64,000 nucleotides of DNA from Trueperaceae bacterium (lineage in GTDB: Bacteria > Deinococcota > Deinococci > Deinococcales > Trueperaceae): positions 1,024,001 to 1,088,000 of the forward strand of contig OZ243927.1 in NCBI GenBank assembly GCA_965213925.1. Reading direction: 5' to 3'. The notes under the pieces are model-generated. The model did no database searches. It was not told the DNA's origin and saw nothing but the letters and a program-made list of their open reading frames with translations. The position numbers were made by a program, and so were the translations under genes. How positions within the stretch are numbered: position 1 is the stretch's first letter; every line of letters starts with the position of its first letter. Shown one piece after another: positions 1 through 64,000 of the stretch.

Positions 1-2128
1 CATCGCGGCTGCGGCGCGGGGCGATTTTACCCTCCAACTCCGGTCTCACGAGGTCGAGTTTGCCACGTCCGTCGATGTTGTTGACCTTGACCGTGATGGG
101 GTCGCCGACCTTGAGGTAGTCCTCGACGTTCTGGACGCGCTCCTCGGCGATTTGCGAGATGTGCAAGAGCCCGTCCGTACCGGGGAAAATGGTGATGAAC
201 GCGCCGAAGTCCGTTGTTTTGGCGACCTTGCCCTCGTACGTCGCACCGACTTCTGCGGTTGCCGTTAAGCCTTCGATCTGACGCTTGGCTTCATTCGCAG
301 CGGCGGAGTCCTCGCTGTAAATCTTGACCATACCGTCTTCAGCGATATCGATGGAGACGCCCAAGGTTTCAAGCTCGCGTATCTGCTTGCCGCCCGGTCC
401 GATGACCGCGCCGATCTTCTCCACTGGAATCTGCACGCTGATGATGCGCGGCGCGTTCTGCGAGACCTCTTCGCGGGGCGCAGCCAAGACCTCGTCCATC
501 AAGCCTAAAATGTGGCGGCGTCCGTCTCTGGCTTGGTTGAGCGCCGCGTTCATGATGTCGGCGGTGATGCCCTGAATCTTGATGTCCATCTGCAGCGCGG
601 TGACGCCGTCGTGCGTGCCTGTCACCTTGAAGTCCATGTCGCCCAGCGCGTCCTCAGAGCCCAAGATGTCCGAGAGGATTCTGTAGGTCTCGCCCTCTTT
701 GATGAGCCCCATCGCGATGCCCGCGACGGGCTTCTTGATGGGCACGCCCGCGTCCATAAGGGATAGGGTGCTCGCGCAGACCGACGCCATCGAGGAGGAG
801 CCGTTGGACTCTAAGGTCTCGGCGACGGTGCGAATCACGTAAGGGAAATCCTCTTGTGAGGGAATCATCCGCTCTAACGAGCGCCGCGCCAAGTTGCCGT
901 GCCCGAGTTCGCGCCTCGAGGTGCCCCTGAGCCGCTTCGCCTCACCCGTCGAAAAGGGTGGGAAGTTGTAGTGGAGCATGAACTCTTCGGACGTTTCCAG
1001 TCCCAAGTCGTCTACCAAGCGGTTGTCTTTGCCCGTACCGAGCGTCGAAACGCTCAAAACTTGCGTCTCACCCCTTGTAAAAACCGCCGAGCCGTGCGCG
1101 GCGGGCAACACGCCCGCTTCGATCCAGATGGGGCGAATCTCTTCGGGCGTGCGGTGATCCGAGCGCTGGTTGTCCTCTAAGACCATGCGGCGCGACTCGG
1201 ACTGTACCGCCTTGCTGAACGCCTCTTTCAGCTCGCTGATGCGCTCCGCCGCGCCCTCCGCCTCGGGGTCGGGGACGTGCTTTTCGATTAAAGAATTGCG
1301 CAGCTCTTTCGTCTTCGCGCCGCGCTCTTTTTTTCCTTGGGTCAAGAGGACGTCTTTAAGTCCTGCCTTACGCGCTTCGCTCGTCATCATCTCAACGTCG
1401 TCTTGCGACAGTTCCGAAGCGGGTTCGAACTCGAGCTTCTCCTCGCCGACCTCTGCCTTCATCTGCTCGATGAGGTCCAAGACGCCCTGCATCTCGCGCT
1501 GGGCGAACTCGATCGCGCCGACCATCACGTCTTCGGACAACTCATTCGCGCTCGCTTCGACCATCAACACCGCGTCTTTCGTCGCGGCGACGGTGAGTTC
1601 GAGTTCCGACTCTTGAAGCTGCTGGAGCGTGGGGTTGAGCACGTACTCGCCGTTGATAAAGCCGACGCTCACGCAGGCGGTGGGTCCGTCCCAGGGGGTG
1701 CTCGAGATGGACAAGGCCGCCGACGTGCCTATCGCCGCGATAATAGCGGGGTCGTTCTCTTGGTCCGCCGAGAGAACCGTGATAATGACCTGCACTTCGT
1801 TGCGCAAGCCTTTGGGGAAGAGTGGGCGAATCTGCCTATCCGTAATGCGGGCGTTTAAGGTCGCTTGTGTGCCGGGGCGTCCCTCGCGGCGCATGAACGA
1901 GCCGGGAATCTTGCCGATGGCGTAGTGACGCTCTTCGTACTCGACGGTCAGCGGCAAAAAGCTCATCGGCGAGGTGCTGCCCGACATCTGCGCGGTGACG
2001 AGCACGACGGTGCCGCCGTAGCGCACCATCACGCTGCCCGAGACGAGCTTGGCGTACTTGCCCGTCTCCAGGGTCAGCTCGCGCCCGCCCAAGGTGGTGC
2101 TGTAACGTTTGGGTTCTGGAATATTCAC
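1..2128 (-). CDS. pnp: Polyribonucleotide nucleotidyltransferase (PNPase), 3' end truncated by the window edge
   Basis: Minus strand reads GTG at 2128 after an AGAGGAG RBS. Motifs [37 protein letters not shown] (IGPGGKQI) and S1 ([17 protein letters not shown]). Lies downstream of rpsO. Absent from the ORF track because there is no stop in the window. Confidence 0.97.
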
Positions 2129-2238
2129 TCTATCTCCTCTATCGTCCCTTGTATATTCGTGTGTTGATGTTCCTGATAAAGCCACAAAATAGGTGTTATG
2201 TAAGCGCATATGCTCAATAAACTGTCACTCTAAGTACC

Positions 2239-2267
2239 AAAAGAGCGAGGCGTATACAGCCTCGCTC
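2239..2267 (-). terminator. Probable intrinsic terminator after rpsO
   Basis: Stem GAGCGAGGC/GCCTCGCTC followed by TTTT on the minus strand. Confidence 0.6.
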
Positions 2268-2308
2268 CAAAGGTTCATTTGAAGTCGCAAATTGATGCGT
2301 AGGTGGGC

Positions 2309-2578
2309 TTAGCGGCGTAATCCGAGCCGCCCGATCAGCGCTTTATAGCCTTCGAAGTCCTTCTGCTCTAAATATTTAAGAAGGCGCTTGCGCTTACCGA
2401 CCATCATCAGCAGACCGCGGCGTCCGTGGTGGTCCTTTTTGTTCGCCTGCAAGTGCTCACTCAAGGACTGAATTTGCGCCGTGAGCATGGCAACTTGCAC
2501 TTCGGTAGAGCCGGTGTCGCCTTCGGCGGTGCCGTATTCTGTAAAGATTTCCTGCTTGCGTTCTTTGTTGAGTGCCAT
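2309..2578 (-). CDS. rpsO: 30S ribosomal protein S15
   Basis: [37 protein letters not shown]; 89 aa; rpsO-pnp synteny. Confidence 0.99.
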
Positions 2579-2680
2579 AAAAGCTTCCTTTCAGGTAGAC
2601 TAGCGCAGACGCTGTGGCGCAGCGCGAACCCCAGTCCCCATATGTCGATGAGGTTGACTCAACAACGCTCGAGTCTAGCA
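2579..2680 (-). promoter_or_regulatory. rpsO extended -10 promoter and about 90-nt leader (possible S15 autoregulatory element)
   Basis: TGcTAGACT on the minus strand at 2680-2672. The leader function is inferred from other bacteria only. Confidence 0.4.
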
Positions 2681-3121
2681 CGCTAGTCCCGGATAGTTCA
2701 AAGGTGGGACTACAGATTGCAGGGCTACTGCAAAGTTGGCACCTGGATAAGCAAGAGGGTACGTTGACCTTTGAAGAGAAAGTGAATAGTAAATGCCTTG
2801 CTCAGACTCGAAAATACCGCTAAGTCGAGAGTGGAGAGGTGCGCTGGGTTTAAGCAGACCTTGATTTCAAAGGCAATTTTAGACTTTGCGGTAGCCCTGG
2901 CAGCACCTCGGACGACCCGACTGCTCGCGCTGACCTCATCACAATATGGAGGTTTAGTCGCTAGCGGCGATATCAACGGGAATGACGGCGCAACCTCCCC
3001 ATCCGATGATGTTTGGGGTACAGTGCTCCTCGAGGCTGGCAGCACCTCGGACATTACAGGTGTCGTGTTACTTCCCTGAAGTGCCTAACTTCCCTCAGTA
3101 GCCCCTAGCCTTTCACCTTCT

Positions 3122-3145
3122 CAGACCTCACCGCAGTGAGGTCTT
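3122..3145 (+). terminator. Hairpin, possible terminator
   Basis: AGACCTCAC-cgca-GTGAGGTCT followed by TT.. Confidence 0.5.
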
Positions 3146-3297
3146 TACTTTAACAATTCCATGGCTCATTGCTGCACCGCTGATAGCGTCTGTTTCTATT
3201 CGCATCCGCTCACACGTGAAGCTGCTGTAGCAGCTTCACGTGGAAATGCTATTTTGTCCCAGCTAGCGCCTCCATGCACGTCATGGTCTAATCGACT

Positions 3298-4878
3298 ATG
3301 CCTAACCTCATCTTCCGTAACGGCACCATCTTAACCATGGACCCCGCGAAGCCCGAAGCGAGCGCTTTGGCGGTGCGCGGCGAGCGCATTTTGGCGGTCG
3401 GCGGCGAAGAGGTCTTAGACCTTTCGCACAGAAACACCGAGCACATTGACTTAGAAGGTCGCTGCCTCCTACCCGGCTTTCACGACAGCCACGTCCACCT
3501 CACGCAGCACGGCTTAGAACTCCATAGGCTGCATCTGCATGAGACGGCGACGTTGGAAGAGGCGCTGACGAGGGTGGCTGAACGCGCCGAGGACCTCCCT
3601 GCGGGCTCATGGATTTTAGGTTCCGGCTTCTCCATGAGCCGCTGGGGGGTGTCGCACCTGAACAAAGCCGAGCTAGACCGCGCCGCGCCGCACCACCCCG
3701 TCTTTCTGCAGTCGCAAGACCACCATAGCGCCTGGGCGAACTCGCGGGCGCTAGCGCTCGCGGGCGTTCATGCGGCGACGCCTGACCCGAAGAGCGGTAC
3801 GGTCGTAAGGGGCGAAGGAGGGGAGCCGAGCGGGTTACTACTGGAGCGGGCGGCGCACCTGGTTTCGGGCACGATTCCCGAGCCGAGTGACGCTGAGCTA
3901 GTTGACGCGCTGGGGCGGGGCGGGGAAGACCTCGCGCGCTTAGGCGTCACGACGGTGCACCACATGGCGTACGAGCCGACTTCGTATTGGCGGCAGTTGG
4001 CGCTAGAGGCGAGCCGCGAGGATTTTCCGGTGCGCGTGTGGGCGTGTCTGCCGCAAGAGGACGCCGAACACGCCGCTGCCATCGGTTTAGCGACGGGTCA
4101 GGGCGGGCCGCGTTTCACGGTGGGCGGCGCGAAGTTTTTTGCCGACGGCGCGCTAGGCAGCATGACGGCGTGGATGCTGGAGCCCTACGCCGGTACCGAC
4201 GACTACGGCGTGAGCGTCCACGGCGCGGACGTGCTAGCGGAGCGTTTACCTCTCGTTTTAGACGCTGGGCTGACGCCCGTGGTTCACGCGATCGGCGACG
4301 CGGCGAACCGCGCCGTTTTGGATGCGTTCGAGCGGACGCTCCCGCAGTGGCAGCAGCGGGGGCTGAGACCGAGGCTCGAGCACGCCCAGCACCTCCACCC
4401 AGACGACCTCATGCGAGCGGGAGAGCTCGGTATCGTCGTCTCTATGCAGCCCTATCACCTCGTCTTCGACGCGCCGCAGATTCGCGCGCGGCTGCCGGAG
4501 CGCGTCGGCGGCGCGTACGCCATGAAGTCCCTTTTAGAAGCGGGCGCGCACCTCGCCCTCGGCTCGGACACGCCCGTGGCGAATCCTGACGTGAGGCTGG
4601 GTCTCCGCGCCGCCTGCACGCGCGCCCCAATGGACGCCTCAGCGGACGCCTCGGTAGACGGCGAATTCAACCCACATGAACGTTTGACGCCCGCCCAAGC
4701 GCTAGCGGGCTACACGTCTGGCGCAGCTTACGCCATTTCGCGCGAACATCGTTCGGGGGTGTTACGCGAAAAGTTCGACGCGGATATGGTGGTGCTTTCG
4801 GATAATCCTTTAGAGACTTTGAATTTTAACGTTGAGGGGACGATGCTAGCTGGAAGCTGGACGAAGCCGCTCGAGTAA
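3298..4878 (+). CDS. Amidohydrolase family 3 (YtcJ-like) metallo-hydrolase
   Basis: PGFHDSHVH, KFFADGALGS.TA, HAIGD, RLEHAQ, GSDTPV motifs. Confidence 0.92.
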   Translation: MPNLIFRNGTILTMDPAKPEASALAVRGERILAVGGEEVLDLSHRNTEHIDLEGRCLLPGFHDSHVHLTQHGLELHRLHLHETATLEEALTRVAERAEDLPAGSWILGSGFSMSRWGVSHLNKAELDRAAPHHPVFLQSQDHHSAWANSRALALAGVHAATPDPKSGTVVRGEGGEPSGLLLERAAHLVSGTIPEPSDAELVDALGRGGEDLARLGVTTVHHMAYEPTSYWRQLALEASREDFPVRVWACLPQEDAEHAAAIGLATGQGGPRFTVGGAKFFADGALGSMTAWMLEPYAGTDDYGVSVHGADVLAERLPLVLDAGLTPVVHAIGDAANRAVLDAFERTLPQWQQRGLRPRLEHAQHLHPDDLMRAGELGIVVSMQPYHLVFDAPQIRARLPERVGGAYAMKSLLEAGAHLALGSDTPVANPDVRLGLRAACTRAPMDASADASVDGEFNPHERLTPAQALAGYTSGAAYAISREHRSGVLREKFDADMVVLSDNPLETLNFNVEGTMLAGSWTKPLE

Positions 4879-5211
4879 GGCCGTGAGTAACGCCTCGTCC
4901 GCCTCTCCGTTCGAGCTGCGCCGGCCGTCTCGCGAGAGGGACTCACGCGCAAGCTCGCGCAACTGTTCAGCCACGCGCTCTAAGGCGTGCACGGAGCGCT
5001 CCAAGCTCGAGGCGATGCGCTGCGCGTTTTGCTTGTCGCTCGAGTCGGGGTCGTAAAGCTCCTTGAATTCCTTGGCGATATAAGCCGCCAAGACCTCCTC
5101 TAGGCCCAGCGTCCTGACGTCGACCTGAGAGGTCTCTAGCTGTTCTTGCAAGAAGCGGTCGGGGTAAGCCTCCGCCGCCACCTCGATAAGCTCTTTAAGC
5201 GTTTTATTCAT
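4846..5211 (-). CDS. Hypothetical helical protein
   Basis: 121-aa ORF with ATG and a GAGGAG RBS; protein-like composition. Confidence 0.65.
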   Translation of the reverse strand: MNKTLKELIEVAAEAYPDRFLQEQLETSQVDVRTLGLEEVLAAYIAKEFKELYDPDSSDKQNAQRIASSLERSVHALERVAEQLRELARESLSRDGRRSSNGEADEALLTALLERLRPASS

Positions 5212-5354
5212 AAACGGCTCCTCGTCTCTTGTGCTATTTTAGCAAACCCGTCTTTCACCCAGGTTTCGCCTAGCTAGACCTAGTGACGCTTGAATAAGTA
5301 GAGCGTTCGCGCCGTTTTTCGCTACGTCATGTGCTCCAAACACGCACGAAGATG

Positions 5355-6440
5355 CTAGCTCGGTCTACAATCCTCGTGACTGACCTGCTGGGTTCTCAGC
5401 TTAGCCTCTCGTGTGGTCGCTCTCACCCGGTTACGCTGTTTATACTCGTACATCTCGCTGTCCGCTTTCTTGAGCAAGGCGCGGAGTGTGCTACCCGCTC
5501 GCGGAAACTGCGCGACGCCGATGCTCGCGTCTAGGTGCACCTCTTCGCCCTCGAGCCTAAAAGGGGCGGCCAAGCACGCAGCGTAACGCTCGGCGACTCG
5601 CTTGGCTCCGCCGCAACCATTATGCGCATAACTGCTAGGCTCATAACCGTGTGGGTGGACCTCGAGCAAACAGACAAATTCGTCGCCGCCGAGCCGCGCT
5701 AAGAGGTCGCTCTCGCGCGTCTGGTTCTTAAAACGCTCGGCTACCTTGATGAGAAGCGAGTCGCCCGCATCGTGACCAAGCGTGTCGTTGATCTCTTTGA
5801 AGCCGTTTAGGTCGAGGTAAAAGAGGTTCAGCTCGCGAGCGTGCCTTTTGGCTGAGGCGATCATCTGCGCGGCCCGCTCGAAAAAGGCGCGTCGGTTGGG
5901 CAGACCGGTCAGCGCGTCGGTGTAAGCCGCCCGCGCGATTTCTTGTTCGAAGCGTTTATGGCTAGTAACGTCGATATGCGAAATGACTGCGCCGCCGCTG
6001 TCTCCACCTAGTGGTTTAATATACATGACGAACCACCTTTCGCCCTCGCCTACGAAGTGGGAATACTCGAGCGTAAACTCCGCGCTCGAGCCCGCTAAAA
6101 CGTCGTGCAGACCTCTGCAAATCTGACCTAACCGAGACGCTCCCTCTAGCTCATGATGGTGCGCGTCTCCACATAGATGGAGGTAGTTTGCACCGCGCTC
6201 TGCGTAGAGGGAGGGATCATATTTAGCGAAGTGCTCCCACGCCTTGTTGGTCTCGACGATCACGCCGCTCGAATCAAGAATCGCCATCTGTTGCGGCGCG
6301 ACGTCAAACGCCCGAAGGTGAACGTTGGATAATGCGTTGGTGGGCACAGTGCCCCTCCTCCCTTTAGAGCCCGAAAAGAAAGCTGACGCAGTAGGCTCGC
6401 CCTGTCCTGTATGGACTAGCGGTTCTACGCTATCATTCAA
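5355..6440 (-). CDS. PAS-GGDEF diguanylate cyclase
   Basis: PAS-like ILDSSGVIVETN.AW; DALTGLPNRR, DLNGFKEINDTLGHDAGD, RESD I-site 5 residues before an intact GGDEF. Confidence 0.93.
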   Translation of the reverse strand: MNDSVEPLVHTGQGEPTASAFFSGSKGRRGTVPTNALSNVHLRAFDVAPQQMAILDSSGVIVETNKAWEHFAKYDPSLYAERGANYLHLCGDAHHHELEGASRLGQICRGLHDVLAGSSAEFTLEYSHFVGEGERWFVMYIKPLGGDSGGAVISHIDVTSHKRFEQEIARAAYTDALTGLPNRRAFFERAAQMIASAKRHARELNLFYLDLNGFKEINDTLGHDAGDSLLIKVAERFKNQTRESDLLARLGGDEFVCLLEVHPHGYEPSSYAHNGCGGAKRVAERYAACLAAPFRLEGEEVHLDASIGVAQFPRAGSTLRALLKKADSEMYEYKQRNRVRATTREAKLRTQQVSHEDCRPS

Positions 6441-6589
6441 AAGATATTTTCAACTAGGTACAACTGCACCTAAAAAACCGGATGTGAAATATTACGCAAT
6501 TCGGTTCGTTAAGTTCGTCATCTGAGGTCACGACGGGGTGTGTTTTCTGGCTTCTAAGGGGCAGCGAGGTAGTTGGGCTATACTCACGC

Positions 6590-7858
6590 ATGTCGCTTAC
6601 TGTTTCCACTGACGCCGTTACTGTCAATTTAGGTGAGCTTTTAGAACGCTCGAGGCGCGCTAGTCGCGGCTTGGCTAACGCCAAGCGCAACGCCGCTTTA
6701 GAAAGCATCGCCGCCGCGCTCTTGACCAACACCGACGCCATTTTGAAGGCGAACGAAAAAGATGTCGCCGCCGAACGTAGAAAAGGCACCTCCGACGCGC
6801 TCATTGACCGCCTGACACTGTCCCAAGCTCGCCTCAAAAATATCTCCGACGCGGTCCACCTCGTCGCGGCGCTGCCCGATCCCTTGCGCCGCGTGCTGGA
6901 CGGCTGGACGCTTCCCAACGCTCTGCGCGTCCAGAAGGTCACGGTTCCTTTCGGTGTGATCGGGATGATCTACGAGTCGCGCCCGAACGTGACCGTAGAC
7001 GCCGCGACGCTCGCCCTGAAAGCGGGCAGCGCGAGCGTGCTGCGCGGCTCCGCCAACGCGCTAGAGAGCAACCGCGTCATCGTGGAGGTGATGCGCCGCG
7101 CGTTAGAAGAGGTTGACGTGCCGCCGGACGCGGTTCAACTCATCGACTCGCCCGACAGAGCGCTCGTGACCGAGCTTTTAGAAGCTAGGGGTCAGGTGGA
7201 CTTGGTGATCCCGAGGGGCGGCGCATCTTTGATCAACCACGTCGTGCAAAACGCGAAAGTCCCGGTCATCGAAACGGGCGTCGGCAACTGCCACGTGTTC
7301 GTGGACGCTTCGGCGGATTTGGTGAACGCGAAAGAGGTCGTGATCAACGCGAAGGTGCAGCGCCCCGGTGTATGCAACTCCGTAGAAACGCTGCTCGTAC
7401 ACGAAGCGGTCGCGGAAGCGTTCTTGCCGAATGTGCTTTCAGCCCTCACCGAACTCGGCGTCGTTATAAGAGGGTGCGAGCGGACGCAGAGGCTCTATCC
7501 TGAAGCGGCAGCGGCCACCGAGTCAGATTGGGAAACGGAATATCTGGACCTCGAGCTAGCCGTTAAGGTCGTGAGTAGCACGGACGACGCCGTTGCCCAC
7601 ATCAACCGCTACGGTTCCCAGCACAGCGAAGCCATCCTCACCCAGTCGATCGAAAATGCGCGGCGCTTTCAGGACGAGGTGGACGCGGCGGCGGTTTACG
7701 TAAACGCCTCGACGCGCTTTACCGACGGCTTCGTGTTCGGCTTCGGCGCGGAGATAGGCATCTCGACGCAGAAGCTCCACGCAAGAGGTCCGATGGGCTT
7801 GGCGGAGATAGTGACGCACAAGTATCTGATCGAAGGAGAGGGGCAGATCAGGGGTTAG
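6590..7858 (+). CDS. proA: Gamma-glutamyl phosphate reductase (glutamate-5-semialdehyde dehydrogenase)
   Basis: PFGVIGMIYESRPNVT, IPRGG, GVCNSVETLLVH, NASTRFTDG, GAEIGISTQKLHARGPMGL. Confidence 0.98.
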   Translation: MSLTVSTDAVTVNLGELLERSRRASRGLANAKRNAALESIAAALLTNTDAILKANEKDVAAERRKGTSDALIDRLTLSQARLKNISDAVHLVAALPDPLRRVLDGWTLPNALRVQKVTVPFGVIGMIYESRPNVTVDAATLALKAGSASVLRGSANALESNRVIVEVMRRALEEVDVPPDAVQLIDSPDRALVTELLEARGQVDLVIPRGGASLINHVVQNAKVPVIETGVGNCHVFVDASADLVNAKEVVINAKVQRPGVCNSVETLLVHEAVAEAFLPNVLSALTELGVVIRGCERTQRLYPEAAAATESDWETEYLDLELAVKVVSSTDDAVAHINRYGSQHSEAILTQSIENARRFQDEVDAAAVYVNASTRFTDGFVFGFGAEIGISTQKLHARGPMGLAEIVTHKYLIEGEGQIRG

Positions 7859-7950
7859 TCTATTCAACTCCTTCACGCTTACCTCTTGATGTTGTTAATA
7901 TTGAGAACGCAACTGCTTGGCGGCTGCGCGCTCTCGTTCTATACTCGCCT

Positions 7951-8397
7951 ATGGCTACGCAACCGCAGCAGATAACGGTGCGCCCCGTTGACAGCGATAA
8001 CTGGCGCGAGGTGAGCGCGTTGGCGATCCCTGAGGCACAACGCAACTTCGTCGCTGAGCCGAACTTCTACTTGGCGCTGTGCTGCTACGACACGTGGAAC
8101 CCGCTGGCTATCTACTTGGATGACGCGGTCATCGGCTTCATGATGTGGGGGCTCGAAGAGGGAAGCTGTTGGCTGGGCGGCATTTTCATCGGTAGAGAGT
8201 ATCAGCGAAGAGGGTATGGACGGCGGGCGGTGCAGGAAGCGATAAGGGTACTGAGTGAGCAGACAGGCGTCTCCGAGTTTGCGCTCTCCTATCAGCCTAC
8301 GAACACGGTTGCTAGAGGTCTCTACACCGCAATGGGCTTTGTGGAGACGGGCGAGATAGAAGATGACGAGGTGGTGGCGAGGCTCAAACTTGAGTGA
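7951..8397 (+). CDS. GNAT acetyltransferase (spermidine/diamine acetyltransferase-like)
   Basis: YQRRGYGR acetyl-CoA motif; N..A..LY..MGF.ETG. Confidence 0.88.
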   Translation: MATQPQQITVRPVDSDNWREVSALAIPEAQRNFVAEPNFYLALCCYDTWNPLAIYLDDAVIGFMMWGLEEGSCWLGGIFIGREYQRRGYGRRAVQEAIRVLSEQTGVSEFALSYQPTNTVARGLYTAMGFVETGEIEDDEVVARLKLE

Positions 8398-8498
8398 AAG
8401 CGTGCGGTAAAACTCAGAACTGCTCGAGCCTCACCGATACGAACCTTTCGACCAGAAATCATTCTCGCCCTGATGCGGGTTTTAACCTCAAGAACGTT

Positions 8499-9647
8499 CT
8501 AAAGTGCTGTCCACCTCTCTTGACCTTTAGCACTCTGGACGGTCTTCTCGATGAAGCGCACGCCTCTCGCGCCTTCGTACACGGTGGGAAAGTCCCGCTC
8601 AAACTCGTTCGGCTCGCGACCTTCTTTCTTGGCGCGCATCGTTGCCGCCGCGTTTCGGTAGACGTTGGCGAAGGCTTCGATAAACGCTTCGGGATGACCC
8701 GGCGGGATGCGGCTTGCGCGCTGCGCCGCCTCGCACAGATAAGGGTTGCCCGGTTTGAGAATTTGCACGGGTCCCTCCAAGGGCTTAAAGGTCAAAACGT
8801 TGGGCTCCTCCTGATACCAACTGAGCCCGCCCTTGTCACCGTACACGCGGATGCGGAGTCCGTTCTCCTCACCCGTCGAAATCTGTGAGCAGATGAGCAC
8901 CCCTTTCGCGCCGCCCGCGAAACGCAACAAGAGGTTGGCGTCGTCGTCCAGCTTGCGCCCCTGCACGAAGGTCGTGAGGTCGGCGCAGATATGTTCGATC
9001 TCTAAGCCTGTGATCGTCGCGGCTAAGTTCTCCGCGTGCGAGCCGATGTCGCCGACTGCGCCCGCGACGCCCGAACGCTCCGGGTCGGTGCGCCACTCGG
9101 CTTGCTTCGCGCCCTCGTCCTCCAACTTGGTCGCTAACCAGCCCTGGTTGTACTCCACGATGACCTTGCGCAGTTCCCCGAGCTGTCCCTCTCTCACCAT
9201 GTGCCGCGCCTGCTTGACCATCGGGTAGCCCGTGTAGTTGTAGGTCACGGCAAAGATCACCCCTGTTTTCTCCACCACCTCGGTGAGCTGATCCGCCTGC
9301 TCGGAGGTGTGCACCAGCGGCTTGTCGGACACGACGTTAAAGCCCGCTTCGGCAAAGGCGTGCGCCACCGGGAAGTGCATGTGGTTGGGCGTCACCACCG
9401 AGACGAAGTCGATGCGTTCACCTTCGGGCAAGGAAGCTTCGCGCTCCAACATCTCTTCCCAGGTGCCGTAGTTACGTTCGTCGGCTAAGCCTAACTCGCG
9501 CCCGGATTCCTTTGCCTTCTCCGGCGTCGAGGAGAGTGCGCCTGCTACGAAGTCGATCTGTCCATCTAACGCAGCCGCGTGGCGGTGCACCGCGCCGATA
9601 AAGGCGTCTTTGCCGCCGCCCACCATGCCCATTTTGAGTTTTTCCAT
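8499..9647 (-). CDS. Gfo/Idh/MocA family NAD-dependent oxidoreductase
   Basis: GMVGGG..AFIG.VH, VTPNHMH, DKP, GDIGSH. Confidence 0.93.
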
Positions 9648-9676
9648 GTTCGGCCTCCTCGGTCGATAACTGAGTT

Positions 9677-10237
9677 CTAGGAACTCGAAAAGCTGACCTT
9701 GCTGTAGAGCACTTCAAAAGTCAGCTCGCTCTTCAAGCAAGGAACGGGGACGACCTGCCCCGCCTCGAAAACCCGCTCTCGCCAGCCCGACTCTGCGCGG
9801 TAAAGACCCCTGACTGCCCTTTTGCGGCTGTCTACTAACAGATAAAGCTGTAGGCTCTCGACCTCCTGATACGCTAAACGTTTCTCAAAGCGGTCCCTTC
9901 GCGCCGTCGATTGGCTCAAGACCTCGACGACCACGCAGGTTGCGGTCTCGAAGTAGGTATCGGCTAGCGGTTCGCACACCACCATCACGTCGGGGTAATA
10001 AAAAATCTCGTCAGCGACGCGCATTTTCATGTCGCTACTGTAGATGCGGCAGCGGCCCTCGGCAGCGGCGTTGCCTAAAGCTCGCACGATGTTGGTGGTG
10101 ATGAGGTTGTGAAATGCGGTCGCCCCCGCCAGCGCGTAGATTTCACCGTAGAGGTATTCATGCCGCACATCGCTGTCCCTCTCGCCGCTAAGATAGTCGG
10201 CTACTGTAAGGGTGTCGGCGGGGTTCGTCTCGTACAT
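9677..10237 (-). CDS. Uma2 family (DUF820) PD-(D/E)XK endonuclease-like protein
   Basis: [36 protein letters not shown]. Confidence 0.92.
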
Positions 10238-10290
10238 AGCGCTCTAAGTTTACCCTCTAAGCCAAGCGACAATAGCGCCGACACTGTCGT

Positions 10291-10435
10291 TCAGGGAACC
10301 CAAGGTGTCAACTTACTCACTATAGGATAGAAGTCGTCTTTGTCCACCACAGGGTAGCTCAGGTGCCTTCCTAAAGCGCGGCTCAGCGTGCTTTTGCCCG
10401 TGCCCGTGAGCCCTTTGAAGACGATGAGGTCAGCC
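10291..10435 (-). pseudogene. Truncated P-loop kinase (AAA_33-like) fragment
   Basis: LIVFKGLTGTGKSTLSRALGRHL..PVVDKDD then an early stop; no nearby in-frame start codon. Confidence 0.65.
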
Positions 10436-10456
10436 TTGCCAGCGATTGCGCCACGC

Positions 10457-11458
10457 TCACTTCTTCTCGAACGCCGCGTCAAACGCTGCACCCGAAGGTG
10501 CGAAGTCCAAGTCTTTGGTAAACGCCGCCGACTCGGTCGCGCCGTGCACGCGGTCCATGCGCCCGTCCTCCCATTCGATGGAGAGAGGTCCGCCGTAGCC
10601 GATGTCGTTGAGCGCCACGATGATGCTCTCGAAGTCGATGTCGCCCCGCCCGACGCTGCGAAAGTCCCAGTAGCGCCTTCTGTCCCCGAAGCTCGTGTGA
10701 CCGCCGAAGACGCCCACCGTGCCGTCGCCGCGCCCCCACCAGGCGTCTTTCATGTGAACGTGAAAGATGCGCTCCGCGAAGGTGTACAAGAACTGGACGT
10801 AGTCCACGCCCTGATAGCCCAAGTGCGAAGGGTCGTAGTTGAAGCCGAAGCGCGGGTGGTGTCCGACCGCCTCTAACGCCCGCTCCGCCGAGGCGATGTC
10901 GAAGGCGATCTCGGTGGGGTGGACCTCGAGCCCGAAATTCACCCCGACCTCGTCAAAAACATCTAAGATAGGACTGAAGCGCTCAGCGAAATCTACAAAA
11001 CCTTTCTCCCAGTACGCCTGACTCGTCGGCGGAAAGGCGTATAAGCTGTGCCAGATAGAGGACCCTGTAAAGCCCGTCACGACTTTTGCGCCTAGCTTAG
11101 CGGCTGCCCGCGCCGTATCCTTCATCTCCTGCGCCGCCCGCTGCCGCACCCCTTCCGGGTCACCGTCGCCCCAGACGTGCTCGGGCAAGGTCGCTTGATG
11201 GCGCTCGTCAATGGGGTCGCAAACCGCCTGCCCGACCAGGTGATTGCCGACGGCGTAGCACGTTAAGCCGTGCTCTTCTAAAATATCCAAGCGACTCTGT
11301 ACGTAATCCTCTTCGTTGACAGCCCTATTCACCTCGAAGTGGTCGCCCCAGCAAGCGAGTTCCAAGCCGTCATAGCCCATCTCTGCAGCTAAGGGGGCGA
11401 GTTCAGATAGGGACAGGTCCGCCCACTGTCCGGTGAATAGGGTGACGGGTCGTGGCAT
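10457..11458 (-). CDS. Sugar phosphate isomerase/epimerase (xylose-isomerase-like TIM barrel)
   Basis: [54 protein letters not shown]. Confidence 0.92.
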
Positions 11459-11500
11459 AGGTGCCTCCTAAGGGAACGCTTGGGGGGGTGTGCTCTGGTT

Positions 11501-11519
11501 AGTTTACGTAACGTAAACT
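11501..11519. promoter_or_regulatory. Palindromic operator upstream of the sugar-utilisation genes
   Basis: Perfect AGTTTACGT-A-ACGTAAACT, 43 bp upstream of the isomerase start. Confidence 0.6.
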
Positions 11520-11780
11520 CTACGGTTTGGAGCGGGGCGGCGTCAAGTGATACGAGGTTGCACGACATAGTTTGCAAAACTATGTCGTGCCCATCTGTGA
11601 TGGTAAGCTCTAACGCCCTCAGCAAGGATAAGTAAACCGTGCAATTCCGTATGAGCCGCGAAGAGGTTGCTGAGCCTCTCTTATTCTGTCTCGAGGTACA
11701 GATCGAGCTACAAGTCTCGGCGAAATGTAAAGGTCACGCCGCGCGCACTACTTCTCAAGGGCGCATGTAACACTACTTTT

Positions 11781-12761
11781 ATGAACGTCCACCTCGTCGC
11801 GGTACAAGCGGCCATGCAGCTCAGCGACTACGAAAGCGCAGCGACTTTTGAGTCTAAAGTGTTGGCGCTGACCCGCCGCGCCGTGTCAGGTTTGGACGAC
11901 GCGCCTAAACTCGTTGCGTTTCCCGAGACGATAGGGTTTCCTCTTCTCACCTTGGGTGATTACGACGCCGTATCTCGGATGAGCCGCGTCTCTGAGGTGA
12001 TGCGCTACCTCTTAGGGCGCTACTGGCGCGAGGTGCTCCGCGCTGCGTGGCGCTGGCGTGTGGTCGGGCTGGGGGCGCTGCACCTCTCGAGGGCACTACC
12101 CGCTTATCTTGCTTATAAGAATGCGTTCAGTAAAGCGGCGCAATCTTACGGCGTGACGGTCGTGGCGGGCTCGCTCTTCTTACCCCACATCGAAGAGGAG
12201 GCGACGAGAGGGGTGCACATTACGGATAGGCGCGTGTACAATGTCGCATATAGCTTTTCTCCTACAGGCTGCATTATCAACCGCTCGAGCAAGCGCCACC
12301 TAACGCCTGGTGCGGAATCTCGAGCGGGTCTTTCGCGCGCTAGAGAATGCCCTCAACCCTTCGAGACACCCGCCGGGCGCGTCGCCGTCGCCGTCTGCTT
12401 AGACGGATTTTACAGCTCGCCTATCGAACATTTCGACGGTCTCGGCGCGCAAATCGTGGTGCAGCCTAGCGCGAACCACGCTCCCTGGGATAGAAGATGG
12501 CCCGCTGACCCCTCACTGTCTGAAGGCGAAGCGTGGCTGCAAAGGGGGCTGCGGGCGCAGCTCCAAGGGCGGCTCCACCTGCGCTACGGCGTCAACCCGA
12601 TGATGGTAGGGGATATGTGGGATTTGCGCCCGAGAGGACGCTCGAGCCTCCTCGTCAATACACGTTTTAGGGACGCCGAGACGGAAGGGTACCGGGGCGT
12701 CTTGGCGCTCGCCGAGACCGACGATCAAGAGGAGGTCGTGCGCGCCGAAGTGACATTTTAG
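11781..12761 (+). CDS. Carbon-nitrogen hydrolase (nitrilase superfamily)
   Basis: Triad E (AFPE), K (SKRHL), C (VCLDGF). Start moved to ATG 11781 (MNVHLVAVQ). Confidence 0.85.
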   Translation: MNVHLVAVQAAMQLSDYESAATFESKVLALTRRAVSGLDDAPKLVAFPETIGFPLLTLGDYDAVSRMSRVSEVMRYLLGRYWREVLRAAWRWRVVGLGALHLSRALPAYLAYKNAFSKAAQSYGVTVVAGSLFLPHIEEEATRGVHITDRRVYNVAYSFSPTGCIINRSSKRHLTPGAESRAGLSRARECPQPFETPAGRVAVAVCLDGFYSSPIEHFDGLGAQIVVQPSANHAPWDRRWPADPSLSEGEAWLQRGLRAQLQGRLHLRYGVNPMMVGDMWDLRPRGRSSLLVNTRFRDAETEGYRGVLALAETDDQEEVVRAEVTF

Positions 12762-12869
12762 TGGCGCTTCCCCGGCGTTAGGAACTCGCTCGAGGCTCCC
12801 TCACGTAAGGAATCCTACATCTCGCCGCAAACCGTTTCGAAAGGTGCTGGGAGGCGTTAGAGTAGAAAG

Positions 12870-13685
12870 GTGACTGGAACGTTAGGACTCTTCTCTCTGG
12901 TTGACCTCTTTCAACTTTTAACGGCCTCCTCGAGGACAGGTCGTCTCTTGGTCGAACACCCTGAAGGTACCGCTCGCGTCTACTTCGATAGGGGCAAGGT
13001 CGTGCACGCCGAATTCGGCGAGGCGAAGGGCGTCGAGGCGGTCTACCACCTCTTCGGCGACGAGCGCGGCTCCTTCGAGTTCGGGCTAGGATTGCCCGCG
13101 CCCGACACGACGATTCAAACGAGCACCGACAATCTGCTGTTAGAGGCGATCCGCCGCGTGGACGAATACCGCCGCGACAACCCCGAGCCGAGCCCGCCAC
13201 CCTACACACCCGACGCGGTGCCCGCGCCTGCCAAGGAGGAGGCGAGCAAACTCACGCTCGCGGACCAAGAGGCGGAGGTGTTGCGCTTAGCCAACGGCGG
13301 GCGCAACCTGAGCGAGATCGCGCAGAGTGCCGGGTTGGAATTAGGCGAAGTCCGCGAGATCGTCTCGCGGCTTTCGCAGGTAGGGGCGCTCGAGCTGAAG
13401 AACAGAAAACCCCGCGTCGCTCGGCTCGTCGCCCAGCTCGGCAAGCGTCTGCCGAGAGGCACAGTCGGCGTCGACGAGCAGATTTTGGCGAACTGGGCGC
13501 GGATGCTCGGTGAGCCGACCGCGCGCGTCGCCTGCCGCCGCCCCGACGGTAAGGTAGACGTTTACGCGGTGCAGTCGGTGACGGGTGCGGGTCCCTATCT
13601 GCTCCTGTCTAAAGAGACGCTCTTCGCGGCGAACCTCGCGGTCAACACGGCGCTGCTCGTTAAACCTGCCAACGGGCTGAATTAG
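12870..13685 (+). CDS. DUF4388 (PATAN-like) domain protein with a winged-helix segment
   Basis: MTGTLGLFSLVDLFQLL...TGRL...VYFDRGKVVHA...LLLEAIRRVDE. Confidence 0.85.
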   Translation: MTGTLGLFSLVDLFQLLTASSRTGRLLVEHPEGTARVYFDRGKVVHAEFGEAKGVEAVYHLFGDERGSFEFGLGLPAPDTTIQTSTDNLLLEAIRRVDEYRRDNPEPSPPPYTPDAVPAPAKEEASKLTLADQEAEVLRLANGGRNLSEIAQSAGLELGEVREIVSRLSQVGALELKNRKPRVARLVAQLGKRLPRGTVGVDEQILANWARMLGEPTARVACRRPDGKVDVYAVQSVTGAGPYLLLSKETLFAANLAVNTALLVKPANGLN

Positions 13686-13778
13686 CGTACATAGCAAGTA
13701 ATACCGAAACTCACGCAAGCCCTAACCCTAAGCGTGACGCAAACCTAATGAGGATGAAAAACTCGGTAAACTAGAGGC

Positions 13779-14837
13779 GTGCAAGGCGACACTCACGTTT
13801 CTACCTCAGATATTCCCCGAGCTTCCCTGCTGAGAACGCCGCGCGGGGGTCCGCTGGTACAGTGGCGGCGCTATCCCTTCCCGCTCGAGTGGTCGCGGCA
13901 CTTTGGTAAGTCTGGAGCGCCGCTGCACCTCGAGGTGGGCTTCGGCGACGGACGCTACACCGTGCGCCGCGCACTAAGTGCACCAGGGGAAGCGTTCGTC
14001 GGTCTGGAGATTTCCGGCGCGAGTTTGCTGCGGGGGCTCAAAAATATCGAACGCCACCGCGTCACCAACGTGCGCCTCCTCAAAGCGAACGCGAACTTCG
14101 CCGTGCAGCACCTTTTCGCGCCCCGCTCGCTCGCGTCAATCACCGTCAACTTCCCCGACCCCTGGCCCAAGGAGAAGCACGAAGAGAACCGCCTCTTGCG
14201 CGTCCCCTTCTTCCAATTAGCGGCGAGCCGCCTCGTTCCCGGCGGCGAAATTTGCCTCGCGACGGACCACCCGGCTTACCTAGCCTTTGCTCAGAGCGAG
14301 GCGCAGCGAACCGGACTGTTTGACCTTAGAGACGCGGAGCCGCCGCAGGCTGTGTTCGAAACCAAGTACGCGCTCAAGTGGAAGGCGCAGGGCAAGCCTC
14401 TTTACTATCAAATTTTTAGCTGTTACGGCGCTGAAGTAAAACCCGACTATCCCATCCTAGAGAGAGTTGACACCATGCCTCACGCGATTTTGACGGGTGC
14501 GCTGCCGGAGCACGCCCCCTTCGATAAACAGGTCATCCCTTACGCTTCGGGTCACGTGATCTTGCATGAGGTCGCCCGCTCGCTCGGCAACGCGCCGAGC
14601 AACACGTCCGGAGACGCGGGCGAAAGGTGGCTCGTGCGCACGACGACCGAGGAGAAAGACTTACGTCAGCAAGTGCTCGTGACGGTGCGTTCGCGCGGCG
14701 AGGGCGAACTGATCGTGGGCTTAGAGCCCTTCGGCGATCCCGTCGTAACTCAAGTCGTACGCGGCGCGGTCCACGCCGTGACCGAATGGCTGCTCACGCT
14801 GCCCGCCGACCTCCGCGTGAAGTCCCGAGCTTACTGA
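13779..14837 (+). CDS. trmB: tRNA (guanine-N7)-methyltransferase with C-terminal extension
   Basis: LEVGFGDG, GLEI, NFPDPWPK.KH..RL, ATDH, TKY..KW. Confidence 0.94.
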   Translation: MQGDTHVSTSDIPRASLLRTPRGGPLVQWRRYPFPLEWSRHFGKSGAPLHLEVGFGDGRYTVRRALSAPGEAFVGLEISGASLLRGLKNIERHRVTNVRLLKANANFAVQHLFAPRSLASITVNFPDPWPKEKHEENRLLRVPFFQLAASRLVPGGEICLATDHPAYLAFAQSEAQRTGLFDLRDAEPPQAVFETKYALKWKAQGKPLYYQIFSCYGAEVKPDYPILERVDTMPHAILTGALPEHAPFDKQVIPYASGHVILHEVARSLGNAPSNTSGDAGERWLVRTTTEEKDLRQQVLVTVRSRGEGELIVGLEPFGDPVVTQVVRGAVHAVTEWLLTLPADLRVKSRAY

Positions 14838-14853
14838 TGTCCTTAGCGCTCCT

Positions 14854-15405
14854 ATGAAATACGAACCGACCCCGGAAGTGAGGCGCAAGGCTGAGGCTGC
14901 TGGCATCGATTTAGACGCCCTCGAGCAGAGCGACCCGACCACCTACGCCATGCTGAACGCGCAGCGCGCCGTGCAGGTCTCGCCGCAGCTCAAAGAGGTT
15001 GCGGGAGAGGCGCTTTTCAGCACGTTTCCCGAGCGTCAGATTTTTGACATGCCGCAAAGTCCACCGGGAGATACCCGGCTCAACCTGCTCGTCTTTCCGC
15101 CCCTGAATGACGCTGAATGGGTACGTTTAGACGAAACGCTCGCCTCTCTAGCGACCCGCCTTCCCCTCGAGCACGCTTTCTACCGCGTCGTCAGCGACGC
15201 GGTAGGCGAACGCCGCGAGCTAGCCCTGCCCATTGCGCCGGGCAACTGGCGTGGGCAGGGCGGGGTCATGGTCGGCCCGTTTGCGAGCGACGCGGCCGCT
15301 AAAACCTGGGGTGACGCACATGTAGACGCCTCGAGCGGTCTAGTCAGCGATACCCTGCCCTACAGCGGCGCGTGGTTTTGTGACCTTTTCCGGGGCGACA
15401 CGTAA
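14854..15405 (+). CDS. Hypothetical protein
   Basis: 183-aa ORF immediately after trmB, same strand. Confidence 0.7.
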   Translation: MKYEPTPEVRRKAEAAGIDLDALEQSDPTTYAMLNAQRAVQVSPQLKEVAGEALFSTFPERQIFDMPQSPPGDTRLNLLVFPPLNDAEWVRLDETLASLATRLPLEHAFYRVVSDAVGERRELALPIAPGNWRGQGGVMVGPFASDAAAKTWGDAHVDASSGLVSDTLPYSGAWFCDLFRGDT

Positions 15406-15409
15406 CGGC

Positions 15410-15718
15410 TTAACTTAAAGAGGTCGCGACTTCGGCGTTCCCCAACCGCAAGTGTGTCCCGTCCTCTAGGGTGAGGTCGCCCTCCGCCGTGATGCCGCCA
15501 ATCACGATGGTGCCAGGTCGCACCTCTCCGCCCGTAAGCGTCGCGACTTTGTACGCGATAAAGTTGTCCCGGTAGATGAGCAGTTCGGTGCCGTCTTCGC
15601 AGTTCAAGCAGGTGGCTAGCTCGAGGCTTTCTTGTCCGACACTCTCCTGCCTGAGACTCTGTTTCTGTTCGGGTGAGGTGATGACGACGTAGCGTTTGTT
15701 GAGTTTATGATTGAGCAT
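15410..15718 (-). CDS. Small hypothetical protein, divergent from the HD-GYP gene
   Basis: 102 aa, ATG with an AAGGGGG RBS; CxxC (CLNC). Confidence 0.65.
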   Translation of the reverse strand: MLNHKLNKRYVVITSPEQKQSLRQESVGQESLELATCLNCEDGTELLIYRDNFIAYKVATLTGGEVRPGTIVIGGITAEGDLTLEDGTHLRLGNAEVATSLS

Positions 15719-16171
15719 ATAAACCCCCTTCAGGTTTTCGCAGTTTTATTCGGCATTTTATTAGCCGACAACGTTCCATTCGGCGTAACGCCGAGCATCT
15801 CCGTATCCCGGTATCGCTGCCCAACGCTGATGTGATGGAAGGTCTAGCTGGTTGCCGTAAGCGCTGCCCACGCTCTATGTCTAGAAGTTCACAGTACTCC
15901 AAAAAGAGCGCTGAGCGGGGTCATATGTCACGGTGTTTATACACAGCCTTATGAGAGGCTTGGGTAGGGGTGCAGTATTCTCTACTTTTACCGAACGAAG
16001 GGGAAGCTCCGCCCGACTTTTCCAGCAACTACCCACACGAACCCAAGCGTAAAGAGTTAAGTTGGTCACATTGAGCGCATTTGCGACTCAGGTCGCCCTT
16101 CACCCGTGCAATACTAGGGGGTGTTTCGCGCCAAGCTGCGGCTAACGACTTAGGTGAGGGGGTGAAGAGAA

Positions 16172-17095
16172 ATGAACGACGTGGACGAAGCTGCCTTACC
16201 GCAGGGGCTATCCCTCCGCAAGAAAGGGGAGAGCCTCGAGACGGTCTCCTCGAAAGCGATTGAGTTACAGCTTTTAGTGGCGAGTCAAGGCGTAGAGATT
16301 CTTGAAGGGCAACTTCATAAAGGTGAGCGTATAACCCTCATTCCCTCAGGTAAAGCGGTAGAAACGTACTATATTTTAGAAGGACAGTTACGTGGCGACG
16401 CAGCTTCCGGGTCTACGGTTGTCGGTGCGGGAGATTATCTCGTGACAGAGTCGCTAGAGACGTCCTATACCCTGCTCGCGCAAACCGACGTTCGCTTTCT
16501 CTATTTCACCTCAAAGCCCACCTTTCACGAAATAAGCGAAGAGCTTGGCGATCTGATGCAGCTCGCCGTCGAAGTCGAAGTTAAAGACGGCTACACGAGT
16601 GAGCATTGCAGGCGCTTACAGGTACTCTCTTACGCTGCGGGTCAAGAACTTGGTTTAGGGCAAGACAGACTCTATCTCTTGGATTACGGCGCGTATCTGC
16701 ACGACGTGGGCAAGGTCAAAGTGCCCGTCAATATTTTGCGTAAACCTTCCACCTTGACGCAAGCGGAGTGGACGCTCATGAAAAAGCATCCTACGTTCGG
16801 GCGCGAACTCCTCGAGAAAACCTACTTGAAAAGAGCCGGTATCATCGTCGAGCAACATCATGAGCGCTTAGACGGAAGCGGCTATCCCCACGCACTCTCT
16901 GGGGAGGACGTTCTGGTCGAGTCTTATATCGTCGCCGTCGCGGACGCCTACGACGCGATGACGACAGACCGCCCCTACCGCCGCGCTGCGCCGCCAGAGC
17001 ATGCGTTTGCCGAGCTTAGGAGATACGCCGGGATATACTATCCAAAAGAGGTCGTGGACGCCTTTATTTCGGTCGTGATGAGAAAAGCGCTTTAG
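16172..17095 (+). CDS. Cupin-like + HD-GYP c-di-GMP phosphodiesterase
   Basis: C-terminal KD.YT..H..R, YLHDVGK, HHERLDGSGYP, VADAYDAMTTDRPYR; N-terminal cupin-like ETYYILEG..GAGD. Confidence 0.92.
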   Translation: MNDVDEAALPQGLSLRKKGESLETVSSKAIELQLLVASQGVEILEGQLHKGERITLIPSGKAVETYYILEGQLRGDAASGSTVVGAGDYLVTESLETSYTLLAQTDVRFLYFTSKPTFHEISEELGDLMQLAVEVEVKDGYTSEHCRRLQVLSYAAGQELGLGQDRLYLLDYGAYLHDVGKVKVPVNILRKPSTLTQAEWTLMKKHPTFGRELLEKTYLKRAGIIVEQHHERLDGSGYPHALSGEDVLVESYIVAVADAYDAMTTDRPYRRAAPPEHAFAELRRYAGIYYPKEVVDAFISVVMRKAL

Positions 17096-17570
17096 TAGCG
17101 TTACCTAAAAATTTACGTGCCCGGCTGAAAATAGGTGAGCGAATGTTATCGCATCCGCAGTTTCGCACATTTTGCTGGCTAAGCGCTCGAGAAGGCACAA
17201 AGCGCAACGTTAATATTATTCCTAGTTCGCTCTATATTCGGCTTACCGACTTGAGACGTGGCAAATCACTACGCCAGAGCCAAAATGTAATTAGTATCAC
17301 AGCGTATGCGCGTACTTGTTTCAACTATTGAAATGATTTCCACAAACAGCATCAACCTATCTTCAAAAATAAAAAGATGAGAGCCGTTCGCGCGTTGAAA
17401 AACCCTTAATGTTCGTTCAGAACGAATAAGAAGAATTTCACGCACTATTAAAAAAGCTTCTATGAGTTTCTAGTGTGCCTGATATCACTTGTTCTCATGG
17501 TTGTGAGAATTTCACCTCTAAGTATTTCAATACCCATGATACGTTGTCTTTCGAGGTTGATAAGCCTCAT

Positions 17571-17713
17571 CGGAAGCGACGACTTCTGCCCCGCAAGGAG
17601 CCTTTAGCTATCATGCCGTTATCAAACGCGCTGGCTCGATGACCAGATGCTACCTGCTGCTAAAGGCTCTTCTGGGCGCTTGGGACAGAAGAAGCTAGTA
17701 GCGCAACCGGCCG
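17571..17713 (+). ncRNA. c-di-GMP-II riboswitch with a large insertion in the L3 loop
   Basis: CGG-AAGC-GACGA-CTTCTGCCC..[81 nt]..TGGGCGCTT-GGGACAGAAG-AA-GCT-AGTAGCGCAACCGGCCG. Matches the class-II pattern (..UGGGCACUU..GUUAGUAGUGCAACCGACCG, recalled consensus) with compensatory changes in P2 (AGC/GCT) and the pseudoknot (GCGCT/AGCGC). Confidence 0.85.
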
Positions 17714-17782
17714 GGAAACTCTTCCGGACAACTTGAAAAGCTTCGGAAAACCGGAGCACGCCATATCAGGGAGGATATGAAA

Positions 17783-17914
17783 ATGAAAAAGTCACTTATT
17801 AAAGCGTTGGTTCTTACTCTTACTCTTACTGCGTTTGGTACGGTCTCGACGGCGAGCGCCGCCAAAGGCTCGGACAAGGCTCCGTCAGTTCAGAAGTTTA
17901 GAGTCAACCGCTAA
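17783..17914 (+). CDS. Small secreted peptide 1, 43 aa: MKKSLIKALVLTLTLTAFGTVSTASA|AKGSDKAPSVQKFRVNR
   Basis: GGGAGG RBS 8 nt upstream (alternative in-frame ATG at 17777); Sec signal with an A-S-A site; paralog downstream; own terminator. Confidence 0.88.
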   Translation: MKKSLIKALVLTLTLTAFGTVSTASAAKGSDKAPSVQKFRVNR

Positions 17915-17933
17915 AGGTTAAAAGTTCACCAAT

Positions 17934-17969
17934 AAGCTCCTCTACAAAGATGTAGAGGAGCTTTCTTTT
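17934..17969 (+). terminator. Intrinsic terminator of peptide 1
   Basis: Perfect 13-bp stem AAGCTCCTCTACA/TGTAGAGGAGCTT followed by TCTTTT. Confidence 0.88.
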
Positions 17970-18004
17970 GCCTATTTTTCGCTGTGAAGTTTTCCACATT
18001 GTAG

Positions 18005-18034
18005 TTGACGCTTCAAAGGTGAGCAGGTTAAACT
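18005..18034 (+). promoter_or_regulatory. Sigma70-type promoter of peptide 2
   Basis: TTGACG-N18-TAAACT, between terminator 1 and the peptide 2 RBS. Confidence 0.6.
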
Positions 18035-18076
18035 CGCTTGTCTGCAGACGAAATTTAGGGATAAAAGAGGGTGAAC

Positions 18077-18202
18077 ATGAAGAAACTCACAAGCCTAACG
18101 CTCGTTTTGGTACTAGCTATCTGTGGTTTATCTGTAGCGTCTGCTGGCTCCTCCACTTCGGATGGTGAACCGTCGGTTCAGAAGTACAGAGTCAACCGCT
18201 AA
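18077..18202 (+). CDS. Small secreted peptide 2, 41 aa: MKKLTSLTLVLVLAICGLSVASA|GSSTSDGEPSVQKYRVNR
   Basis: AAGAGGGTG RBS; Sec signal with an A-S-A site; last 10 aa match peptide 1 at 9/10 positions. Confidence 0.88.
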   Translation: MKKLTSLTLVLVLAICGLSVASAGSSTSDGEPSVQKYRVNR

Positions 18203-18220
18203 ATCATAAGAGATACGTCT

Positions 18221-18253
18221 GAGCGTCTCCGCGCGGAAGCGGAGGCGCTTTTT
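18221..18253 (+). terminator. Intrinsic terminator of peptide 2
   Basis: Stem GAGCGTCTCCGC/GCGGAGGCGCTT followed by a T-run. Confidence 0.8.
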
Positions 18254-18265
18254 CATGTTCTAAGG

Positions 18266-18694
18266 CTAAAGGTCGCGCGCCAAGAAGCGAATCGCAGCCT
18301 CGTAACCGTAGATTCCCAACCCTGCAACCGTTCCTACACAAACCGCTGAGAGGTAGCTGTGGTGCCTGAACGCTTCCCTCGCGTGGACGTTGGAGATGTG
18401 GACCTCGACGGCGGGCGTAGGGATGCTAGCGACCGCGTCGCGTAGGGCGACGGAGGTGTGCGTAAGACCTCCAGGATTGATGACGACGCCTCGCACGTCC
18501 CCGCTGACGGTTTCGTGAAGCCAGTCGATGAGCTGACCCTCGTGGTTGCTTTGGCGGCACCTCGCGCTCGTCCCGACCTCCTCTGCCCAACGTTCACACC
18601 GCGTCTCTAGGTCTTTGAGCGTCGCGCTGCCGTACACGCCTGGCTCGCGCGTTCCTAAGAGGTTGAGGTTGGGGCCGTTGAGGACTAGAATCAT
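18266..18694 (-). CDS. aroQ: Type II 3-dehydroquinate dehydratase
   Basis: LNGPNLNLLGTREP..YG, QSNHEG, NPGGLTHTS, EVHISN..ARE.FRH.S. Confidence 0.97.
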   Translation of the reverse strand: MILVLNGPNLNLLGTREPGVYGSATLKDLETRCERWAEEVGTSARCRQSNHEGQLIDWLHETVSGDVRGVVINPGGLTHTSVALRDAVASIPTPAVEVHISNVHAREAFRHHSYLSAVCVGTVAGLGIYGYEAAIRFLARDL

Positions 18695-18701
18695 GCGGTT
18701 A

Positions 18702-19799
18702 CTATACCGCTGTGACCTCTGCAGCGACCTCTCGCAGATAGTCCCAGGCGCGTTCTAGGTGCTCGACTGAAACATCGTCGACGAGGCGGGGGTGGCTGGG
18801 GTGCTCGAGCAACACCCACCGCACCTTGTCCACCTTCTTCTTGTCGCGCTCGATGTAGGGCGTGAGTTCCGCTAGAGAGGTTGCGGGAAGGGGTCGCGGT
18901 GAGACCCAGCTCAGAAACGTTCTAACCTCCTCTAAACCGCCCTGCCAGCCGCGCAGATGGGCGAGTCTCGCGGCGTAGAGGAGCCCGTACGTGACGGCCT
19001 CACCGTGCGTGAGACGGTGCTCCGAGTGCGCCTCCAAAGCGTGCGCGAGCGTATGACCTAGATTGAGGTAAGCCCTCACCCCGCCCTCGCGCTCGTCTTG
19101 CGCGACGATATCCGCCTTGACCTGTACTGAACGTCTAATGAGGTCCGCTAAAACGTCGCTCGGTCCGTCCCCGCGAAATCCCTCTCGAGCCATGTCGGTG
19201 AGGATGCTGGGGTCGGCGAGGAGCCCGTGTTTGAACAGTTCGACTGCGCCCCCCTTGAATTCGCGCTCGGGCAGGGTGCGTAAGGTCTCCACGTCTATCA
19301 GAACCTCTTTCGGCTGCCAGAACGCGCCGACCAAGTTTTTGCCCTCTGGCAGATTGACGCCCGTTTTGCCACCCACGCTCGCGTCTACCATCGCCAGGAG
19401 GCTCGTCGGGCAGATATAGAAGTCGATACCGCGCATGAACGACGCCGCCACAAAGCCCGCCAAGTCGCTCACGACGCCGCCACCCAGCGCGACCACCGCG
19501 CCCCTACGGGTAAACCCGTCCTGAATCATCTTACTGAGAAGCGTTTCAAACGTCGAAATAGACTTGCTCGCCTCGCCCGAAGGGACGACGTAGCGCGAGA
19601 CGGTCTTTCCACCTACTTGGAGGCTGCGCTCGACCCGGTCGGCGTAAAGAGGTGCGACGTCAGTATCGCTTATGAGGGCGACACGTTGATGCGCCACAAA
19701 GTCAGCGGTGCGGTCTAAAAGCCCCGCTGCAATCCTCACAGGATAAGTCGGTCGGACGTTGACCTCGACCGTGGCTCCTTGCGCGCGCTCCGTTGTCAT
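18702..19799 (-). CDS. aroB: 3-dehydroquinate synthase
   Basis: GGGVVSDLAGF, PTSLLAMVDASVGGKTGVN, KNLVGAF, LNLGHT.AHA.E. Confidence 0.97.
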   Translation of the reverse strand: MTTERAQGATVEVNVRPTYPVRIAAGLLDRTADFVAHQRVALISDTDVAPLYADRVERSLQVGGKTVSRYVVPSGEASKSISTFETLLSKMIQDGFTRRGAVVALGGGVVSDLAGFVAASFMRGIDFYICPTSLLAMVDASVGGKTGVNLPEGKNLVGAFWQPKEVLIDVETLRTLPEREFKGGAVELFKHGLLADPSILTDMAREGFRGDGPSDVLADLIRRSVQVKADIVAQDEREGGVRAYLNLGHTLAHALEAHSEHRLTHGEAVTYGLLYAARLAHLRGWQGGLEEVRTFLSWVSPRPLPATSLAELTPYIERDKKKVDKVRWVLLEHPSHPRLVDDVSVEHLERAWDYLREVAAEVTAV

Positions 19800-20371
19800 C
19801 TGGCTCTAGCCTCACGAAGTTGCCACAGCTCGCGCACGATCTCCTCGACCACGTCCTCTGAGCGCCGCCCGTCGGTCGAGACTTGCATGGAGCCTGCGTC
19901 GTCGTAGGCCGCCTTGCGCGCGCTCATTAGCTCGCGGATGCGGCCTTCTGGGTTGCCGATTTCCAGAAGAGGACGCTTGTGGCGGCGGGTGCGTTTATAG
20001 ATGGTTTCAGGGCTCGCGGTGAGCACGAGGACCGGGCCGCGACCTTTCAGCATCTGCCTGTTTTCGGGGCGCATGACGGTGCCGCCGCCCGTCGAGATGA
20101 CGACTTCGTCTAAGCGCAGGCAGCGGCGCACGATCTCGGTTTCGTACTCGCGGAAGACCGCTTCACCGTACAGCTCGAAGATGTCGGGGATGCGCATACA
20201 ACTAACGCGCTCGATGACCCTGTCGGTGTCGATGAAGTTCAGGCTCAAGCGCCTCGAGAGTTCCCACCCGATGCGGCTCTTGCCCGTCCCCATAAAGCCT
20301 GCGAGCGCAATCCAGGTCGCAGGACGCTCCAACGTGTGAAGTCTTGACATAGAAGGGACCGCCGTCGACAT
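19796..20371 (-). CDS. aroK: Shikimate kinase
   Basis: GFMGTGKS, F.D.D..IE, GE..FR..E, STGGG, RPLL. Confidence 0.96.
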   Translation of the reverse strand: MSTAVPSMSRLHTLERPATWIALAGFMGTGKSRIGWELSRRLSLNFIDTDRVIERVSCMRIPDIFELYGEAVFREYETEIVRRCLRLDEVVISTGGGTVMRPENRQMLKGRGPVLVLTASPETIYKRTRRHKRPLLEIGNPEGRIRELMSARKAAYDDAGSMQVSTDGRRSEDVVEEIVRELWQLREARAR

Positions 20372-20378
20372 CGCAACG

Positions 20379-21533
20379 TTAGAACGCGCCTACGTAGGCG
20401 CGGTGCGCGCTTACGCGCTCGGTGATCTCGCGCACCGTGTCCGCGCCGAACTTCTCCGTGAGGGCGTCCGCGAGGACAAGGGCGCTCATCGCTAGGAGGA
20501 CGATAGAGGCGGCGGGTACAGCCGTCGTGTCCGAGCGCTCCCTCGCGGCGTCGGCGGGCTCGTGCGTGACGACGTCGACGGTGGGCAGGGGCTTCATCAG
20601 CGTGGCGATGGGTTTCATCGCCGCTCTCACGATGAGGTCTTCGCCGTTGGTGATGCCCGCTTCTAAGCCGCCCGAGCGGTTCGTCTTGCGTCCGTAACCA
20701 CCCTCTTCGCGGTAGATGGCGTCGTGAACCTGACTGCCGGGCACCGTCGCGTTGCGCCAGCCGTCACCAATTTCCACGCCTTTCATCGCCTGAATGCTCA
20801 TGGCGGCTTGCGCCAAGCGTCCGTCCAGCTTGCGGTCCCACTGCGTATGGCTGCCGAGCCCGACGGGTAGCCCTCTAAAGCGCGCCTCGATAATGCCACC
20901 CAACGTGTCCCCGTTCCTCTTCGCGTCGTCGATGCGGCTGATGACCTCTTCCTCCGCCGCTTTATCGAACGCGCGAATCGGGCTCTCGTCGAGCGCGTCT
21001 AGGTTGTCCCAGTCCATACCGCCATCGCAAGGAACGCCCGCTAAGCTTACGACTCTGGCGCAGCCTTGCACGCCCACGGCGTCCAGCAGACGGAGCGCCA
21101 CCGCGCCCGCCGCGACGCGGCTCGCGGTCTCGCGCGCGGAAGCGCGCTCCAACACGTCGCGCAGGTCTTTGTGTCCGTACTTGATGCCGCCCGCTAGGTC
21201 GGCGTGTCCGGGGCGCGCTTCGGTCAGCGCCTTTTTGCGCGGCTCGTTGCCCGGCTCCGGGCTCATGATCTCTTGCCAGTTGCGCCAGTCGCGGTTCTCG
21301 ATCTGTAAGGACAGCGGCGCGCCCGTGGTGCGCCCGGCGCGCACGCCAGCTAAAATCTTAGCGCAGTCGCTCTCGATGACCATACGCCGGCCGCGCCCGT
21401 AGCCACCCTGACGGCGGCGCAGCCAGGGGTCGATGTGCTCGCTCGCGACGAGGTCTAAGCCGGCAGGTACGCCGTCTAAAAGGATAGAGAGGGCAGGTCC
21501 GTGTGATTCGCCTGCGGATAAAAACCTAATCAT
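20379..21533 (-). CDS. aroC: Chorismate synthase
   Basis: AGESHG, RRQGGYGRG.RM, RPGHAD, ERASARETA. Confidence 0.98.
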   Translation of the reverse strand: MIRFLSAGESHGPALSILLDGVPAGLDLVASEHIDPWLRRRQGGYGRGRRMVIESDCAKILAGVRAGRTTGAPLSLQIENRDWRNWQEIMSPEPGNEPRKKALTEARPGHADLAGGIKYGHKDLRDVLERASARETASRVAAGAVALRLLDAVGVQGCARVVSLAGVPCDGGMDWDNLDALDESPIRAFDKAAEEEVISRIDDAKRNGDTLGGIIEARFRGLPVGLGSHTQWDRKLDGRLAQAAMSIQAMKGVEIGDGWRNATVPGSQVHDAIYREEGGYGRKTNRSGGLEAGITNGEDLIVRAAMKPIATLMKPLPTVDVVTHEPADAARERSDTTAVPAASIVLLAMSALVLADALTEKFGADTVREITERVSAHRAYVGAF

Positions 21534-21725
21534 TTTTATAGCCTAGCACGTTATGTGGAGGGTCAAAAGAAGGCGCGCCACCTCACGTACGCAGGGCGCT
21601 CTAAGTCCTCTAACGAATGAGATATTGCACGAGAGACAGCGGCAAAGAGGTCAAGAGCGACGCTGCTGAGATAGCGCTGTCTAGCGAAGGTCCCCTCGAT
21701 AACTTGTAGAATTTACCGAAAGTCC

Positions 21726-21757
21726 AAAAGAAAAACCCCCTCCGATGAGGAGAGGGT
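21726..21757 (-). terminator. Probable terminator after pilQ
   Basis: ACCCTCTCC..GGAGGGGGT followed by TTTTCTTTT on the minus strand. Confidence 0.6.
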
Positions 21758-21776
21758 CAAGCGACTTGACTGAGAC

Positions 21777-23282
21777 TTACTCGAGCACGTCCGCCGTCAC
21801 GATAAGGAGCAGTTCGCCGTTGCTCTCTTCGGTCGTCGTGCTGCTGAAAAGGCTGCCGACGATGGGCAAGCTGCCTAGAAGGGGCACGCGCGAGACCGCG
21901 TCGCGCAGTTCGTTCTGCATAAGACCGCCCAACACGATGGTCTGTCCCGGTGCGAGCGTCACTTGCGAGTTGACGTTGCGCGTCGAGATGTTGAGGAAAC
22001 TCGGGTCGTTCGTCTCGGACACGAGCGTTTCGACTTTGGCGTCTACGTCTAGGGTTACGTCGCCGTTATTCGAAATCTGCGGGCTGACCTCGATCTGCAC
22101 GCCGTAAGGGATTTCGCGCTCGACGTTGGTGCCGTCTGTGCCGGGCAAGGTGATGTAGATTGTGCCGCCCGACTGCAAGTTGCCGGTGCCGTTGTTTCTC
22201 ACAGTGAGGTTGCTGTCGTCGACACGGCGCGCGAGGCCCTGCCGCTCCAAGGTGTTGAGCGCCGCGTCCAAGTTGAGGCCAGTGATGGCTTTTTGCGCGT
22301 CGAAGACGAAGTCGAGCCCGGTTTCTAAAAGGGTTGTGGAGAACGCGCCTATGCTCGCGTTCAAGTTAAAGCCTAGTTCCTGCGCGGCGTTCGTGGTGAT
22401 CTCTTGGATGCGCACCTGGATGTTGACCTGCTGCTGCGGCTGGTCGAGTTCGCTGATGAGCGACTGAATCTCGCTCTGAATCACCTCGGGCGCGGTGACG
22501 ACGATGCGGTTCGAGCGGGCGTCGGCGGCGATGGTGATGTCGCTCGAGCGCACCACGGAGTTGGTCTGCGTGCCCGTGCTCTGGTTGTCTTCTGCGTCGC
22601 TTGAGCCGTCTTCTACGGTGGGGGTCTCCTCTTCGTCGGTGATGATGGTCTGCTCTAAGACCTCTTTAAGCTCTTCGGCTTTGGCGTACGAGAGCGGGTA
22701 GGCGCGTCTCACCGAGAGGGCGGCTTGCGGGTCGAAGCGCCTCAACACCTCGGCGACGACCTCTTGCTGCGCTTCGGTGGCGCGCACCGAGAGGAGCCCG
22801 GTCTCGTCGAAGGCGCTGACGCTAACCATGTCGCGCTCCGCGAACTGGCTGTCCAACACGTCTTTGAGTTCGCTAGGGACCTTCGTGACGGGGTAGATGC
22901 GCACGATAGTGGGCGCGACTTCCTCGGCGGGGCGCAAGCCCGCGAGCGAGGCGGGCGTGCCGACGACGATGATGTCGTTCTCGAGCAAGACGTAGTCGAG
23001 GTTGTTGAGCGTCAAGACGAGGTTCCAGACCTGTCTAAAGGGCTTGGGCGAGCCGATATCGTACGTAATCGTCTTGTCGGGCACGTCGTCGACGAGCGCG
23101 GTCAAGTCGACCGAACGAGCGAGCGCGCTGATCATCATGCGGAGCGACTCGCCGCCGTTAGTCGTCTGGAATTCGACCGGCTGGTCGAACCTGCTGCTGT
23201 CGGGGAGGGGCGTAACCTGCGCGCTGGCGAGGGAGAGCGCCAGACCGAGGAGGAGGGTTAAAAGGATACGTTTCATGATCAC
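21777..23282 (-). CDS. pilQ: Type IV pilus / competence secretin
   Basis: Signal peptide, N3-like repeats, secretin C-domain (GGLM, VPLLGSLPIVGSLF, ELLLIVT); last gene of the pilM operon. Confidence 0.9.
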   Translation of the reverse strand: MIMKRILLTLLLGLALSLASAQVTPLPDSSRFDQPVEFQTTNGGESLRMMISALARSVDLTALVDDVPDKTITYDIGSPKPFRQVWNLVLTLNNLDYVLLENDIIVVGTPASLAGLRPAEEVAPTIVRIYPVTKVPSELKDVLDSQFAERDMVSVSAFDETGLLSVRATEAQQEVVAEVLRRFDPQAALSVRRAYPLSYAKAEELKEVLEQTIITDEEETPTVEDGSSDAEDNQSTGTQTNSVVRSSDITIAADARSNRIVVTAPEVIQSEIQSLISELDQPQQQVNIQVRIQEITTNAAQELGFNLNASIGAFSTTLLETGLDFVFDAQKAITGLNLDAALNTLERQGLARRVDDSNLTVRNNGTGNLQSGGTIYITLPGTDGTNVEREIPYGVQIEVSPQISNNGDVTLDVDAKVETLVSETNDPSFLNISTRNVNSQVTLAPGQTIVLGGLMQNELRDAVSRVPLLGSLPIVGSLFSSTTTEESNGELLLIVTADVLE

Positions 23283-24229
23283 CGCCTGGGGTCGAGAATC
23301 AGGAGTTGGGAATCGTTCTCCTGCGTGAGTTCGGCTTGCTGACCGGTGAGGTCGGTAAGCACGATGTCCGTGTTGGGTAAGGTTTGTCCGAGTGGGACGA
23401 GGAAGGGAGCGGAGGCGTCTGCTGAGCGGAAGACGCCGACGCTGACCGGACCTAGCACTGCGCCCGTAAATGTTATCTCTCGGTCGCGCAAGTAGAGGCT
23501 GAGAGAGGTCGAGCCTGCCGCTAAGGGGGTTTCTTCGCCGCTCGCGAGAGGGTTCTCCGCCCGCTGTACGTTTACAGGTGTGCTGAGCGCCGTTTTCAAG
23601 ACGTCGGGCGTGCTCGCGAGCGTGCCGTTTGGCAGCGAGCGCGGCAAGCGCGACGCGCTGAACGTACCGCTCGGCGTCCGAGCGCTCGGGACAGGCGCGC
23701 GGCGCGGGGTCGGCGCGACTGCGACCTGCGGTTCGGGCTTCACGGGTACGTCGGTAATCCGCTGACCCGCGTTCGGATCGGTCTGAGGTTTCGGCGCTTC
23801 CGCCACGACGAGCGGCGAGAAGGGGTTGACCGAGGCGCGTTGGCTGCGGCTTGCCTGCGTGGTCGGCATCTGACCTGTTTGCGTGTCGAAGTCTATGTCG
23901 GCAACGTCCGTTTCGGGCGCGGTGGGTGGCGCGGTGACGAGGAAGGGGAGCTGGGCGATCTCTAGGTCTCGAGCGACCCTGGGCTCGTCCACCTCGCTGC
24001 CTGCTTGTCCTTGTATCCGACCTTCGGCTTGCTCTGGCGAAAGCGGCGCGACGTTGGCGCTGTTTGCCCCGTTCGCGCTGTTCGCGCGCTCGCGGCTAGG
24101 TACAGTGCTCACCGTGGTGGGCGTAGCTGCTGGTTCGCCGAACTGTGTAGCGAAGTGTAGCCCAGCAAAGCCGAGCCCCAGTACCCCAAAGACGGCGAGA
24201 AGGATGCGGGCTTCTTTAGATAACGTCAC
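23279..24229 (-). CDS. PilW-like (Thermus-type) pilus/competence protein
   Basis: N-terminal TM, Pro-rich middle with NPFSPL, located between pilO and pilQ as in Thermus pilMNOWQ. Confidence 0.65.
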   Translation of the reverse strand: MTLSKEARILLAVFGVLGLGFAGLHFATQFGEPAATPTTVSTVPSRERANSANGANSANVAPLSPEQAEGRIQGQAGSEVDEPRVARDLEIAQLPFLVTAPPTAPETDVADIDFDTQTGQMPTTQASRSQRASVNPFSPLVVAEAPKPQTDPNAGQRITDVPVKPEPQVAVAPTPRRAPVPSARTPSGTFSASRLPRSLPNGTLASTPDVLKTALSTPVNVQRAENPLASGEETPLAAGSTSLSLYLRDREITFTGAVLGPVSVGVFRSADASAPFLVPLGQTLPNTDIVLTDLTGQQAELTQENDSQLLILDPRR

Positions 24230-24855
24230 CGTCTCACCTCCGCACGTGAACCGCTCTCTATCGTCGCTGGCTCCACGTCGTCGCCTGTAAAGACGTAGAC
24301 GGTGAAATCGTAGTCCGCGCCTAGCATGGGGTCTTTCGAGTCCTGATCGTTGACCGAGAAACCGACCTGCCGAATTTTGGTAAAGCGGCGCAGGCTCTCC
24401 AAAGTCTGCAAGAAGTCGATCGTTTCGACGTAGGTGCCTTCGGTCGCCATGCTGAACCCGAGCGGACGAACGCCCTGTATGTCTTCGCCGCGCGCACCGG
24501 TGCTCTGCAGCGCCTCGAAGGTGACGCCCGCCTCGTCAGCGGCGTCTCTAAGCTGCTCGAGCAGTTGCGCGACTTCCTTTTCACGAGGAAGCTGGGCTAA
24601 GAAGGCGCGCCTGTCCGCCTCCAACTGCGCGACCGCTTCGCGCAACTGGGGCAAGTTCGCCCGCGCCGCCTCGCCGCGCCGAATCTGCACCTCTAAGCGG
24701 GCGATCTCTTCGTTGAGTTCCGTGATGCGCTCTTGCGCCGACGAGTAGGGGTAGAAGTACCAGAATGCGCCGACGAGCGCGGTGAGGACAACCACGGCGA
24801 GCGCGATGTCGCGCTGGCGCAGGTTGCGCAGTTTGAAGTTCTGAAGTGCGTTCAT
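24226..24855 (-). CDS. pilO: Type IV pilus assembly protein PilO
   Basis: TM + coiled coil, LP...EV..LL, G.Y....FL..LE.L.R. Confidence 0.9.
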   Translation of the reverse strand: MNALQNFKLRNLRQRDIALAVVVLTALVGAFWYFYPYSSAQERITELNEEIARLEVQIRRGEAARANLPQLREAVAQLEADRRAFLAQLPREKEVAQLLEQLRDAADEAGVTFEALQSTGARGEDIQGVRPLGFSMATEGTYVETIDFLQTLESLRRFTKIRQVGFSVNDQDSKDPMLGADYDFTVYVFTGDDVEPATIESGSRAEVRR

Positions 24856-25514
24856 GGTGTGACCTCCGCACTCGCCTCGTCGTCCATTTGTCCTACAGCG
24901 GCTGCGCCGACCGTCAAACTGAACGTGTAAAGGTCGCCGTCGCCCTCCCTCGAGGTATCCCTAAAAGACACGCCGAAACGCGGCGAATCTTGAAGTTGGC
25001 GGATGTAGTCCGCGAGAATCTCGGTGCTGCCCGCCGTGCCTTGAATGTCCATCTCGGCGACGACGTCGACGCCTTCGTAGGTGTCGTCATTGCTGAGGCG
25101 GTTTCTAGCGCCCGCGTCTAAAGCGTTTAAGTCGAGGCTGTCGAAGGCGATGCGCGAGTCCACCCCTGCGCCTTGAGCCGGGAGCGTCTCCAACATGGCG
25201 AAAATCTGCTCCGACCAGACGATGCGGCCTTCCCTTACGGCGTTAGCAATGCCTATAAGCTCAGCGAGTTCGCGCTGGCGCGCTTGCAATTCGTTCTGTT
25301 CTTGGACGTAAGGGCGCAGCAGCTCGAGCCGCTCCTCGCGCTCGACCTTGGTCTCCGCGAGTTGCCGCTCGGTCTGGAGGACCGAAAACTGCATCATGCC
25401 GATTACGGCTAAGACGAGAACAGGAAAGGCCACGGCGATGAGTCGCCAGTAGCCCGGCTCGCGCCGCCGCTGCAAGTTCTTAGGTAAGAGGTTGACGTTA
25501 ATCAAGGCCGTCAA
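24852..25514 (-). CDS. pilN: Type IV pilus assembly protein PilN
   Basis: N-terminal VNLLP PilM-binding motif, TM, coiled coil. Confidence 0.9.
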   Translation of the reverse strand: MTALINVNLLPKNLQRRREPGYWRLIAVAFPVLVLAVIGMMQFSVLQTERQLAETKVEREERLELLRPYVQEQNELQARQRELAELIGIANAVREGRIVWSEQIFAMLETLPAQGAGVDSRIAFDSLDLNALDAGARNRLSNDDTYEGVDVVAEMDIQGTAGSTEILADYIRQLQDSPRFGVSFRDTSREGDGDLYTFSLTVGAAAVGQMDDEASAEVTP

Positions 25515-26685
25515 CTCCTCTAAGTGCTAAGCCAATCGGCACGGCGAATTCCGGACCGACGCGGCGCAAGTGGTCCGCTTCGAAACGTCCGCCGCTCGTG
25601 TCCACGGTGAGCCAGGGGTCGCCAAGCTCGACGCGGAAGCCGAGCGCGTCGCTGATCGCTTCGGGTAGGCCGCGCAGCTTCGCGCCGCCGCCCGTGATGA
25701 GCATCCGGTGGATGTCCGCGTCGCCCGCTTGGACCCGGAAAAATTCCAGGCTGCGGCGAATCTCGGTGGTGAGTTCGACTAAAACGGGACGGAGCGCTTC
25801 GTAGACGCGGCCAGGGCTATACTGCTCTCGCTTCGCGTCGAAGTTTAAGAGTTCTTCCTCGTCGTCCGTCGGGATGGTCGCGGTGCCGTAATCCACCTTG
25901 ATCTCTTCCGCCGAGTCGAAGTCGAGACCGAAGGCGCGTTGTAGCGCCGCGGTGAAGTCGTCGCCCGACACGCCGATGTTGCGGTTCATCAGGACGCGCT
26001 GACCACGCACGAGCGTAATGGTTGTGCTGGACGCCGCGATTTCCAAAACCACGCCGATCTCTTCCGCTTCGGTGTAGAACACCCCCGTGAGGTTCGTCTT
26101 GTTGAGGTGCTCGCCTAAAAGCGCACCCTTGAGCGAGTGCAGCAGGGCGAAAGGGCGTACGTCGATAATGATGGGCTCTAGTCCTGCTAACTTGAGGTAG
26201 TCGACTTGCTGCGTCACCATGTCCAAACGCGCCGCCGAAATGACGACCTCCAACTGACCGTCATCTTCGACATCGGTAGGGTTGTCGAGGACGTAGTAGT
26301 CGAGCACGACCTCGTCGATAGGGTAGGGGATGTAGCGCTCCGCTTCCCACTTGATGGCCTCGTCCAACTCCTCTAAGGACATCTTAGGAACGTGGATGTT
26401 GCGGGTGATCGCCAGCCGGTTGCTGACCGCCGCTACCACAAAGTGTTTAGTGATGTTCGCCTCTTCGAATAACGCCTTGATCTCAACGGCAAGACCTTCG
26501 GCGTCTAGCACCTGATCGTCTTGGATGAGACCGGGGGGCATCGGACGAATCGCAAGGGATTGAAGGCTCGGAGGGGTACCGGCACGCAACTCAACAACCT
26601 TGAGAGCGCTGGTTCCAATCTCGAGACCAACCGCTTCGATTCGTGGATTAAAGAGGCGCGAGACCGATTCGCGCAATGAAGCCAT
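25498..26685 (-). CDS. pilM: Type IV pilus assembly protein PilM
   Basis: GLEIGTSALK.V.L, EAERYIPYP, EIRRSLEFF, ITGGGAKL.GL, GLALRG. Confidence 0.95.
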   Translation of the reverse strand: MASLRESVSRLFNPRIEAVGLEIGTSALKVVELRAGTPPSLQSLAIRPMPPGLIQDDQVLDAEGLAVEIKALFEEANITKHFVVAAVSNRLAITRNIHVPKMSLEELDEAIKWEAERYIPYPIDEVVLDYYVLDNPTDVEDDGQLEVVISAARLDMVTQQVDYLKLAGLEPIIIDVRPFALLHSLKGALLGEHLNKTNLTGVFYTEAEEIGVVLEIAASSTTITLVRGQRVLMNRNIGVSGDDFTAALQRAFGLDFDSAEEIKVDYGTATIPTDDEEELLNFDAKREQYSPGRVYEALRPVLVELTTEIRRSLEFFRVQAGDADIHRMLITGGGAKLRGLPEAISDALGFRVELGDPWLTVDTSGGRFEADHLRRVGPEFAVPIGLALRGVDGLD

Positions 26686-27013
26686 AGTGTTCCCTCCTTG
26701 AGAACTTAGGGAACTTTAGCAACGGCTCCGCGCCTTTAGGGTAAAGTTTTTCCCGCACGAAGAATGAAGTGTTATTTCTTACTGTAGCAGGTATTATCTG
26801 GTCAGCTACACCCTCACTAAAAAGGAAATTGTTTAGCACGCACTTTAGGTGATGAAGTCCCGCTAGCCTTAACAGGCTGAGATTTGCGGAGAAGTGTTGC
26901 TGCGCATGGCTTCGCCCAAGCAACGATAAGTGCAAATGCTGTAAAAACGCCTGTCCGAGGGTGTTCCTAAGCTCTCGAGGCGAGTTCACTAACCAGAAAA
27001 CCCACCACGACGC

Positions 27014-27045
27014 AAAGAAAAAAAGCTGCGCAGATCATGCGCAGC
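27014..27045 (-). terminator. Terminator after ftsH
   Basis: GCTGCGCA/TGCGCAGC stem followed by T7 on the minus strand. Confidence 0.8.
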
Positions 27046-27068
27046 CAGTCAGGAGATTCTCGTGAGGT

Positions 27069-28976
27069 TTAGCCCGGCTTAGGCATCATGCCGGGGGGCA
27101 ATAGCGGACCTTTCGAGGGCTTGTCAGATTTAGGCGCGGGGGTATGCGCAGGCGCGTCTTTCGCTAGCATGTCGCCGCTATCTAAAGGCGGCAGCGTCTC
27201 GCCGCGCATGAGCATCGCAAACTCATCCGCGTGGAGCGTCTCGCGCTCTAAAAGCACCTCGACAATCGTCTCTAAAACCTCGCGCTGCTCCTCTAACATG
27301 TCGATGATGCGGCTGTACTGCGCGTCGATAATCGACTTGACCTCGGTGTCGATGACTTTGGCGGTCTCTTCGCTGTAGGTACGTGCGCCCTCCATCTCGC
27401 CTAAGTAGGAGTCGCTCGAGCTGGAGAGTGCAATTTTGCCGAGCACGTCGCTCATGCCCCAGCGCGTCACCATCCGCATGGCGATATCCGTCGCTTGCTG
27501 AAAGTCGTTCTGCGCGCCCGTCGTGACATCTTGAAAGATGATCTCCTCAGTCGCGCGTCCTGCTAGCGCCACGCCGATGCGGTCTAGAAGCGCTAAGCGT
27601 GTAACCGAGACGCGATCTTCGTCAGGAAACTGCATCACATAGCCGAGCGCGCGTCCGCGCGGCACGATAGTGATCTTATGAACGGGGTCAGCGCGTTCTA
27701 AAAGTTGCGCCGCGAGCGCGTGTCCCGCTTCGTGATACGCCGTAACCTTCTTCTCGCGGTCACTGATGACGCGGCTGCGCCGCTCCGGTCCCATTACGAC
27801 GCGGTCTGCCGCTTCGTCTAAGTCAGGTGAGAGAATCTCCTTGCGACTCGCTCTCGCCGCAACCAAAGCCGCTTCGTTGATGAGGTTTTCTAAATCCGCT
27901 CCGACGAAGCCGGGAGTACGTCTAGCAACAGTGTGAAGGTCAACATTTTTTGCGAGGGGCTTGCCCCGCGCGTGAATGCGCAAAATTGCCTCGCGCCCTT
28001 TCACGTCAGGTGCGTCTACGACGACCTGTCTATCGAAACGACCAGGTCGCAAGAGTGCGGGGTCCAAAACGTCGGGGCGGTTGGTTGCCGCGATAATGAT
28101 GATGTCGTGTTTTGACTCAAAGCCGTCCATCTCAACGAGGAGGGCGTTCAGGGTTTGCTCGCGCTCGTCGTTGCCGCCATTGACGTTCATACCGCGCCGC
28201 CGCCCCACCGCGTCGATCTCATCAATAAATACGATACAGGGCGCGCTCTTCTTCGCATTTTCAAAGAGGTCGCGCACCCTCGCTGCGCCGACACCCACGA
28301 ACATCTCTACAAAATCCGAGCCGGAGATGCTGAAAAAAGGTACCTTCGCCTCGCCCGCCACGGCTTTCGCGAGGTGCGTTTTGCCCGACCCTGGCGGTCC
28401 GACCATCAGCACGCCGTGGGGAATGCGCGCGCCCAGCGCGTGAAACTTGCTGGGGTTCTTGAGAAATTCCACTACTTCGAAGAGGTCATTTTTCGCCTCC
28501 TCGACGCCCGCGACGTCCTTAAAGAGCGTCTGCGAGTTCTCTTCGGTGATCATGCGGGCTTTCGATTTGCCGAACTGCATTGCGCCGTCACCGCCGCCGC
28601 GCATTCCGCGCATCAAGTACCACAAAAAGCCGATCATCAGCAAAATTGGCAAAAGGGTGATCAGAATGCCGCCCCAGTTGTTGCCTGGTGGGGCAACGTT
28701 GACTTCGATGCCCTGGTCGCTGAAGCGCTCCAACGCCTCGGTCGTCAGCGGCGCTGAAATATTCGTCACGTACTCTTCGTCGCCGCGCGTGGTGACAACG
28801 ATCTCGTTTTCTTTGACTAAAATCTCTCTGACCGAGTTGTTGGTTACTTGGTCCCTAAAATAGCTGTAGGGCTGGGTGTCGCCACTGTTTCTAGCGTTGT
28901 TTTGTGAAGCGACAAAAATGACAAGTCCTAAGACAGCGGCGGCAATGAGCAAGCTGCGTACTGGAAATTTCCCCAT
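27069..28976 (-). CDS. ftsH: ATP-dependent zinc metalloprotease FtsH (copy 1)
   Basis: Two TMs, [44 protein letters not shown]. Confidence 0.97.
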
Positions 28977-29159
28977 AGTCTAGTTTACTCCTTTAAGCCC
29001 GTGAGGGTGTGTAAGCGGATGCTATCTAGGACACTCTTCAAGACGGGATGAGCGTCACGCTAGCGCCGCAGATAGACGTTACGTCCATCCTAATACGGCG
29101 CTAATGTGATACGACGTACAGTTGAACATCATGTCGCTTTTGCGAAGCCGGCTGAACCC

Positions 29160-31529
29160 CTAAGGTATCGCTTTGGCGAGGTCGTTAAAGCGCACGTGCG
29201 CGTTGTGAAACTGAAGCTCTACCGTGCCGACGGGTCCGTTGCGCTGCTTGCCAATAATAATCTCGGCGATACCCTGTTTTTCGCTGTGGGGATCGTAGTA
29301 TTCGTCGCGGTAGATGAACATGACTAGATCTGCGTCCTGCTCAATTGCTCCGCTTTCGCGCAAATCCGAGAGCATAGGGCGTTTGTTGGGGCGGCTCTCG
29401 ACCGCCCTCGAGAGCTGCGAGAGAACAATCACGGGAATATCGAGTTCGCGTGCTAGAAGCTTGAGTCCCCGCGAAATCGTCGAAATCTCTTGCTGCCGGT
29501 TTTCGCCCAGACCCCCACGCCCACTGCCGCTCATAAGCTGCAAGTAGTCGATGATGATGAGCCCTAGATCGTGCTCCGCCATGAGCCTGCGGGCACGGCT
29601 GCGCAGTTCCATCACGGTCATGTCAGCGGCGTCGTCAATGAAGATATTCGCCTCGGAAATTTTGCCCGCCGTATCTGCGAGTCGCTGAAAATCGCGCTCG
29701 GAGAGTTGACCGTTGCGCACACGGCTCATGTCCACGCGGGCCTCACTGCAGAGCATCCGGGTGACAAGTTGAACGGCGGACATCTCGAGGTTGAAAATGC
29801 CCACCGTTTTGCCTTCGCGCAGGGCGACGTTTTGACCAATTGTCAGGGCAAAGGCGGTGTTATGCGTAACCGTCATGTCCTCTAATAAGAAAAGTCCGTC
29901 ACCATGTAAGGTGAAGCCGTAGTAGTCATCCACCTTATCCGGCTCAACTGAGATACCCGTAACTTGCCAATCCTTGCGGTCTGACCAACTCGCCGCTTTC
30001 TTACGTGGCACACGCACCGGAATCTCATCTACGTTGCCGTTAAAACGCACGCGGTAGACCTCGCACTGATAGGGTTCTACGTTCTCTCGTATCAACGTTG
30101 CTGTTTTGCTGTTCAAAGAGGTGCGGTAGCCCAGCGAATCGCAGAGGTACTTAATTTGCTTGGCGAGAGGCTCTAGCTTCGTCGTAATCTCATAAGGTCC
30201 GTTTTGACCCGAGAGGTAATGCCCATCTGAATCTATCAAACCTGCGAGAAGCTCTAACCTACAGCGTTTTGAATTGTGAAGATATACATCAGGAATATGT
30301 TTATGTCCAAGTAAACCAAGCGAGGCGAGCTGACCCTGTAAAGATAATGCTGCATCCTCCGCCGAGCCCCCACGCTGACCTCTTGTGATGGCGTAGCTCG
30401 GACAGCGCTCCCCTTGCGCGTCCACGCTTACGCGCAGCTCGAGACGCTCAGCATAACTATAGAGATAATCTACAACCTCTTGGTCCTGCATTGTGATTCT
30501 AACGCTATTTGTTGCGCCGTCGCCTAGCCATAAGCCGAGAAAATAAGGCTCGACAGGAACAGGTACTTCCAAAAGCTCAATCCCGACCTTATAGCCTTTG
30601 AAGTTACTTCTGAATTTATCGCTCTTGCTGAGCCATTCCTTTATAGACAGGTTGACGACCTCGCCCTTGTTCGGGTTGCGGCTGCGTTTGAGTGACAAGA
30701 TGTGACTCTTGTTGACTCGGTAATCCATCCCGTGACGCTGCCGCACCCACACCATCTGCTCGCGACCTCTTGCTAAAGAGGTCACATAACGCGGGCACGA
30801 ATCCGGTCCCATCAGCACGTCACCGACGCGCACGTCTTCGACCTTTTTAAGCGAACCGTCAAACATCACCACGCGCGTGCCTTTGCCTAAACACTTACCC
30901 ATAGCCGGACGCGCCGCCAACACGTTCAGTGTGCTTGGTTGCAAGCCCGCCGTCAAAATATCGAGTTCCTTGAAGCCTGTGCGCAAACCTGAAATCGGGT
31001 CGGGGTTATTGAACAGCTCGTTGATGTAGTTAAAGGTATCCGTGACGAGCGTGCCCATGCCCTCGAAAGCGTGGGAGCGTTTGCTGCTCGAGAGTTCGAA
31101 GATACCCGCCTCGGCTTTATCCAAAACTTGCTCGATGGGGAGCGCTTGGTCGTACGCAGTCTGCATAATCTGACCGCTCGCCGCAATGAGGTCGCGCAGA
31201 ATCGCCTTTTCGGAGACGATTTTCGCGTAGCTCTCGGCGTAGGCGGCAGTCGGGACCTCGTCCGCCAAGCCGATGAGGTACGGCACGCTGCCCACGGCTT
31301 CTAGCTCGCCCGTCTGCCTAAGCTCCTCGGTGAGCGTGACCAAGTCCATCGGCTCGCTGCGGCGAAAGAGGCGCTCGCAGGCGCGGTAAATCTTGCGGTG
31401 GCTCTCCTTATAGAAGTGCTCGGGCGTGATGGAGCCCTCTAACGCCCCGAACACCTCGTTGTCGATGAGAATACTTCCTAAAACGCTCTTCTCGGCTTCT
31501 AAGTTATGAGGGGCAGTGCGCATCTCCAC
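29160..31529 (-). CDS. dnaB: Replicative DNA helicase DnaB precursor containing an intein
   Basis: PHNLEAEKSVLG, AARPAMGK|intein|TAFAL, IIDYLQLM, LSQLSR, SDLRESGAIEQDAD. Confidence 0.97.
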   Translation of the reverse strand: MEMRTAPHNLEAEKSVLGSILIDNEVFGALEGSITPEHFYKESHRKIYRACERLFRRSEPMDLVTLTEELRQTGELEAVGSVPYLIGLADEVPTAAYAESYAKIVSEKAILRDLIAASGQIMQTAYDQALPIEQVLDKAEAGIFELSSSKRSHAFEGMGTLVTDTFNYINELFNNPDPISGLRTGFKELDILTAGLQPSTLNVLAARPAMGKCLGKGTRVVMFDGSLKKVEDVRVGDVLMGPDSCPRYVTSLARGREQMVWVRQRHGMDYRVNKSHILSLKRSRNPNKGEVVNLSIKEWLSKSDKFRSNFKGYKVGIELLEVPVPVEPYFLGLWLGDGATNSVRITMQDQEVVDYLYSYAERLELRVSVDAQGERCPSYAITRGQRGGSAEDAALSLQGQLASLGLLGHKHIPDVYLHNSKRCRLELLAGLIDSDGHYLSGQNGPYEITTKLEPLAKQIKYLCDSLGYRTSLNSKTATLIRENVEPYQCEVYRVRFNGNVDEIPVRVPRKKAASWSDRKDWQVTGISVEPDKVDDYYGFTLHGDGLFLLEDMTVTHNTAFALTIGQNVALREGKTVGIFNLEMSAVQLVTRMLCSEARVDMSRVRNGQLSERDFQRLADTAGKISEANIFIDDAADMTVMELRSRARRLMAEHDLGLIIIDYLQLMSGSGRGGLGENRQQEISTISRGLKLLARELDIPVIVLSQLSRAVESRPNKRPMLSDLRESGAIEQDADLVMFIYRDEYYDPHSEKQGIAEIIIGKQRNGPVGTVELQFHNAHVRFNDLAKAIP
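29859..30893 (-). mobile_element. 345-aa intein with LAGLIDADG homing endonuclease in the DnaB P-loop
   Basis: Starts CLGKGT after GK, ends VTHN before T; blocks FLGLWLGDG and LLAGLIDSDG; codon usage looks more AT-rich than the exteins. Confidence 0.95.
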
Positions 31530-31684
31530 GATGAGGAATTGTAACCGGAAAGGGGTTTTCGATACGTGAGTGTAGAGCTTGACTTAGAGGGGCGCGGTGT
31601 GGTGTCAGCCGCCGACCTCTTTATGGAAGTGCGTATGTGACGGCGTTTCTAACTTCGAGAGGTAGTGCAACCTCTTGCGAACGG

Positions 31685-32158
31685 TTAAGAGTGGGGCTCG
31701 AGTCCAGAATTGCGGTAGAGCACCCGAAACCGCTCGCACTCTAAAAGCATCTCCTCATGGAAAGAAGCACCATCTTGCTCAGCTTCGCGCGTGAAAAAGT
31801 CTCGGTGCGCCTCACGCCAGTACGCTAAGCTCCGGTCTCCCTCCCCTTCATCGAAGGCAAACTGCGCGTCCACGTTGCAGAAGCGGCGCACGGTAATCTC
31901 GTACGTTTCGCAGAGGCAAAGAGGTCGCCCGTTGCCATTAAGGACGATCCAGAGACCCGAGTAGTCTAAGAAGTTTTCGCCTAGATAACGTTCGCACGTC
32001 GCTGTTTTAGTGCCGTCAAAAACGAGTTTACCTAGTTCATCTGCCATTTTAGGACCGTCCCCGAACCCATCGGCTTCGGGTAAGGGGTGAAGCTGGTGCG
32101 GATGATGGTCTGGAAGCGTCGCAAGATAAGTTTGCCAGAATGCTTCTACAATTGCCAT
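31685..32158 (-). CDS. ASCH domain protein
   Basis: FGD..MADEL..LV..G.KTAT, FA..EGEGD.SL.YWR.AH. Confidence 0.92.
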   Translation of the reverse strand: MAIVEAFWQTYLATLPDHHPHQLHPLPEADGFGDGPKMADELGKLVFDGTKTATCERYLGENFLDYSGLWIVLNGNGRPLCLCETYEITVRRFCNVDAQFAFDEGEGDRSLAYWREAHRDFFTREAEQDGASFHEEMLLECERFRVLYRNSGLEPHS

Positions 32159-32242
32159 AGGGTAAGTTTACAGGGTCTCGAGCGTCACCCCTACATCCGA
32201 ATAAGGGATGGTCTCTTCTTCAGAGTAAGGCAACTGCAAGAA

Positions 32243-33439
32243 TTACGTCTCAGAACGCTGCTCATAGATACTTAAAGCCCGGTCCAAAATAATATCCGCG
32301 AGGTCGCGCTTGCTCATCAGGGAGAGTTCTTCCGCCTTTTCATCCGCTGTTACAATCGTAACTCTATTCGTATCGCCGCCGAACGCCGTGCTCTCTTGGG
32401 TAGGGTAGTTGAGGCAGATGAACTCGAGCTTTTTGCGCTTTGCCTTGTCCGCCGCTCGCTCTACCCCTTGATGCGTCTCCATCGCAAAGCCGACCATGAT
32501 TTGCTGCGCTTTGCGTTTGGACAAGGTTTCTAAAATATCGGGCGTTCGCTCTAACGATAAGGTCTGCTCTTCGCCCGACTTTGCTTGTTTCTCGGTGGCG
32601 ATATCGGCGGCTCGCCAGTCAGCGACGGCGGCGCTCATAATGAGGATAGAAGCGTCGTCAAAGTGGGCGGAGAGTGCCTCTAACATCTCCTCAGCGCTTT
32701 CGACTTCTAGCCGCTCTACCCCTCGAGGTTTAGTGAGAGATGTCGGACCGCTCACGAGCGTCACCTGTGCGCCGCGCCCTGCCGCCGCTTCCGCTAATGC
32801 GTAGCCCATGCGTCCACTACTCGGGTTAGAGATAAAGCGCACGGGGTCGAGGTATTCCCTTGTGGGTCCGGCGGAGACGAGGACGCGGTGTCCTTGTAAA
32901 TCACTTTTGAAGAGGTCGCTTAGCTGCGCGACAATCTCTTCAGGCTCGACCATCCGCCCGACGCCTTCCCCCTCGCCTTTGGCGGCGAGCTTGCCCGCAG
33001 TTGGACCGATGAAGTGATGTCCAAACGCCCTTAATGTCTCTACGTTGCGCTCCACGGCTGGATGACGCCACATCTCGGTGTTCATGGCGGGAGCCCAGAT
33101 GACGTTAGGAATGCCTGCGAGGATGAGCGCGGAGACGACGTCGTCTCCGCGCCCTGTCGCGGCACTTGCGAGCGCGTCGGCGGTGGCGGGCGCGACGAGG
33201 AGAGCGTCCGCCCAACGCGCCCAGTCGATATGTCTTGCTTGACCGTCCGGCGCGAACCACGCCTCACGGTCAAAAACTTCACCGCCCGCTGCGACTGCGA
33301 GCGAGAGTTTGGTGACGAAGTAAAGGGCGTCGTCCGTCGTCGCCACGCGGACTTCATGCCCCGCTTCTTGCAGGCGGCGCAGAAGGGACGGGGTTTTGAG
33401 GGCGGCGACGCCTCCAGACGCGGCGACGATGATGTTCAT
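32243..33439 (-). CDS. coaBC: Phosphopantothenoylcysteine decarboxylase/ligase
   Basis: APATA, PAMN..MW, GRM.EP, SAGPTRE.LDPVRFISN.SSG.MG, AAVAD, VGFA.ET. Confidence 0.97.
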   Translation of the reverse strand: MNIIVAASGGVAALKTPSLLRRLQEAGHEVRVATTDDALYFVTKLSLAVAAGGEVFDREAWFAPDGQARHIDWARWADALLVAPATADALASAATGRGDDVVSALILAGIPNVIWAPAMNTEMWRHPAVERNVETLRAFGHHFIGPTAGKLAAKGEGEGVGRMVEPEEIVAQLSDLFKSDLQGHRVLVSAGPTREYLDPVRFISNPSSGRMGYALAEAAAGRGAQVTLVSGPTSLTKPRGVERLEVESAEEMLEALSAHFDDASILIMSAAVADWRAADIATEKQAKSGEEQTLSLERTPDILETLSKRKAQQIMVGFAMETHQGVERAADKAKRKKLEFICLNYPTQESTAFGGDTNRVTIVTADEKAEELSLMSKRDLADIILDRALSIYEQRSET

Positions 33440-33456
33440 CGAATGAGAGGAAGAGG

Positions 33457-33765
33457 TTACTTGTCTTCGTCGTCGTTGGCTGCGCTCGAGACGCTGTACC
33501 CGCTCGGCTCCTCGCGCCTTTCACGCTCGACCACCTGCTTGAGTTCGCCCAAGCTCGGCAGGTCGTCGCCCCAGAGGATGCCCGCGTGCGTTTCTAACTC
33601 CTTCATCGCCACGGTAACGGTATTGCGCGTCTGCGGGTACTCGTCGGCGTCTAGCGTTGTGGGAATGCCCGCTTTGAGCTGCGCTGCGCGGCGCGCGGTA
33701 ATCATCGAGAGCTTGTAGCGCGAGTCGGTCAGCGCCATCAGATCGTCAAAGCCTTCTTGTGCCAT
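33457..33765 (-). CDS. rpoZ: RNA polymerase omega subunit
   Basis: DSRYKL....ARRA.QL, N.VT.A..EL; gmk-rpoZ-coaBC synteny. Confidence 0.93.
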   Translation of the reverse strand: MAQEGFDDLMALTDSRYKLSMITARRAAQLKAGIPTTLDADEYPQTRNTVTVAMKELETHAGILWGDDLPSLGELKQVVERERREEPSGYSVSSAANDDEDK

Positions 33766-33930
33766 ATTATGGGTCTCCTTAATACATCATATACGGGTTT
33801 GGAATAGGGCTACTTTTAGGAGCAATCCAGTCAAGCTGGTGTACGTAAGTCCTCACGTAGTGAACGAACGGTGAGCAATGAGTTAAAAGATTTTGGTTTT
33901 CACTCATTGCTCGTTCCTCATTGCTGTCTT

Positions 33931-34545
33931 CTAAAGTTCGCGTAGAAAGTTCGCAATGTCTTTCTGCGTTAAGTGCTCGGTGCGAGCACGCTCAGCGTAA
34001 ATGATACTGCAAAAGTCGCGAACGGCTGTCTCGAGCGTATCATTGACCACCACATAGTCGAACTCTTTCACCGCGCGAATCTCTTCGCGGGCGCGGGCTA
34101 GACGCTTTTGAATGCGCTCTTCGGAGTCGGTGCCGCGTCCGCGTAGGCGGCGTTCTAGCTCGCTCAGGCTGGGCGGCGCGATAAAGACCATGACCGCCTC
34201 GTCGATTTTGCGCTTGACCTCTCTTGCGCCAACGAGTTCGAGTTCTAAAAGGACGTCTTGACCTCTCGCCAAGGCTTCACGTACGGGTGCGGCGGGCGTG
34301 CCGTAGTAGTCGCCGACGTATTCGGCGTGCTCGAGCAGCTCGTCCGCCTCGATCATCTCTTGAAACGCCTCCTTCTCGTAGAAGAAGTACTGCTTACCGT
34401 GAACCTCACCGGGACGACGCGCGCGTGTGGTGGCGGAGATAGAGAAGTAGAGGTTGCCTAGGTCGGGCAGCGCAGCTTGGCGAATCGTGTCCTTGCCGAC
34501 GCCCGACGCGCCCGTCATCACGAAGAGGGTGCCGGAGCGTTTCAC
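33931..34545 (-). CDS. gmk: Guanylate kinase
   Basis: TGASGVGK, SATTR..RPGE.HG..Y.F, YYGT, RL.GRGTDS. Start placed at GTG 34545 rather than the ORF-track start. Confidence 0.96.
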   Translation of the reverse strand: MKRSGTLFVMTGASGVGKDTIRQAALPDLGNLYFSISATTRARRPGEVHGKQYFFYEKEAFQEMIEADELLEHAEYVGDYYGTPAAPVREALARGQDVLLELELVGAREVKRKIDEAVMVFIAPPSLSELERRLRGRGTDSEERIQKRLARAREEIRAVKEFDYVVVNDTLETAVRDFCSIIYAERARTEHLTQKDIANFLREL

Positions 34546-34817
34546 GAAATAAGGGTGAGAGGAATTACATTGCGAGGTTGGGCAGAGAGGTGCATGGCAG
34601 AAATGTAACATAACGGCGTCCTTACGCGCAGCGCCTCGGGGCTGATTCGGATTTTTCACACGCCTTGCTACCTGGGGCCCCTTATCCTAGACACCAGTGT
34701 CCTCGAGCCAGGAGGCGGTTGGGTCAAAAGGCTGGGGGGAAACTCCAAGAGAGAGTGACGACGTTATGAAGACGAACTGCGCAGTGCATATCCTAAAAGG
34801 TGACGGGGCGGACCGCT

Positions 34818-35804
34818 ATGGCTAACGAAGTGTACACCCGGGCGCTGGCAGGGGTGCAAAACCTCGTTTCGGCGAAGGCGGCAAACCGCGCCCTAGCGAA
34901 CGCCCTCAAAGCGAAAGGGGAAACCCCGGACACGGTCGACGCCGAGGTGATGAGCCGCATTTTGCTAGGTCCTATTTTAAGCGAGTTCGAAACCATCTTG
35001 CCGCGCGAGGGGCTCAAGAAGCAACTGCGCAACCTAGCGGCGAGCTTGCGTAAGAACTTCCCCAAAGCTGCTCCCGAAGTGCCACAAGAGGTGGAGGCGC
35101 AAGACGCGGTCACAGCCGAAGAGGTCGTCGTCTTTGCGGAGGATTCGCATGAGGACTACGCGGAGGAGAGAGAAGAGGACGCGCTGGGGTTAGAAGCCCG
35201 AACCGACCCCGGCTTCGTCTACCAGACGAACGCACTCAGCGAAGTGCCTGAGAGCTTAGACCTCATCTTTTCGGTCTCCTCTACGGGCGAGCGCAGAACG
35301 CCGCAAGCGCCTGAAGCGGTGCGCAAGCCGGAGCCTATTCAGACTAGCGCGGTTATCGAGGTTCCCACTGAGCCCTTCGAACTCCCCACCGAATTCTTAG
35401 AGCACGCTTTTGAAAGCGAACCCGAGCCCGCTACGCCCACATCCACTGTGCCTACACCCACTGCGCCTGCGAGTGCGCCGCTTTCGCAAGCGCAGCTCGA
35501 GGCGGCCGTTTTGCGCTTCGCGCAGCTCGAGCAGGTCAGGTTTGTCGCGGCGCTCCGCGCAGGTGGTGAGGTCGCGGCGAGGCGCGGCAGCGGTATCGAT
35601 GTGGACGCTCTGGCGCAACTCGGTCTCGTCGGGCTCAAGCTTTTGCGCCGCAGTGGTCCGCTACGCACCTACTACCTCGCTCACACCCAGGGACAGCTCT
35701 TTTTGCTCCCGCTTGGAGAAGATACGCTCACGCTCGTCGGCACGCCCGAACTCAACGTCGGCGCTGTTTTTAACACGCTCGCTAGTCTCAAGGAGGAAAA
35801 ATGA
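34818..35804 (+). CDS. Hypothetical protein with a probable C-terminal Roadblock/LC7 domain
   Basis: Acidic/Pro linker, C-terminal beta-rich end ..LTLVGTPELNVGAVF; N-domain paralogous to 37735..39897. Confidence 0.7.
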   Translation: MANEVYTRALAGVQNLVSAKAANRALANALKAKGETPDTVDAEVMSRILLGPILSEFETILPREGLKKQLRNLAASLRKNFPKAAPEVPQEVEAQDAVTAEEVVVFAEDSHEDYAEEREEDALGLEARTDPGFVYQTNALSEVPESLDLIFSVSSTGERRTPQAPEAVRKPEPIQTSAVIEVPTEPFELPTEFLEHAFESEPEPATPTSTVPTPTAPASAPLSQAQLEAAVLRFAQLEQVRFVAALRAGGEVAARRGSGIDVDALAQLGLVGLKLLRRSGPLRTYYLAHTQGQLFLLPLGEDTLTLVGTPELNVGAVFNTLASLKEEK

Positions 35805-37728
35805 TTCGCCGCACGGTTTACCTTTCACTGCTACTCGGGGTTCTCGCCCTGCTCCCTTTCACGTTCGCCCAGTCTTCGGGCACCCAGTCTTCGGGCATCC
35901 AGTCTTCGGGCATCCAGTCTTCGGGCGCTCAGGCTCAAGACGACCTCTTAAACACCTACCAGGAAGCGTTCGCCGCGCTTAACACCAGCGTTAAAGCGTT
36001 GCCGAATGACAGCGCGCTAAGTGCGGAGCAGCTCGAGCGCGCCGAACTCGGGCTCACCGCCCTCGCCGACAACGCACCCGCCCCCCTCATCAGTGGGCTC
36101 AGCGATACCTTCGGACGTGCCCGCGACGCCATTCGCAACCGCTCGCAGGTGGACCTCGCTGTTCAAGCGGCGGTCCTTAAAGGCGGCTTTCACCGCCTCG
36201 TCTACGAAGCGGCGCTCCAGGACGCCGCCACAGGCAACCTCGCACGTGCCAGCGCCGACTCACGCAACTCGCCACCGACATGGGTCTCTCCGCCGAAACG
36301 AGCAGCGCCTTAGAGGAGGCGCAGACGCGCCGCAATCTGCAAGCGACTTTTGAAGCGGGCATCGCTGAAACTATCAGCGCGCGCCTCGCCACGACGAGCG
36401 AAGTCGCCGCGACGGACACGAACTTCGCGTATCAGGCGATCGCGCAAGCTTACGGCAAGTTCATTCCCGTGCAGGATTCGCCGCGCTTGCCCGAAGAAAC
36501 GGCGGACACCTTTGTGAGCGCTTTCGGCGCGTTGGTCGGTGCGCAGAGCGAGGCACTTAGCACGCAAGTCGCGCAGCTCAGCGAGCAGATGCGAGCGTTC
36601 GAGAACGCGGCGGACGCCGTGCTCAATCCGAACGCGACCAGCACTTCTGCCGAAGCCACCAGTGACGCGCAAGTCGCGCAGCTAGGTGAGCAAGCGCAAG
36701 CTTTGGAAATCGCCGCCGCCAATCCCGAGGTCAACCCCAGCGCCAGCGCAGGTACGGCCGAAGTCGCTAGCACCGCGCAGGAAATCTCTCAGCAAGCCCA
36801 GCAAGTCGCACAGCAAGATGCACAGCAAAACTCGGAAGGAGCGACCTCAGACGGAGAGGCGTCCGCGGCGGCTCAGCCGGACGCGCTCAGCCTCGAGCTG
36901 CAAACCTACGCTCTCGCGGCTAGCCCATTAGAGCGCCTAGCGTCAGCGTACCGCGCTGAGGGCTTCACCAGCGTGCAAGACGCGCTCGACAGCCTCTACG
37001 CAACGGGAGCCAAGGCGCTCGCCGCCGCCCAACTCGGCGACGCGACCGGCGCACAAGTTATCGTTGGTGAGTTCGGTGCAGACTTCCGCACCTTTATCGC
37101 CCCTCTCTTGAGTGACGACAGCGTGCGCAGCACGACGGACAGCCTCGTCGAAGGCTTGCAGAACTCGCCCGCGCTGCGTCCGCAGGACTTGAGCGTTTTG
37201 CTCGGTCAGGTCGGCGTCGTGGCGAGCAGCTTGCAGGGCGGCGAGCCTTCCCTAGCGAGCCGCCTCTCGGCGAGCGTCGGGCTCTTCTGGATGGGACCGG
37301 TTCGCCTCAGCATCATGATCATCTTGTGCTTCTTCGCGTTCGTGCCGCTCTACCTCCTCAACCTCGCCTTCGGCGGCGGCAACCGCAACTGGCAGTACAT
37401 CGGCGTGGCGCTCCTTTTGCTCCTCTTGCCCGTCATCTTCGAAGGCTTGAGCTTTATCGGCTCGGCGATCGCGACCTTCGCGGGCGTTGGGGCGCTCGCG
37501 CCCGCCGCGACGCTCTCCATCTTCCAAACGCCGGTCGCGCGCGTCGCCTGGGCTATGGTCACGGCTGTCGCCATCGCGTTTGCGAGCATCGGGCTCTACG
37601 GCATCTGCGTGCAGTTCGGCTTGCTCGGCAAGCAGGAAGACCCGAGCGAAACCTCCGCGACGGACACCCAGCTCTACCTCACCTCGGAAGGTCCGGACAC
37701 CGCCATCGACTGGGACGACGAGTTTTAA
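35801..37728 (+). pseudogene. Exported/membrane protein split by a single-base frameshift near 36255
   Basis: ORFs 35801..36313 and 36280..37728 join into about 642 aa if one C is restored (..ASA-RLTQLATD-MGL..); signal peptide at the N-terminus, TMs at the C-terminus. Confidence 0.7.
35869..35926 (+). repeat. 15-bp in-frame tandem repeat, about 4 copies (QSSG[T/I])
   Basis: CCAGTCTTCGGGCA[C/T] units. Confidence 0.9.
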
Positions 37729-37734
37729 GGTATT

Positions 37735-39897
37735 ATGGCGAACGCGGTCTACCAAGCGACCATAGAGCAGCTCGAGGGGGTTCTCTCCCCTCGAGTTGCT
37801 TCGCAGTCCCTCCAAGAGGGGCTTAAAAAACTTCAGAAAACGCCCGACACCGTCACGGCCGAAGATTTAGAAACGATTCTCAAAGCGCAGGTCTACCGCC
37901 GCTTACAGGTCACGCTGCCGCCCGAAAAGGCGAAAGAAGCGGTGCAGAGCCTCCTCGAAGGGTTGCAAAACGCGCCCACAGGAAGCGCGGCGGGACCGGC
38001 TATAGACTTAGAGGGACAAGCGAAGGACATCGAGGCGCTCAGGGACGCCCTCAAACCTTTTAACCTCTACTTCGAGTGGCCCGAAACGCAGAAACTCCGC
38101 GCCCAGTTGCAGCTTTTAGAGGCGGAGCAAGAGGCGGGGCGGGACGCGCACGAACTCGTTCACGAGGCGCGGGCGCAGCTCGGCGTGATGGAGCAGAAGC
38201 TCGAGGGGCAGCTCGTCACGCAAGCGAAAGAGTTGAGCGAGTTAAAGGAGGCGTTCAAGCAGGTGAAGTCCTTGGGCGGCTCTAAGGTGCGCCGCTTGGA
38301 GAACCTCATCGGGCAGATTGAGAGTGCCCAGGGCTCGCGTCAGAGTGCCCCCAGCGAAGTGGAGCGGGCACGTAAAATCGCCACTGATTTACGCAAGCTC
38401 GTCGCCTCTGCGGTACTCGAGCCCTCCGAAACGTCCTCGAGCGCGCAAGAGAGCCCGACCACCAACCCGACCGTCAATCCGACCTCTGTGCAAACCTCAA
38501 AGGTCAGCGAAGAACTCAAGCGCCTCGATCTCGACAACGATACGCGCGAATTAGAGCGCTTAGCGGGCGAATTCGCCAACCTCTTTCTCTTCGAGCCTGC
38601 GCTCGCTGAACACCTAGAGCGTGCCCGAGCGACGCTCGCCACGCAAACGCCGCTGGGCAACGGTCTCAATGACCTGCGCGAGACGCTCGTGCAGGCGCAA
38701 AGCGGGCTCCGCGACGCGCTCCGCACGGAACTCAGCGAGATTGCAGCCCACGTCAAGACGCTAGAGGACGCGGACACGCACGAGCTGAAAGTTGCCTTGC
38801 CGATCACGCTCAGCGTGTTGGAGACGACGCTGCCCGCTCGCGCCGACGTGCAGCGCGTCCGCGACCTCTACAGCTTGCTCACCGCAGAAGGAACCGAGGA
38901 TCCCGAAAGGGCGGCGCAGATCGCCGAGCTGCACCAGTTGGAGAGCGAAGCGGCGGCGTACTTGGAGCTTGACGACGACGCAGCTCTGCAGCTCGCGCTT
39001 CTCCTAGACGCCTCGCGCACGCAGCTCGAGGTGGGACGCGAAGCCGCCGACCTCTCACAGGCCTGGCCCCTCCTCAAAGAGGTGCGCGAGGTCATCGCGC
39101 AACGCGCCGCCACCTTCGAGCCGCGCTTAGACGCTGCGCTCGCCGCGTTTGGGCCCATCGCCAGCCTCAACACCGACGAAACACTGAATGTCAAAGGAAC
39201 GCTCTATCATCTGGACGCGCAGCGTGCGGCGTTCGGTCGCGTCGCGCCGAGGATGCAGGCGCAACTCATCGCCGCGCTGAGTGAAGCCGAAGCGACCTTG
39301 CAGGAACTGCAGAGCGTGTGGGAAGCGACCCGCGACGTAGCTGGACAACTCGTGAGCGGCAACATGTTCGACGACATCTTGGGTATTTTCGGCTCTGACG
39401 ACGAGCCTAGCCAAGAGGTCGCGGGTGAAGAAGCAAAAGCGGAAGCCGCTGACACGGAGGCACCAGCGGACACTACTGAAGACCTCGAGCTTGCGGACAT
39501 AGAGCTTATAGGCATAGAGCCGGGCGCGCAACTTCGCGACTGGCTGGAGCTTTACGCGCAGCTTCAGGGCGTGAGCGGCGCAGCTCTCTTTCTGCCGCAG
39601 GGACGAGTGATGGCGGGCGAGCCGGGCGCGTTCCCGCCGCCGTTTCACCGTGCTGTGCGGGCGCTGGAACGCGATATCAACAAGCTGGGCGACAGCTTAA
39701 AGGTCGGCAGAGCGAAGATTTACACGCTCGAGCTTCCTAGCCGCACCGTTGTCACGGCGTGGCCGAACGAACACGCCTACTTAGGGCTCGTCGTCTCCAC
39801 ACCTGCGATGGTGAACCCCACGCTCAAAAAGCTGCGTAGCGAACTGCCAGGTCTGCGCGACCTGTTACACTCGCTGCATGACGCTGCGCACGCTTGA
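37735..39897 (+). CDS. Large coiled-coil protein with a probable C-terminal Roadblock-like domain
   Basis: 720 aa, helical; FNLYFEWPE motif; C-terminal GVSGAALF..QGRV..G; overlaps tsaE. Confidence 0.75.
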   Translation: MANAVYQATIEQLEGVLSPRVASQSLQEGLKKLQKTPDTVTAEDLETILKAQVYRRLQVTLPPEKAKEAVQSLLEGLQNAPTGSAAGPAIDLEGQAKDIEALRDALKPFNLYFEWPETQKLRAQLQLLEAEQEAGRDAHELVHEARAQLGVMEQKLEGQLVTQAKELSELKEAFKQVKSLGGSKVRRLENLIGQIESAQGSRQSAPSEVERARKIATDLRKLVASAVLEPSETSSSAQESPTTNPTVNPTSVQTSKVSEELKRLDLDNDTRELERLAGEFANLFLFEPALAEHLERARATLATQTPLGNGLNDLRETLVQAQSGLRDALRTELSEIAAHVKTLEDADTHELKVALPITLSVLETTLPARADVQRVRDLYSLLTAEGTEDPERAAQIAELHQLESEAAAYLELDDDAALQLALLLDASRTQLEVGREAADLSQAWPLLKEVREVIAQRAATFEPRLDAALAAFGPIASLNTDETLNVKGTLYHLDAQRAAFGRVAPRMQAQLIAALSEAEATLQELQSVWEATRDVAGQLVSGNMFDDILGIFGSDDEPSQEVAGEEAKAEAADTEAPADTTEDLELADIELIGIEPGAQLRDWLELYAQLQGVSGAALFLPQGRVMAGEPGAFPPPFHRAVRALERDINKLGDSLKVGRAKIYTLELPSRTVVTAWPNEHAYLGLVVSTPAMVNPTLKKLRSELPGLRDLLHSLHDAAHA

Positions 39898-40315
39898 GGA
39901 GACCGACCAGCTCGCCCAGTCTCTTGTAGGGCTCGCGCCGCGCGGCACCCTGCTCATCCTTTCGGGGCCGCTCGGCGCGGGCAAGACGACGCTCGTCCAG
40001 GCGCTCGGGCGGCAGCTAGGCAGTCCCGCCCGCATTAGCAGCCCGACCTATACGCTCATTCATGAATATCCGAGTCCGGCAGGTCCGCTCGTCCATATCG
40101 ACGCCTACCGTTTGCCTAGCGCTGAGGTGCTCCTAGACCTCGGCTTAGAGGACTATTTAGAGCGCGCCCGCTTGGTCGCGGTCGAGTGGGGCGAAGGGCT
40201 GTTAAAGACGTTCCCTGACGCCCTCGAGGTCAGGCTCGAGCTAGGTGAAGAGGGCACGCGGCGTGCTACCGTCTTTAGAGAGGGTCAGTTCGCAGCGCTG
40301 CCGAATAAGACGTAA
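39878..40315 (+). CDS. tsaE: tRNA threonylcarbamoyladenosine biosynthesis ATPase
   Basis: GPLGAGKTT, SSPTYTL..EY, H.D.YRL, VEW. Confidence 0.96.
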   Translation: MTLRTLEETDQLAQSLVGLAPRGTLLILSGPLGAGKTTLVQALGRQLGSPARISSPTYTLIHEYPSPAGPLVHIDAYRLPSAEVLLDLGLEDYLERARLVAVEWGEGLLKTFPDALEVRLELGEEGTRRATVFREGQFAALPNKT

Positions 40316-40509
40316 GCTTAGGCTGACCACAATCCTCGCCGCGCGTTGAAACGAGCAGTTCCATAGTACATTGAGACAGATGGCCGCTTACGGAAGTTTT
40401 GGCAACGCCGAAGGCATCATCACCGAATGTGCACGATAGACGCCATTTCATAAAGCGAGAGCGTCTTTGACCAGATGATACCTGCTAAACCTATACGTTA
40501 AACTCGGGT

Positions 40510-41073
40510 GTGCGAGTGGTCCGCCCCATCTACTTAGGCATCGACAGCGCCAGCGCTTATCTCGCCCTCGCGCTCTGGTCGCCGGAGGGTGTCCTCGAGC
40601 GTTTTTGCGAGGAGGTCGGGCGAGACCACGCGGCGCGCACCTGCGCCGAACTGGGGGGGTTGCTAAAACGCGCTGACTTGCGCCGGAGCGACCTTGTGGG
40701 CGTCGGCGTTGGGACGGGTCCGGGGTCGTACACCGGGCTCAGGGTGGGCGTGGCGACGGCGAAGGGAATCGCGCAAGGCTTGGGTATCCCGTTGAGGGGT
40801 GAAAGCACGCTCGCGGCGATGGCAGCCGCAGCTTTGACGGAGGCGACGCCTAAAGGTGTCGTCGCGCTGGACGCGCGGCGCGGCAACGTCTACGCGGGCG
40901 TGTTCGAGCGCGTCGGGAACACGCTTCATTACGGTGAGATTGAGAAAGTATCCAGAGACGACCTGAGCGCCCGCTACCCTGAGCTGCCGCGCTTCGAAGT
41001 CGCGCCCGACGCGGCGTATCTGGCGCGCCGCGCGTCGGAAGGCGCGAGTAGCGTGGTGCCGCTCTACCTCTAG
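40510..41073 (+). CDS. tsaB: tRNA threonylcarbamoyladenosine biosynthesis protein
   Basis: LGIDS, GPGSYTGLRVG, DARRG.VY, P.YL. Confidence 0.95.
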   Translation: MRVVRPIYLGIDSASAYLALALWSPEGVLERFCEEVGRDHAARTCAELGGLLKRADLRRSDLVGVGVGTGPGSYTGLRVGVATAKGIAQGLGIPLRGESTLAAMAAAALTEATPKGVVALDARRGNVYAGVFERVGNTLHYGEIEKVSRDDLSARYPELPRFEVAPDAAYLARRASEGASSVVPLYL

Positions 41074-41255
41074 CAACTAATCCATTTAGCCTTGACTCTG
41101 TTGAGCAGGGTGTTCGGGGAAACGGTCAGGACTATCCAAAATGAACCGGCGCAGACGGTATACTCGAGCTACTGTGAATAAACTTATCAACTCGCTTTTA
41201 GACCATCCTTTATCCCTTTCAAGCGCTAGAACGACGCCCGAACGAATGCACCCCG

Positions 41256-42245
41256 ATGTTTAAGCGTCGCGCCTGTGTAGATTTAGGCGCGACCGCTACG
41301 CGCATCTTCGTGAGCGGGCGGGGGGTCGTTTTGCGTGAGCCTTCTGTGGTCGCGCTCGACCGGGAGACGAACGAGGTCGTGGCGGTGGGGCAAAATGTAG
41401 CGCAGTTAGAAGAATCTGCGTCGCTCACAACGGTTACTGTGCGCCCCCTGCGTGACGGTATGGTCTCGGACGACGGTCTTGCCGGGACGCTGCTCACGGC
41501 GTTCCTGCGCCGCGCCAAGCTCGGCTCGGATGTAGCGCGGCTCATTATATGCACGCCTACGGCGGTGGCTGAGGCTGAAACGCACGCGGTGTTAAATGTT
41601 GTGCGCGAAGTGGCGCGTGAGACGCTCGTGCTCGAGCCACCCTTAGCTGCAGCGCTTGGCGCAGGTTTGAGCGCGAACGACGCGGGTAAGGTGGTCGTCG
41701 ATATCGGGGGTGGCACCACCGACATCGCCCTGATCAGCCGTCAAGCGGTCTTCGCGGCGGAATCGCTGCGCGCCGCAGGCGACGAGTTCGACGAGGCGAT
41801 CGTGCGTCTGATGCGTCAGAAGGGTGTGCTGATCGGCGGCTGGACGGCTGAAGAGGTCAAGCTCGAGCTAGGAGCCGCTTTGCTACCTTCTGCCGAAGCG
41901 GGGCAGCCTCGAGCCGTACGTGGACGTGACATAAGTACAGGTACGCCTAAAACTATCTCTGTGCGCACCGAAGAGGTCGTCGAGGCGCTGCAAGGTCCGC
42001 TGCGCAGCGTCGCTAGAGGGGTGCACAAGGTGCTCGAGGCCGCGCCCCCCGACCTCGCCGCCTATGTCGTCGATAACGGCGTCGTGCTGACGGGCGGCGG
42101 GGCGCTCCTGCCTTACCTGGACACCTTCTTACAGCAGCAGATAGGTATCCCGGTCGCCCTGGCCGAACACCCCGCCGACTGCACGATCCTCGGGTTGGGC
42201 CGCGCGTTAGACCTGCCCGACTTGCACGTTAGCCGCACCCCTTAA
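41256..42245 (+). CDS. MreB-like actin-fold protein (divergent paralog)
   Basis: DLG, EPSVVA, RPLRDG, DIGGGTTD, AGD.FD, AE.VK, GRD..TG.P, LTGGG; no adjacent mreC/mreD. Confidence 0.88.
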   Translation: MFKRRACVDLGATATRIFVSGRGVVLREPSVVALDRETNEVVAVGQNVAQLEESASLTTVTVRPLRDGMVSDDGLAGTLLTAFLRRAKLGSDVARLIICTPTAVAEAETHAVLNVVREVARETLVLEPPLAAALGAGLSANDAGKVVVDIGGGTTDIALISRQAVFAAESLRAAGDEFDEAIVRLMRQKGVLIGGWTAEEVKLELGAALLPSAEAGQPRAVRGRDISTGTPKTISVRTEEVVEALQGPLRSVARGVHKVLEAAPPDLAAYVVDNGVVLTGGGALLPYLDTFLQQQIGIPVALAEHPADCTILGLGRALDLPDLHVSRTP

Positions 42246-42260
42246 ATCCGCGCCTCCGAG

Positions 42261-44639
42261 TTAAGGCGTGGGCGCGCCCTCCAGTGCCCACTGCGCGTAA
42301 GCGTCCACGAAGCTCACGCTGAGGTCCTCGTCGCCCTGCTGCTCGAGCAAAAAGGCGAGGAAGTCGCGGATGTCTTGCGCGTCACTCTCGTTGAAAAGCG
42401 CGTCGCCGCTCAGCCCTTCGAAGCGGCCCGTGGTGATTTCGGGCAGGGCGTCCTGCGCGGCTTCGGCGTTGTCTCTAAGCTCACCCAAAAGCCTCTGCGT
42501 CAGCACGTCGTTGCCTAGCGCTAAGTTTTGCTCGTTATAGAGCGGCCTATTCGAGGCGAGCCCGCGCAGCGTGACGCCGCGGCTGATGAGTTGGCGCGCG
42601 AGGGAGGGTTCGCCCGTCACTTCTAAAGGTAGGGTGGCGCTGGCGCGCCGCTCGCGGCTGGCGCTCAGGATGACCTCGAGTTCGTAGCTGCCCGGCTCCA
42701 GACTCGTCGGCAGCGTGAAGCCGATGTCGTCGATCTGCAGGGCGACGGCGTTGCCGGGAACGGGAAAACTTTCCTCATAGGTCGCGCCGTCGACGGTGCC
42801 TTGCGTGTCTACCAGCCTATAGATGAGCGTGACCTCTTGCGGCAACTCGGCACCGGGCGTGAAGATTTCGAAGTCGGGGAAGAGGCGGTCGCCGGGTCTA
42901 AAGGTCTCCGCGCGGAGGTTGCGCGGTCCTAAGCTGAGCCGCGCGTTGTCGCCGATCTCTAGGGGTGCGGGGGGCGCGCGGAGCACCGCCAAACGCTCCT
43001 CGGCCTGCCGGATGAAGCGCGGCGCGTTTTCCGAGCGCTCCAGATAGCGCTCGAACTGCGTGATCGCGTCGTTCCCTCGGTCCTCCGCTTCGTAGAGCGT
43101 AGCGAGCGCGAAGTGAACGCCGGTCTGATCGGGATATAGCGCCAGGGCGTCTTCCAAATCCTCGATCGCCGCGTCGTCCACGTCGGGGTCGCGCGCTAGC
43201 GCTTCGGCGTAGGCGTCCATCGCCTCCTCCAAGCGCCCCGTCACGGCGCGGGTCAGCCCCAAGTTGTACCAGGCAATGAACTCGTCGGAGTTCAGCTCTA
43301 GGGCTTGCAGCGAGGCGTCCTCGCTCGCGTCTAAGCGTCCGAGTAGGTAATACGCCCAGCCCAGGTTCGTCCAGTAGAGGTCGCTCTCGGGCTCGAGCCT
43401 CGTCGCCACCGCCAAAGCCTGCGCCGCGTCGAGCGGTCTGTCCTCGTCGAAGGCGATCTGCGACAGGCGCTCGAACGAGTAGGGCAAGTTGGGCGCGACG
43501 CGGCTGAGCTGTGTGGCGAGTTCGACCTCCAAGTCCGCGTCGCCTAGCTGCTGCGCGGCGAGCATCGCGCCTAGGAGTGCGCCGCGCGACGCGCTCTGCG
43601 CGACGCGCTCCAAGTCGGACGTGATATCGGCGGAGAAGGTTTGCGATTCCTCGTCCGGGTTCTGGCTTAGGGCGTTGAAAAGCGCGCGCGCCGCGCGTCC
43701 GTAAGGGTCGCTCGCCGCCGCGTCGAACGCCGCCGCCGCCGCGTCAGTGTTGTCCGCGTTCGCCTGCAAGAGCCCCAGCCATATTTGATACGCCGGGAGG
43801 TCCGTCTGCTCGCTCAGCGTCCCGAAGATACGCCGCGCCGCCGCCTCGTCGGTGGGCTGAGCGCTTAGTGCTAAAGTTGCCGCGAGAGGTAGGTCGTCTA
43901 TAGCAGCGAATTCGTTCGCCGAAGCCGCCTCGACCGCCGTCAGGAGCTGCTGGTAGCGTTCATTCCCTTCATCTCTTCTGAGCGCGCGCTCCAAGGCGGT
44001 TTGCGCCTCCTGCACCAAGCCGCCGCTCAGCAGCGCGAGCGCTTCGATATAGTCACCGTACGCGGTATCGAGGTTGATCGCGCCGACAGCTTGTTCGCCT
44101 CTATTCTCCTCTTCGTCGGCATCACCTAGAAGCCGCTGGTTCACAACCGCAAGCATCGTCTCGGCGAGTTGTTCGGGTCTCCCTTCGGGTGCGGACGCAG
44201 AGAAGGTCTGTAGACCTCTTGGGGTCGCTAAGTGAAAGGTCAGCTCGAGCCTCCCCTCCACGAACTCGATGCGCCCTGTTAGCGCCGCGTCCACCCCGAG
44301 CGCGTCGCGTAGCAGCGCCGCCGCCGTGCGGCTGCTCGTGCTCTGGCTCTCGCCGAGAAAGATGAGCGGGTTCAAAAAGCCGTTCTGCACGGCGTAAGGC
44401 GGTACGAGCGCCAGCGCGACCTCCGGCCCCAAAACAGTTGTGGGTGCCGCCGCGTCTTCGACCGCCGCCGCGACGCGCTCGGCGACCGCGACGCCTAGGA
44501 GCCCTTCTTGGCTCTCGAGGGGAAAAACAGCTAAGCTCGTATCCGTCTGCGCTGCGGCGGTACCACAAGAGAGGCAGAGCAGCAGCAGGGCGAGCGTCCG
44601 CAAGAGGTAGGTTCGGAGGGGGGTGGGGTCAATCTTCAC
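42261..44639 (-). CDS. Exported tetratricopeptide-repeat protein
   Basis: Signal peptide ending AAA|Q; TPRs YWTNLGWAYYLLG and AWYNLGL. Start placed at GTG 44639. Confidence 0.85.
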   Translation of the reverse strand: MKIDPTPLRTYLLRTLALLLLCLSCGTAAAQTDTSLAVFPLESQEGLLGVAVAERVAAAVEDAAAPTTVLGPEVALALVPPYAVQNGFLNPLIFLGESQSTSSRTAAALLRDALGVDAALTGRIEFVEGRLELTFHLATPRGLQTFSASAPEGRPEQLAETMLAVVNQRLLGDADEEENRGEQAVGAINLDTAYGDYIEALALLSGGLVQEAQTALERALRRDEGNERYQQLLTAVEAASANEFAAIDDLPLAATLALSAQPTDEAAARRIFGTLSEQTDLPAYQIWLGLLQANADNTDAAAAAFDAAASDPYGRAARALFNALSQNPDEESQTFSADITSDLERVAQSASRGALLGAMLAAQQLGDADLEVELATQLSRVAPNLPYSFERLSQIAFDEDRPLDAAQALAVATRLEPESDLYWTNLGWAYYLLGRLDASEDASLQALELNSDEFIAWYNLGLTRAVTGRLEEAMDAYAEALARDPDVDDAAIEDLEDALALYPDQTGVHFALATLYEAEDRGNDAITQFERYLERSENAPRFIRQAEERLAVLRAPPAPLEIGDNARLSLGPRNLRAETFRPGDRLFPDFEIFTPGAELPQEVTLIYRLVDTQGTVDGATYEESFPVPGNAVALQIDDIGFTLPTSLEPGSYELEVILSASRERRASATLPLEVTGEPSLARQLISRGVTLRGLASNRPLYNEQNLALGNDVLTQRLLGELRDNAEAAQDALPEITTGRFEGLSGDALFNESDAQDIRDFLAFLLEQQGDEDLSVSFVDAYAQWALEGAPTP

Positions 44640-44941
44640 GGCATCGTACCTTTCATCCTTAATGGGTGTTGCAAAAGGGCTCGTTGCGAGGATCGGAAAA
44701 GCGGATTTGGAGGGAACCGGTATAGGTTTGTTTTTGCGAGTATTCTGTATCAAAACTCCGTGCGGTTGGCGGCTTTCACGTCACCTTACTACGCTCCGCC
44801 GCCAAGGTAGACAGCTTGGTGAGTCGCCGCTCGCGCAACCTCACTCTCTTTCCCACGCTATCACGCAGCAGGCGAGAAGGCGTCAGCACACCACTGTAAC
44901 GCTACTATAATGTGAAACATTTCATCCGACCGCACTCGACC

Positions 44942-46621
44942 TCACGGACTGCGCGTGATGGGCTCGCCGTAGCGCAAGCCGTCAAGCGTCAGCGTGAAGG
45001 TGACGGGTCCGGGCTCCGCGGTCTGCCACGACCCTTCGATGCGTTCGCCGCCGCGTATGCGCTGCGCTGCGATAAGTTCCGGTTCGCCCGAGAGGGTTGT
45101 GACGGTGACTTGAGCCGTTTGCTCAGGGATGCCCGCTTGAATGTCCCATCTGTAGGAGACGCGGCGCGGCTCGCCCGGACGCACCTCGGCGGTCACGTTG
45201 GGCGTCGGGAGGGGCGCGGGCGGGCGGTTCACAGTCAAGGTGACGCTTTGGCTCGTCGCGGCTGCGCCCGGCGCGGGGTCCTGCGTAACGACGCCCGAGG
45301 GCAAGCGAGCGGAGCTTATCTCCCTGGCGTTTTGCACGCGCAACCGCTCGCGCTGCGCCAGGCGGCGGGCGTCGTCCAGCGTCATCCCGACGAAGTTGGG
45401 CACGCCCGAGGTACCGCCGGGAGGTGAGGTATTTTGGGCGGTGCCGCTTGTCACGCTCAGGCGGAGCGCCGTTGCGTCCCGGGCGATGAGCTGGTTCGGC
45501 GCGATATTCTGTGCGACGACGACGTCCGCGCGTTGCCCCGTGCCGGTGACGCGCTCGATTGTCGGCGGCGCGAGCCCCGCCGCGCGGACGAGCGCGTTGG
45601 CGTCGGCTAAAGCCATGCCTGTCAAGTCGGGCAAGAAGGTCAGGTCGCCCTGCGGCCCTTCGCTGACGAGTAGATGCACGGCGCTCCCGGTGGGCGCTTG
45701 ACCCTCCCAAGATTGCGCGACGACCTCGCCGCTCGGCACCTCGCTGTGGACGCGCGAGAGGTCGCCTAGCTCGAGCCCCGCCGCCACGAGCCGCCGCTCC
45801 GCCTCGCCTACCGAAAGACCGCTGAGGTCGGGCACGTCGGTCGGTGCGAGTTGCCCGGGTGGGAGCGCGTAGCGCAGATGCACGGTGCGCCCCGGTCTGA
45901 GCTGGGTACCCGGCGGCGGCTCGCTGCTCAAGACTTGACCGGTGCGCTCATCCGAGGAAACCGGGCTCGAGCTTGTGCCGAGCCCGGACGCTTGCAAGAC
46001 GCTGAGCGCCTCCTCGACCTCTTGTCCGCGCAGATTCGGCACGACGACGAAGGCACGCTCGAGCGGGCGGTAGAGGCTTACCGCGAGCAGGACTACGCCC
46101 AAGAGGGCGAGGAGCGCGCCGGGTAGCCAGGGGATAAGCCAGGGTGCTAGGGCGCGTCCCCGTCTCTCTTCAGGTGGTGTCGTCGCGACGGGCTGCGCGG
46201 TGCGCGCGGAGGGCGTTGCGCTTCGTAACGGGTTCAGTTCGGCGCGTCCGAAGGCGAGTCCGTAGACCTTATGCGCGCCATTTTTATCCGCGCAGACGTG
46301 GGCGTCCTCTGACGACCAGCCGTGGGACTCGAGCAGGTGCGCGACGTCCTCGCTCGGCTCGCCGCCGCAATCGCCGGGTGGCACGTACCACGCGACGTAG
46401 TGCGCCCCCGGTCTCGAGACGAGGTCGTAGATCGCGGCGACCTCTTCACGTTTGAGTTTGCGCAAGAGCTTGCGGTAGCGCTCAAACGCCGCCTCTTCTG
46501 CCGCCTCTAGGTCGTACCAAGCGACGCGCACCGCCGCGCCGCTTGGAGCCGTCGCGTCGAAGAGCGTGCTGCGCGGTCCGAGCGGACGTTGGGAGATGAT
46601 TTCGTATTTGCCGTCTAACAT
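44942..46621 (-). CDS. Membrane protein with multiple PASTA domains and a degenerate kinase-like N-terminus
   Basis: VPNLRG, VPDLSG, LPDLTG, VPNFVG repeats after a TM; N-terminus LDGKYEII. Confidence 0.88.
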   Translation of the reverse strand: MLDGKYEIISQRPLGPRSTLFDATAPSGAAVRVAWYDLEAAEEAAFERYRKLLRKLKREEVAAIYDLVSRPGAHYVAWYVPPGDCGGEPSEDVAHLLESHGWSSEDAHVCADKNGAHKVYGLAFGRAELNPLRSATPSARTAQPVATTPPEERRGRALAPWLIPWLPGALLALLGVVLLAVSLYRPLERAFVVVPNLRGQEVEEALSVLQASGLGTSSSPVSSDERTGQVLSSEPPPGTQLRPGRTVHLRYALPPGQLAPTDVPDLSGLSVGEAERRLVAAGLELGDLSRVHSEVPSGEVVAQSWEGQAPTGSAVHLLVSEGPQGDLTFLPDLTGMALADANALVRAAGLAPPTIERVTGTGQRADVVVAQNIAPNQLIARDATALRLSVTSGTAQNTSPPGGTSGVPNFVGMTLDDARRLAQRERLRVQNAREISSARLPSGVVTQDPAPGAAATSQSVTLTVNRPPAPLPTPNVTAEVRPGEPRRVSYRWDIQAGIPEQTAQVTVTTLSGEPELIAAQRIRGGERIEGSWQTAEPGPVTFTLTLDGLRYGEPITRSP

Positions 46622-46730
46622 AATTGGAAGTGCGCCTACGCGCTCGCCTTAACATGATAACGTGGCGGTGCATCCCAACGTGAAAGAGCGCGGCACGCGC
46701 CGCGCTCTTAGTCAAGTATGTGAATTGAAG

Positions 46731-48767
46731 TTAGCTGCTCGAGCCCTCCGCACTAGGACGCGGGTCGATGGGTTGCTTTGTACGCTCTTCGTTGCGGCGC
46801 TTCTGGCGCTCAGCGGCTTCGGCTTGCTCGGCGGCGCGCCTCGAGGCTTCCTCAATCGTGCGTTCGGCGGCCTCCGCTTCGCCGACGATCATCGCGGTGA
46901 TGTCCTCCGCGGACGCGCCCTCTTGCGCTAGCTCGTGCGCTTTAGCGACCAGGGCACCGTCCACCGTTTCACGCTCAAGTAGCGCCTCTGCAACGCCCTG
47001 CACGGCGACCCAGTTCTCTTCGATGACCTCTTCGGTCGTTTCGTAGGCGGTGCTCAAAATCTCGTTGACCTGCCCCTCCAGCTCGCGGGCAGTCTCCTCG
47101 CTGAAGTCTTTGCGGCGGCTGATTTCGCCTCCTAGAAAGACCGGACCCTGATCCGAGCCCCAGGCGACGAACTCTCTGCCGCCCATGCCGAGGTCGAAGA
47201 CCATCTGCTTCGCCATGCCCGTCGCTTGCTTGAGGTCGTTCGAGGCACCCGACGAAATCGTGCCGGTCAGCTTCTTCTCCGAGACGCGCCCGCCGAAGGC
47301 GACCACGAGCTGCTGGTGAAAGCGCTCGCGCGAGAAGAACATCTCTTCTTTGGACAAGGGAGCCATGAAGCCGCCCGCGCCGCCGCGCGGCATAATCGTG
47401 ACCTTACGGATATGCCCGAGGTCGGGCTGCGTGACGAACGCCACCGCGTGACCCGCTTCGTGGAAGGCGAGGATTTTACGCTCGTCTTCACTGGGAACTA
47501 AAGAGCCGCGCCGCAGTCCCAAGACGATGCGGTCGAGTGCCTCGTTGAAGTCCGCCCAGGAGATAATCTGCTTGCCCGTCCTAGCGGCAATCAGCGCCGC
47601 CTCGTTCGTGAGGTTCTCCAGGTCAGCGCCTGAAAACATCGGCGTTGCGCCCGCTAAGCGCTCTAAGTTGACGTCCTCGGCGATCGGCTTGTTGCGCACG
47701 TGAACCCGCAAGACCTGCTCGCGTTCGCGCTGGGTCGGCAGTCCAATTGTCACCTGACGGTCGAAGCGCCCAGGACGTAAGAGCGCCGGGTCCAAGATGT
47801 CGGGGCGGTTCGTCGCTGCAATGATGATGACCGAGGTATCCTTCTCGAAGCCGTCCATCTCGGAGAGGATTTGGTTCAGCGTCTGCTCGCGCTCGTCGTG
47901 ACCGCCGCCGATGCCCGCACCGCGCCTGCGCCCGATCGAGTCAAGCTCGTCGATAAAGATGATTGCAGGGCTCGCTTTGCGCGCCTCTTCGAAGAGGTTG
48001 CGCACGCGGCTCGCGCCGACGCCCACGAACATCTCCATAAATTCAGACGCGGATACAGTTAAGAAGGGCACGCCCGCCTCGCCCGCAACCGCGCGCGCTA
48101 GGAGCGTTTTACCCGTTCCTGGCGGACCGACTAAGAGCATCCCTTTAGGGATTTCCGCGCCGATGCGCAAATACTTCTGCGGCGACTGCAAGAAGTCCAC
48201 GGTTTCTTTAAGCTCTTGCTTCGCTTCTTCGTGCCCGGCGACGTCGTCAAAGGTCGTCTTGACCTTGTTCTCGCGCCCATACGTCTTGGCTTTGGACTGC
48301 CCGAACTGCATCACCTGGCTCGGTCCGCCCTGCGCCCGCATGAAGATGAACCAGAAGAAGGCGATGAGGATGATGATGGGCAGGAGCGCGAACGCGATGC
48401 CCGCCCAGGGTGACGGGTTGCGCCCGTCGAAGCTGACGTTTTGCTCGCGCAAGAGGTTGATAAGCTCAGGGTCGCCAGCGGGGGGCGGCGTGGTCTCGAA
48501 GCGCAAGATGCTTCTGACGTTCTCGCCCTGCCCGACTTGCGTCTCGGACTTGAGTTCGCCGCGGATGTTGCCGTCCTCGATGACGGCGGACTGAACCTTG
48601 CCCTCTTGGACCAGGTTGACAAAGGTCGAGTAGCCGATTTCGCTGCCCGAGGGGGTGGCGTTAAACTGGTTAAAGACGAAAATGCCTAAGATGATGAGCA
48701 TCACCAGCAGCCAGGGGTTAAATGATCGTTTCAACGGTGCCTCCAGGCGGCGCGGACGCCGCGTCAT
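46731..48767 (-). CDS. ftsH: ATP-dependent zinc metalloprotease FtsH (copy 2)
   Basis: Two TMs, [33 protein letters not shown]. Confidence 0.96.
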
Positions 48768-49075
48768 CTACCGTAAAGCCAACTCGCACTCACTGCCTTG
48801 AAAGCGGGTTGTGGTAGGGGTAATGTCCCATTATGGTAGCACTTCCCCTCTTACGCTGGCTGTAAGCTATCGGACGAAATGGCGCGGAAAATCTACTGGC
48901 GAGTTAGATAGCTCACACGGCTCTTTGAGAGAATATCTACGCTGGTCGCCCGCCTTGCTCATACCCCGGTCGCCCTTTTGACGGAACAGCGCTCGAGTCG
49001 GAGGAAGAAAGCGTCAACCGTTGAGCCAGGTCCTCTCGCTTTAGCTTTTGCCACGCGAACCGCTGCTCAACCGTG

Positions 49076-49981
49076 TCAGTCTAGGCGCTCTAACCTAAGC
49101 CCGTAAACGTCCGCGAAGAACACCTGCGCGCCGTCCGCGTCGGGGGTGGGCGAAAGGACGACGGTCCGACCGCCGAAGGTGAATTCGGCGATGTCGCGGC
49201 CGTCCAGCTCGATTAAAAAGAGTTCGAAGCCCGCTTCGCTCTCTCCCGCCGTGGGTGTGCCGCGCGTAATGGCGAAGGTTTCGCTCAGACCCCTCGAGTC
49301 GTAGCGCCACTCACCTAAAAACGCGACCCCATCTCGGGGCGGCGTCACCTCCGAGGCGACCTCAGTGCTGTCAACGACCTCGCCTCCTAGTACGACCTCG
49401 ACGCGGGCTCGTTCGTCCGCCTTAGTGTGGAGGCAAACCACGCTCTCTTCGCCCTCTTCTTCCAGGTACCTCGTATCCTCGTCGGCGCAGCGCACCCGAA
49501 ACTGCGCGCCCGCGCCGTAGCCCTCCAACTGAACCGTATAGCGCACCGCCCAAGGCGCGGGACCGCCGGGAGTCTGAGTCACGCTGAACGTTCCCTCGCC
49601 CGGTTCGCTCGGGTCTTCGGGTGTCGTGTCCGCCTGCGTGACGCTCACGCTTACGCTGTCGGACACGGAGCCGAAATTCGTGTCCGCCATTGCCGTTACA
49701 ACGTAGACGCCTGGCGCGTCGAATATGTAAGTGAGGGCGGGCGTCGTTTCGGCTTGCGCCGCCCCTGCTACCGTCCAGGCATAGTCGCGTGCATTAGCTG
49801 TAGCACCGCCCACGGTAACTGCGGTGGTGAAAGTGACCTCGAGGGGCGCTGCCCCCTCCGTCACCGACGCGCTCAAGGCGAGTTCGGCGGCGCGGTTCTG
49901 CGTGGGCTCGCCGAGCGTGCAAGCCGTAAGTAGCGCCAAGAGCAAGCTGTAGCACACGGTTAGTCTATAAGGTCGTTTCAT
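49076..49981 (-). CDS. Lipoprotein with a PKD-like domain
   Basis: LLTAC lipobox; G.APL.VTF...Y.W...F..PGVY.V. Confidence 0.78.
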   Translation of the reverse strand: MKRPYRLTVCYSLLLALLTACTLGEPTQNRAAELALSASVTEGAAPLEVTFTTAVTVGGATANARDYAWTVAGAAQAETTPALTYIFDAPGVYVVTAMADTNFGSVSDSVSVSVTQADTTPEDPSEPGEGTFSVTQTPGGPAPWAVRYTVQLEGYGAGAQFRVRCADEDTRYLEEEGEESVVCLHTKADERARVEVVLGGEVVDSTEVASEVTPPRDGVAFLGEWRYDSRGLSETFAITRGTPTAGESEAGFELFLIELDGRDIAEFTFGGRTVVLSPTPDADGAQVFFADVYGLRLERLD

Positions 49982-50034
49982 TTGCTGCCTTCCTGTGTGG
50001 ACCTAATACAGCGTTAAGTAAAGAATTAAGTCGT

Positions 50035-50179
50035 GTCATTCTGAGCGGAGCAACGCGGAGTCGAAGAATTTCTGACCTTGCCAACTCCTCTGGCAGAGAA
50101 TGAAAGTTACAAAGTTTTAGCGCAGCTAAACGAGACCCTTCGACAACCGGACTTCGTCTTACTGCGTGAACAGGGTGAC
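50035..50179. repeat. REP/MITE-like intergenic element, copy 1
   Basis: GTCATTCTGAGCGGAGCAACGCGGAG..AAGAATTTC..ACGAGACCCTTCG..GGGTGAC; 26 bp identical to the copy at 54713. Confidence 0.75.
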
Positions 50180-50295
50180 AGCAGTGTCGTATTCCTTGCT
50201 TGACGATGGACTTAATAGTAGCTGTAAACATATTGCGTCACCAAAATAATGAAGTCAGTACTAGGGTTATATGTTGCCACCAAAGATGAGACAGC

Positions 50296-50330
50296 AAAAA
50301 ACGAAGCGGGGTCTGATGTTCAGACCCCGC
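50296..50330 (-). terminator. Terminator after the ferritin-like gene
   Basis: GCGGGGTCTGA/TCAGACCCCGC stem followed by a T-rich tail on the minus strand. Confidence 0.8.
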
Positions 50331-50337
50331 AAGATGC

Positions 50338-51405
50338 TTAAAGGTTGTTCGGGAAGTCGGGGTCGAGCAAAACGGCGAAGACGTCAGCTAGTGCTGCCGG
50401 CACGCTGATGCCCTGCGGGAAGAAGCTCGCGTCCGAGACAGCGGCGTCCGGGCTCAGGTAGACGATCTTGGCGACCTGGAGCGGGGTGCGGCTGAAGACG
50501 ATGGCGTTGCTGTCGGTCGGCGTGATATTGGCGGTGAGCCCTTTGGGGCCGTTGGCGACGCCTTGGTCGAGGTCGGACATACCGTCTAAGGAATCGCGTG
50601 CGTCCGAGATGGCCTGCGTGACCTTCCAAATGTCTACGCCGCCATAGCGGAATTCGCGGCGCTCGTCGGAGCTGTAGAGGAAGTTGCGCACTTCGCCCGC
50701 GTGGTACGCCTCGACTGCGAGGATGCCCGCGGCGGCTTCCAAGTAGTCCTTATTAGTGATGAAGCGCGCCGCACCCTTGTACGCCGTCACGCCGACGTCC
50801 TCGAAGATGAACGCGCCATGTAAGAAGAAGGTGTCGTTGGCGAACGGGTTGAAGCTGTTCGGGTCGAAGCCGAGCCCGCCGTCGGCGAGACCGTCAGCGG
50901 CAGTAGCGGCAGCGACGAACGAGCTGCTCAAGTTGACGACGGGCAACTCGGCAACGGGCGCACCGATGCTGTCCAGGACTGTCCGCAAGTAGACAACGTG
51001 GCTCAGTTCGTCCTCGGCGATTTCGTTCGCGAAATCGCCGACGAGCTTGGTCACTTTGGTGACGGTCTGCGTCGAAAGTTCTTCGGGCGCGTAGAGGGAG
51101 GTGCTGGGGTCGGTGCCGTCGTAGCCGTCCGGCAAGATGACCTTGTCGGGGCTGTAACCGGGCAGTTCGCTCAAGCGTCCCACGGCGGCGAGGTAATACG
51201 CTGCCTCGAGATACTCCAAATTCAGCGCGAAGTTGAGAATTGCAGCGTCGACGGCGGTCCCGTCTGCCTGCTGCACCTCCTGGTCGGCTTGACCCACCAC
51301 GCTCGTGCCGCACGCGGTCAGCACTGCGCCCGCGCCCATCATGCCCAAGTTGCCGAGCAAGCGGCGGCGGTCTGTTTTGGCGTTTAGTAACTTCTTGACG
51401 TCCAT
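50338..51405 (-). CDS. Ferritin-like desiccation-related protein (PCC13-62-like), Tat lipoprotein
   Basis: RRR Tat motif and LTAC lipobox; ILNFALNLEYLEA, EIA.DE..HV, FEDVGVTAY.GAA, ILAVEAYHAG; AAGGAGG RBS before ATG 51405. Confidence 0.9.
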   Translation of the reverse strand: MDVKKLLNAKTDRRRLLGNLGMMGAGAVLTACGTSVVGQADQEVQQADGTAVDAAILNFALNLEYLEAAYYLAAVGRLSELPGYSPDKVILPDGYDGTDPSTSLYAPEELSTQTVTKVTKLVGDFANEIAEDELSHVVYLRTVLDSIGAPVAELPVVNLSSSFVAAATAADGLADGGLGFDPNSFNPFANDTFFLHGAFIFEDVGVTAYKGAARFITNKDYLEAAAGILAVEAYHAGEVRNFLYSSDERREFRYGGVDIWKVTQAISDARDSLDGMSDLDQGVANGPKGLTANITPTDSNAIVFSRTPLQVAKIVYLSPDAAVSDASFFPQGISVPAALADVFAVLLDPDFPNNL

Positions 51406-51637
51406 AGATCCTCCTTGGAATCCAACAAGTCCCCAAGTGAAGCGGCCCACCTCAGGGTGTAAGTGATGAAGTTGTGGGCTTTCATACGTAGTGTAACGCA
51501 CTTCATCAAGCTTTGGATGCACATTTGAGGGGTTGATACACATTTAAGGGTTTAATGAAGATCTGAAGGTGTCGCGCACGCGCGCTCGAGCACAAACAAG
51601 ACGACCCGCGCACTATCTGGCTCTTTAGAGCGTACAA

Positions 51638-52864
51638 TTGGACGCGATGACAGAGGCGCTTCACAAAATGGTAAAAAGCGAGACAATAAAAAGTAAGGTA
51701 GGCAGCCAGCGCATCGCGACCTTCGGCGAGACGGTCTTCGCCAAGTACACGCGGCTCGCCCAAAAACACGGCGCGGTCAACTTGGGTCAGGGTTTCCCCG
51801 ACTTTGACCCGCCCGACTTCGCGCTCGAAGCGCTCCGGGCGAGCGCGGCGGGGTATCAGCAGTATCCGCCTCTGCCGGGAATGCCCGTGCTCGCTGAGGC
51901 GGTTGCTAAAAAGATGAGCACGCGGCTGGGCCGAGAGGTCGTCCCCGTCCAGAACGTGCAGATTACTGTCGGCGCGACCGAGGCGCTCTACGCCGCCATG
52001 CAAGCGCTCGTCGACCCCGGCGACGAAGTGGTCTTGCTCGAGCCCTTCTACGACGCCTACCCCGCCGACGTGCTCATGGCGGGCGGCGTGCCCAAGTACG
52101 TGCCGCTCCACCCGCAAGCGGACGGGAGGTGGCTGCTCGACCTGGACGAACTCGGACGCGCGTTTTCCTCCCGCACGAAGGTGGTCTTGCTCAATACGCC
52201 GCACAACCCGACGGGCAAAGTCTTTAGCGAAGGCGAACTCGACGCCATCATCAAGCTCGCGCATGAGCACGACGCGGTGATCCTCAGCGACGAGGTCTAC
52301 GAGCACATCACCTTTGCGCCGCACGTATCTATTGCCAGCAGGCCGGGCGGCTGGGCGCGCACGCTCAGCGTGTCGTCCATCGGCAAGACCTTTTCGGTCA
52401 CGGGCTGGAAGGTCGGCTGGGCGACGGGACCGGAGCCGCTTGTGTGCGCACTGCGCACCGCACACCAGTGGATACCCTTTACCGTGGCGACGCCCCTGCA
52501 GGTCGCCTCGGCGGAGATTTTGCGGCGGGCGGACGAGGGGTTCTATGCGGGGCTCGAGGCGCTCTACCGCAGCAAGCGCGACCTGCTCGTGGACGCGCTC
52601 CGAGAGACGCTCTTCCGACCTCTCGTCCCCGAAGGCGGCTACTTCGTCATGGCGAACAGCGCCGCGCTGCCTTACGAGGACGACGTCGCGCTCTGCGAAA
52701 ACTTGCCCAAAGACGCAGGCGTCGGCGCGATTCCGCCGAGCGCGTTCTACTCAGAAGCGCACAAACATCTGACGAAAAATCTGGTGCGCTTCGCGTTTTG
52801 TAAGTCGGACGAGGCGATTGTGGAGGCGGGGCGGCGGCTACAGAACGTTCAAGTCGGCGCATGA
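51638..52864 (+). CDS. PLP-dependent class I/II aminotransferase (YbdL/methionine aminotransferase-like)
   Basis: NLGQGFPD, NTPHNPTGK, SDEVYE, S.GKTFSVTGWKVGW, RFAFCK. The true start may be ATG 51647. Confidence 0.92.
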   Translation: MDAMTEALHKMVKSETIKSKVGSQRIATFGETVFAKYTRLAQKHGAVNLGQGFPDFDPPDFALEALRASAAGYQQYPPLPGMPVLAEAVAKKMSTRLGREVVPVQNVQITVGATEALYAAMQALVDPGDEVVLLEPFYDAYPADVLMAGGVPKYVPLHPQADGRWLLDLDELGRAFSSRTKVVLLNTPHNPTGKVFSEGELDAIIKLAHEHDAVILSDEVYEHITFAPHVSIASRPGGWARTLSVSSIGKTFSVTGWKVGWATGPEPLVCALRTAHQWIPFTVATPLQVASAEILRRADEGFYAGLEALYRSKRDLLVDALRETLFRPLVPEGGYFVMANSAALPYEDDVALCENLPKDAGVGAIPPSAFYSEAHKHLTKNLVRFAFCKSDEAIVEAGRRLQNVQVGA

Positions 52865-53592
52865 CGGACGCCGATATCACGTTCGTCGTAGGGCTCACAG
52901 GCGTGGGGAAGAGCACGACCCTAAAGGCACTAGGGCGCTCCGACCTGACGCGCTTGCCCAACCGCCGCGACCTCGCCGACACCATCATCATCCCCGAGAT
53001 GCAGCGCCGAGCGGGTGAACGTGAAGGTCCCGTGACGGACAGGCTCGAGCGCTTCGAACTCACCAAGCGCTACCGGCAGAAACACCCCGGCGGCGTGGTG
53101 CACGCGCTGCAAACCTATCTGGAAGAGACCTCTTTACGTCCACCTTTCCTCTTCGACAACGTGCGCGGCTCCGCCGAGGTGAGGAGCGCGGTTCAGACCT
53201 TTGCACGCTCACGCTTTATCTTCTTGGACGCGCCGAACATGGTCCGGTTGAGGCGGCTCATCGGGCGCGCTGACGCCTTCGACCAGGTGTCCGGCGGGAT
53301 TGCGGCGACGCGGCCCCAAAACACCTCGTTCGCCGAAAAACTCCTCGCGGTCCGCGGCGTCGAACACGTGTTTGACCTCTACGAGGTAGGGCGCTTGGAG
53401 GCGAACGCGGGCGTGGACGACGGAGCCCTGTTAGACGCGGTGCGCATCATCGTGGCGGAACAGCAGAACTACGACGCGGGCGCGGCGCTGGACGACTTGC
53501 GCACCTCTGTAGACGACTCGAGGCTGCTCTACCTGGACACGAGCACGCTGTCCGTGGGCGAGGTCGCGGCGCGAATCGAGGCGTGGCTGTGA
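52861..53592 (+). CDS. P-loop NTPase/kinase of unknown function
   Basis: VVGLTGVGKST; overlaps both neighbours. Confidence 0.8.
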   Translation: MTDADITFVVGLTGVGKSTTLKALGRSDLTRLPNRRDLADTIIIPEMQRRAGEREGPVTDRLERFELTKRYRQKHPGGVVHALQTYLEETSLRPPFLFDNVRGSAEVRSAVQTFARSRFIFLDAPNMVRLRRLIGRADAFDQVSGGIAATRPQNTSFAEKLLAVRGVEHVFDLYEVGRLEANAGVDDGALLDAVRIIVAEQQNYDAGAALDDLRTSVDDSRLLYLDTSTLSVGEVAARIEAWL

Positions 53593-54665
53593 GGATAACC
53601 GGCGTCAGCACGAAGCCTTTCAGCCTCCCGATGAAGGGGGCGCTGAGTTGGGGCCAAGGGAGCGAGCTTAGAAGGCTCGAGCACGTCCTCGTCAACGTCC
53701 ATGCGAGTGGTGGGGCGAACGATGTGACAGGCACAGCCGAAGCGCCGGTCCGCCCGACGATCTACGGGGAGACGGTGGCGAGCGTGCGGGAGATCGTGGC
53801 GTGGTTGGAGTCTCGCCTCACCGGACTCTCTCTGGACGACGAAGCGGGGCTTTGGGACGCGCTGCACTCGGTTGCGAACAACCACACGGCGCGGGGCGCG
53901 CTCGACATAGCGGTTCACGACGCGCGGGCGAAGGCGAGCGGTCAAACACTGTTCGAGGCGTGGCGCGGCTCGAGCGAAACCGTCCGCGTCAGCTTCATCT
54001 TAGGCATCGCCGATATTGACGTGATGCTAGAGGAGGCGCGGCGGGTTTTCGAGCAGGGCGTGAGCGTCTTCAAGGTTAAGGTTGGGCGCGACAAGCGGTC
54101 GGACGAGCGGATCATTCGGGCTCTACGAGATGAGTTCGTAGGCGAAGAGGTCATCCTCTACGCGGATGCGAACGAAGGGCTGTCACCGGATACAGCGGCG
54201 CGGGATTTGGAGAGGTTGGCAGCACTAGGTGTCGCCTACGTCGAGGAGCCGCTACCCGTCGAATTAGTGGAAGAGCGAGCGAGCTTGCGCGCCACGCAGA
54301 TTCTCCCGATGATCGCCGACGACTCGTGCTTCACATTGCGTGATTTGCATAGGGAGTTGGCGCTAGACACCTTCGACATTTTGAATATTAAACCTGCCCG
54401 GACGGGCTTCAGCGAATCTGCCAAGATGCTGGCGCTCGCCAGAGACGCGGGCAAAAGCGTGATGGTCGGCTCGCAGGCGAGCAGCGGGCTAGGGACGCGG
54501 CACTGCGCGCTCTTCGCGAGCAGCGTGGGTGTCAACTATCCGAGCGAGCTGAGTTTTCCCTTGAAGCTCCAAGAGGACGTGGTGGGGGAGAGGCTCGAGT
54601 TTCGCGGGGGGCGACTCGAGGTCGGCAGCTTGAAAAACTTCACCCTCCGCGCTGAATACCGCTAA
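53583..54665 (+). CDS. Enolase superfamily (MLE/dipeptide epimerase-like) protein
   Basis: KVK, DANE, EEP, DDS, NIK motifs. Confidence 0.88.
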   Translation: MAVRITGVSTKPFSLPMKGALSWGQGSELRRLEHVLVNVHASGGANDVTGTAEAPVRPTIYGETVASVREIVAWLESRLTGLSLDDEAGLWDALHSVANNHTARGALDIAVHDARAKASGQTLFEAWRGSSETVRVSFILGIADIDVMLEEARRVFEQGVSVFKVKVGRDKRSDERIIRALRDEFVGEEVILYADANEGLSPDTAARDLERLAALGVAYVEEPLPVELVEERASLRATQILPMIADDSCFTLRDLHRELALDTFDILNIKPARTGFSESAKMLALARDAGKSVMVGSQASSGLGTRHCALFASSVGVNYPSELSFPLKLQEDVVGERLEFRGGRLEVGSLKNFTLRAEYR

Positions 54666-54712
54666 ACCTCTACTCATCTACCTCAGTATGCTGTCAGCCA
54701 AAAACGAAGTAG

Positions 54713-54832
54713 GTCATTCTGAGCGGAGCAACGCGGAGCCTCCTTTTGGGAATGAACGATAAAGAATTTCGTCCCTCACTCTCGGCTAGCTGAGAGTGAA
54801 AGACGAGACCCCTCGGCGTAGCTCGGGGTGAC
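54713..54832. repeat. REP/MITE-like intergenic element, copy 2
   Basis: Same GTCATTCTGAGCGGAGCAACGCGGAG start, AAGAATTTC, ACGAGACCCCTCG and GGGTGAC end; lies between convergent genes. Confidence 0.75.
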
Positions 54833-54841
54833 GAGTCAGGG

Positions 54842-56116
54842 TTACGACGTACGTCTCATCACCTGTTTTTCCGCTCGCTTCCAGTACGAACTGAAGGAGC
54901 GCAAGGAGGCGTCGACCCTGGCGAACGGCTCGTCTTCGGTGACGGACACGGGGAGGTCGCCGTTCAACCGCTCGAGCGTCCGCCACGTGCCGGGGTGCCA
55001 CGAGCCGGGTGCGGCGAGACTCTCGCGACCTCTTTCCTGGGCGTACGCTCGCACCTCTTCGGCGTCTCCGAACATAAGCTCGACCTCTCGCCCTGCACGG
55101 CGCAACGTCTTCACCACGTCCGCTGCCAAACACACCGCGAAGTGAAGCCGCATGAAGCTCGGCTGTTCGTCTTTGAACCGCGCCGTGTCCAGATAGACCA
55201 AGACGGGCGCGTCCGGTACCTCTTCTAAAACCCTCGCCTCGTCCGACAACCTCTCCGCGTGCAGGAGCACGAGCGGCTTCTCGCCCGCGGGTCTAAGCAG
55301 GTCGGGATGAGGGGCGACAGTTTGCGGCTGCTCCTTAGGACGCTTCTCGTAGCCGCCTTTGCCGTACCCGCTAAAAAACCGCTCGTCCAGTTCCTCGTAA
55401 GAGGCGTTGAAGGGCGCGTCGTCGCACGGTTCATGATTGTACTTGCGCATGTTCTCGCTGTTAAAGTAGTAGGGTTTGGACGAGAACGTGGACGCCACCC
55501 ACTGCCACGAGAGCGCGTTGGGTCCGGGCTCGCCGTCGACGAGGTAGCGGTAGAAAAGCTGCTCGCCGTGCCACCACTCGACGTTCGCGAAGTGCGTGAC
55601 GAACGCCGCGAACCACAAGCGCTGATGGTTGTGCAAGTAGCCCGTGTCTCTGAGTTCGTGGACGATGCGGTCGATGCAGGAAAGCCCGGTTTGACCTCTT
55701 TCGATGTCGGCGGGCATCTCGACCTTTTTCTGGGTGGGGTATTTGTAGGGCTCGAGCGACGTATACACCCTGTCCCCTAACGCTAAAAAGCCCTCCCGGA
55801 AGTACGCCTTCCAGCCGAGTTCCGAGACGAACTTCCCATAGTCCTTGCCCTGCGTGCCTCCCCCCAGCTTCCTGCGGGCATATCGCTGCACCTCGGCGAG
55901 CGTGAAGACGCCCCAGGTGATGTACGGGTTGAGGCGGCTCACGTTGCCGTCCACGTCGTTGCGCGTCCTCGCGTAGCCTCTCGGGTTGAAGCTCGTTAGC
56001 TGCTCTTTTGCGGCCGCTAAGGTCGGGGTGAAAGCGCTCGAGACCCTGACCTCGCCGCTGTAGAAACCTTCGAGCGTCTCCTCGAGCTTGCTTTGTTCGC
56101 CAACATTCAAAATCAT
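54842..56116 (-). CDS. Photolyase-family FAD-binding protein with inverted domain order
   Basis: Y..TRN, VSRLNPYITWG, ELGWK.YF, TG..CID, TGYLHNHQRLWFA, L.DG...N.LSWQWVAS in the N-terminal half; alpha/beta domain at the C-terminus. Confidence 0.85.
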   Translation of the reverse strand: MILNVGEQSKLEETLEGFYSGEVRVSSAFTPTLAAAKEQLTSFNPRGYARTRNDVDGNVSRLNPYITWGVFTLAEVQRYARRKLGGGTQGKDYGKFVSELGWKAYFREGFLALGDRVYTSLEPYKYPTQKKVEMPADIERGQTGLSCIDRIVHELRDTGYLHNHQRLWFAAFVTHFANVEWWHGEQLFYRYLVDGEPGPNALSWQWVASTFSSKPYYFNSENMRKYNHEPCDDAPFNASYEELDERFFSGYGKGGYEKRPKEQPQTVAPHPDLLRPAGEKPLVLLHAERLSDEARVLEEVPDAPVLVYLDTARFKDEQPSFMRLHFAVCLAADVVKTLRRAGREVELMFGDAEEVRAYAQERGRESLAAPGSWHPGTWRTLERLNGDLPVSVTEDEPFARVDASLRSFSSYWKRAEKQVMRRTS

Positions 56117-56318
56117 GAATCAAAGTATCAGTGTGAAACGGTCTTGACAGCGAGGATGCGCGCAATGGATTGGGTGACCCAACAGGTTCGGTAATGGGGA
56201 ATGCGCTCCTCGTGTTCCAAATGCGCGCAGCAACCCCGTACACAGCGCGGCGATATGAAAAAATGAGGCTTCGTAACGCTATAGCATAACCGCGTCCCGC
56301 CAGACAAAAGGAGCTTTC

Positions 56319-57401
56319 ATGAAACCTCTTAACCTCCACGAGTACGAAGCGGCAGCTAAAGAAAACCTCTCGCAGATGGCGTTCGACTACTATGTGGGCG
56401 GCTCCGACGACGAGGTGACCCTGCGTGACAACGTCCGCGCGTTCGAGCGCTACCGGCTCAAAAACCGCGTGCTGCGCGACATCAGCGGACGCGACCTCAG
56501 CACGACAGTGTTGGGACAGCAGATTTCGATGCCCGTACTCGTCGCGCCGACCGCGTTTCACCGCATGGCGCACCCCGAGGGTGAGGTTGCGGTGGCGAGA
56601 GCGGCGGGAGAGGTGGGCACGGCGATGATGCTGAGCACGCTCTCGACCTCTTCAATCGAAGAGGTCGCGGACGCCGCGACGGGTCCCATGTGGTTTCAGC
56701 TCTACGTCTATAAAGACCGCGAGGAGACCAAGAACCTCGTGCGCCGCGCGGAGGCGGCGGGCTACAAAGCCATCGTGCTGACCGTAGACGGGCAGGTCTG
56801 GGGCGTGCGCGAACGCGACGTGAAGAACAACTTTCAACTTCCCGACGGGCTGCGCATCAAGAACGTGGTCGGCGCGGACGACTTTCCAGAGACTGAGGGG
56901 TCGGGGCTCGCCGCTTACGTGATGTCGCTCTTCGACCAGACGCTCTCCTGGGAGGATTTGGAGTGGCTCGTAGGCATTACGGACTTGCCGGTGCTCGTCA
57001 AAGGGATTTTGAACCCGGAGGACGCCGTACTCGCCGTCGAGCACGGCGCGGCGGGCGTCGTCGTCTCGAATCATGGCGGCAGACAGCTCGACACCGCGCC
57101 CGCGTCCGTAGATGTGCTCGCCGAAATTGCCGAGAAGGTGGACGGGCGTGTGGACATTATCATGGACGGCGGCGTGCGGCGCGGCACGGACGTACTTAAA
57201 GCGCTCGCTCTGGGCGCGAAAGCCGTGGCGGTCGGACGCCCTATCTTGTGGGGACTCGCGACGGACGGTCAGGCGGGCGTCACGCGCGTGCTGAACATGC
57301 TCAAAGACGAAATCGACCTCTCGCTGGCGCTCTGCGGCGCGACGTCGCCCGGTGAAATCGACAGGTCGCTGATTATGGACGTGCAGCCGTTTCAGCCTTG
57401 A
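56319..57401 (+). CDS. FMN-dependent alpha-hydroxy acid oxidase/dehydrogenase
   Basis: WFQLY, LTVD, VKG, SNHGGRQLD, DGGVRRGTD, GRP. Confidence 0.95.
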   Translation: MKPLNLHEYEAAAKENLSQMAFDYYVGGSDDEVTLRDNVRAFERYRLKNRVLRDISGRDLSTTVLGQQISMPVLVAPTAFHRMAHPEGEVAVARAAGEVGTAMMLSTLSTSSIEEVADAATGPMWFQLYVYKDREETKNLVRRAEAAGYKAIVLTVDGQVWGVRERDVKNNFQLPDGLRIKNVVGADDFPETEGSGLAAYVMSLFDQTLSWEDLEWLVGITDLPVLVKGILNPEDAVLAVEHGAAGVVVSNHGGRQLDTAPASVDVLAEIAEKVDGRVDIIMDGGVRRGTDVLKALALGAKAVAVGRPILWGLATDGQAGVTRVLNMLKDEIDLSLALCGATSPGEIDRSLIMDVQPFQP

Positions 57402-60246
57402 GGTTAGCTGAATCTGAGTCCGACTCGAGCCCAAAAAAATGCAGCGCGAGCGCGTCGGGAAGGGCTAAGGGGCCGTCTAACCCTCTGAGCCAACGCGCCG
57501 CTAAGCTTCCCTGATCCCGCTCGCATAAGACGCGCCCCCAGACGCGCCCGAGTTGAGCGCGAAAGGGCGCGGCGAGCGTGAGCAGGTCATTGACGACCTG
57601 GCACGCCGCCTCGCGCTGGTCTAGGGCGAGGAGGAGTTCGGCGTCGAGGAGTCCTTTCCAGGCGGTGAGTCCGGGGTCGGGCGGCACCTCGCGTACAGCG
57701 GCGAGCGAGGCGGCGGCGGCGGGCGCGTTGCCAGCACGCAGATGCGCCTCCGCCGCCGAAAGGCGCAGTTTGAGCTGTAAGTAGTGACTCGGCAGCTCGA
57801 GCGACGAGAGCAGCGGTAGCGCCTCTTGTGGCGGTAGCGACAGCGACAGCGTGGTCGCGATGTCGAGCGTGAGCGCGGCGTAGCGGTCACTGCGAGGCGC
57901 GAGCGGCGCGACCTCTTCGAAAAGAGGCTGAAGTTGCGCCTGCACCTCTAGCGCAGCGCGTCCCCCCCGAAACGGCGCGCGGTAAGGTTCCCCCGTTTGC
58001 ATGGTCCAATACGCGAGGGCGAGGCGGTGGCGCGTGCGCTGGTGGCGGTAGTGCGCCTCTTCGGGGCGGTGCGAGGCGGCGCGGAAAGTCGCCTCGGCTT
58101 CGCTCGCCAAGCGCAGCGCGTCCCACGAGCGAGCGCGTGCAACCTCCAACATCGCCCATTCTGAAGCGATGCGCGCGCGGCTAAAGGCGTCGGGTGCGCG
58201 GCTCAGTGCGAGCGCGAACTGCTCGCTCGCCGCCTCGTCGCGCCCTAGCTTGCGCAGCGCCGTGCCGAGCCGCGCCCCCACCCTGGCGCGTTCCTCAATA
58301 GGGGCACTCTGCAGGAGGGTCAGCGCTGTCTCGATGTGCCGTGCGCCCGCCTCAGGCTGACCGAGCCGCGTCAACAGCTCGCCCTCTTGGTAGCGGGCAC
58401 GCCCGGTGAGGAGCGGGTTGTGTGTGACCTGTCCCAAACTCGCCAGCGCCTCTTCGAAGCGTCCCGCGTCCTTGGCGACGAGCCCGTGCCAGAGCTGGAC
58501 GCGGTCTTTGAGGAGGGGTGGCACCTCCAGCTCGAGCGCCGCATGAACCGAGCGCTCCGCCCGGTCGTACGCGCCGCGCCAGCGTGAGAGCGCTGCGTGG
58601 ACGAGGTGCGCTTCGGCTTGCGCTTCGTCCCCTAAGGGCGGCAGGTCGTCCATAAGCGCGACCGCTTCACCGAAGTTGCCCGCGTCGATCTGCGCCTCCG
58701 CCATCTTGACCCGCGCCCAGGCGCTGATTTTTGTCGTTCGCGAGGTCGCTAGAAGCGCTAGCGCCGCCCGCGCTTCCGGGTGGAGGTAGTCGCCCAAAAC
58801 CGCGCGGTAGCGCACCACCACGAGGGCGAGCTGCTCCCGCAGTTCGGGCGTCCACACGTCCTGCGGTCCCGTAGCGGCGTTCGCCCACAGGTCGGGGAGG
58901 AGCGCCAAGTGCGACGGGTCGTCTCTGAGCCGGTCCACGAGCACCTGCGCCGCGCCTGCACGTTCGGCGTGATAGAGCGTGCGAAAGGTCGAGCCGCCCC
59001 TGCCGTGGCTAGGCTGTCCGTTGCCGGGTTGCGCGTTCAAGTAGTACTCGAGCGCGAGCCTGTGCACCTCGGTCTGCCCTTCGTCCTCGGGCAAAAGCCC
59101 CCGCAGTGCCGGGCGCACCAGTCCCTCCCCCGCCGTCTCTAAGAGCGCGTGTTCGGCTTGTTTAAGCGCGCTCAGCGGGCGCTCTAAAGCAGCCTCTAAA
59201 AGGGGCACAGGAATGGTGGGGTCAACCGTCGGCGAAAGCGCGGCGAGGACGCGCAAGGTTGGACCCAGACGCGGGTCACGTAGGAGCGCCGCGTCGTCGC
59301 CCCCGGCGCGGCTCAGCTCGAGCAGGCTCAGCCGCGACAGCTCCCCGTAATTACGCCCCGCCTGATTCAAGAGTTCCTCCAACGTTTCCGGCGCAATATC
59401 GGGCAGCCGCTCCTGCACGTAGCGTCGCGCCTCCTCGCGGCTCGGCGGACGCAGGGTCTGGTAAGGGAGCGTGGGCGGCGCGGCGGAGCACGCAGCGAGG
59501 TAAGGAATCTCTAAAGAGGTCAGGAGAGGCTCCAACCACGCCGCGAGCGAAACCTCAGCGCCGTCTTCACCCCGTAGAGGTAGCGTGCTCAGCGTCGCGC
59601 TCGTCTCGGCGCGCAGCAAGAGCGGCTTGCCGAGCGCATTAAGCCCGTCTTTAACGAGTTTACGCACCTCGCGCTGCCGCGCCGCTTGCACCGCGAAGGG
59701 CTGCGCGGGCGAAAGCTGCGCGACGAGGGACTCGAGCCGCGCCGCTTGCGCCACCTCCGCCATGAGCAGCACCAGAGCCGGTACGATGTCCTGCGCCAAA
59801 TTGACGAACACGCTCTCCGGGTACGCCTTACGCACCTGCTCCAAAAGCACGCCTTTGCCCGTCGACGGTCCGCCCACGACGATAAATTGCGGGAGCCCTT
59901 CGGCGAGTTCCCTCATAAACCGCGCAAAAATCACTCTCTTGTCGCGCCCGAGCGCCCGCTTCGCCCGCGCCGCCGTGAGGTCCTCGGGTAAGTCGGGCGG
60001 CGCTAAGCCGACCTCTTCGTACAGTTCGCTCAAAAGCTCGAAGAGCCGCGCTTTCTCCGCCGCCGAGCCCAAGTCTTTATACAAGATATTACGCACCGTG
60101 TTCGCCCGCCCGCCGCGCTCTGAAAGCGCCGCGCCGAGCCAGCGCAAGGAGCCGCGCTGCCCCCGGTGGTCACTCCCGGTGAGGTGTTCGCGCAGGGGTT
60201 CTAGTAGGTCCAACCACGGTGTCTTCGCCACACCCGATTCTGCCAT
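57373..60246 (-). CDS. Large P-loop + TPR-like protein
   Basis: 957 aa; GGPSTGKG Walker A-like; helical TPR-like repeats in the C-terminal half. Confidence 0.8.
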   Translation of the reverse strand: MAESGVAKTPWLDLLEPLREHLTGSDHRGQRGSLRWLGAALSERGGRANTVRNILYKDLGSAAEKARLFELLSELYEEVGLAPPDLPEDLTAARAKRALGRDKRVIFARFMRELAEGLPQFIVVGGPSTGKGVLLEQVRKAYPESVFVNLAQDIVPALVLLMAEVAQAARLESLVAQLSPAQPFAVQAARQREVRKLVKDGLNALGKPLLLRAETSATLSTLPLRGEDGAEVSLAAWLEPLLTSLEIPYLAACSAAPPTLPYQTLRPPSREEARRYVQERLPDIAPETLEELLNQAGRNYGELSRLSLLELSRAGGDDAALLRDPRLGPTLRVLAALSPTVDPTIPVPLLEAALERPLSALKQAEHALLETAGEGLVRPALRGLLPEDEGQTEVHRLALEYYLNAQPGNGQPSHGRGGSTFRTLYHAERAGAAQVLVDRLRDDPSHLALLPDLWANAATGPQDVWTPELREQLALVVVRYRAVLGDYLHPEARAALALLATSRTTKISAWARVKMAEAQIDAGNFGEAVALMDDLPPLGDEAQAEAHLVHAALSRWRGAYDRAERSVHAALELEVPPLLKDRVQLWHGLVAKDAGRFEEALASLGQVTHNPLLTGRARYQEGELLTRLGQPEAGARHIETALTLLQSAPIEERARVGARLGTALRKLGRDEAASEQFALALSRAPDAFSRARIASEWAMLEVARARSWDALRLASEAEATFRAASHRPEEAHYRHQRTRHRLALAYWTMQTGEPYRAPFRGGRAALEVQAQLQPLFEEVAPLAPRSDRYAALTLDIATTLSLSLPPQEALPLLSSLELPSHYLQLKLRLSAAEAHLRAGNAPAAAASLAAVREVPPDPGLTAWKGLLDAELLLALDQREAACQVVNDLLTLAAPFRAQLGRVWGRVLCERDQGSLAARWLRGLDGPLALPDALALHFFGLESDSDSANLKAETAARP

Positions 60247-60321
60247 AGGGTTGATAAGAGGCGGTGTGGTGTACTTTATAAGTGAAGTGAAGAGTTACAC
60301 AGTTATATCATCTGTCTAGGT

Positions 60322-60855
60322 TCACGCGAAACGACATTGCCAACCGCGCTTCTCGACCTTTCGCACGTTGGGCGCATCTTTGAGTTCAGAGAGATATTGT
60401 ATGAGTGCGAGTAACTCTGAGTCGTTAGCATCACCAAACCATTCAGTTATCCTGATGAGATTCCCGTAGTGCCGCTCGAGTTTCTTAGGCGTGTCGTCAA
60501 CCATCAAAGTGCTCTCGAGCCGATACCCTTTGCGTTTAAGCTTCCCTAAATCTTTAACGAAATAATGTTCTAGCTTATCCACATCATAGACCCTTGTACA
60601 CTTCTCCTGGGACCAGAAGAATTCTAAAGGGTAGTCGGAAGAGAAAACCTCTTTCACGACAACTTTCGCGAATCCCATACCCGCAGTTGTCCAGACGGCT
60701 ACAGAGAAATGCTCCCGACAAAACTCCAAGAATTCGGTGATGTAGGGGCGTTTGTAAACATGATAAAGCTCAGTTTCAAAGTCAGCTTGACGTTCCAAAG
60801 GCTCTTCAGTTGCGTGGATAAGCGTTTCATCCAAATCGAGAATAAGAAGTTTCAA
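60322..60855 (-). CDS. HAD phosphatase, NIF/FCP1-like
   Basis: LILDLDETL.H, KRP....FL, WT, VKDL, MVDDTP. Confidence 0.9.
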   Translation of the reverse strand: MKLLILDLDETLIHATEEPLERQADFETELYHVYKRPYITEFLEFCREHFSVAVWTTAGMGFAKVVVKEVFSSDYPLEFFWSQEKCTRVYDVDKLEHYFVKDLGKLKRKGYRLESTLMVDDTPKKLERHYGNLIRITEWFGDANDSELLALIQYLSELKDAPNVRKVEKRGWQCRFA

Positions 60856-60867
60856 TGAGCGACCTCG

Positions 60868-61977
60868 TCACTCCCGAAACGGCGGCAGCGCCCGCTCCCC
60901 AAAAACTTGCGCGACGAGCGGGTAAATCTCGTCGGGCTCTAACCCTTCACCCAAGTAGGTCTCGTCGCCGCGCCACAACTCGTAGTGAGGGTGCGCGTCG
61001 TCCCTCGTCCCTGCCACGCCTTCGGACGTGCCCGAGTTGCCCGCGAAGCCCACGGTTTGACCCTGCACGACAACTTGTCCAACTTCTAGGTCAGCGGGAA
61101 TATCGGAGAGGTGCGCGTAGCGCGAGACGAAGCCGCCGGGGTGCGAGAGCCAAACCTGGCGTCCGCGCAGCTTGTCGAGCGTCTCTTGTGGCGTCGTCAG
61201 GCGCGCCGCCGCGTCGTCTAGCAGGGCTTGGAGTTCTTGTGGCGTGAGTTCGGTGTAATCGTGGTCTGCGCGCACCACCACGCCGTCCGCCGTCGCCACG
61301 ATGGGCGTGCCGTAGGTTATGGGCACGCTCACCACGCCGTTGTAGAAGTCGAAGCCTTCGTGGTAGCCGTTGCGGTACGCCCGCCGCGCGCCCGGAAGGT
61401 GCGGCGCGCGCGAGCTGAAGGTTGCGCCCGGCACGGGCGAGATAAAGGCGCTCGGCCACGCCGGGTTGAAGGGGCGGCTGACGAGGTTCTCGAGCAAAAT
61501 ATAGAGCCCTGAACGCCGCATGGTCCCGTTCTCCGTGGCGTAGTCGAGCGCGGTGCGACCTTCGCTATCGGTGAGGGTGGGGTCCGCGCCCGCGTTGAGG
61601 AGCGTGATGGCGGTCGCGGGGATGTCGCTGTCTCTAAGGGCGAGCATGAGCGGCGTGAGCCCGGTGCTCGTCGCCACGTTGACCTCCGCGCCGCGCTGCA
61701 GCAGCTCGGTGAGGATGCCCAAGTTACCTGCTTGCGCGGCGAGCATCAGGGGCGTCATCTCCTCTTCGACCGTGTTCAGGTTCGCCCCTGCTTCTAGGTT
61801 TGCTCTGACGTCCGGCAAGTCCCCCGCTTCGATCGCTTCAAAAAGTTGCGCCGTCGCGACCTCTTCGGGCGACCTGCGGAAATTGTCCGGGCTCAGCACC
61901 TCGAGCTGCCATAGCGCAAGGACGCTCACGCTTAGAAGGGCGAGCATCACTAGAAAGAGGAGAACGCGGTTTCGCAA
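60868..61977 (-). CDS. Ankyrin-repeat + M23 metallopeptidase
   Basis: TPLMLAA/TPLMLAL/TALDYA ankyrin repeats; HEGFD, YAHL, HPH zinc motifs; N-terminal TM. Confidence 0.88.
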   Translation of the reverse strand: MRNRVLLFLVMLALLSVSVLALWQLEVLSPDNFRRSPEEVATAQLFEAIEAGDLPDVRANLEAGANLNTVEEEMTPLMLAAQAGNLGILTELLQRGAEVNVATSTGLTPLMLALRDSDIPATAITLLNAGADPTLTDSEGRTALDYATENGTMRRSGLYILLENLVSRPFNPAWPSAFISPVPGATFSSRAPHLPGARRAYRNGYHEGFDFYNGVVSVPITYGTPIVATADGVVVRADHDYTELTPQELQALLDDAAARLTTPQETLDKLRGRQVWLSHPGGFVSRYAHLSDIPADLEVGQVVVQGQTVGFAGNSGTSEGVAGTRDDAHPHYELWRGDETYLGEGLEPDEIYPLVAQVFGERALPPFRE

Positions 61978-62073
61978 GGTATTTATAGTTTACTCCTTTA
62001 CCTGCGTTTTATCGCCCCGGTACCGCTACGCAATCCTTCAACCGTTTCTCATCACGGCGCTATACGTTACCGG

Positions 62074-63321
62074 TCAGTCGAGCGTAAAGGTGATGGGCAA
62101 AACGACCCGCACGCGTACGCGCCTGCCGCGCTGCTCACCCGGTACAAAGTCGAGGAGATAAGCGGCGCTTAACGCCGCTTCGTCTAGTAGAGGATGCGCG
62201 CCGCGCAAAATCTCAGGGTTTCTAACGTAGCCGTACTCGTCCACGACGAATTCTACGTAGACGCGCCCCTCTAACCCCATCTCCTTAGCACGTTCAGGAT
62301 AGGCGACCTCGGCAGCGTCGTACCCGCCGATAAGTATAGGCATCGCCTCGACAACGTCAAACACCTCAGGTTCGGACGTGCTGGGGGGTTCAGGCATACT
62401 GGGGGGTGGAGGGGGCGCAACGTCCAGTATGAATTCGTCCTCGTTGGATGGCTCGGGCGCGACTTTGGTGTCCGGCAAAGCGGCGTTTGGCAGAGCGGCG
62501 TTTGGCAGAGCTTCGGTGTCAAAAGGTGGCACGCTTTCGTCCGTGGGCGGGGCGACCCCACCATAATCGGGCTCGAGATAGTCTGGCTCGAGATACCCAA
62601 ATGCCGCCTCGTACCGCGCCATCATCCGCGCCTCGGCACGCTCAAAGACGCCGCTCAGGTCGGGATGGATACGGGCGGCGAGCACTACCGACTGGGAGAT
62701 AAAGACGGCTTCGTCGCCGCTCAAACTGTACGTCCGAGCTGTTTGTGGAACTGGCACGCCCCGCGTCATCTCGACTTCGCCGAACACGGTGAGCGTACCA
62801 GCTCCGTCCTCGTCCAGAAAGACCGAGCCGAGCCAACGTCCCTCGGCGTCGAAAAGAAAGGCTAGCTCAAGCTCAGGCGCGAGAAAAGCGTGCCCTTTAG
62901 CAAGGTCTGCGTAGCTCCGTTCGCCCAGATAGCGCGTCGCCGCGACCGAGTCGCTCAGGTGGTAGTAGTGACGGTTGATTTGAGCATATTCTTTAGCGGA
63001 CTCGAGGTCGAAACCTTCCACGCTCCGCCCGCCGTAGGTCGTCACGACCGCCTCTCCTGTGTAGAGATATTTGTACGGGCTGAAAAAAGAGGGACCCACG
63101 GTACGACCTTCTACGAGCAGCCTGTCGCCGAGAAGGTCGGACACGGTGCGACTCCACATAACCTCCGCATTGTTGCGAGTCAGCGTCGCGACTTCGACCG
63201 AACGAACAGATTCGGTGGGCGCATAACGCGCGGTGATCTTCTGGCGCAGTCCCTCCTCGAACGTAGCTTGCGCCTGAGCTAACGTACTTAATAGGGTCAG
63301 CAGCACAGCGAGTAGGGTCAT
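62074..63321 (-). CDS. Exported protein with a Pro-rich linker and TonB C-terminal domain
   Basis: YPERA...GLEGRV.V.F.VD..G.V....I.....LD.AA. Confidence 0.85.
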   Translation of the reverse strand: MTLLAVLLTLLSTLAQAQATFEEGLRQKITARYAPTESVRSVEVATLTRNNAEVMWSRTVSDLLGDRLLVEGRTVGPSFFSPYKYLYTGEAVVTTYGGRSVEGFDLESAKEYAQINRHYYHLSDSVAATRYLGERSYADLAKGHAFLAPELELAFLFDAEGRWLGSVFLDEDGAGTLTVFGEVEMTRGVPVPQTARTYSLSGDEAVFISQSVVLAARIHPDLSGVFERAEARMMARYEAAFGYLEPDYLEPDYGGVAPPTDESVPPFDTEALPNAALPNAALPDTKVAPEPSNEDEFILDVAPPPPPSMPEPPSTSEPEVFDVVEAMPILIGGYDAAEVAYPERAKEMGLEGRVYVEFVVDEYGYVRNPEILRGAHPLLDEAALSAAYLLDFVPGEQRGRRVRVRVVLPITFTLD

Positions 63322-63451
63322 GATAAAAGCTTAGACCGCCGCCAAGTGCACCCTTCAATAGTTTTTCACAGTCGCTTCACCGACATTCGGCGAAGCGTTT
63401 CATGTCGCTTAATACCTTAAATAATAAGGTATTTTATGCTAAACTAAGCCA

Positions 63452-63898
63452 ATGGAAAAGACCTCTCCCGACTACCCTTATTACGTCGGACAGCTCCAAG
63501 CGATTCACGCCCTGCGCGACGAACTGGAGCTTGCGCCTAACCAATACCAAGGACTTTTAGAGCACCTCACCGGCTCGCGTTCTGCGAAGTTCATGACCCC
63601 CGAGCAGCGCGAAAAGGTCATCTCGTTTATGCGTATTCACAAGGAACTCGATGAGACGGTCTCTCGCGCCGAGCAAGCCCGCGCCCAACTCAATGCGTCG
63701 TTTCGCGCCTCACAAGCGGAGAACGCCATGAATAAAGAGGTCTACATCAACGGCGAGTTTTTGACGCGCACCGCGACCTCTTTAGAGAGCATCATCCAGA
63801 TGATACGTGGGCTCTACGGCGAGGACGCGCGGCTCATCTGCGCCACCGAAGAGCGCGAGGTGGACGAGACCTCGCTGAAGCTCGAGTTCGTCGCTTAG
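63452..63898 (+). CDS. GemA/Mu gp16 (DUF1018)-like protein
   Basis: IH....L.L....Y..LL...TG..S.K.MT..Q...VI resembles the DUF1018 core; leaderless TAAACT start. Confidence 0.55.
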   Translation: MEKTSPDYPYYVGQLQAIHALRDELELAPNQYQGLLEHLTGSRSAKFMTPEQREKVISFMRIHKELDETVSRAEQARAQLNASFRASQAENAMNKEVYINGEFLTRTATSLESIIQMIRGLYGEDARLICATEEREVDETSLKLEFVA

Positions 63899-64000
63899 TT
63901 CCAATTCAAGAGGTGCATTGCAAACACACCTTTTACTTCCGAACCAAGCCAATACCCAGAACGAGCAGCCCCAGGGCCAGTAGCACTGCGCCGACATAAG

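Follow-up and report, generated by a model that had tools for sequence, protein, structure and literature searches.

The window, a 64,000-nt stretch of a Trueperaceae (Deinococcota) genome, carries one copy of a gene cassette that, with a probability of roughly 0.6, is a Trueperaceae feedback unit built from a cupin–HD-GYP enzyme, a class-II c-di-GMP (c-di-GMP-II) leader RNA and an exported peptide. Its four elements, a cupin plus HD-GYP gene, a c-di-GMP-II aptamer, peptide gene 1 and peptide gene 2, follow one another in the same orientation, and the features described below lie on the plus strand. A sequence-only reading of the window had named these four co-oriented elements, all of which are present where it placed them, and its description of an AT-richer locus is equally accurate: the GC content over 17100–18150 is 0.38–0.50, compared with 0.58 for the genome. 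The idea that HD-GYP gene, aptamer and secreted peptide belong together now has stronger support than the sequence reader could have known, as the unit is duplicated in the genome and kept in three of three genus genomes. The PAS-GGDEF ORF at 5355–6440, put forward as a possible contributor of c-di-GMP, lies on the minus strand, 10 kb away, and nothing ties it to the locus.

An aptamer interrupted by a dispersed repeat

By sequence comparison, the RNA encoded at 17563–17720 is a true homolog of the class-II c-di-GMP aptamer, because orthologous and paralogous leaders identify it as such. The Rfam check suggested earlier gives matches below threshold. Nothing in the window reaches the gathering score; when 1.25 kb was searched at high sensitivity, RF03169 matched 17563–17720 at 28.2 bits, short of its gathering score of 40 (E = 0.0053), and left 85 nt of inserted sequence unaligned, and in a genome-wide search RF01786 covered the 3′ half alone, at 21.7 bits (E = 0.094). 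The homology is instead backed by the orthologous aptamer in the same-genus genome G001, which scores 43.8 bits (E = 2e-6), and by a paralogous aptamer in the window's own genome (G000) at 69.1 bits. The class is common in the order, with Rfam matches in 32 of 41 relatives, and G000 holds eight copies above the RF01786 cut-off, mostly upstream of lipoproteins and secreted proteins.

The helices can be read in the arrangement given by the Rfam alignment of the family: P1 has six pairs, P2 three, and P3 seven of eight, with one C•A mismatch. A pseudoknot links the P3 loop to the 3′ junction through the complementary segments GCGCU (17676–17680) and AGCGC (17700–17704), and it covaries in other G000 copies, as GCACC/GGUGC and GCAUC/GAUGC. 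The pocket bases AACCG (17705–17709) and the A–U pair that opens P2 are also present. In PMC13715770, the class-II ligand contacts are A69, A70 and G73 (3Q3Z) together with the first A–U pair of P2, and the window's AACCG would correspond to the contact nucleotides given there. Both AACCG and the pseudoknot agree with the canonical class-II consensus and differ from that of the GAG variant (RF03169). In the junction, the kink-turn region, the window reads CGA and GAA versus UGA and GGA in the consensus.

The sub-threshold score is largely due to a dispersed, MITE-like hairpin repeat that occupies the P3 loop (17609–17674). A second, 66-nt copy, 91% identical, is found at G000:C1:4282086, where there is no aptamer, and the 19-nt repeat core (17640–17658) has 75 genome matches at ≤2 mismatches, on both strands. 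Rfam thresholds, as this locus indicates, miss genuine aptamers broken by small repeats.

The leader RNA is probably transcribed from an extended −10 promoter of its own, to judge from a TGnTACGTT motif at 17537–17545. The consensus promoter scan did not pick this motif up; its support is positional, the pattern TGnTAnnnT standing at a constant distance upstream of the leader hairpin in seven of the eight leaders compared over this region (none was seen in G019). The AT-rich spacer that precedes it (17096–17536; GC 0.38–0.51) is weakly conserved among orthologs, with identities of 0.41–0.55 across three orthologous spacers, and no terminator-like site was found within it. The leader hairpin itself, GAGG…CCUC (17553–17568), overlaps the 5′ strand of P1, is present in all six genus leaders and forms in unconstrained folds. 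At the other end of the aptamer, the 3′ strand of P1 can be drawn into an alternative hairpin, CCGGGA…UUCCGG (17711–17727), which marks the start of the expression platform and is likewise kept in all six genus leaders; its G002 counterpart carries a compensatory pair change (CUGGGA…UCCCAG), and analogous P1-3′ hairpins occur in the leaders of G005, G054, G055, G056 and G019. Farther downstream, a Shine–Dalgarno sequence, GGGAGGA (17769–17775), is read 7 nt before the ATG at 17783 and is conserved in the genus alignment. No terminator separates the aptamer from the peptide 1 start codon. In folds of the window leader the Shine–Dalgarno is unpaired at 0.79 with the aptamer enforced and 0.80 without it, and the folding computations did not settle the on/off direction of the switch.

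These features bear on the alternative that survives best, namely that the window aptamer is a decaying relic marked by the P3-loop repeat and junction drift, that the peptide is independent of c-di-GMP, and that only the intact paralog at G000:C1:3916828-3916911 still switches. The low Rfam score, the P3 mismatch with the two junction changes, the inserted repeat and the indifference of Shine–Dalgarno exposure to the enforced aptamer would all suit such a relic. So would the more degenerate ortholog in G002, which is mismatched in helices P2 and P3 as well as in its pseudoknot and has no Rfam match at E ≤ 0.1; because of it, the locus may be losing its control by c-di-GMP. Conservation argues the other way. 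Between G000 and G001 the leader is the most conserved part of the locus, identical at 191 of 197 positions, compared with 0.55 for the upstream spacer (0.55–0.69 for the flanking spacers) and 0.92 for the peptide coding sequence. Pseudoknot pairing and pocket bases are both preserved, and in the computed fold the insert folds on itself. Inserts occupy the same P3-loop site in five of the six genus leaders, and another G000 aptamer with a 43-nt insert there still scores 45 bits. The alternative hairpin, moreover, has kept its pairing by compensatory change even in G002. On this evidence a relic is unlikely, and an interrupted aptamer that would still bind its ligand is the preferred reading.

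Distribution of the cassette and its secreted partners

The succession of HD-GYP gene, aptamer and peptide gene occurs twice in each of three same-genus genomes (G000–G002), and all six lead or singleton peptide genes in these genomes have an upstream aptamer and a co-oriented HD-GYP paralog. Family-wide, the HD-GYP subfamily comprises 55 homologs in 30 of 128 genomes, a count that includes close kin and in which the G002 C and D2 copies are identical to those of G000. Downstream of 39 of the 55 lies a small secreted ORF, of ~100 aa in 23 cases and of 41–65 aa in 16, and an F-R-V/F-N-x tail is common to many of these 39. The aptamer stands between HD-GYP gene and secreted ORF at 13 of the 55 loci, in the window's own genus and five others (six genera). 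Sorted by content, 11 loci combine aptamer and small peptide, bearing out the co-occurrence that the sequence-only reading had proposed looking for; two combine the aptamer with a ~100-aa protein, five have a small peptide alone, 21 a ~100-aa protein alone and one another secreted protein, with none present or assessable at 15. Outside the genus, the seven aptamers score 55.1–64.9 bits, all above gathering. Among seven distant full-length metagenome homologs (28–40% identity), two of which have almost no downstream sequence, none has a secreted-ORF neighbor.

The ~100-aa partners in other genera end in …P-V-D-P-F-R-F-N-x, like the peptide tails, a similarity that spans only ~5 residues. Since other genera pair the HD-GYP subfamily with such a similar-tailed protein, the older conserved unit may be HD-GYP plus a tail-bearing secreted protein, of which the peptides would be minimal, tail-only forms. 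Some precursors carry tandem tail units: (GFKISN)x2, (PVTNPFRFS[NR])x2 and (GAIATK)x7.

In the Rap-Phr and related RRNPP systems of Firmicutes, a cytoplasmic receptor with a TPR domain is encoded next to a co-oriented gene for a ~40-aa pre-peptide bearing a signal peptide. A comparable loop is conceivable here: the exported tail peptide, re-imported or indirectly sensed, would modulate the cupin–HD-GYP protein, so that cell density sets c-di-GMP, which in turn gates the peptide through the riboswitch. The likeness is one of layout only, a cytoplasmic enzyme gene followed by a pre-peptide gene, with conservation concentrated in the C-terminus and repeated tails in some relatives. It is found as a receptor-like gene before a co-oriented small secreted pro-peptide gene (41–65 aa) at 16 of 55 loci; a cupin is a ligand-sensor type of domain, and the tandem tails resemble multi-copy pro-peptides. 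Yet the enzyme has cupin and HD-GYP domains only, with no TPR domain as in RRNPP receptors, the phylum is another one, and a riboswitch sits between the two genes. At 23 of the 55 loci, more than have a peptide, the partner is a folded ~100-aa protein or lipoprotein, and adjacency may reflect co-regulation alone. Such a loop, with its hypothetical steps of peptide processing, import and binding, is quite improbable as stated.

The enzyme and the two peptide genes

The gene at 16172–17095 encodes a 307-aa protein in which no signal peptide or membrane segment was seen and which is probably an enzyme that degrades c-di-GMP, judging by domain profiles and motifs. Pfam profiles identify HD_5 (E = 9.8e-28; 97.4 bits, cut-off 27.2) and HD (E = 8.6e-16; 58.7 bits, cut-off 22). 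The HD and HHERLDGSGYP motifs are legible in the translation and align with those of 4mcw and 5z7c; the motif columns are invariant in a 42-sequence alignment, and histidines and aspartates are kept in the alignment with 4mcw. An AlphaFold (AF2) model with pLDDT 86.7 shows an all-beta sandwich at residues 23–113 and a helical domain. In Foldseek searches, the latter matches HD-GYP structures (4mcw, E = 4.5e-13; 4r8z, TMt 0.74; 9rbz, TMt 0.71) and the former matches the cupins tm1459, ectoine synthase and KdgF (E ~1e-7 to 1e-6, TMt 0.6–0.7). At the sequence level, the N-terminus misses the Pfam cupin thresholds, with 15.3 bits versus 27.2 for Cupin_2 (E = 0.016) and 13.9 versus 23.5 for Cupin_3. 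A homolog, P0040, carries a precomputed PF07883 match. At E ≤ 1e-30 there are 1653 homologous proteins, and the 120 listed are 53–100% identical to the window protein.

With the solved HD-GYP proteins PmGH (4mcw), PA4781 (4r8z), DvhD (9rbz) and V-cGAP3 (5z7c), the window enzyme shares the HD and HHExxDGxGYP motifs and the fold, and it differs from them in that its N-terminal sensor is a cupin and not of the REC, GAF or PAS type. The 4mcw glutamate four residues before the first histidine, which holds the third metal in PmGH, is a tyrosine in the window protein, as it is in 5z7c. The best PDB sequence match is 5z7c, a 3′3′-cGAMP-specific phosphodiesterase (E = 3e-29), which invites the proposal that the cassette works on 3′3′-cGAMP or another cyclic dinucleotide instead of c-di-GMP. 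Two facts about the aptamer lean the same way: the best Rfam model for the window is the GAG variant, and, according to PMC13715770, minor alterations can make class-II aptamers specific for cGAMP. The c-di-GMP enzyme 4mcw, however, matches equally well (4.7e-29). At the positions that name the variant, the window reads GCAACC, the canonical consensus, not GAGACC, and canonical RF01786 is the best model for the paralog and for six of the seven aptamers outside the genus. A switch of messenger is therefore very unlikely, and c-di-GMP remains the likelier ligand and substrate.

Peptide gene 1 (17783–17914) specifies a 43-aa pre-peptide with the tail PSVQKFRVNR. Its presence had been predicted correctly but its spacing had not, the start lying 62 nt downstream of the aptamer instead of 70; 17783 is the likelier start because the in-frame ATG at 17777 is only 1 nt from the Shine–Dalgarno. 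Its ortholog in G001 has the same length and differs by eight synonymous and three non-synonymous codon changes. A terminator-like hairpin follows at 17934–17963, with a 13-pair stem and then a T-rich tail. Peptide gene 2 (18077–18202) encodes a 41-aa paralog with the tail PSVQKYRVNR and is kept in G001 and G002, there too as the second of a tandem pair. It probably escapes riboswitch gating, since it lacks an aptamer and has its own promoter-like site, TTGACG-18-TAAACT (18005–18034), a 9/12 match in a consensus scan of a kind that is no evidence of function. A second terminator-like hairpin closes the gene at 18221–18250 (12-pair stem with eight G–C pairs, then a T run). The assertion that standard gene callers miss both peptides fails for the first and holds up better for the second: a protein identical to the 43-aa product is already deposited for this contig in the public protein collection (P0002), and the 41-aa peptide is not among the eight related public proteins.

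Both ORFs are, on comparative evidence, conserved coding genes. Frames and lengths are kept in three genomes, substitutions fall preferentially at third codon positions, and the coding sequences are more conserved than the spacers, with conservation concentrated in the C-terminal tail. All three G000 peptides have Sec-type features by inspection and a crude rule, namely MKK… at the N-terminus, a hydrophobic stretch of 14–18 residues and ASA before the predicted cut. As a genome-wide chance control, the tail motif [FYW][RKE][VFI][NS]x-end was counted in 20080 ATG-initiated ORFs of ≥30 aa and occurs in 7; among ORFs of 30–70 aa, these three peptides are the only ones that combine it with a signal-peptide-like N-terminus. 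Short as they are, the ORFs have next to no chance of being fortuitous open frames in an AT-rich spacer that code for nothing, given this conservation and uniqueness, the ribosome-binding site and terminator flanking each, and the eight related public proteins.

Proposed working and relation to known systems

In the proposed working of the cassette, binding of c-di-GMP to the aptamer would close helix P1, whose 3′ strand in the unbound RNA would lie in the conserved alternative hairpin with which the expression platform begins. The platform would thereby be re-paired and translation initiation altered. The pre-peptide made would be exported by the Sec route and cut after A-x-A, releasing a basic peptide of ~17 residues in which conservation lies in the C-terminal tail, …P-S-x-Q-K-[F/Y]-R-V-N-[R/C]. 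The cytoplasmic HD-GYP enzyme would lower the cyclic dinucleotide and so feed back on the switch. On this scheme c-di-GMP may control the output of an extracellular cell–cell signal.

In Clostridia, class-II c-di-GMP riboswitches precede genes for pili and surface proteins, and c-di-GMP riboswitches in general control adhesins, pili and enzymes. The cassette shares with other RF01786 riboswitches the P1–P2–P3 architecture with pseudoknot, the pocket bases and a position in the 5′ leader of a gene whose product is exported. Unlike those, its targets are pre-peptides of 41–49 aa or ~100-aa proteins, always directly downstream of one HD-GYP subfamily, and the window copy has a mobile repeat in the P3 loop that takes it below the family threshold. 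The riboswitch class is thus a known one, whereas the target and partner it has here are undescribed: in the literature searched, no c-di-GMP riboswitch was found that controls a micropeptide locked beside a c-di-GMP-degrading enzyme, and the earlier remark that no system of this architecture had been described stands to that extent. A more distant parallel is the RpfC/RpfG system of Xanthomonas, in which a kinase senses a fatty-acid signal (DSF) and phosphorylates RpfG in its REC domain. There too an HD-GYP enzyme couples a secreted signal, here a candidate one, to c-di-GMP turnover; the cassette, however, has a cupin as sensor domain, no linked kinase and a peptide as candidate signal.

A broader picture can be sketched, speculatively and with low confidence, of a Trueperaceae peptide-signaling layer on cyclic-dinucleotide control. 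The cupin HD-GYP protein and its secreted partner would form the core, with the F-R-V/F-N-x tail as the active part; in several genera the partner would have been reduced to a diffusible tail-only peptide, sometimes made from multi-copy precursors, with the riboswitch gating production and messenger and peptide regulating each other. The unit is testable in less than 2 kb, and its natural variants differ in whether they have the aptamer, in the kind of partner (a peptide or a ~100-aa protein), in the number of tails (single or repeated) and in whether the aptamer contains a mobile insert. Should the peptide act extracellularly or on the HD-GYP protein, second-messenger and peptide signaling would be joined in a phylum in which both have received little study, and a cupin–HD-GYP subfamily with well over 100 close homologs would acquire a function. 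Its recurrence in one family hints at an undescribed link between c-di-GMP and secreted peptides.

The locus and its cupin–HD-GYP enzyme

The enzyme, the aptamer and both peptide reading frames that the sequence-only reading had placed side by side are all present, although several details of that reading needed correction. In the ORF listing of 15800-18700, a plus-strand HD-GYP gene encoding 307 residues (16172-17095) is followed by an AT-rich spacer (17096-17536) of 440 nt, or 468 nt up to the structured region, with a GC minimum of 0.38. Beyond the aptamer lie two short plus-strand ORFs, each with two possible starts (17777/17783-17914 and 18071/18077-18202); the next gene, on the minus strand, encodes a class II dehydroquinase (18266-18694). 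GC stays between 0.38 and 0.50 across 17100-18150 compared to 0.58 for the genome, and the 17096-17536 spacer is only 0.41-0.55 identical between orthologs.

Residues 136-290 of the enzyme match Pfam HD_5 (E 9.8e-28) and HD (E 8.6e-16), and its translation shows both the HD and the HHERLDGSGYP motifs. For the first 135 residues, Pfam cupin scores stay below threshold (Cupin_2, E 0.016). An AlphaFold model built on a 42-sequence alignment (pLDDT 86.7) has a helical domain behind an all-beta one (residues 23-113). In Foldseek, the beta domain matches solved cupins (TM about 0.65-0.7) and the helical domain the HD-GYP enzymes 4mcw, 4r8z and 9rbz; because both domains find their counterparts, the original “cupin + HD-GYP” assignment holds. 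The nearest solved relatives by sequence are 5z7c, a 3′3′-cGAMP-specific phosphodiesterase (3e-29), and PmGH (4mcw), a c-di-GMP enzyme (4.7e-29). With a cGAMP and a c-di-GMP enzyme both among the best matches, we can only infer the substrate. More than 100 close homologs of the enzyme are on record. A complex prediction of the enzyme with the pre-peptide (score 0.01, mark 0.32) weighs neither for nor against binding. Elsewhere in the window, a minus-strand gene at 5355-6440 encodes a PAS + GGDEF protein (GGDEF E 3.6e-40, PAS_4 E 6.7e-6); no link between it and the cassette was found.

A class-II aptamer interrupted in its P3 loop

At the Rfam gathering score, no match anywhere in the window reaches threshold. 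A sensitive search of 17050-18300 placed the c-di-GMP-II-GAG model RF03169 at 17563-17720 (28.2 bits against a gathering score of 40; E 0.0053), in an alignment that is full-length save for 85 unaligned bases within the P3 loop. The “GAG variant” label is rejected, as the variant-naming positions read GCAACC, the canonical consensus. Alignment with five related leaders showed every conserved block to be common to the window leader and the canonical copies; the former departs from the consensus by a C·A mismatch within P3 and by two letters at the junction. The segments 17676-17680 and 17700-17704 are complementary, as the pseudoknot requires. Contacts to c-di-GMP are described for the A-U pair that opens P2 and for A69, A70 and G73 (PMC13715770). 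On our own mapping, the window aptamer has the corresponding bases.

The low score is largely due to the insertion in the P3 loop. This insert folds back on itself and belongs to a dispersed repeat, of which a 66-nt copy, 91% identical to the insert, stands at C1:4282086 of the same genome with no aptamer nearby, and insertions of about 15-72 nt occupy the same P3-loop site in five of the six genus leaders. The repeat itself is MITE-like, about 85 nt long with inverted ends GCAGGTATCATC ... GATGATACCTGC, and its window copy spans 17609-17674. Its 19-nt core (17640-17658) has 75 matches in the genome at two mismatches or fewer, on both strands, many of them within ~85-nt units; copies outside the window include, on C1, the one already named (4282086-4282150), a tandem pair at 663176 and 663204, and others at 2572172 and 2572198. 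At C1:305105-305173 (L050), a lone class-II 3′ half carries loop-proximal sequence equal to the end of the window insert, while its 5′ half is not recognisable; either it is what remains of an aptamer, or a very long insertion interrupts it.

Genome-wide, RF03169 gives 11 matches above cut-off and RF01786, the canonical class-II model, eight, mostly at the same sites; the majority stand ahead of lipoprotein or secreted-protein genes. Three such aptamers crowd into 1.4 kb at C1:3694670-3696087 (L005, L008, L009), two of them in tandem 155 nt apart, and precede paralogous secreted proteins of 166-218 aa with a common HDVxVxIPNVLR-like motif. Two others, at C1:3021070-3021156 and C1:3986137-3986223 (L002, L003), are identical, as is their downstream sequence over the extent compared, including a QANQTN-repeat lipoprotein gene of 488 codons or more, which suggests either that a large segment was duplicated recently or that the assembly contains a repeat. 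In the region C1:4013816-4017963 (L056), another aptamer stands ahead of a 750-aa ORF whose start resembles that of a lipoprotein. A third HD-GYP paralog is found 2.8 kb downstream of this aptamer with a ~100-aa partner gene behind it, and the whole may be a longer riboswitch-led operon.

Recurrence of the cassette in the genus and family

The window genome (G000) and two congeners (G001, G002) each carry two loci: locus A, to which the window copy belongs, has a second peptide gene in tandem, and locus B has a single one. The linkage anticipated by the sequence-only reading is borne out at all six: a co-oriented HD-GYP paralog lies directly upstream, and the aptamer core stands between it and the peptide. 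The A and B paralogs are 65-68% identical. Rfam scores of the aptamers vary widely. In locus B they reach 69.1 bits in G000, 47.5 in G002 and 30.9, a partial match, in G001; in locus A, the G001 copy scores 43.8 bits alongside the 28.2 of the window, and the G002 copy has no Rfam match at E<=0.1. The last is mismatched in P2, P3 and the pseudoknot, perhaps a sign of decay. No part of the locus is better conserved than the leader, which agrees at 191 of 197 positions between G000 and G001. The HD-GYP proteins encoded on two small contigs of G002 (C5, C6) are identical to the further paralogs C and D of G000:C1. A strain closely akin to G000 may have contributed some of the G002 assembly, and this identity renders the counts less independent.

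Class-II aptamer matches occur in 32 of 41 genomes of the order. Searched against 128 family genomes at E<=1e-80, the HD-GYP query returned 55 matches, spread over 30 genomes and over 14 of the 36 genera, and the downstream DNA was inspected at every one; the resulting tally includes close kin and is not independent, two G002 copies being identical to those of G000, and signal peptides were called by a crude rule. The enzyme is followed by an aptamer and a 41-49-aa pre-peptide at 11 of the 55 loci, and by an aptamer and a ~100-aa secreted protein at two. Without an aptamer, it precedes a small pre-peptide at five and a ~100-aa secreted protein or lipoprotein at 21; one locus has a 243-aa secreted protein, and 15 have no such neighbour, including two with less than 410 nt of downstream sequence. 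Aptamer-bearing loci span six genera, and the seven aptamers outside the genus all exceed gathering (55.1-64.9 bits). A quick tree of 50 HD-GYP paralogs plus outgroup, with SH-aLRT support values and no bootstrap, unites A and B in one clade (96) but does not resolve its deep branches, so that it does not separate a single origin of the aptamer linkage from several. Among metagenome contigs, the HD-GYP profile found 80 loci, mostly generic HD-GYP domains. The aptamer core motif occurs at none of these 80, and neither an aptamer nor a small secreted ORF at any of seven distant, (near-)full-length loci of 28-40% identity.

The peptides, their larger partners and the proposed leader switch

Each short ORF has a Shine-Dalgarno sequence well spaced from its second ATG and a terminator-like hairpin behind it; a promoter-like site precedes the second. 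The products share an MKK start, a hydrophobic stretch, an A-S-A site and a PSVQK[F/Y]RVNR end; the predicted mature peptides would have 17-18 residues. A third paralog lies at C1:3916654-3916776, and no other ORF of 30-70 aa in the genome has both the tail motif and a signal-peptide-like N-terminus. Peptide 2 was considered as a lipoprotein and rejected, its LAIC being a poor lipobox followed by the A-S-A site. Orthologous peptides keep their length and differ mainly at third codon positions (eight synonymous and three non-synonymous codons between G000 and G001), with ORF identities of 0.76-0.92 versus 0.41-0.69 for spacers. Among 41 relatives, homologs occur in the same genus only, plus six other public proteins; the peptide profile returned the G002 contig alone from genome contigs and 14 pattern matches from metagenome contigs, none confirmed. 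The final residue (window 17912; orthologs L044, L045) varies between Arg and Cys, as FRVNR, FRVNC or YRVNC; where it is Cys, the peptides could dimerise through a disulfide.

The ~100-aa family, secreted or lipoprotein, follows the cupin–HD-GYP subfamily at 23 of the 55 loci and reads QEGxH ... DHYYIW ... PVDPFRFN-end; an alignment joins the L056 member (5644-5964, i.e., G000:C1:4017643-4017963) with 16 relatives. Its proteins end in ...[IV]P[VI]DP[FLI]x[FY][SNG]x, and in ...DPFRFNR in the two that are aptamer-linked; the corresponding peptide ends are FRVNR, FEFNR or FEVNK. From these ~5 residues and the identical genomic position we infer that the peptides may be tail-only relatives of the larger partner. 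The family has no Pfam match at E<=1, and its Atlas scores (<=0.85) yield no informative neighbour. Its AF2 model (pLDDT 81.9) matched no known fold (Foldseek best E 1.4; VIA-align wide best Z 3.0), which does not amount to a new fold. Some precursors contain repeated units, (GAIATK)x7, (GFKISN)x2 or (PVTNPFRFS[NR])x2. Such tandem-repeat pre-peptides, downstream of HD-GYP paralogs in L175 (G139:C522), L061 (G001:C4:980000-985000) and L058 (G005:C1:3106500-3111500), look like multi-copy pro-peptides.

How the aptamer might act on the peptide gene is suggested by its flanks. The P1 3′ strand CCGGGA (17711-17716) may pair alternatively with UUCCGG (17722-17727). All six genus leaders keep this hairpin, G002 by way of a compensatory change, and five leaders from other genera have analogs; an upstream hairpin competes for the P1 5′ strand. 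A putative promoter of the leader lies near 17537-17545. Since no terminator lies between aptamer and start codon in the genus leaders, control is most likely translational. Terminator-like hairpins occur in the leaders of two other family genomes (G005, G054) and are absent from that of the window. In locus B (aptamer G000:C1:3916828-3916911), the segment freed upon P1 formation is an anti-Shine-Dalgarno sequence, which by simple chain logic suggests an OFF switch; equilibrium folds do not discriminate. Eight leaders were folded thermodynamically both freely and under an enforced aptamer, and the platforms of 13 were folded as well; neither set discriminated the sign of the switch, with a clear fall in Shine-Dalgarno exposure (0.21 to 0.01) in a single family leader (G019).

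A full-text search of the freely accessible literature returned no description of a riboswitch-controlled micropeptide beside an HD-GYP gene, none of this cupin–HD-GYP subfamily, and no account of c-di-GMP signalling in Trueperaceae. The riboswitch and the enzyme each belong to a known class; the literature so searched describes neither the type of gene controlled nor the conserved pairing. The cassette architecture is real, conserved and far wider than the window, and its interpretation as a c-di-GMP-gated secreted-peptide signalling system is put forward as a hypothesis.

Follow-up and report, generated by a model that had tools for sequence, protein, structure and literature searches.

The window analysed here is a stretch of 64,000 nucleotides from the 4.75-Mb genome (58% G+C) of a Trueperaceae bacterium, referred to below as G000; G001 and G002 denote two sister genomes of the same genus. 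Two short genes, P1 and P2, lie between a gene for a predicted cupin/HD-GYP protein and a convergent aroQ gene (Table 1). As the original prediction stated, both reading frames have a ribosome-binding site and a terminator of their own. P1 starts with an ATG 8 nt past its GGGAGGA site, and an alternative upstream ATG at 17777 would lengthen its product from 43 to 45 aa; the corresponding site of P2, GAGGGTG, is found at 18067-18073, 4 nt ahead of the ATG. Both translations open with MKK and a hydrophobic run, reach ASA and continue through a polar spacer to the tail PSVQK[F/Y]RVNR (PSVQKFRVNR in P1, PSVQKYRVNR in P2), which supports the layout proposed earlier, i.e. a predicted signal peptide, a divergent spacer and a conserved C-terminal core. 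The cleavage sites given in Table 1 are predictions, the signal peptides having been read from the sequence by eye. A recount of the last 33 nt likewise gave 30 of 33 identical positions, the three differences falling in TCA/TCG and TTT/TAC. As to further genomic copies, for which the original prediction had proposed a search, a third paralogue, P3, lies elsewhere in G000 (locus L003). The net charge read from the translations is about +4 for P1 and P3, and only about +1 for P2.

Table 1. Features of the P1/P2 region, numbered from the first nucleotide of the window
Feature	Position	Strand	Description
Cupin/HD-GYP gene (predicted c-di-GMP phosphodiesterase)	16172..17095	+	307 aa, cytoplasmic; upstream of the aptamer and P1
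c-di-GMP-II-type riboswitch aptamer, variant	17563..17722	+	Rfam match; large insertion in the inner-hairpin loop
Extra hairpin in the aptamer loop	17597..17670	+	74 nt; arms GGAGCCTTTAGC and GCTAAAGGCTCT, paired in the fold
Expression platform	17711..17775	+	Hairpin CCGGGAAACTCTTCCGG, which overlaps aptamer stem P1 on its 3' strand; second hairpin 17740-17757; ribosome-binding site GGGAGGA 17769-17775
P1 gene	17783..17914	+	43-aa precursor; predicted cleavage after ...STASA, predicted exported peptide AKGSDKAPSVQKFRVNR (17 aa)
Intrinsic-terminator-like hairpin after P1	17934..17963	+	13 pairs, then a T-rich tail
P2 promoter region	17983..18034	+	CRP/FNR-like palindrome TGTGAAGTTTTCCACA, then TTGACG, 18 nt, TAAACT
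P2 gene	18077..18202	+	41-aa precursor; predicted cleavage after ...SVASA, predicted exported peptide GSSTSDGEPSVQKYRVNR (18 aa); upstream aptamer absent
Intrinsic-terminator-like hairpin after P2	18221..18250	+	12 pairs, 8 of them G-C; faces convergent aroQ

Judging from the reading frames and hairpins of the window, no further gene lies between P1 or P2 and its terminator. Both terminator hairpins are kept in G001 and G002, with changes on both stem arms; the number of hairpins in this region (3, compared with 2.3 expected) is by itself not significant. In the P2 promoter region, all three genomes retain the palindrome and the -35 hexamer; a deletion in G001 removes the -10 region. P2 is a tandem duplicate that has a promoter of its own and lacks an aptamer. 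The possibility that P2 encodes a lipoprotein via LAIC was considered and rejected, since P1 and P3 lack this Cys and Ile is uncommon at -1.

A family profile was built from the three copies in G000 and searched in 41 related genomes. Full-length matches were restricted to the genus of the window (three in G000, three and a weaker one in G001, three in G002), giving ten family members across the three genomes; outside the genus, the profile returned no full-length match among the 41 genomes, and only the signal-peptide part was matched. The ratio pN/pS lies between 0.13 and 0.69 in all nine ortholog pairs, and P1 and P2 are genes under selection rather than chance frames. In an alignment of 19 members, conservation peaks in the final five residues, at a pairwise identity of 0.54 compared with 0.43 in the signal region and 0.22 in the spacer. 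The original prediction had held that homologues showing no selective conservation of the tail would point to a recent neutral duplication; the tail is selectively conserved relative to the signal region, so that the homologues do not show this pattern. A word-indexed search of 5.8 billion proteins returned 179 candidates, 11 of them at E ≤ 0.01 and all of these 40-57 aa in length. Likewise, 12 of the 14 matches obtained with a HMMER profile against 1.84 billion representative proteins were family-sized, five of these having already come up in the word-indexed search; the remaining two were long repetitive proteins (871 and 1054 aa), in which 8-11 stretches matched with partial coverage of the profile. 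Pfam and NCBIfam assigned the peptides to no family and gave weak signal-peptide-like matches only. The peptide family is thus rare and confined to Trueperaceae-like genomes.

The strongest functional clues are two features absent from the original prediction, namely an aptamer directly upstream of P1 and the repeated occurrence of the cassette with the cupin/HD-GYP gene. The aptamer was matched over the full RF03169 model at 17563-17720 (28.2 bits at E 0.025 against a curated cut-off of 40; the alignment includes an insertion of 85 nt), and in its 3' half by RF01786 with 21.7 bits (curated cut-off 53.5), so that it misses the curated cut-off of both families of Rfam clan CL00127. Its internal loop departs from the consensus (GACGA / GAAG instead of GAUGA / GGAG), and it carries GCGCAACCG, as the main family RF01786 does, at a diagnostic position where the GAG variant model RF03169 has GCGAGACCG. 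The 5' core GGAAGCGA, the 3' core AGUAGCGCAACCGGCC and the element UGGGCGCUU are present and conserved in the leaders from G000, G001 and P3, and the aptamer core of the P1 leader is kept in both G001 and G002. The leader of P3 (L003, 1758-1675) contains a canonical aptamer of 69.1 bits, above the RF01786 cut-off; other orthologous and paralogous leaders reached 47.5 (L108), 43.8 (L109) and 30.9 bits (L106), and the G002 ortholog is the weakest (15.6 bits, E 1.2). The extra hairpin of the window copy sits 5' of TGGGCGCTT (17673-17681), which is able to pair with AGCGC at 17699-17703; in the alignments of the leaders, too, the insertion is placed just 5' of this loop element, UGGGCGCUU, with its potential to pair with AGCGC of the 3' core. 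In the leaders of G001, G002 and P3 the site of insertion is constant and its length variable, and the lower scores accompany this variable hairpin at a single loop site, the cores staying conserved. In combination, the canonical score at L003, the scores of the orthologs, the single insertion site and the RF01786-like diagnostic position make homology to the c-di-GMP-II class convincing.

The expression platform of the P1 leader is conserved in the sister genomes, and the segment 17711..17775 contains no terminator ahead of the P1 start codon. When the L003 leader was folded freely, the ribosome-binding site was largely paired with the 5' strand of aptamer stem P1; with the aptamer enforced, it was largely paired with UCCCGGA. 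The leaders of two loci in other genera (L209 and L210) have a terminator-like hairpin ahead of the ribosome-binding site. An Rfam scan detected no aptamer upstream of P2, of the P4-type peptides described below or at locus L211. As read from the sequence, P1 is the sole cargo of the predicted c-di-GMP-II-type riboswitch.

C-di-GMP riboswitches are known chiefly for the control of adhesins, pili and flagella. G000 contains eight c-di-GMP-II matches over the cut-off, and at least one such aptamer is present in 32 of 41 Trueperaceae genomes. All other c-di-GMP-II aptamers of G000 precede exported proteins, comprising GH115_C-domain lipoproteins, one protein each of the BACON/Ig-like, beta-helix and CAP+PKD types, an S8 subtilase (for which the aptamer match is weak) and a pair of secreted proteins, 166 and 190 aa long, that belong to no family. 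Short peptides are not a general cargo of RF01786: a clear short signal-peptide ORF was found at only one of the 29 best-scoring loci outside G000, L264, whose place is identical to that of L215 discussed below.

The gene upstream of the aptamer and P1 is predicted, by domain content, motifs and modelled fold, to encode an HD-GYP c-di-GMP phosphodiesterase. Pfam returned HD_5 (97.4 bits), HD (58.7 bits) and a weak Cupin_2 match, and both the HD and the GYP motif are present in the translation. In searches with the AlphaFold2 model (pLDDT 86.2), Foldseek matched the C-terminal part to the HD-GYP structures 4mcw, 4r8z and 9rbz (E 1e-14 to 1e-10) and the N-terminal domain to the cupins TM1459 and ectoine synthase, with TM scores (target) of 0.64-0.74 for the cupin and HD-GYP matches. 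The translation contains neither a signal peptide nor a membrane segment. G000 encodes four paralogues of this protein. In the window the order is enzyme, aptamer, P1 and P2, and the second paralogue is followed by the 69.1-bit aptamer and P3. The third lies in an operon that opens with an aptamer of the c-di-GMP-II class and then encodes a lipoprotein of 750 aa; the enzyme gene itself is followed by one for a 118-aa lipoprotein (106 aa from the second ATG) that ends in CIPVDPFRFNN; a P4-type peptide gene nearby is decayed in G000 and intact in G001, where it ends in PVTNPFRFDN. The fourth paralogue has no neighbouring peptide or protein with the tail. Tail-bearing proteins or peptides, one of them as a decayed peptide gene, flank three of the four paralogues.

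The P1-type cassette recurs in both sister genomes as well as in four further genera of Trueperaceae. At E ≤ 1e-40 the cupin/HD-GYP enzyme was detected in 25 of 61 genomes of the family Trueperaceae, and in the sister family the architecture was not recovered, since the single hit among 61 genomes at the same threshold covered the HD-GYP part only. The flanking sequence of 24 cupin/HD-GYP loci from other genera was scanned. A short signal-peptide ORF adjoins the enzyme gene at seven of them; in five (L209, L210, L211, L215 and L221) the ORF is co-directional with the enzyme gene and downstream of it, the tails being LFEFNR (twice), VSVQKFEVNK, VAKFWPSK and the divergent GGGYGTDG, and the short ORFs at L234 and L235 are repeat-bearing. 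At ten loci the enzyme gene has an exported protein of about 93-106 aa beside it, ending in [I/V/L]P[V/I]DP[F/L/I]x[F/Y]S/N-x (L234 is included here and among the seven), and eight of the 24 have neither type of partner within the flanks. The aptamer scan covered 17 loci of other genera, four of which combine an aptamer with a short signal-peptide ORF; these aptamers exceed the cut-off and lie directly upstream of the ORF (L215, 64.9 bits; L210, 64.4; L221, 63.1; L209, 57.5). Outside the phylum, the closest full-length relatives of the cupin/HD-GYP protein occur in Firmicutes, where the cupin/HD-GYP gene has a class I c-di-GMP riboswitch in its vicinity at 4 of 10 scanned loci, each time ahead of an exported protein (101-169 aa) encoded beside the enzyme gene. 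As a separate observation, the HD-GYP homologues at two Chloroflexi loci have, downstream of them, short ORFs that combine a signal peptide with a GTAWTD motif.

The proteins of about 100 aa and the short peptides occupy the same place beside cupin/HD-GYP genes. When their tails are right-justified and positions are counted from the free C-terminus, both show an aromatic residue at -4, V or F at -2 and N, S or D at -1. The two groups are bridged by the P4-type peptide (PVTNPFRFDN) and by L234, where a peptide with two PVTNPFRFS repeats adjoins a 106-aa protein ending in PVDPFRFNE. Homology to the Trueperaceae family of about 100 aa was found for a Paenibacillus protein encoded behind a c-di-GMP-I riboswitch and adjacent to a cupin/HD-GYP gene (hhalign 95.9%), and likewise for the 93-aa form (hhalign 98.9%). 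The AlphaFold2 model of the 106-aa partner is poor, with a pLDDT of 56.2, and its look-alikes in the ESM Atlas all scored under 0.9, with no usable match among them. From this motif and the common genomic context, the short peptides are probably minimal versions of the tail of the family of about 100 aa, acting on a partner; as the motif is short, the resemblance may also reflect convergence. It is plausible that the active part is a C-terminal fragment.

Taken together, P1 and P2 are real genes, probably for Sec-type exported peptides, which would serve as riboswitch-cassette outputs of c-di-GMP signalling tied to the cupin/HD-GYP enzyme. Sec export and cleavage after ASA would release peptides of 17-18 residues, in which the conserved and presumably active part would be the free C-terminal pentapeptide [F/Y]-[R/K/E]-[V/F]-N-[R/K/C]. 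The P1 leader is expected to respond to c-di-GMP and, as P1 is its sole predicted cargo, P1 synthesis would be set by the cellular c-di-GMP level. Since the enzyme-riboswitch-peptide unit is conserved, the peptides most likely represent an extracytoplasmic output of c-di-GMP signalling with a functional tie to the enzyme. On the simplest reading they would be co-inherited with a feedback phosphodiesterase, and the tail would act on a partner as the minimal form of the tail of the family of about 100 aa.

The original prediction placed the peptides with the Phr/PapR-type pheromone precursors of Firmicutes. Rap-Phr, PlcR-PapR and NprR-NprX are the RRNPP cassettes of that phylum, and the present genes resemble them in several respects: the translations read as a predicted Sec-type precursor of about 40 aa with a conserved C-terminus, the pro-peptide gene closely follows that of a cytoplasmic partner, and several paralogous cassettes occur per genome. 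The host, however, belongs to the Trueperaceae (Deinococcota). The window's AroC is 72-95% identical to proteins of Trueperaceae, Truepera, Deinococcales and metagenome-assembled genomes in 54 of the 80 matches listed, the other 26 being Nitrospirota and Nitrospinota at 50-54% and one Gemmatimonadaceae at 73%. The earlier remark that no HTH-TPR receptor is adjacent holds, as the neighbours are the cupin/HD-GYP gene and aroQ, in which Pfam finds no TPR or HTH domain. With no TPR receptor adjacent and a lineage outside Firmicutes, membership of the RRNPP/Phr class fails; unlike in RRNPP systems, the partner here is a predicted cupin/HD-GYP phosphodiesterase, and a predicted riboswitch stands upstream of the peptide gene.

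A mechanism analogous to Rap-Phr could nevertheless operate outside that class. The exported peptide, or a fragment of it, would be re-imported and bound by the cupin domain of the adjacent enzyme, so that cell density would tune c-di-GMP breakdown. The precursor layout and the order of the genes, with the enzyme followed by a same-strand pro-peptide, match those of Rap-Phr cassettes, and the pairing recurs in the paralogous cassettes and in five genera. The enzyme's N-terminal domain is a predicted cupin, a fold in which small ligands are often bound, and the S8 subtilase behind the weak c-di-GMP-II match could process the pro-peptides. Conversely, apart from the missing RRNPP/TPR receptor and the lineage outside Firmicutes, many genera have instead the partner of about 100 aa, whose body is well conserved and which is in some cases a lipoprotein, unlike a mere pro-peptide; no importer is linked to the cassette, and shared regulation could also explain the adjacency. 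A complex prediction for the cupin/HD-GYP protein and the peptide precursor gave a score of 0.01 (mark 0.32), which counts neither for nor against binding. We regard re-import and binding by the cupin domain as unlikely, and are equally doubtful of the fuller scheme in which c-di-GMP would gate export of the peptide and the cupin domain encoded upstream would sense the pentapeptide after re-uptake or via a relay. Under that scheme, each paralogous cassette would form a private channel between the population and c-di-GMP turnover, and the ancestral ligands would be those partners of about 100 aa that other lineages export.

An alternative already raised in the original prediction is that the products are cationic antimicrobial or matrix peptides, acting on competitors or on the biofilm matrix. 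The net charge of P1 and P3 and the surface or matrix-type proteins that make up the remaining c-di-GMP-II regulon are in line with such a role. Against it stand the low charge of P2, the short, polar and non-amphipathic character of the peptides, the conservation of the final five residues rather than of charge or hydrophobic pattern, and the absence of immunity or export genes nearby, and we consider it very unlikely.

A constraint at the level of RNA rather than of the peptide is conceivable, as the tail codons AGA GTC AAC hardly vary in nucleotide sequence; AGA stands at this place in nine of nine genes, compared with 6.4% of the Arg codons in long ORFs. The transcripts, as deduced from the sequence, are moreover short and terminator-ended, and could be riboswitch-controlled small RNAs whose ORFs are incidental or secondary. 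However, pN/pS is below 1 in every one of the nine pairs, and the frame, the signal-peptide pattern and the ribosome-binding site are kept in other genera despite different nucleotides and the tails FEFNR and FEVNK, which makes this explanation highly improbable. Decaying remnants of the genes for the partners of about 100 aa, lacking the middle and transiently kept by neutral duplication, would account for the common tail and for the visibly decayed P4-type member of G000, but are scarcely credible in view of the purifying selection, the retained aptamer, ribosome-binding site and terminator, and the multiple copies in several genera.

With exported peptides as outputs of c-di-GMP signalling retained as the preferred reading, the cassette can be compared with known systems. 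Full-text literature searches returned no description of the peptide family or of the enzyme-riboswitch-peptide cassette. The nearest precedent is CD1980.2 of Clostridioides difficile, a family of multicopy small proteins of 58 aa that are membrane-associated through a C-terminal hydrophobic helix, are encoded behind class I c-di-GMP OFF riboswitches and promote sporulation (PMC13724677). A tiny-protein family was first demonstrated as c-di-GMP riboswitch cargo in 2026, in this one Firmicute, and no homologues outside C. difficile are reported for it (PMC13724677). The two families share the occurrence of multicopy, tiny, unannotated proteins as c-di-GMP riboswitch cargo, some paralogues being without a riboswitch. 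Going by that description, and not by a direct sequence comparison, P1 and P2 differ in riboswitch class and in phylum as well as in their location and sequence features: in contrast to CD1980.2, the riboswitch is of class II, the hydrophobic segment is N-terminal, the predicted product is polar, has 17-18 aa and ends in a conserved C-terminal pentapeptide, and a cupin/HD-GYP gene accompanies the peptide gene in a Deinococcota host. The P1-type products are a distinct kind of riboswitch-controlled small protein, predicted to be exported, and form a new unannotated family.

YfiR is a small periplasmic regulator of c-di-GMP or biofilm signalling. DbfQ is described in the same terms (PMC12714742). 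The shared feature is a small exported product (predicted in the present case) whose gene adjoins the signalling gene to which it is tied; unlike YfiR and DbfQ, which as folded proteins target membrane sensors that have a periplasmic domain, the cassette described here encodes a short peptide and an enzyme lacking a signal peptide and a membrane segment.

In Deinococcota, the locus would thus present an exported peptide family as the sole cargo of a class II riboswitch, travelling with a predicted cupin/HD-GYP phosphodiesterase. If the peptide or its tail acts on the enzyme, peptide signalling would be linked to second-messenger turnover and the cupin sensor domain would gain a ligand. Even without such an interaction, the locus adds a new gene family and a test case for a class II aptamer that tolerates a large loop insertion. 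The GGAAGCGA and AGUAGCGCAACCGGCC cores and the pairing loop element are conserved as in other class II c-di-GMP riboswitches (RF01786); unlike the RF01786 canon, the window copy contains the 74-nt loop hairpin and two internal-loop changes, and its cargo is a 43-codon gene only.

The conservation of the peptide tail extends to its codons. Across P1 and eight other peptide genes of the genus, the nucleotides of the AGA GTC AAC stretch are almost invariant, and the Arg codon is AGA in 9/9 genes, a codon that accounts for 6.4% of Arg codons in the long ORFs of the genome (G000). The C-terminal residue alternates between Arg and Cys from member to member through one substitution, CGC to TGC. Disulfide dimers formed via a C-terminal Cys are conceivable.

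The P4-type gene, a further peptide gene, is intact in the sister genome G001 whereas in G000 it is a frameshifted remnant with the end ...TRFDN. The remnant lies antisense, with a gene for a 750-aa lipoprotein on one side and the third cupin/HD-GYP gene on the other. Short signal-peptide ORFs also adjoin cupin/HD-GYP genes in another genus, with internal repeats of NGFTVT (L235) or PVTNPFRFS (L234), each present twice. At two Chloroflexi loci, an HD-GYP homologue is followed directly by small ORFs that encode a signal peptide and a GTAWTD motif.

An open reading frame spans the promoter and aptamer region upstream of P1. In a relative whose aptamer lacks the insertion, a public gene call (P0052, 121 aa) joins the upstream ORF in frame with the peptide gene; this fusion is probably an annotation artefact. 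The CRP/FNR-like palindrome upstream of P2 is kept in three genomes. The 64-kb window contains only two such sites, as compared to 0.75 expected, and at least two were obtained in 15 of 100 shuffles.

Tandem c-di-GMP-II aptamers, spaced by 130-250 nt, are frequent before single secreted-protein genes in G000 and many Trueperaceae genomes. A weak c-di-GMP-II-type match (36.7 bits) at locus L121 is followed by an exported S8 subtilase gene, and the encoded enzyme could serve to process exported pro-peptides.

Coordinates of the features discussed (window positions unless a locus is named)
Feature	Position	Remark
Upstream ORF	17475-17642	
CRP/FNR-like palindrome TGTGAAGTTTTCCACA	17983-17998	6 nt 5' of P2 -35 hexamer
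Second CRP/FNR-like site	17286-17301	one mismatch; upstream of P1 leader
Tail codons	17905-17913	P1
Last codon, Arg/Cys	L109 3563-3565	G001 P1; also G002 P1, P2 (L110), P0005, P0052
P4-type remnant	L204, G000:C1:4016187-4016593	
Signal-peptide ORF	L235 2953-3093	another genus
Signal-peptide ORF	L234 908-777	another genus
Signal-peptide ORF	L014 3131-3286	Chloroflexi
Signal-peptide ORF	L017 3126-3302	Chloroflexi
Tandem aptamers	G000:C1:3695764-3696087	example, outside window
Aptamer-type match, subtilase	L121, G000:C1:3669679-3671110
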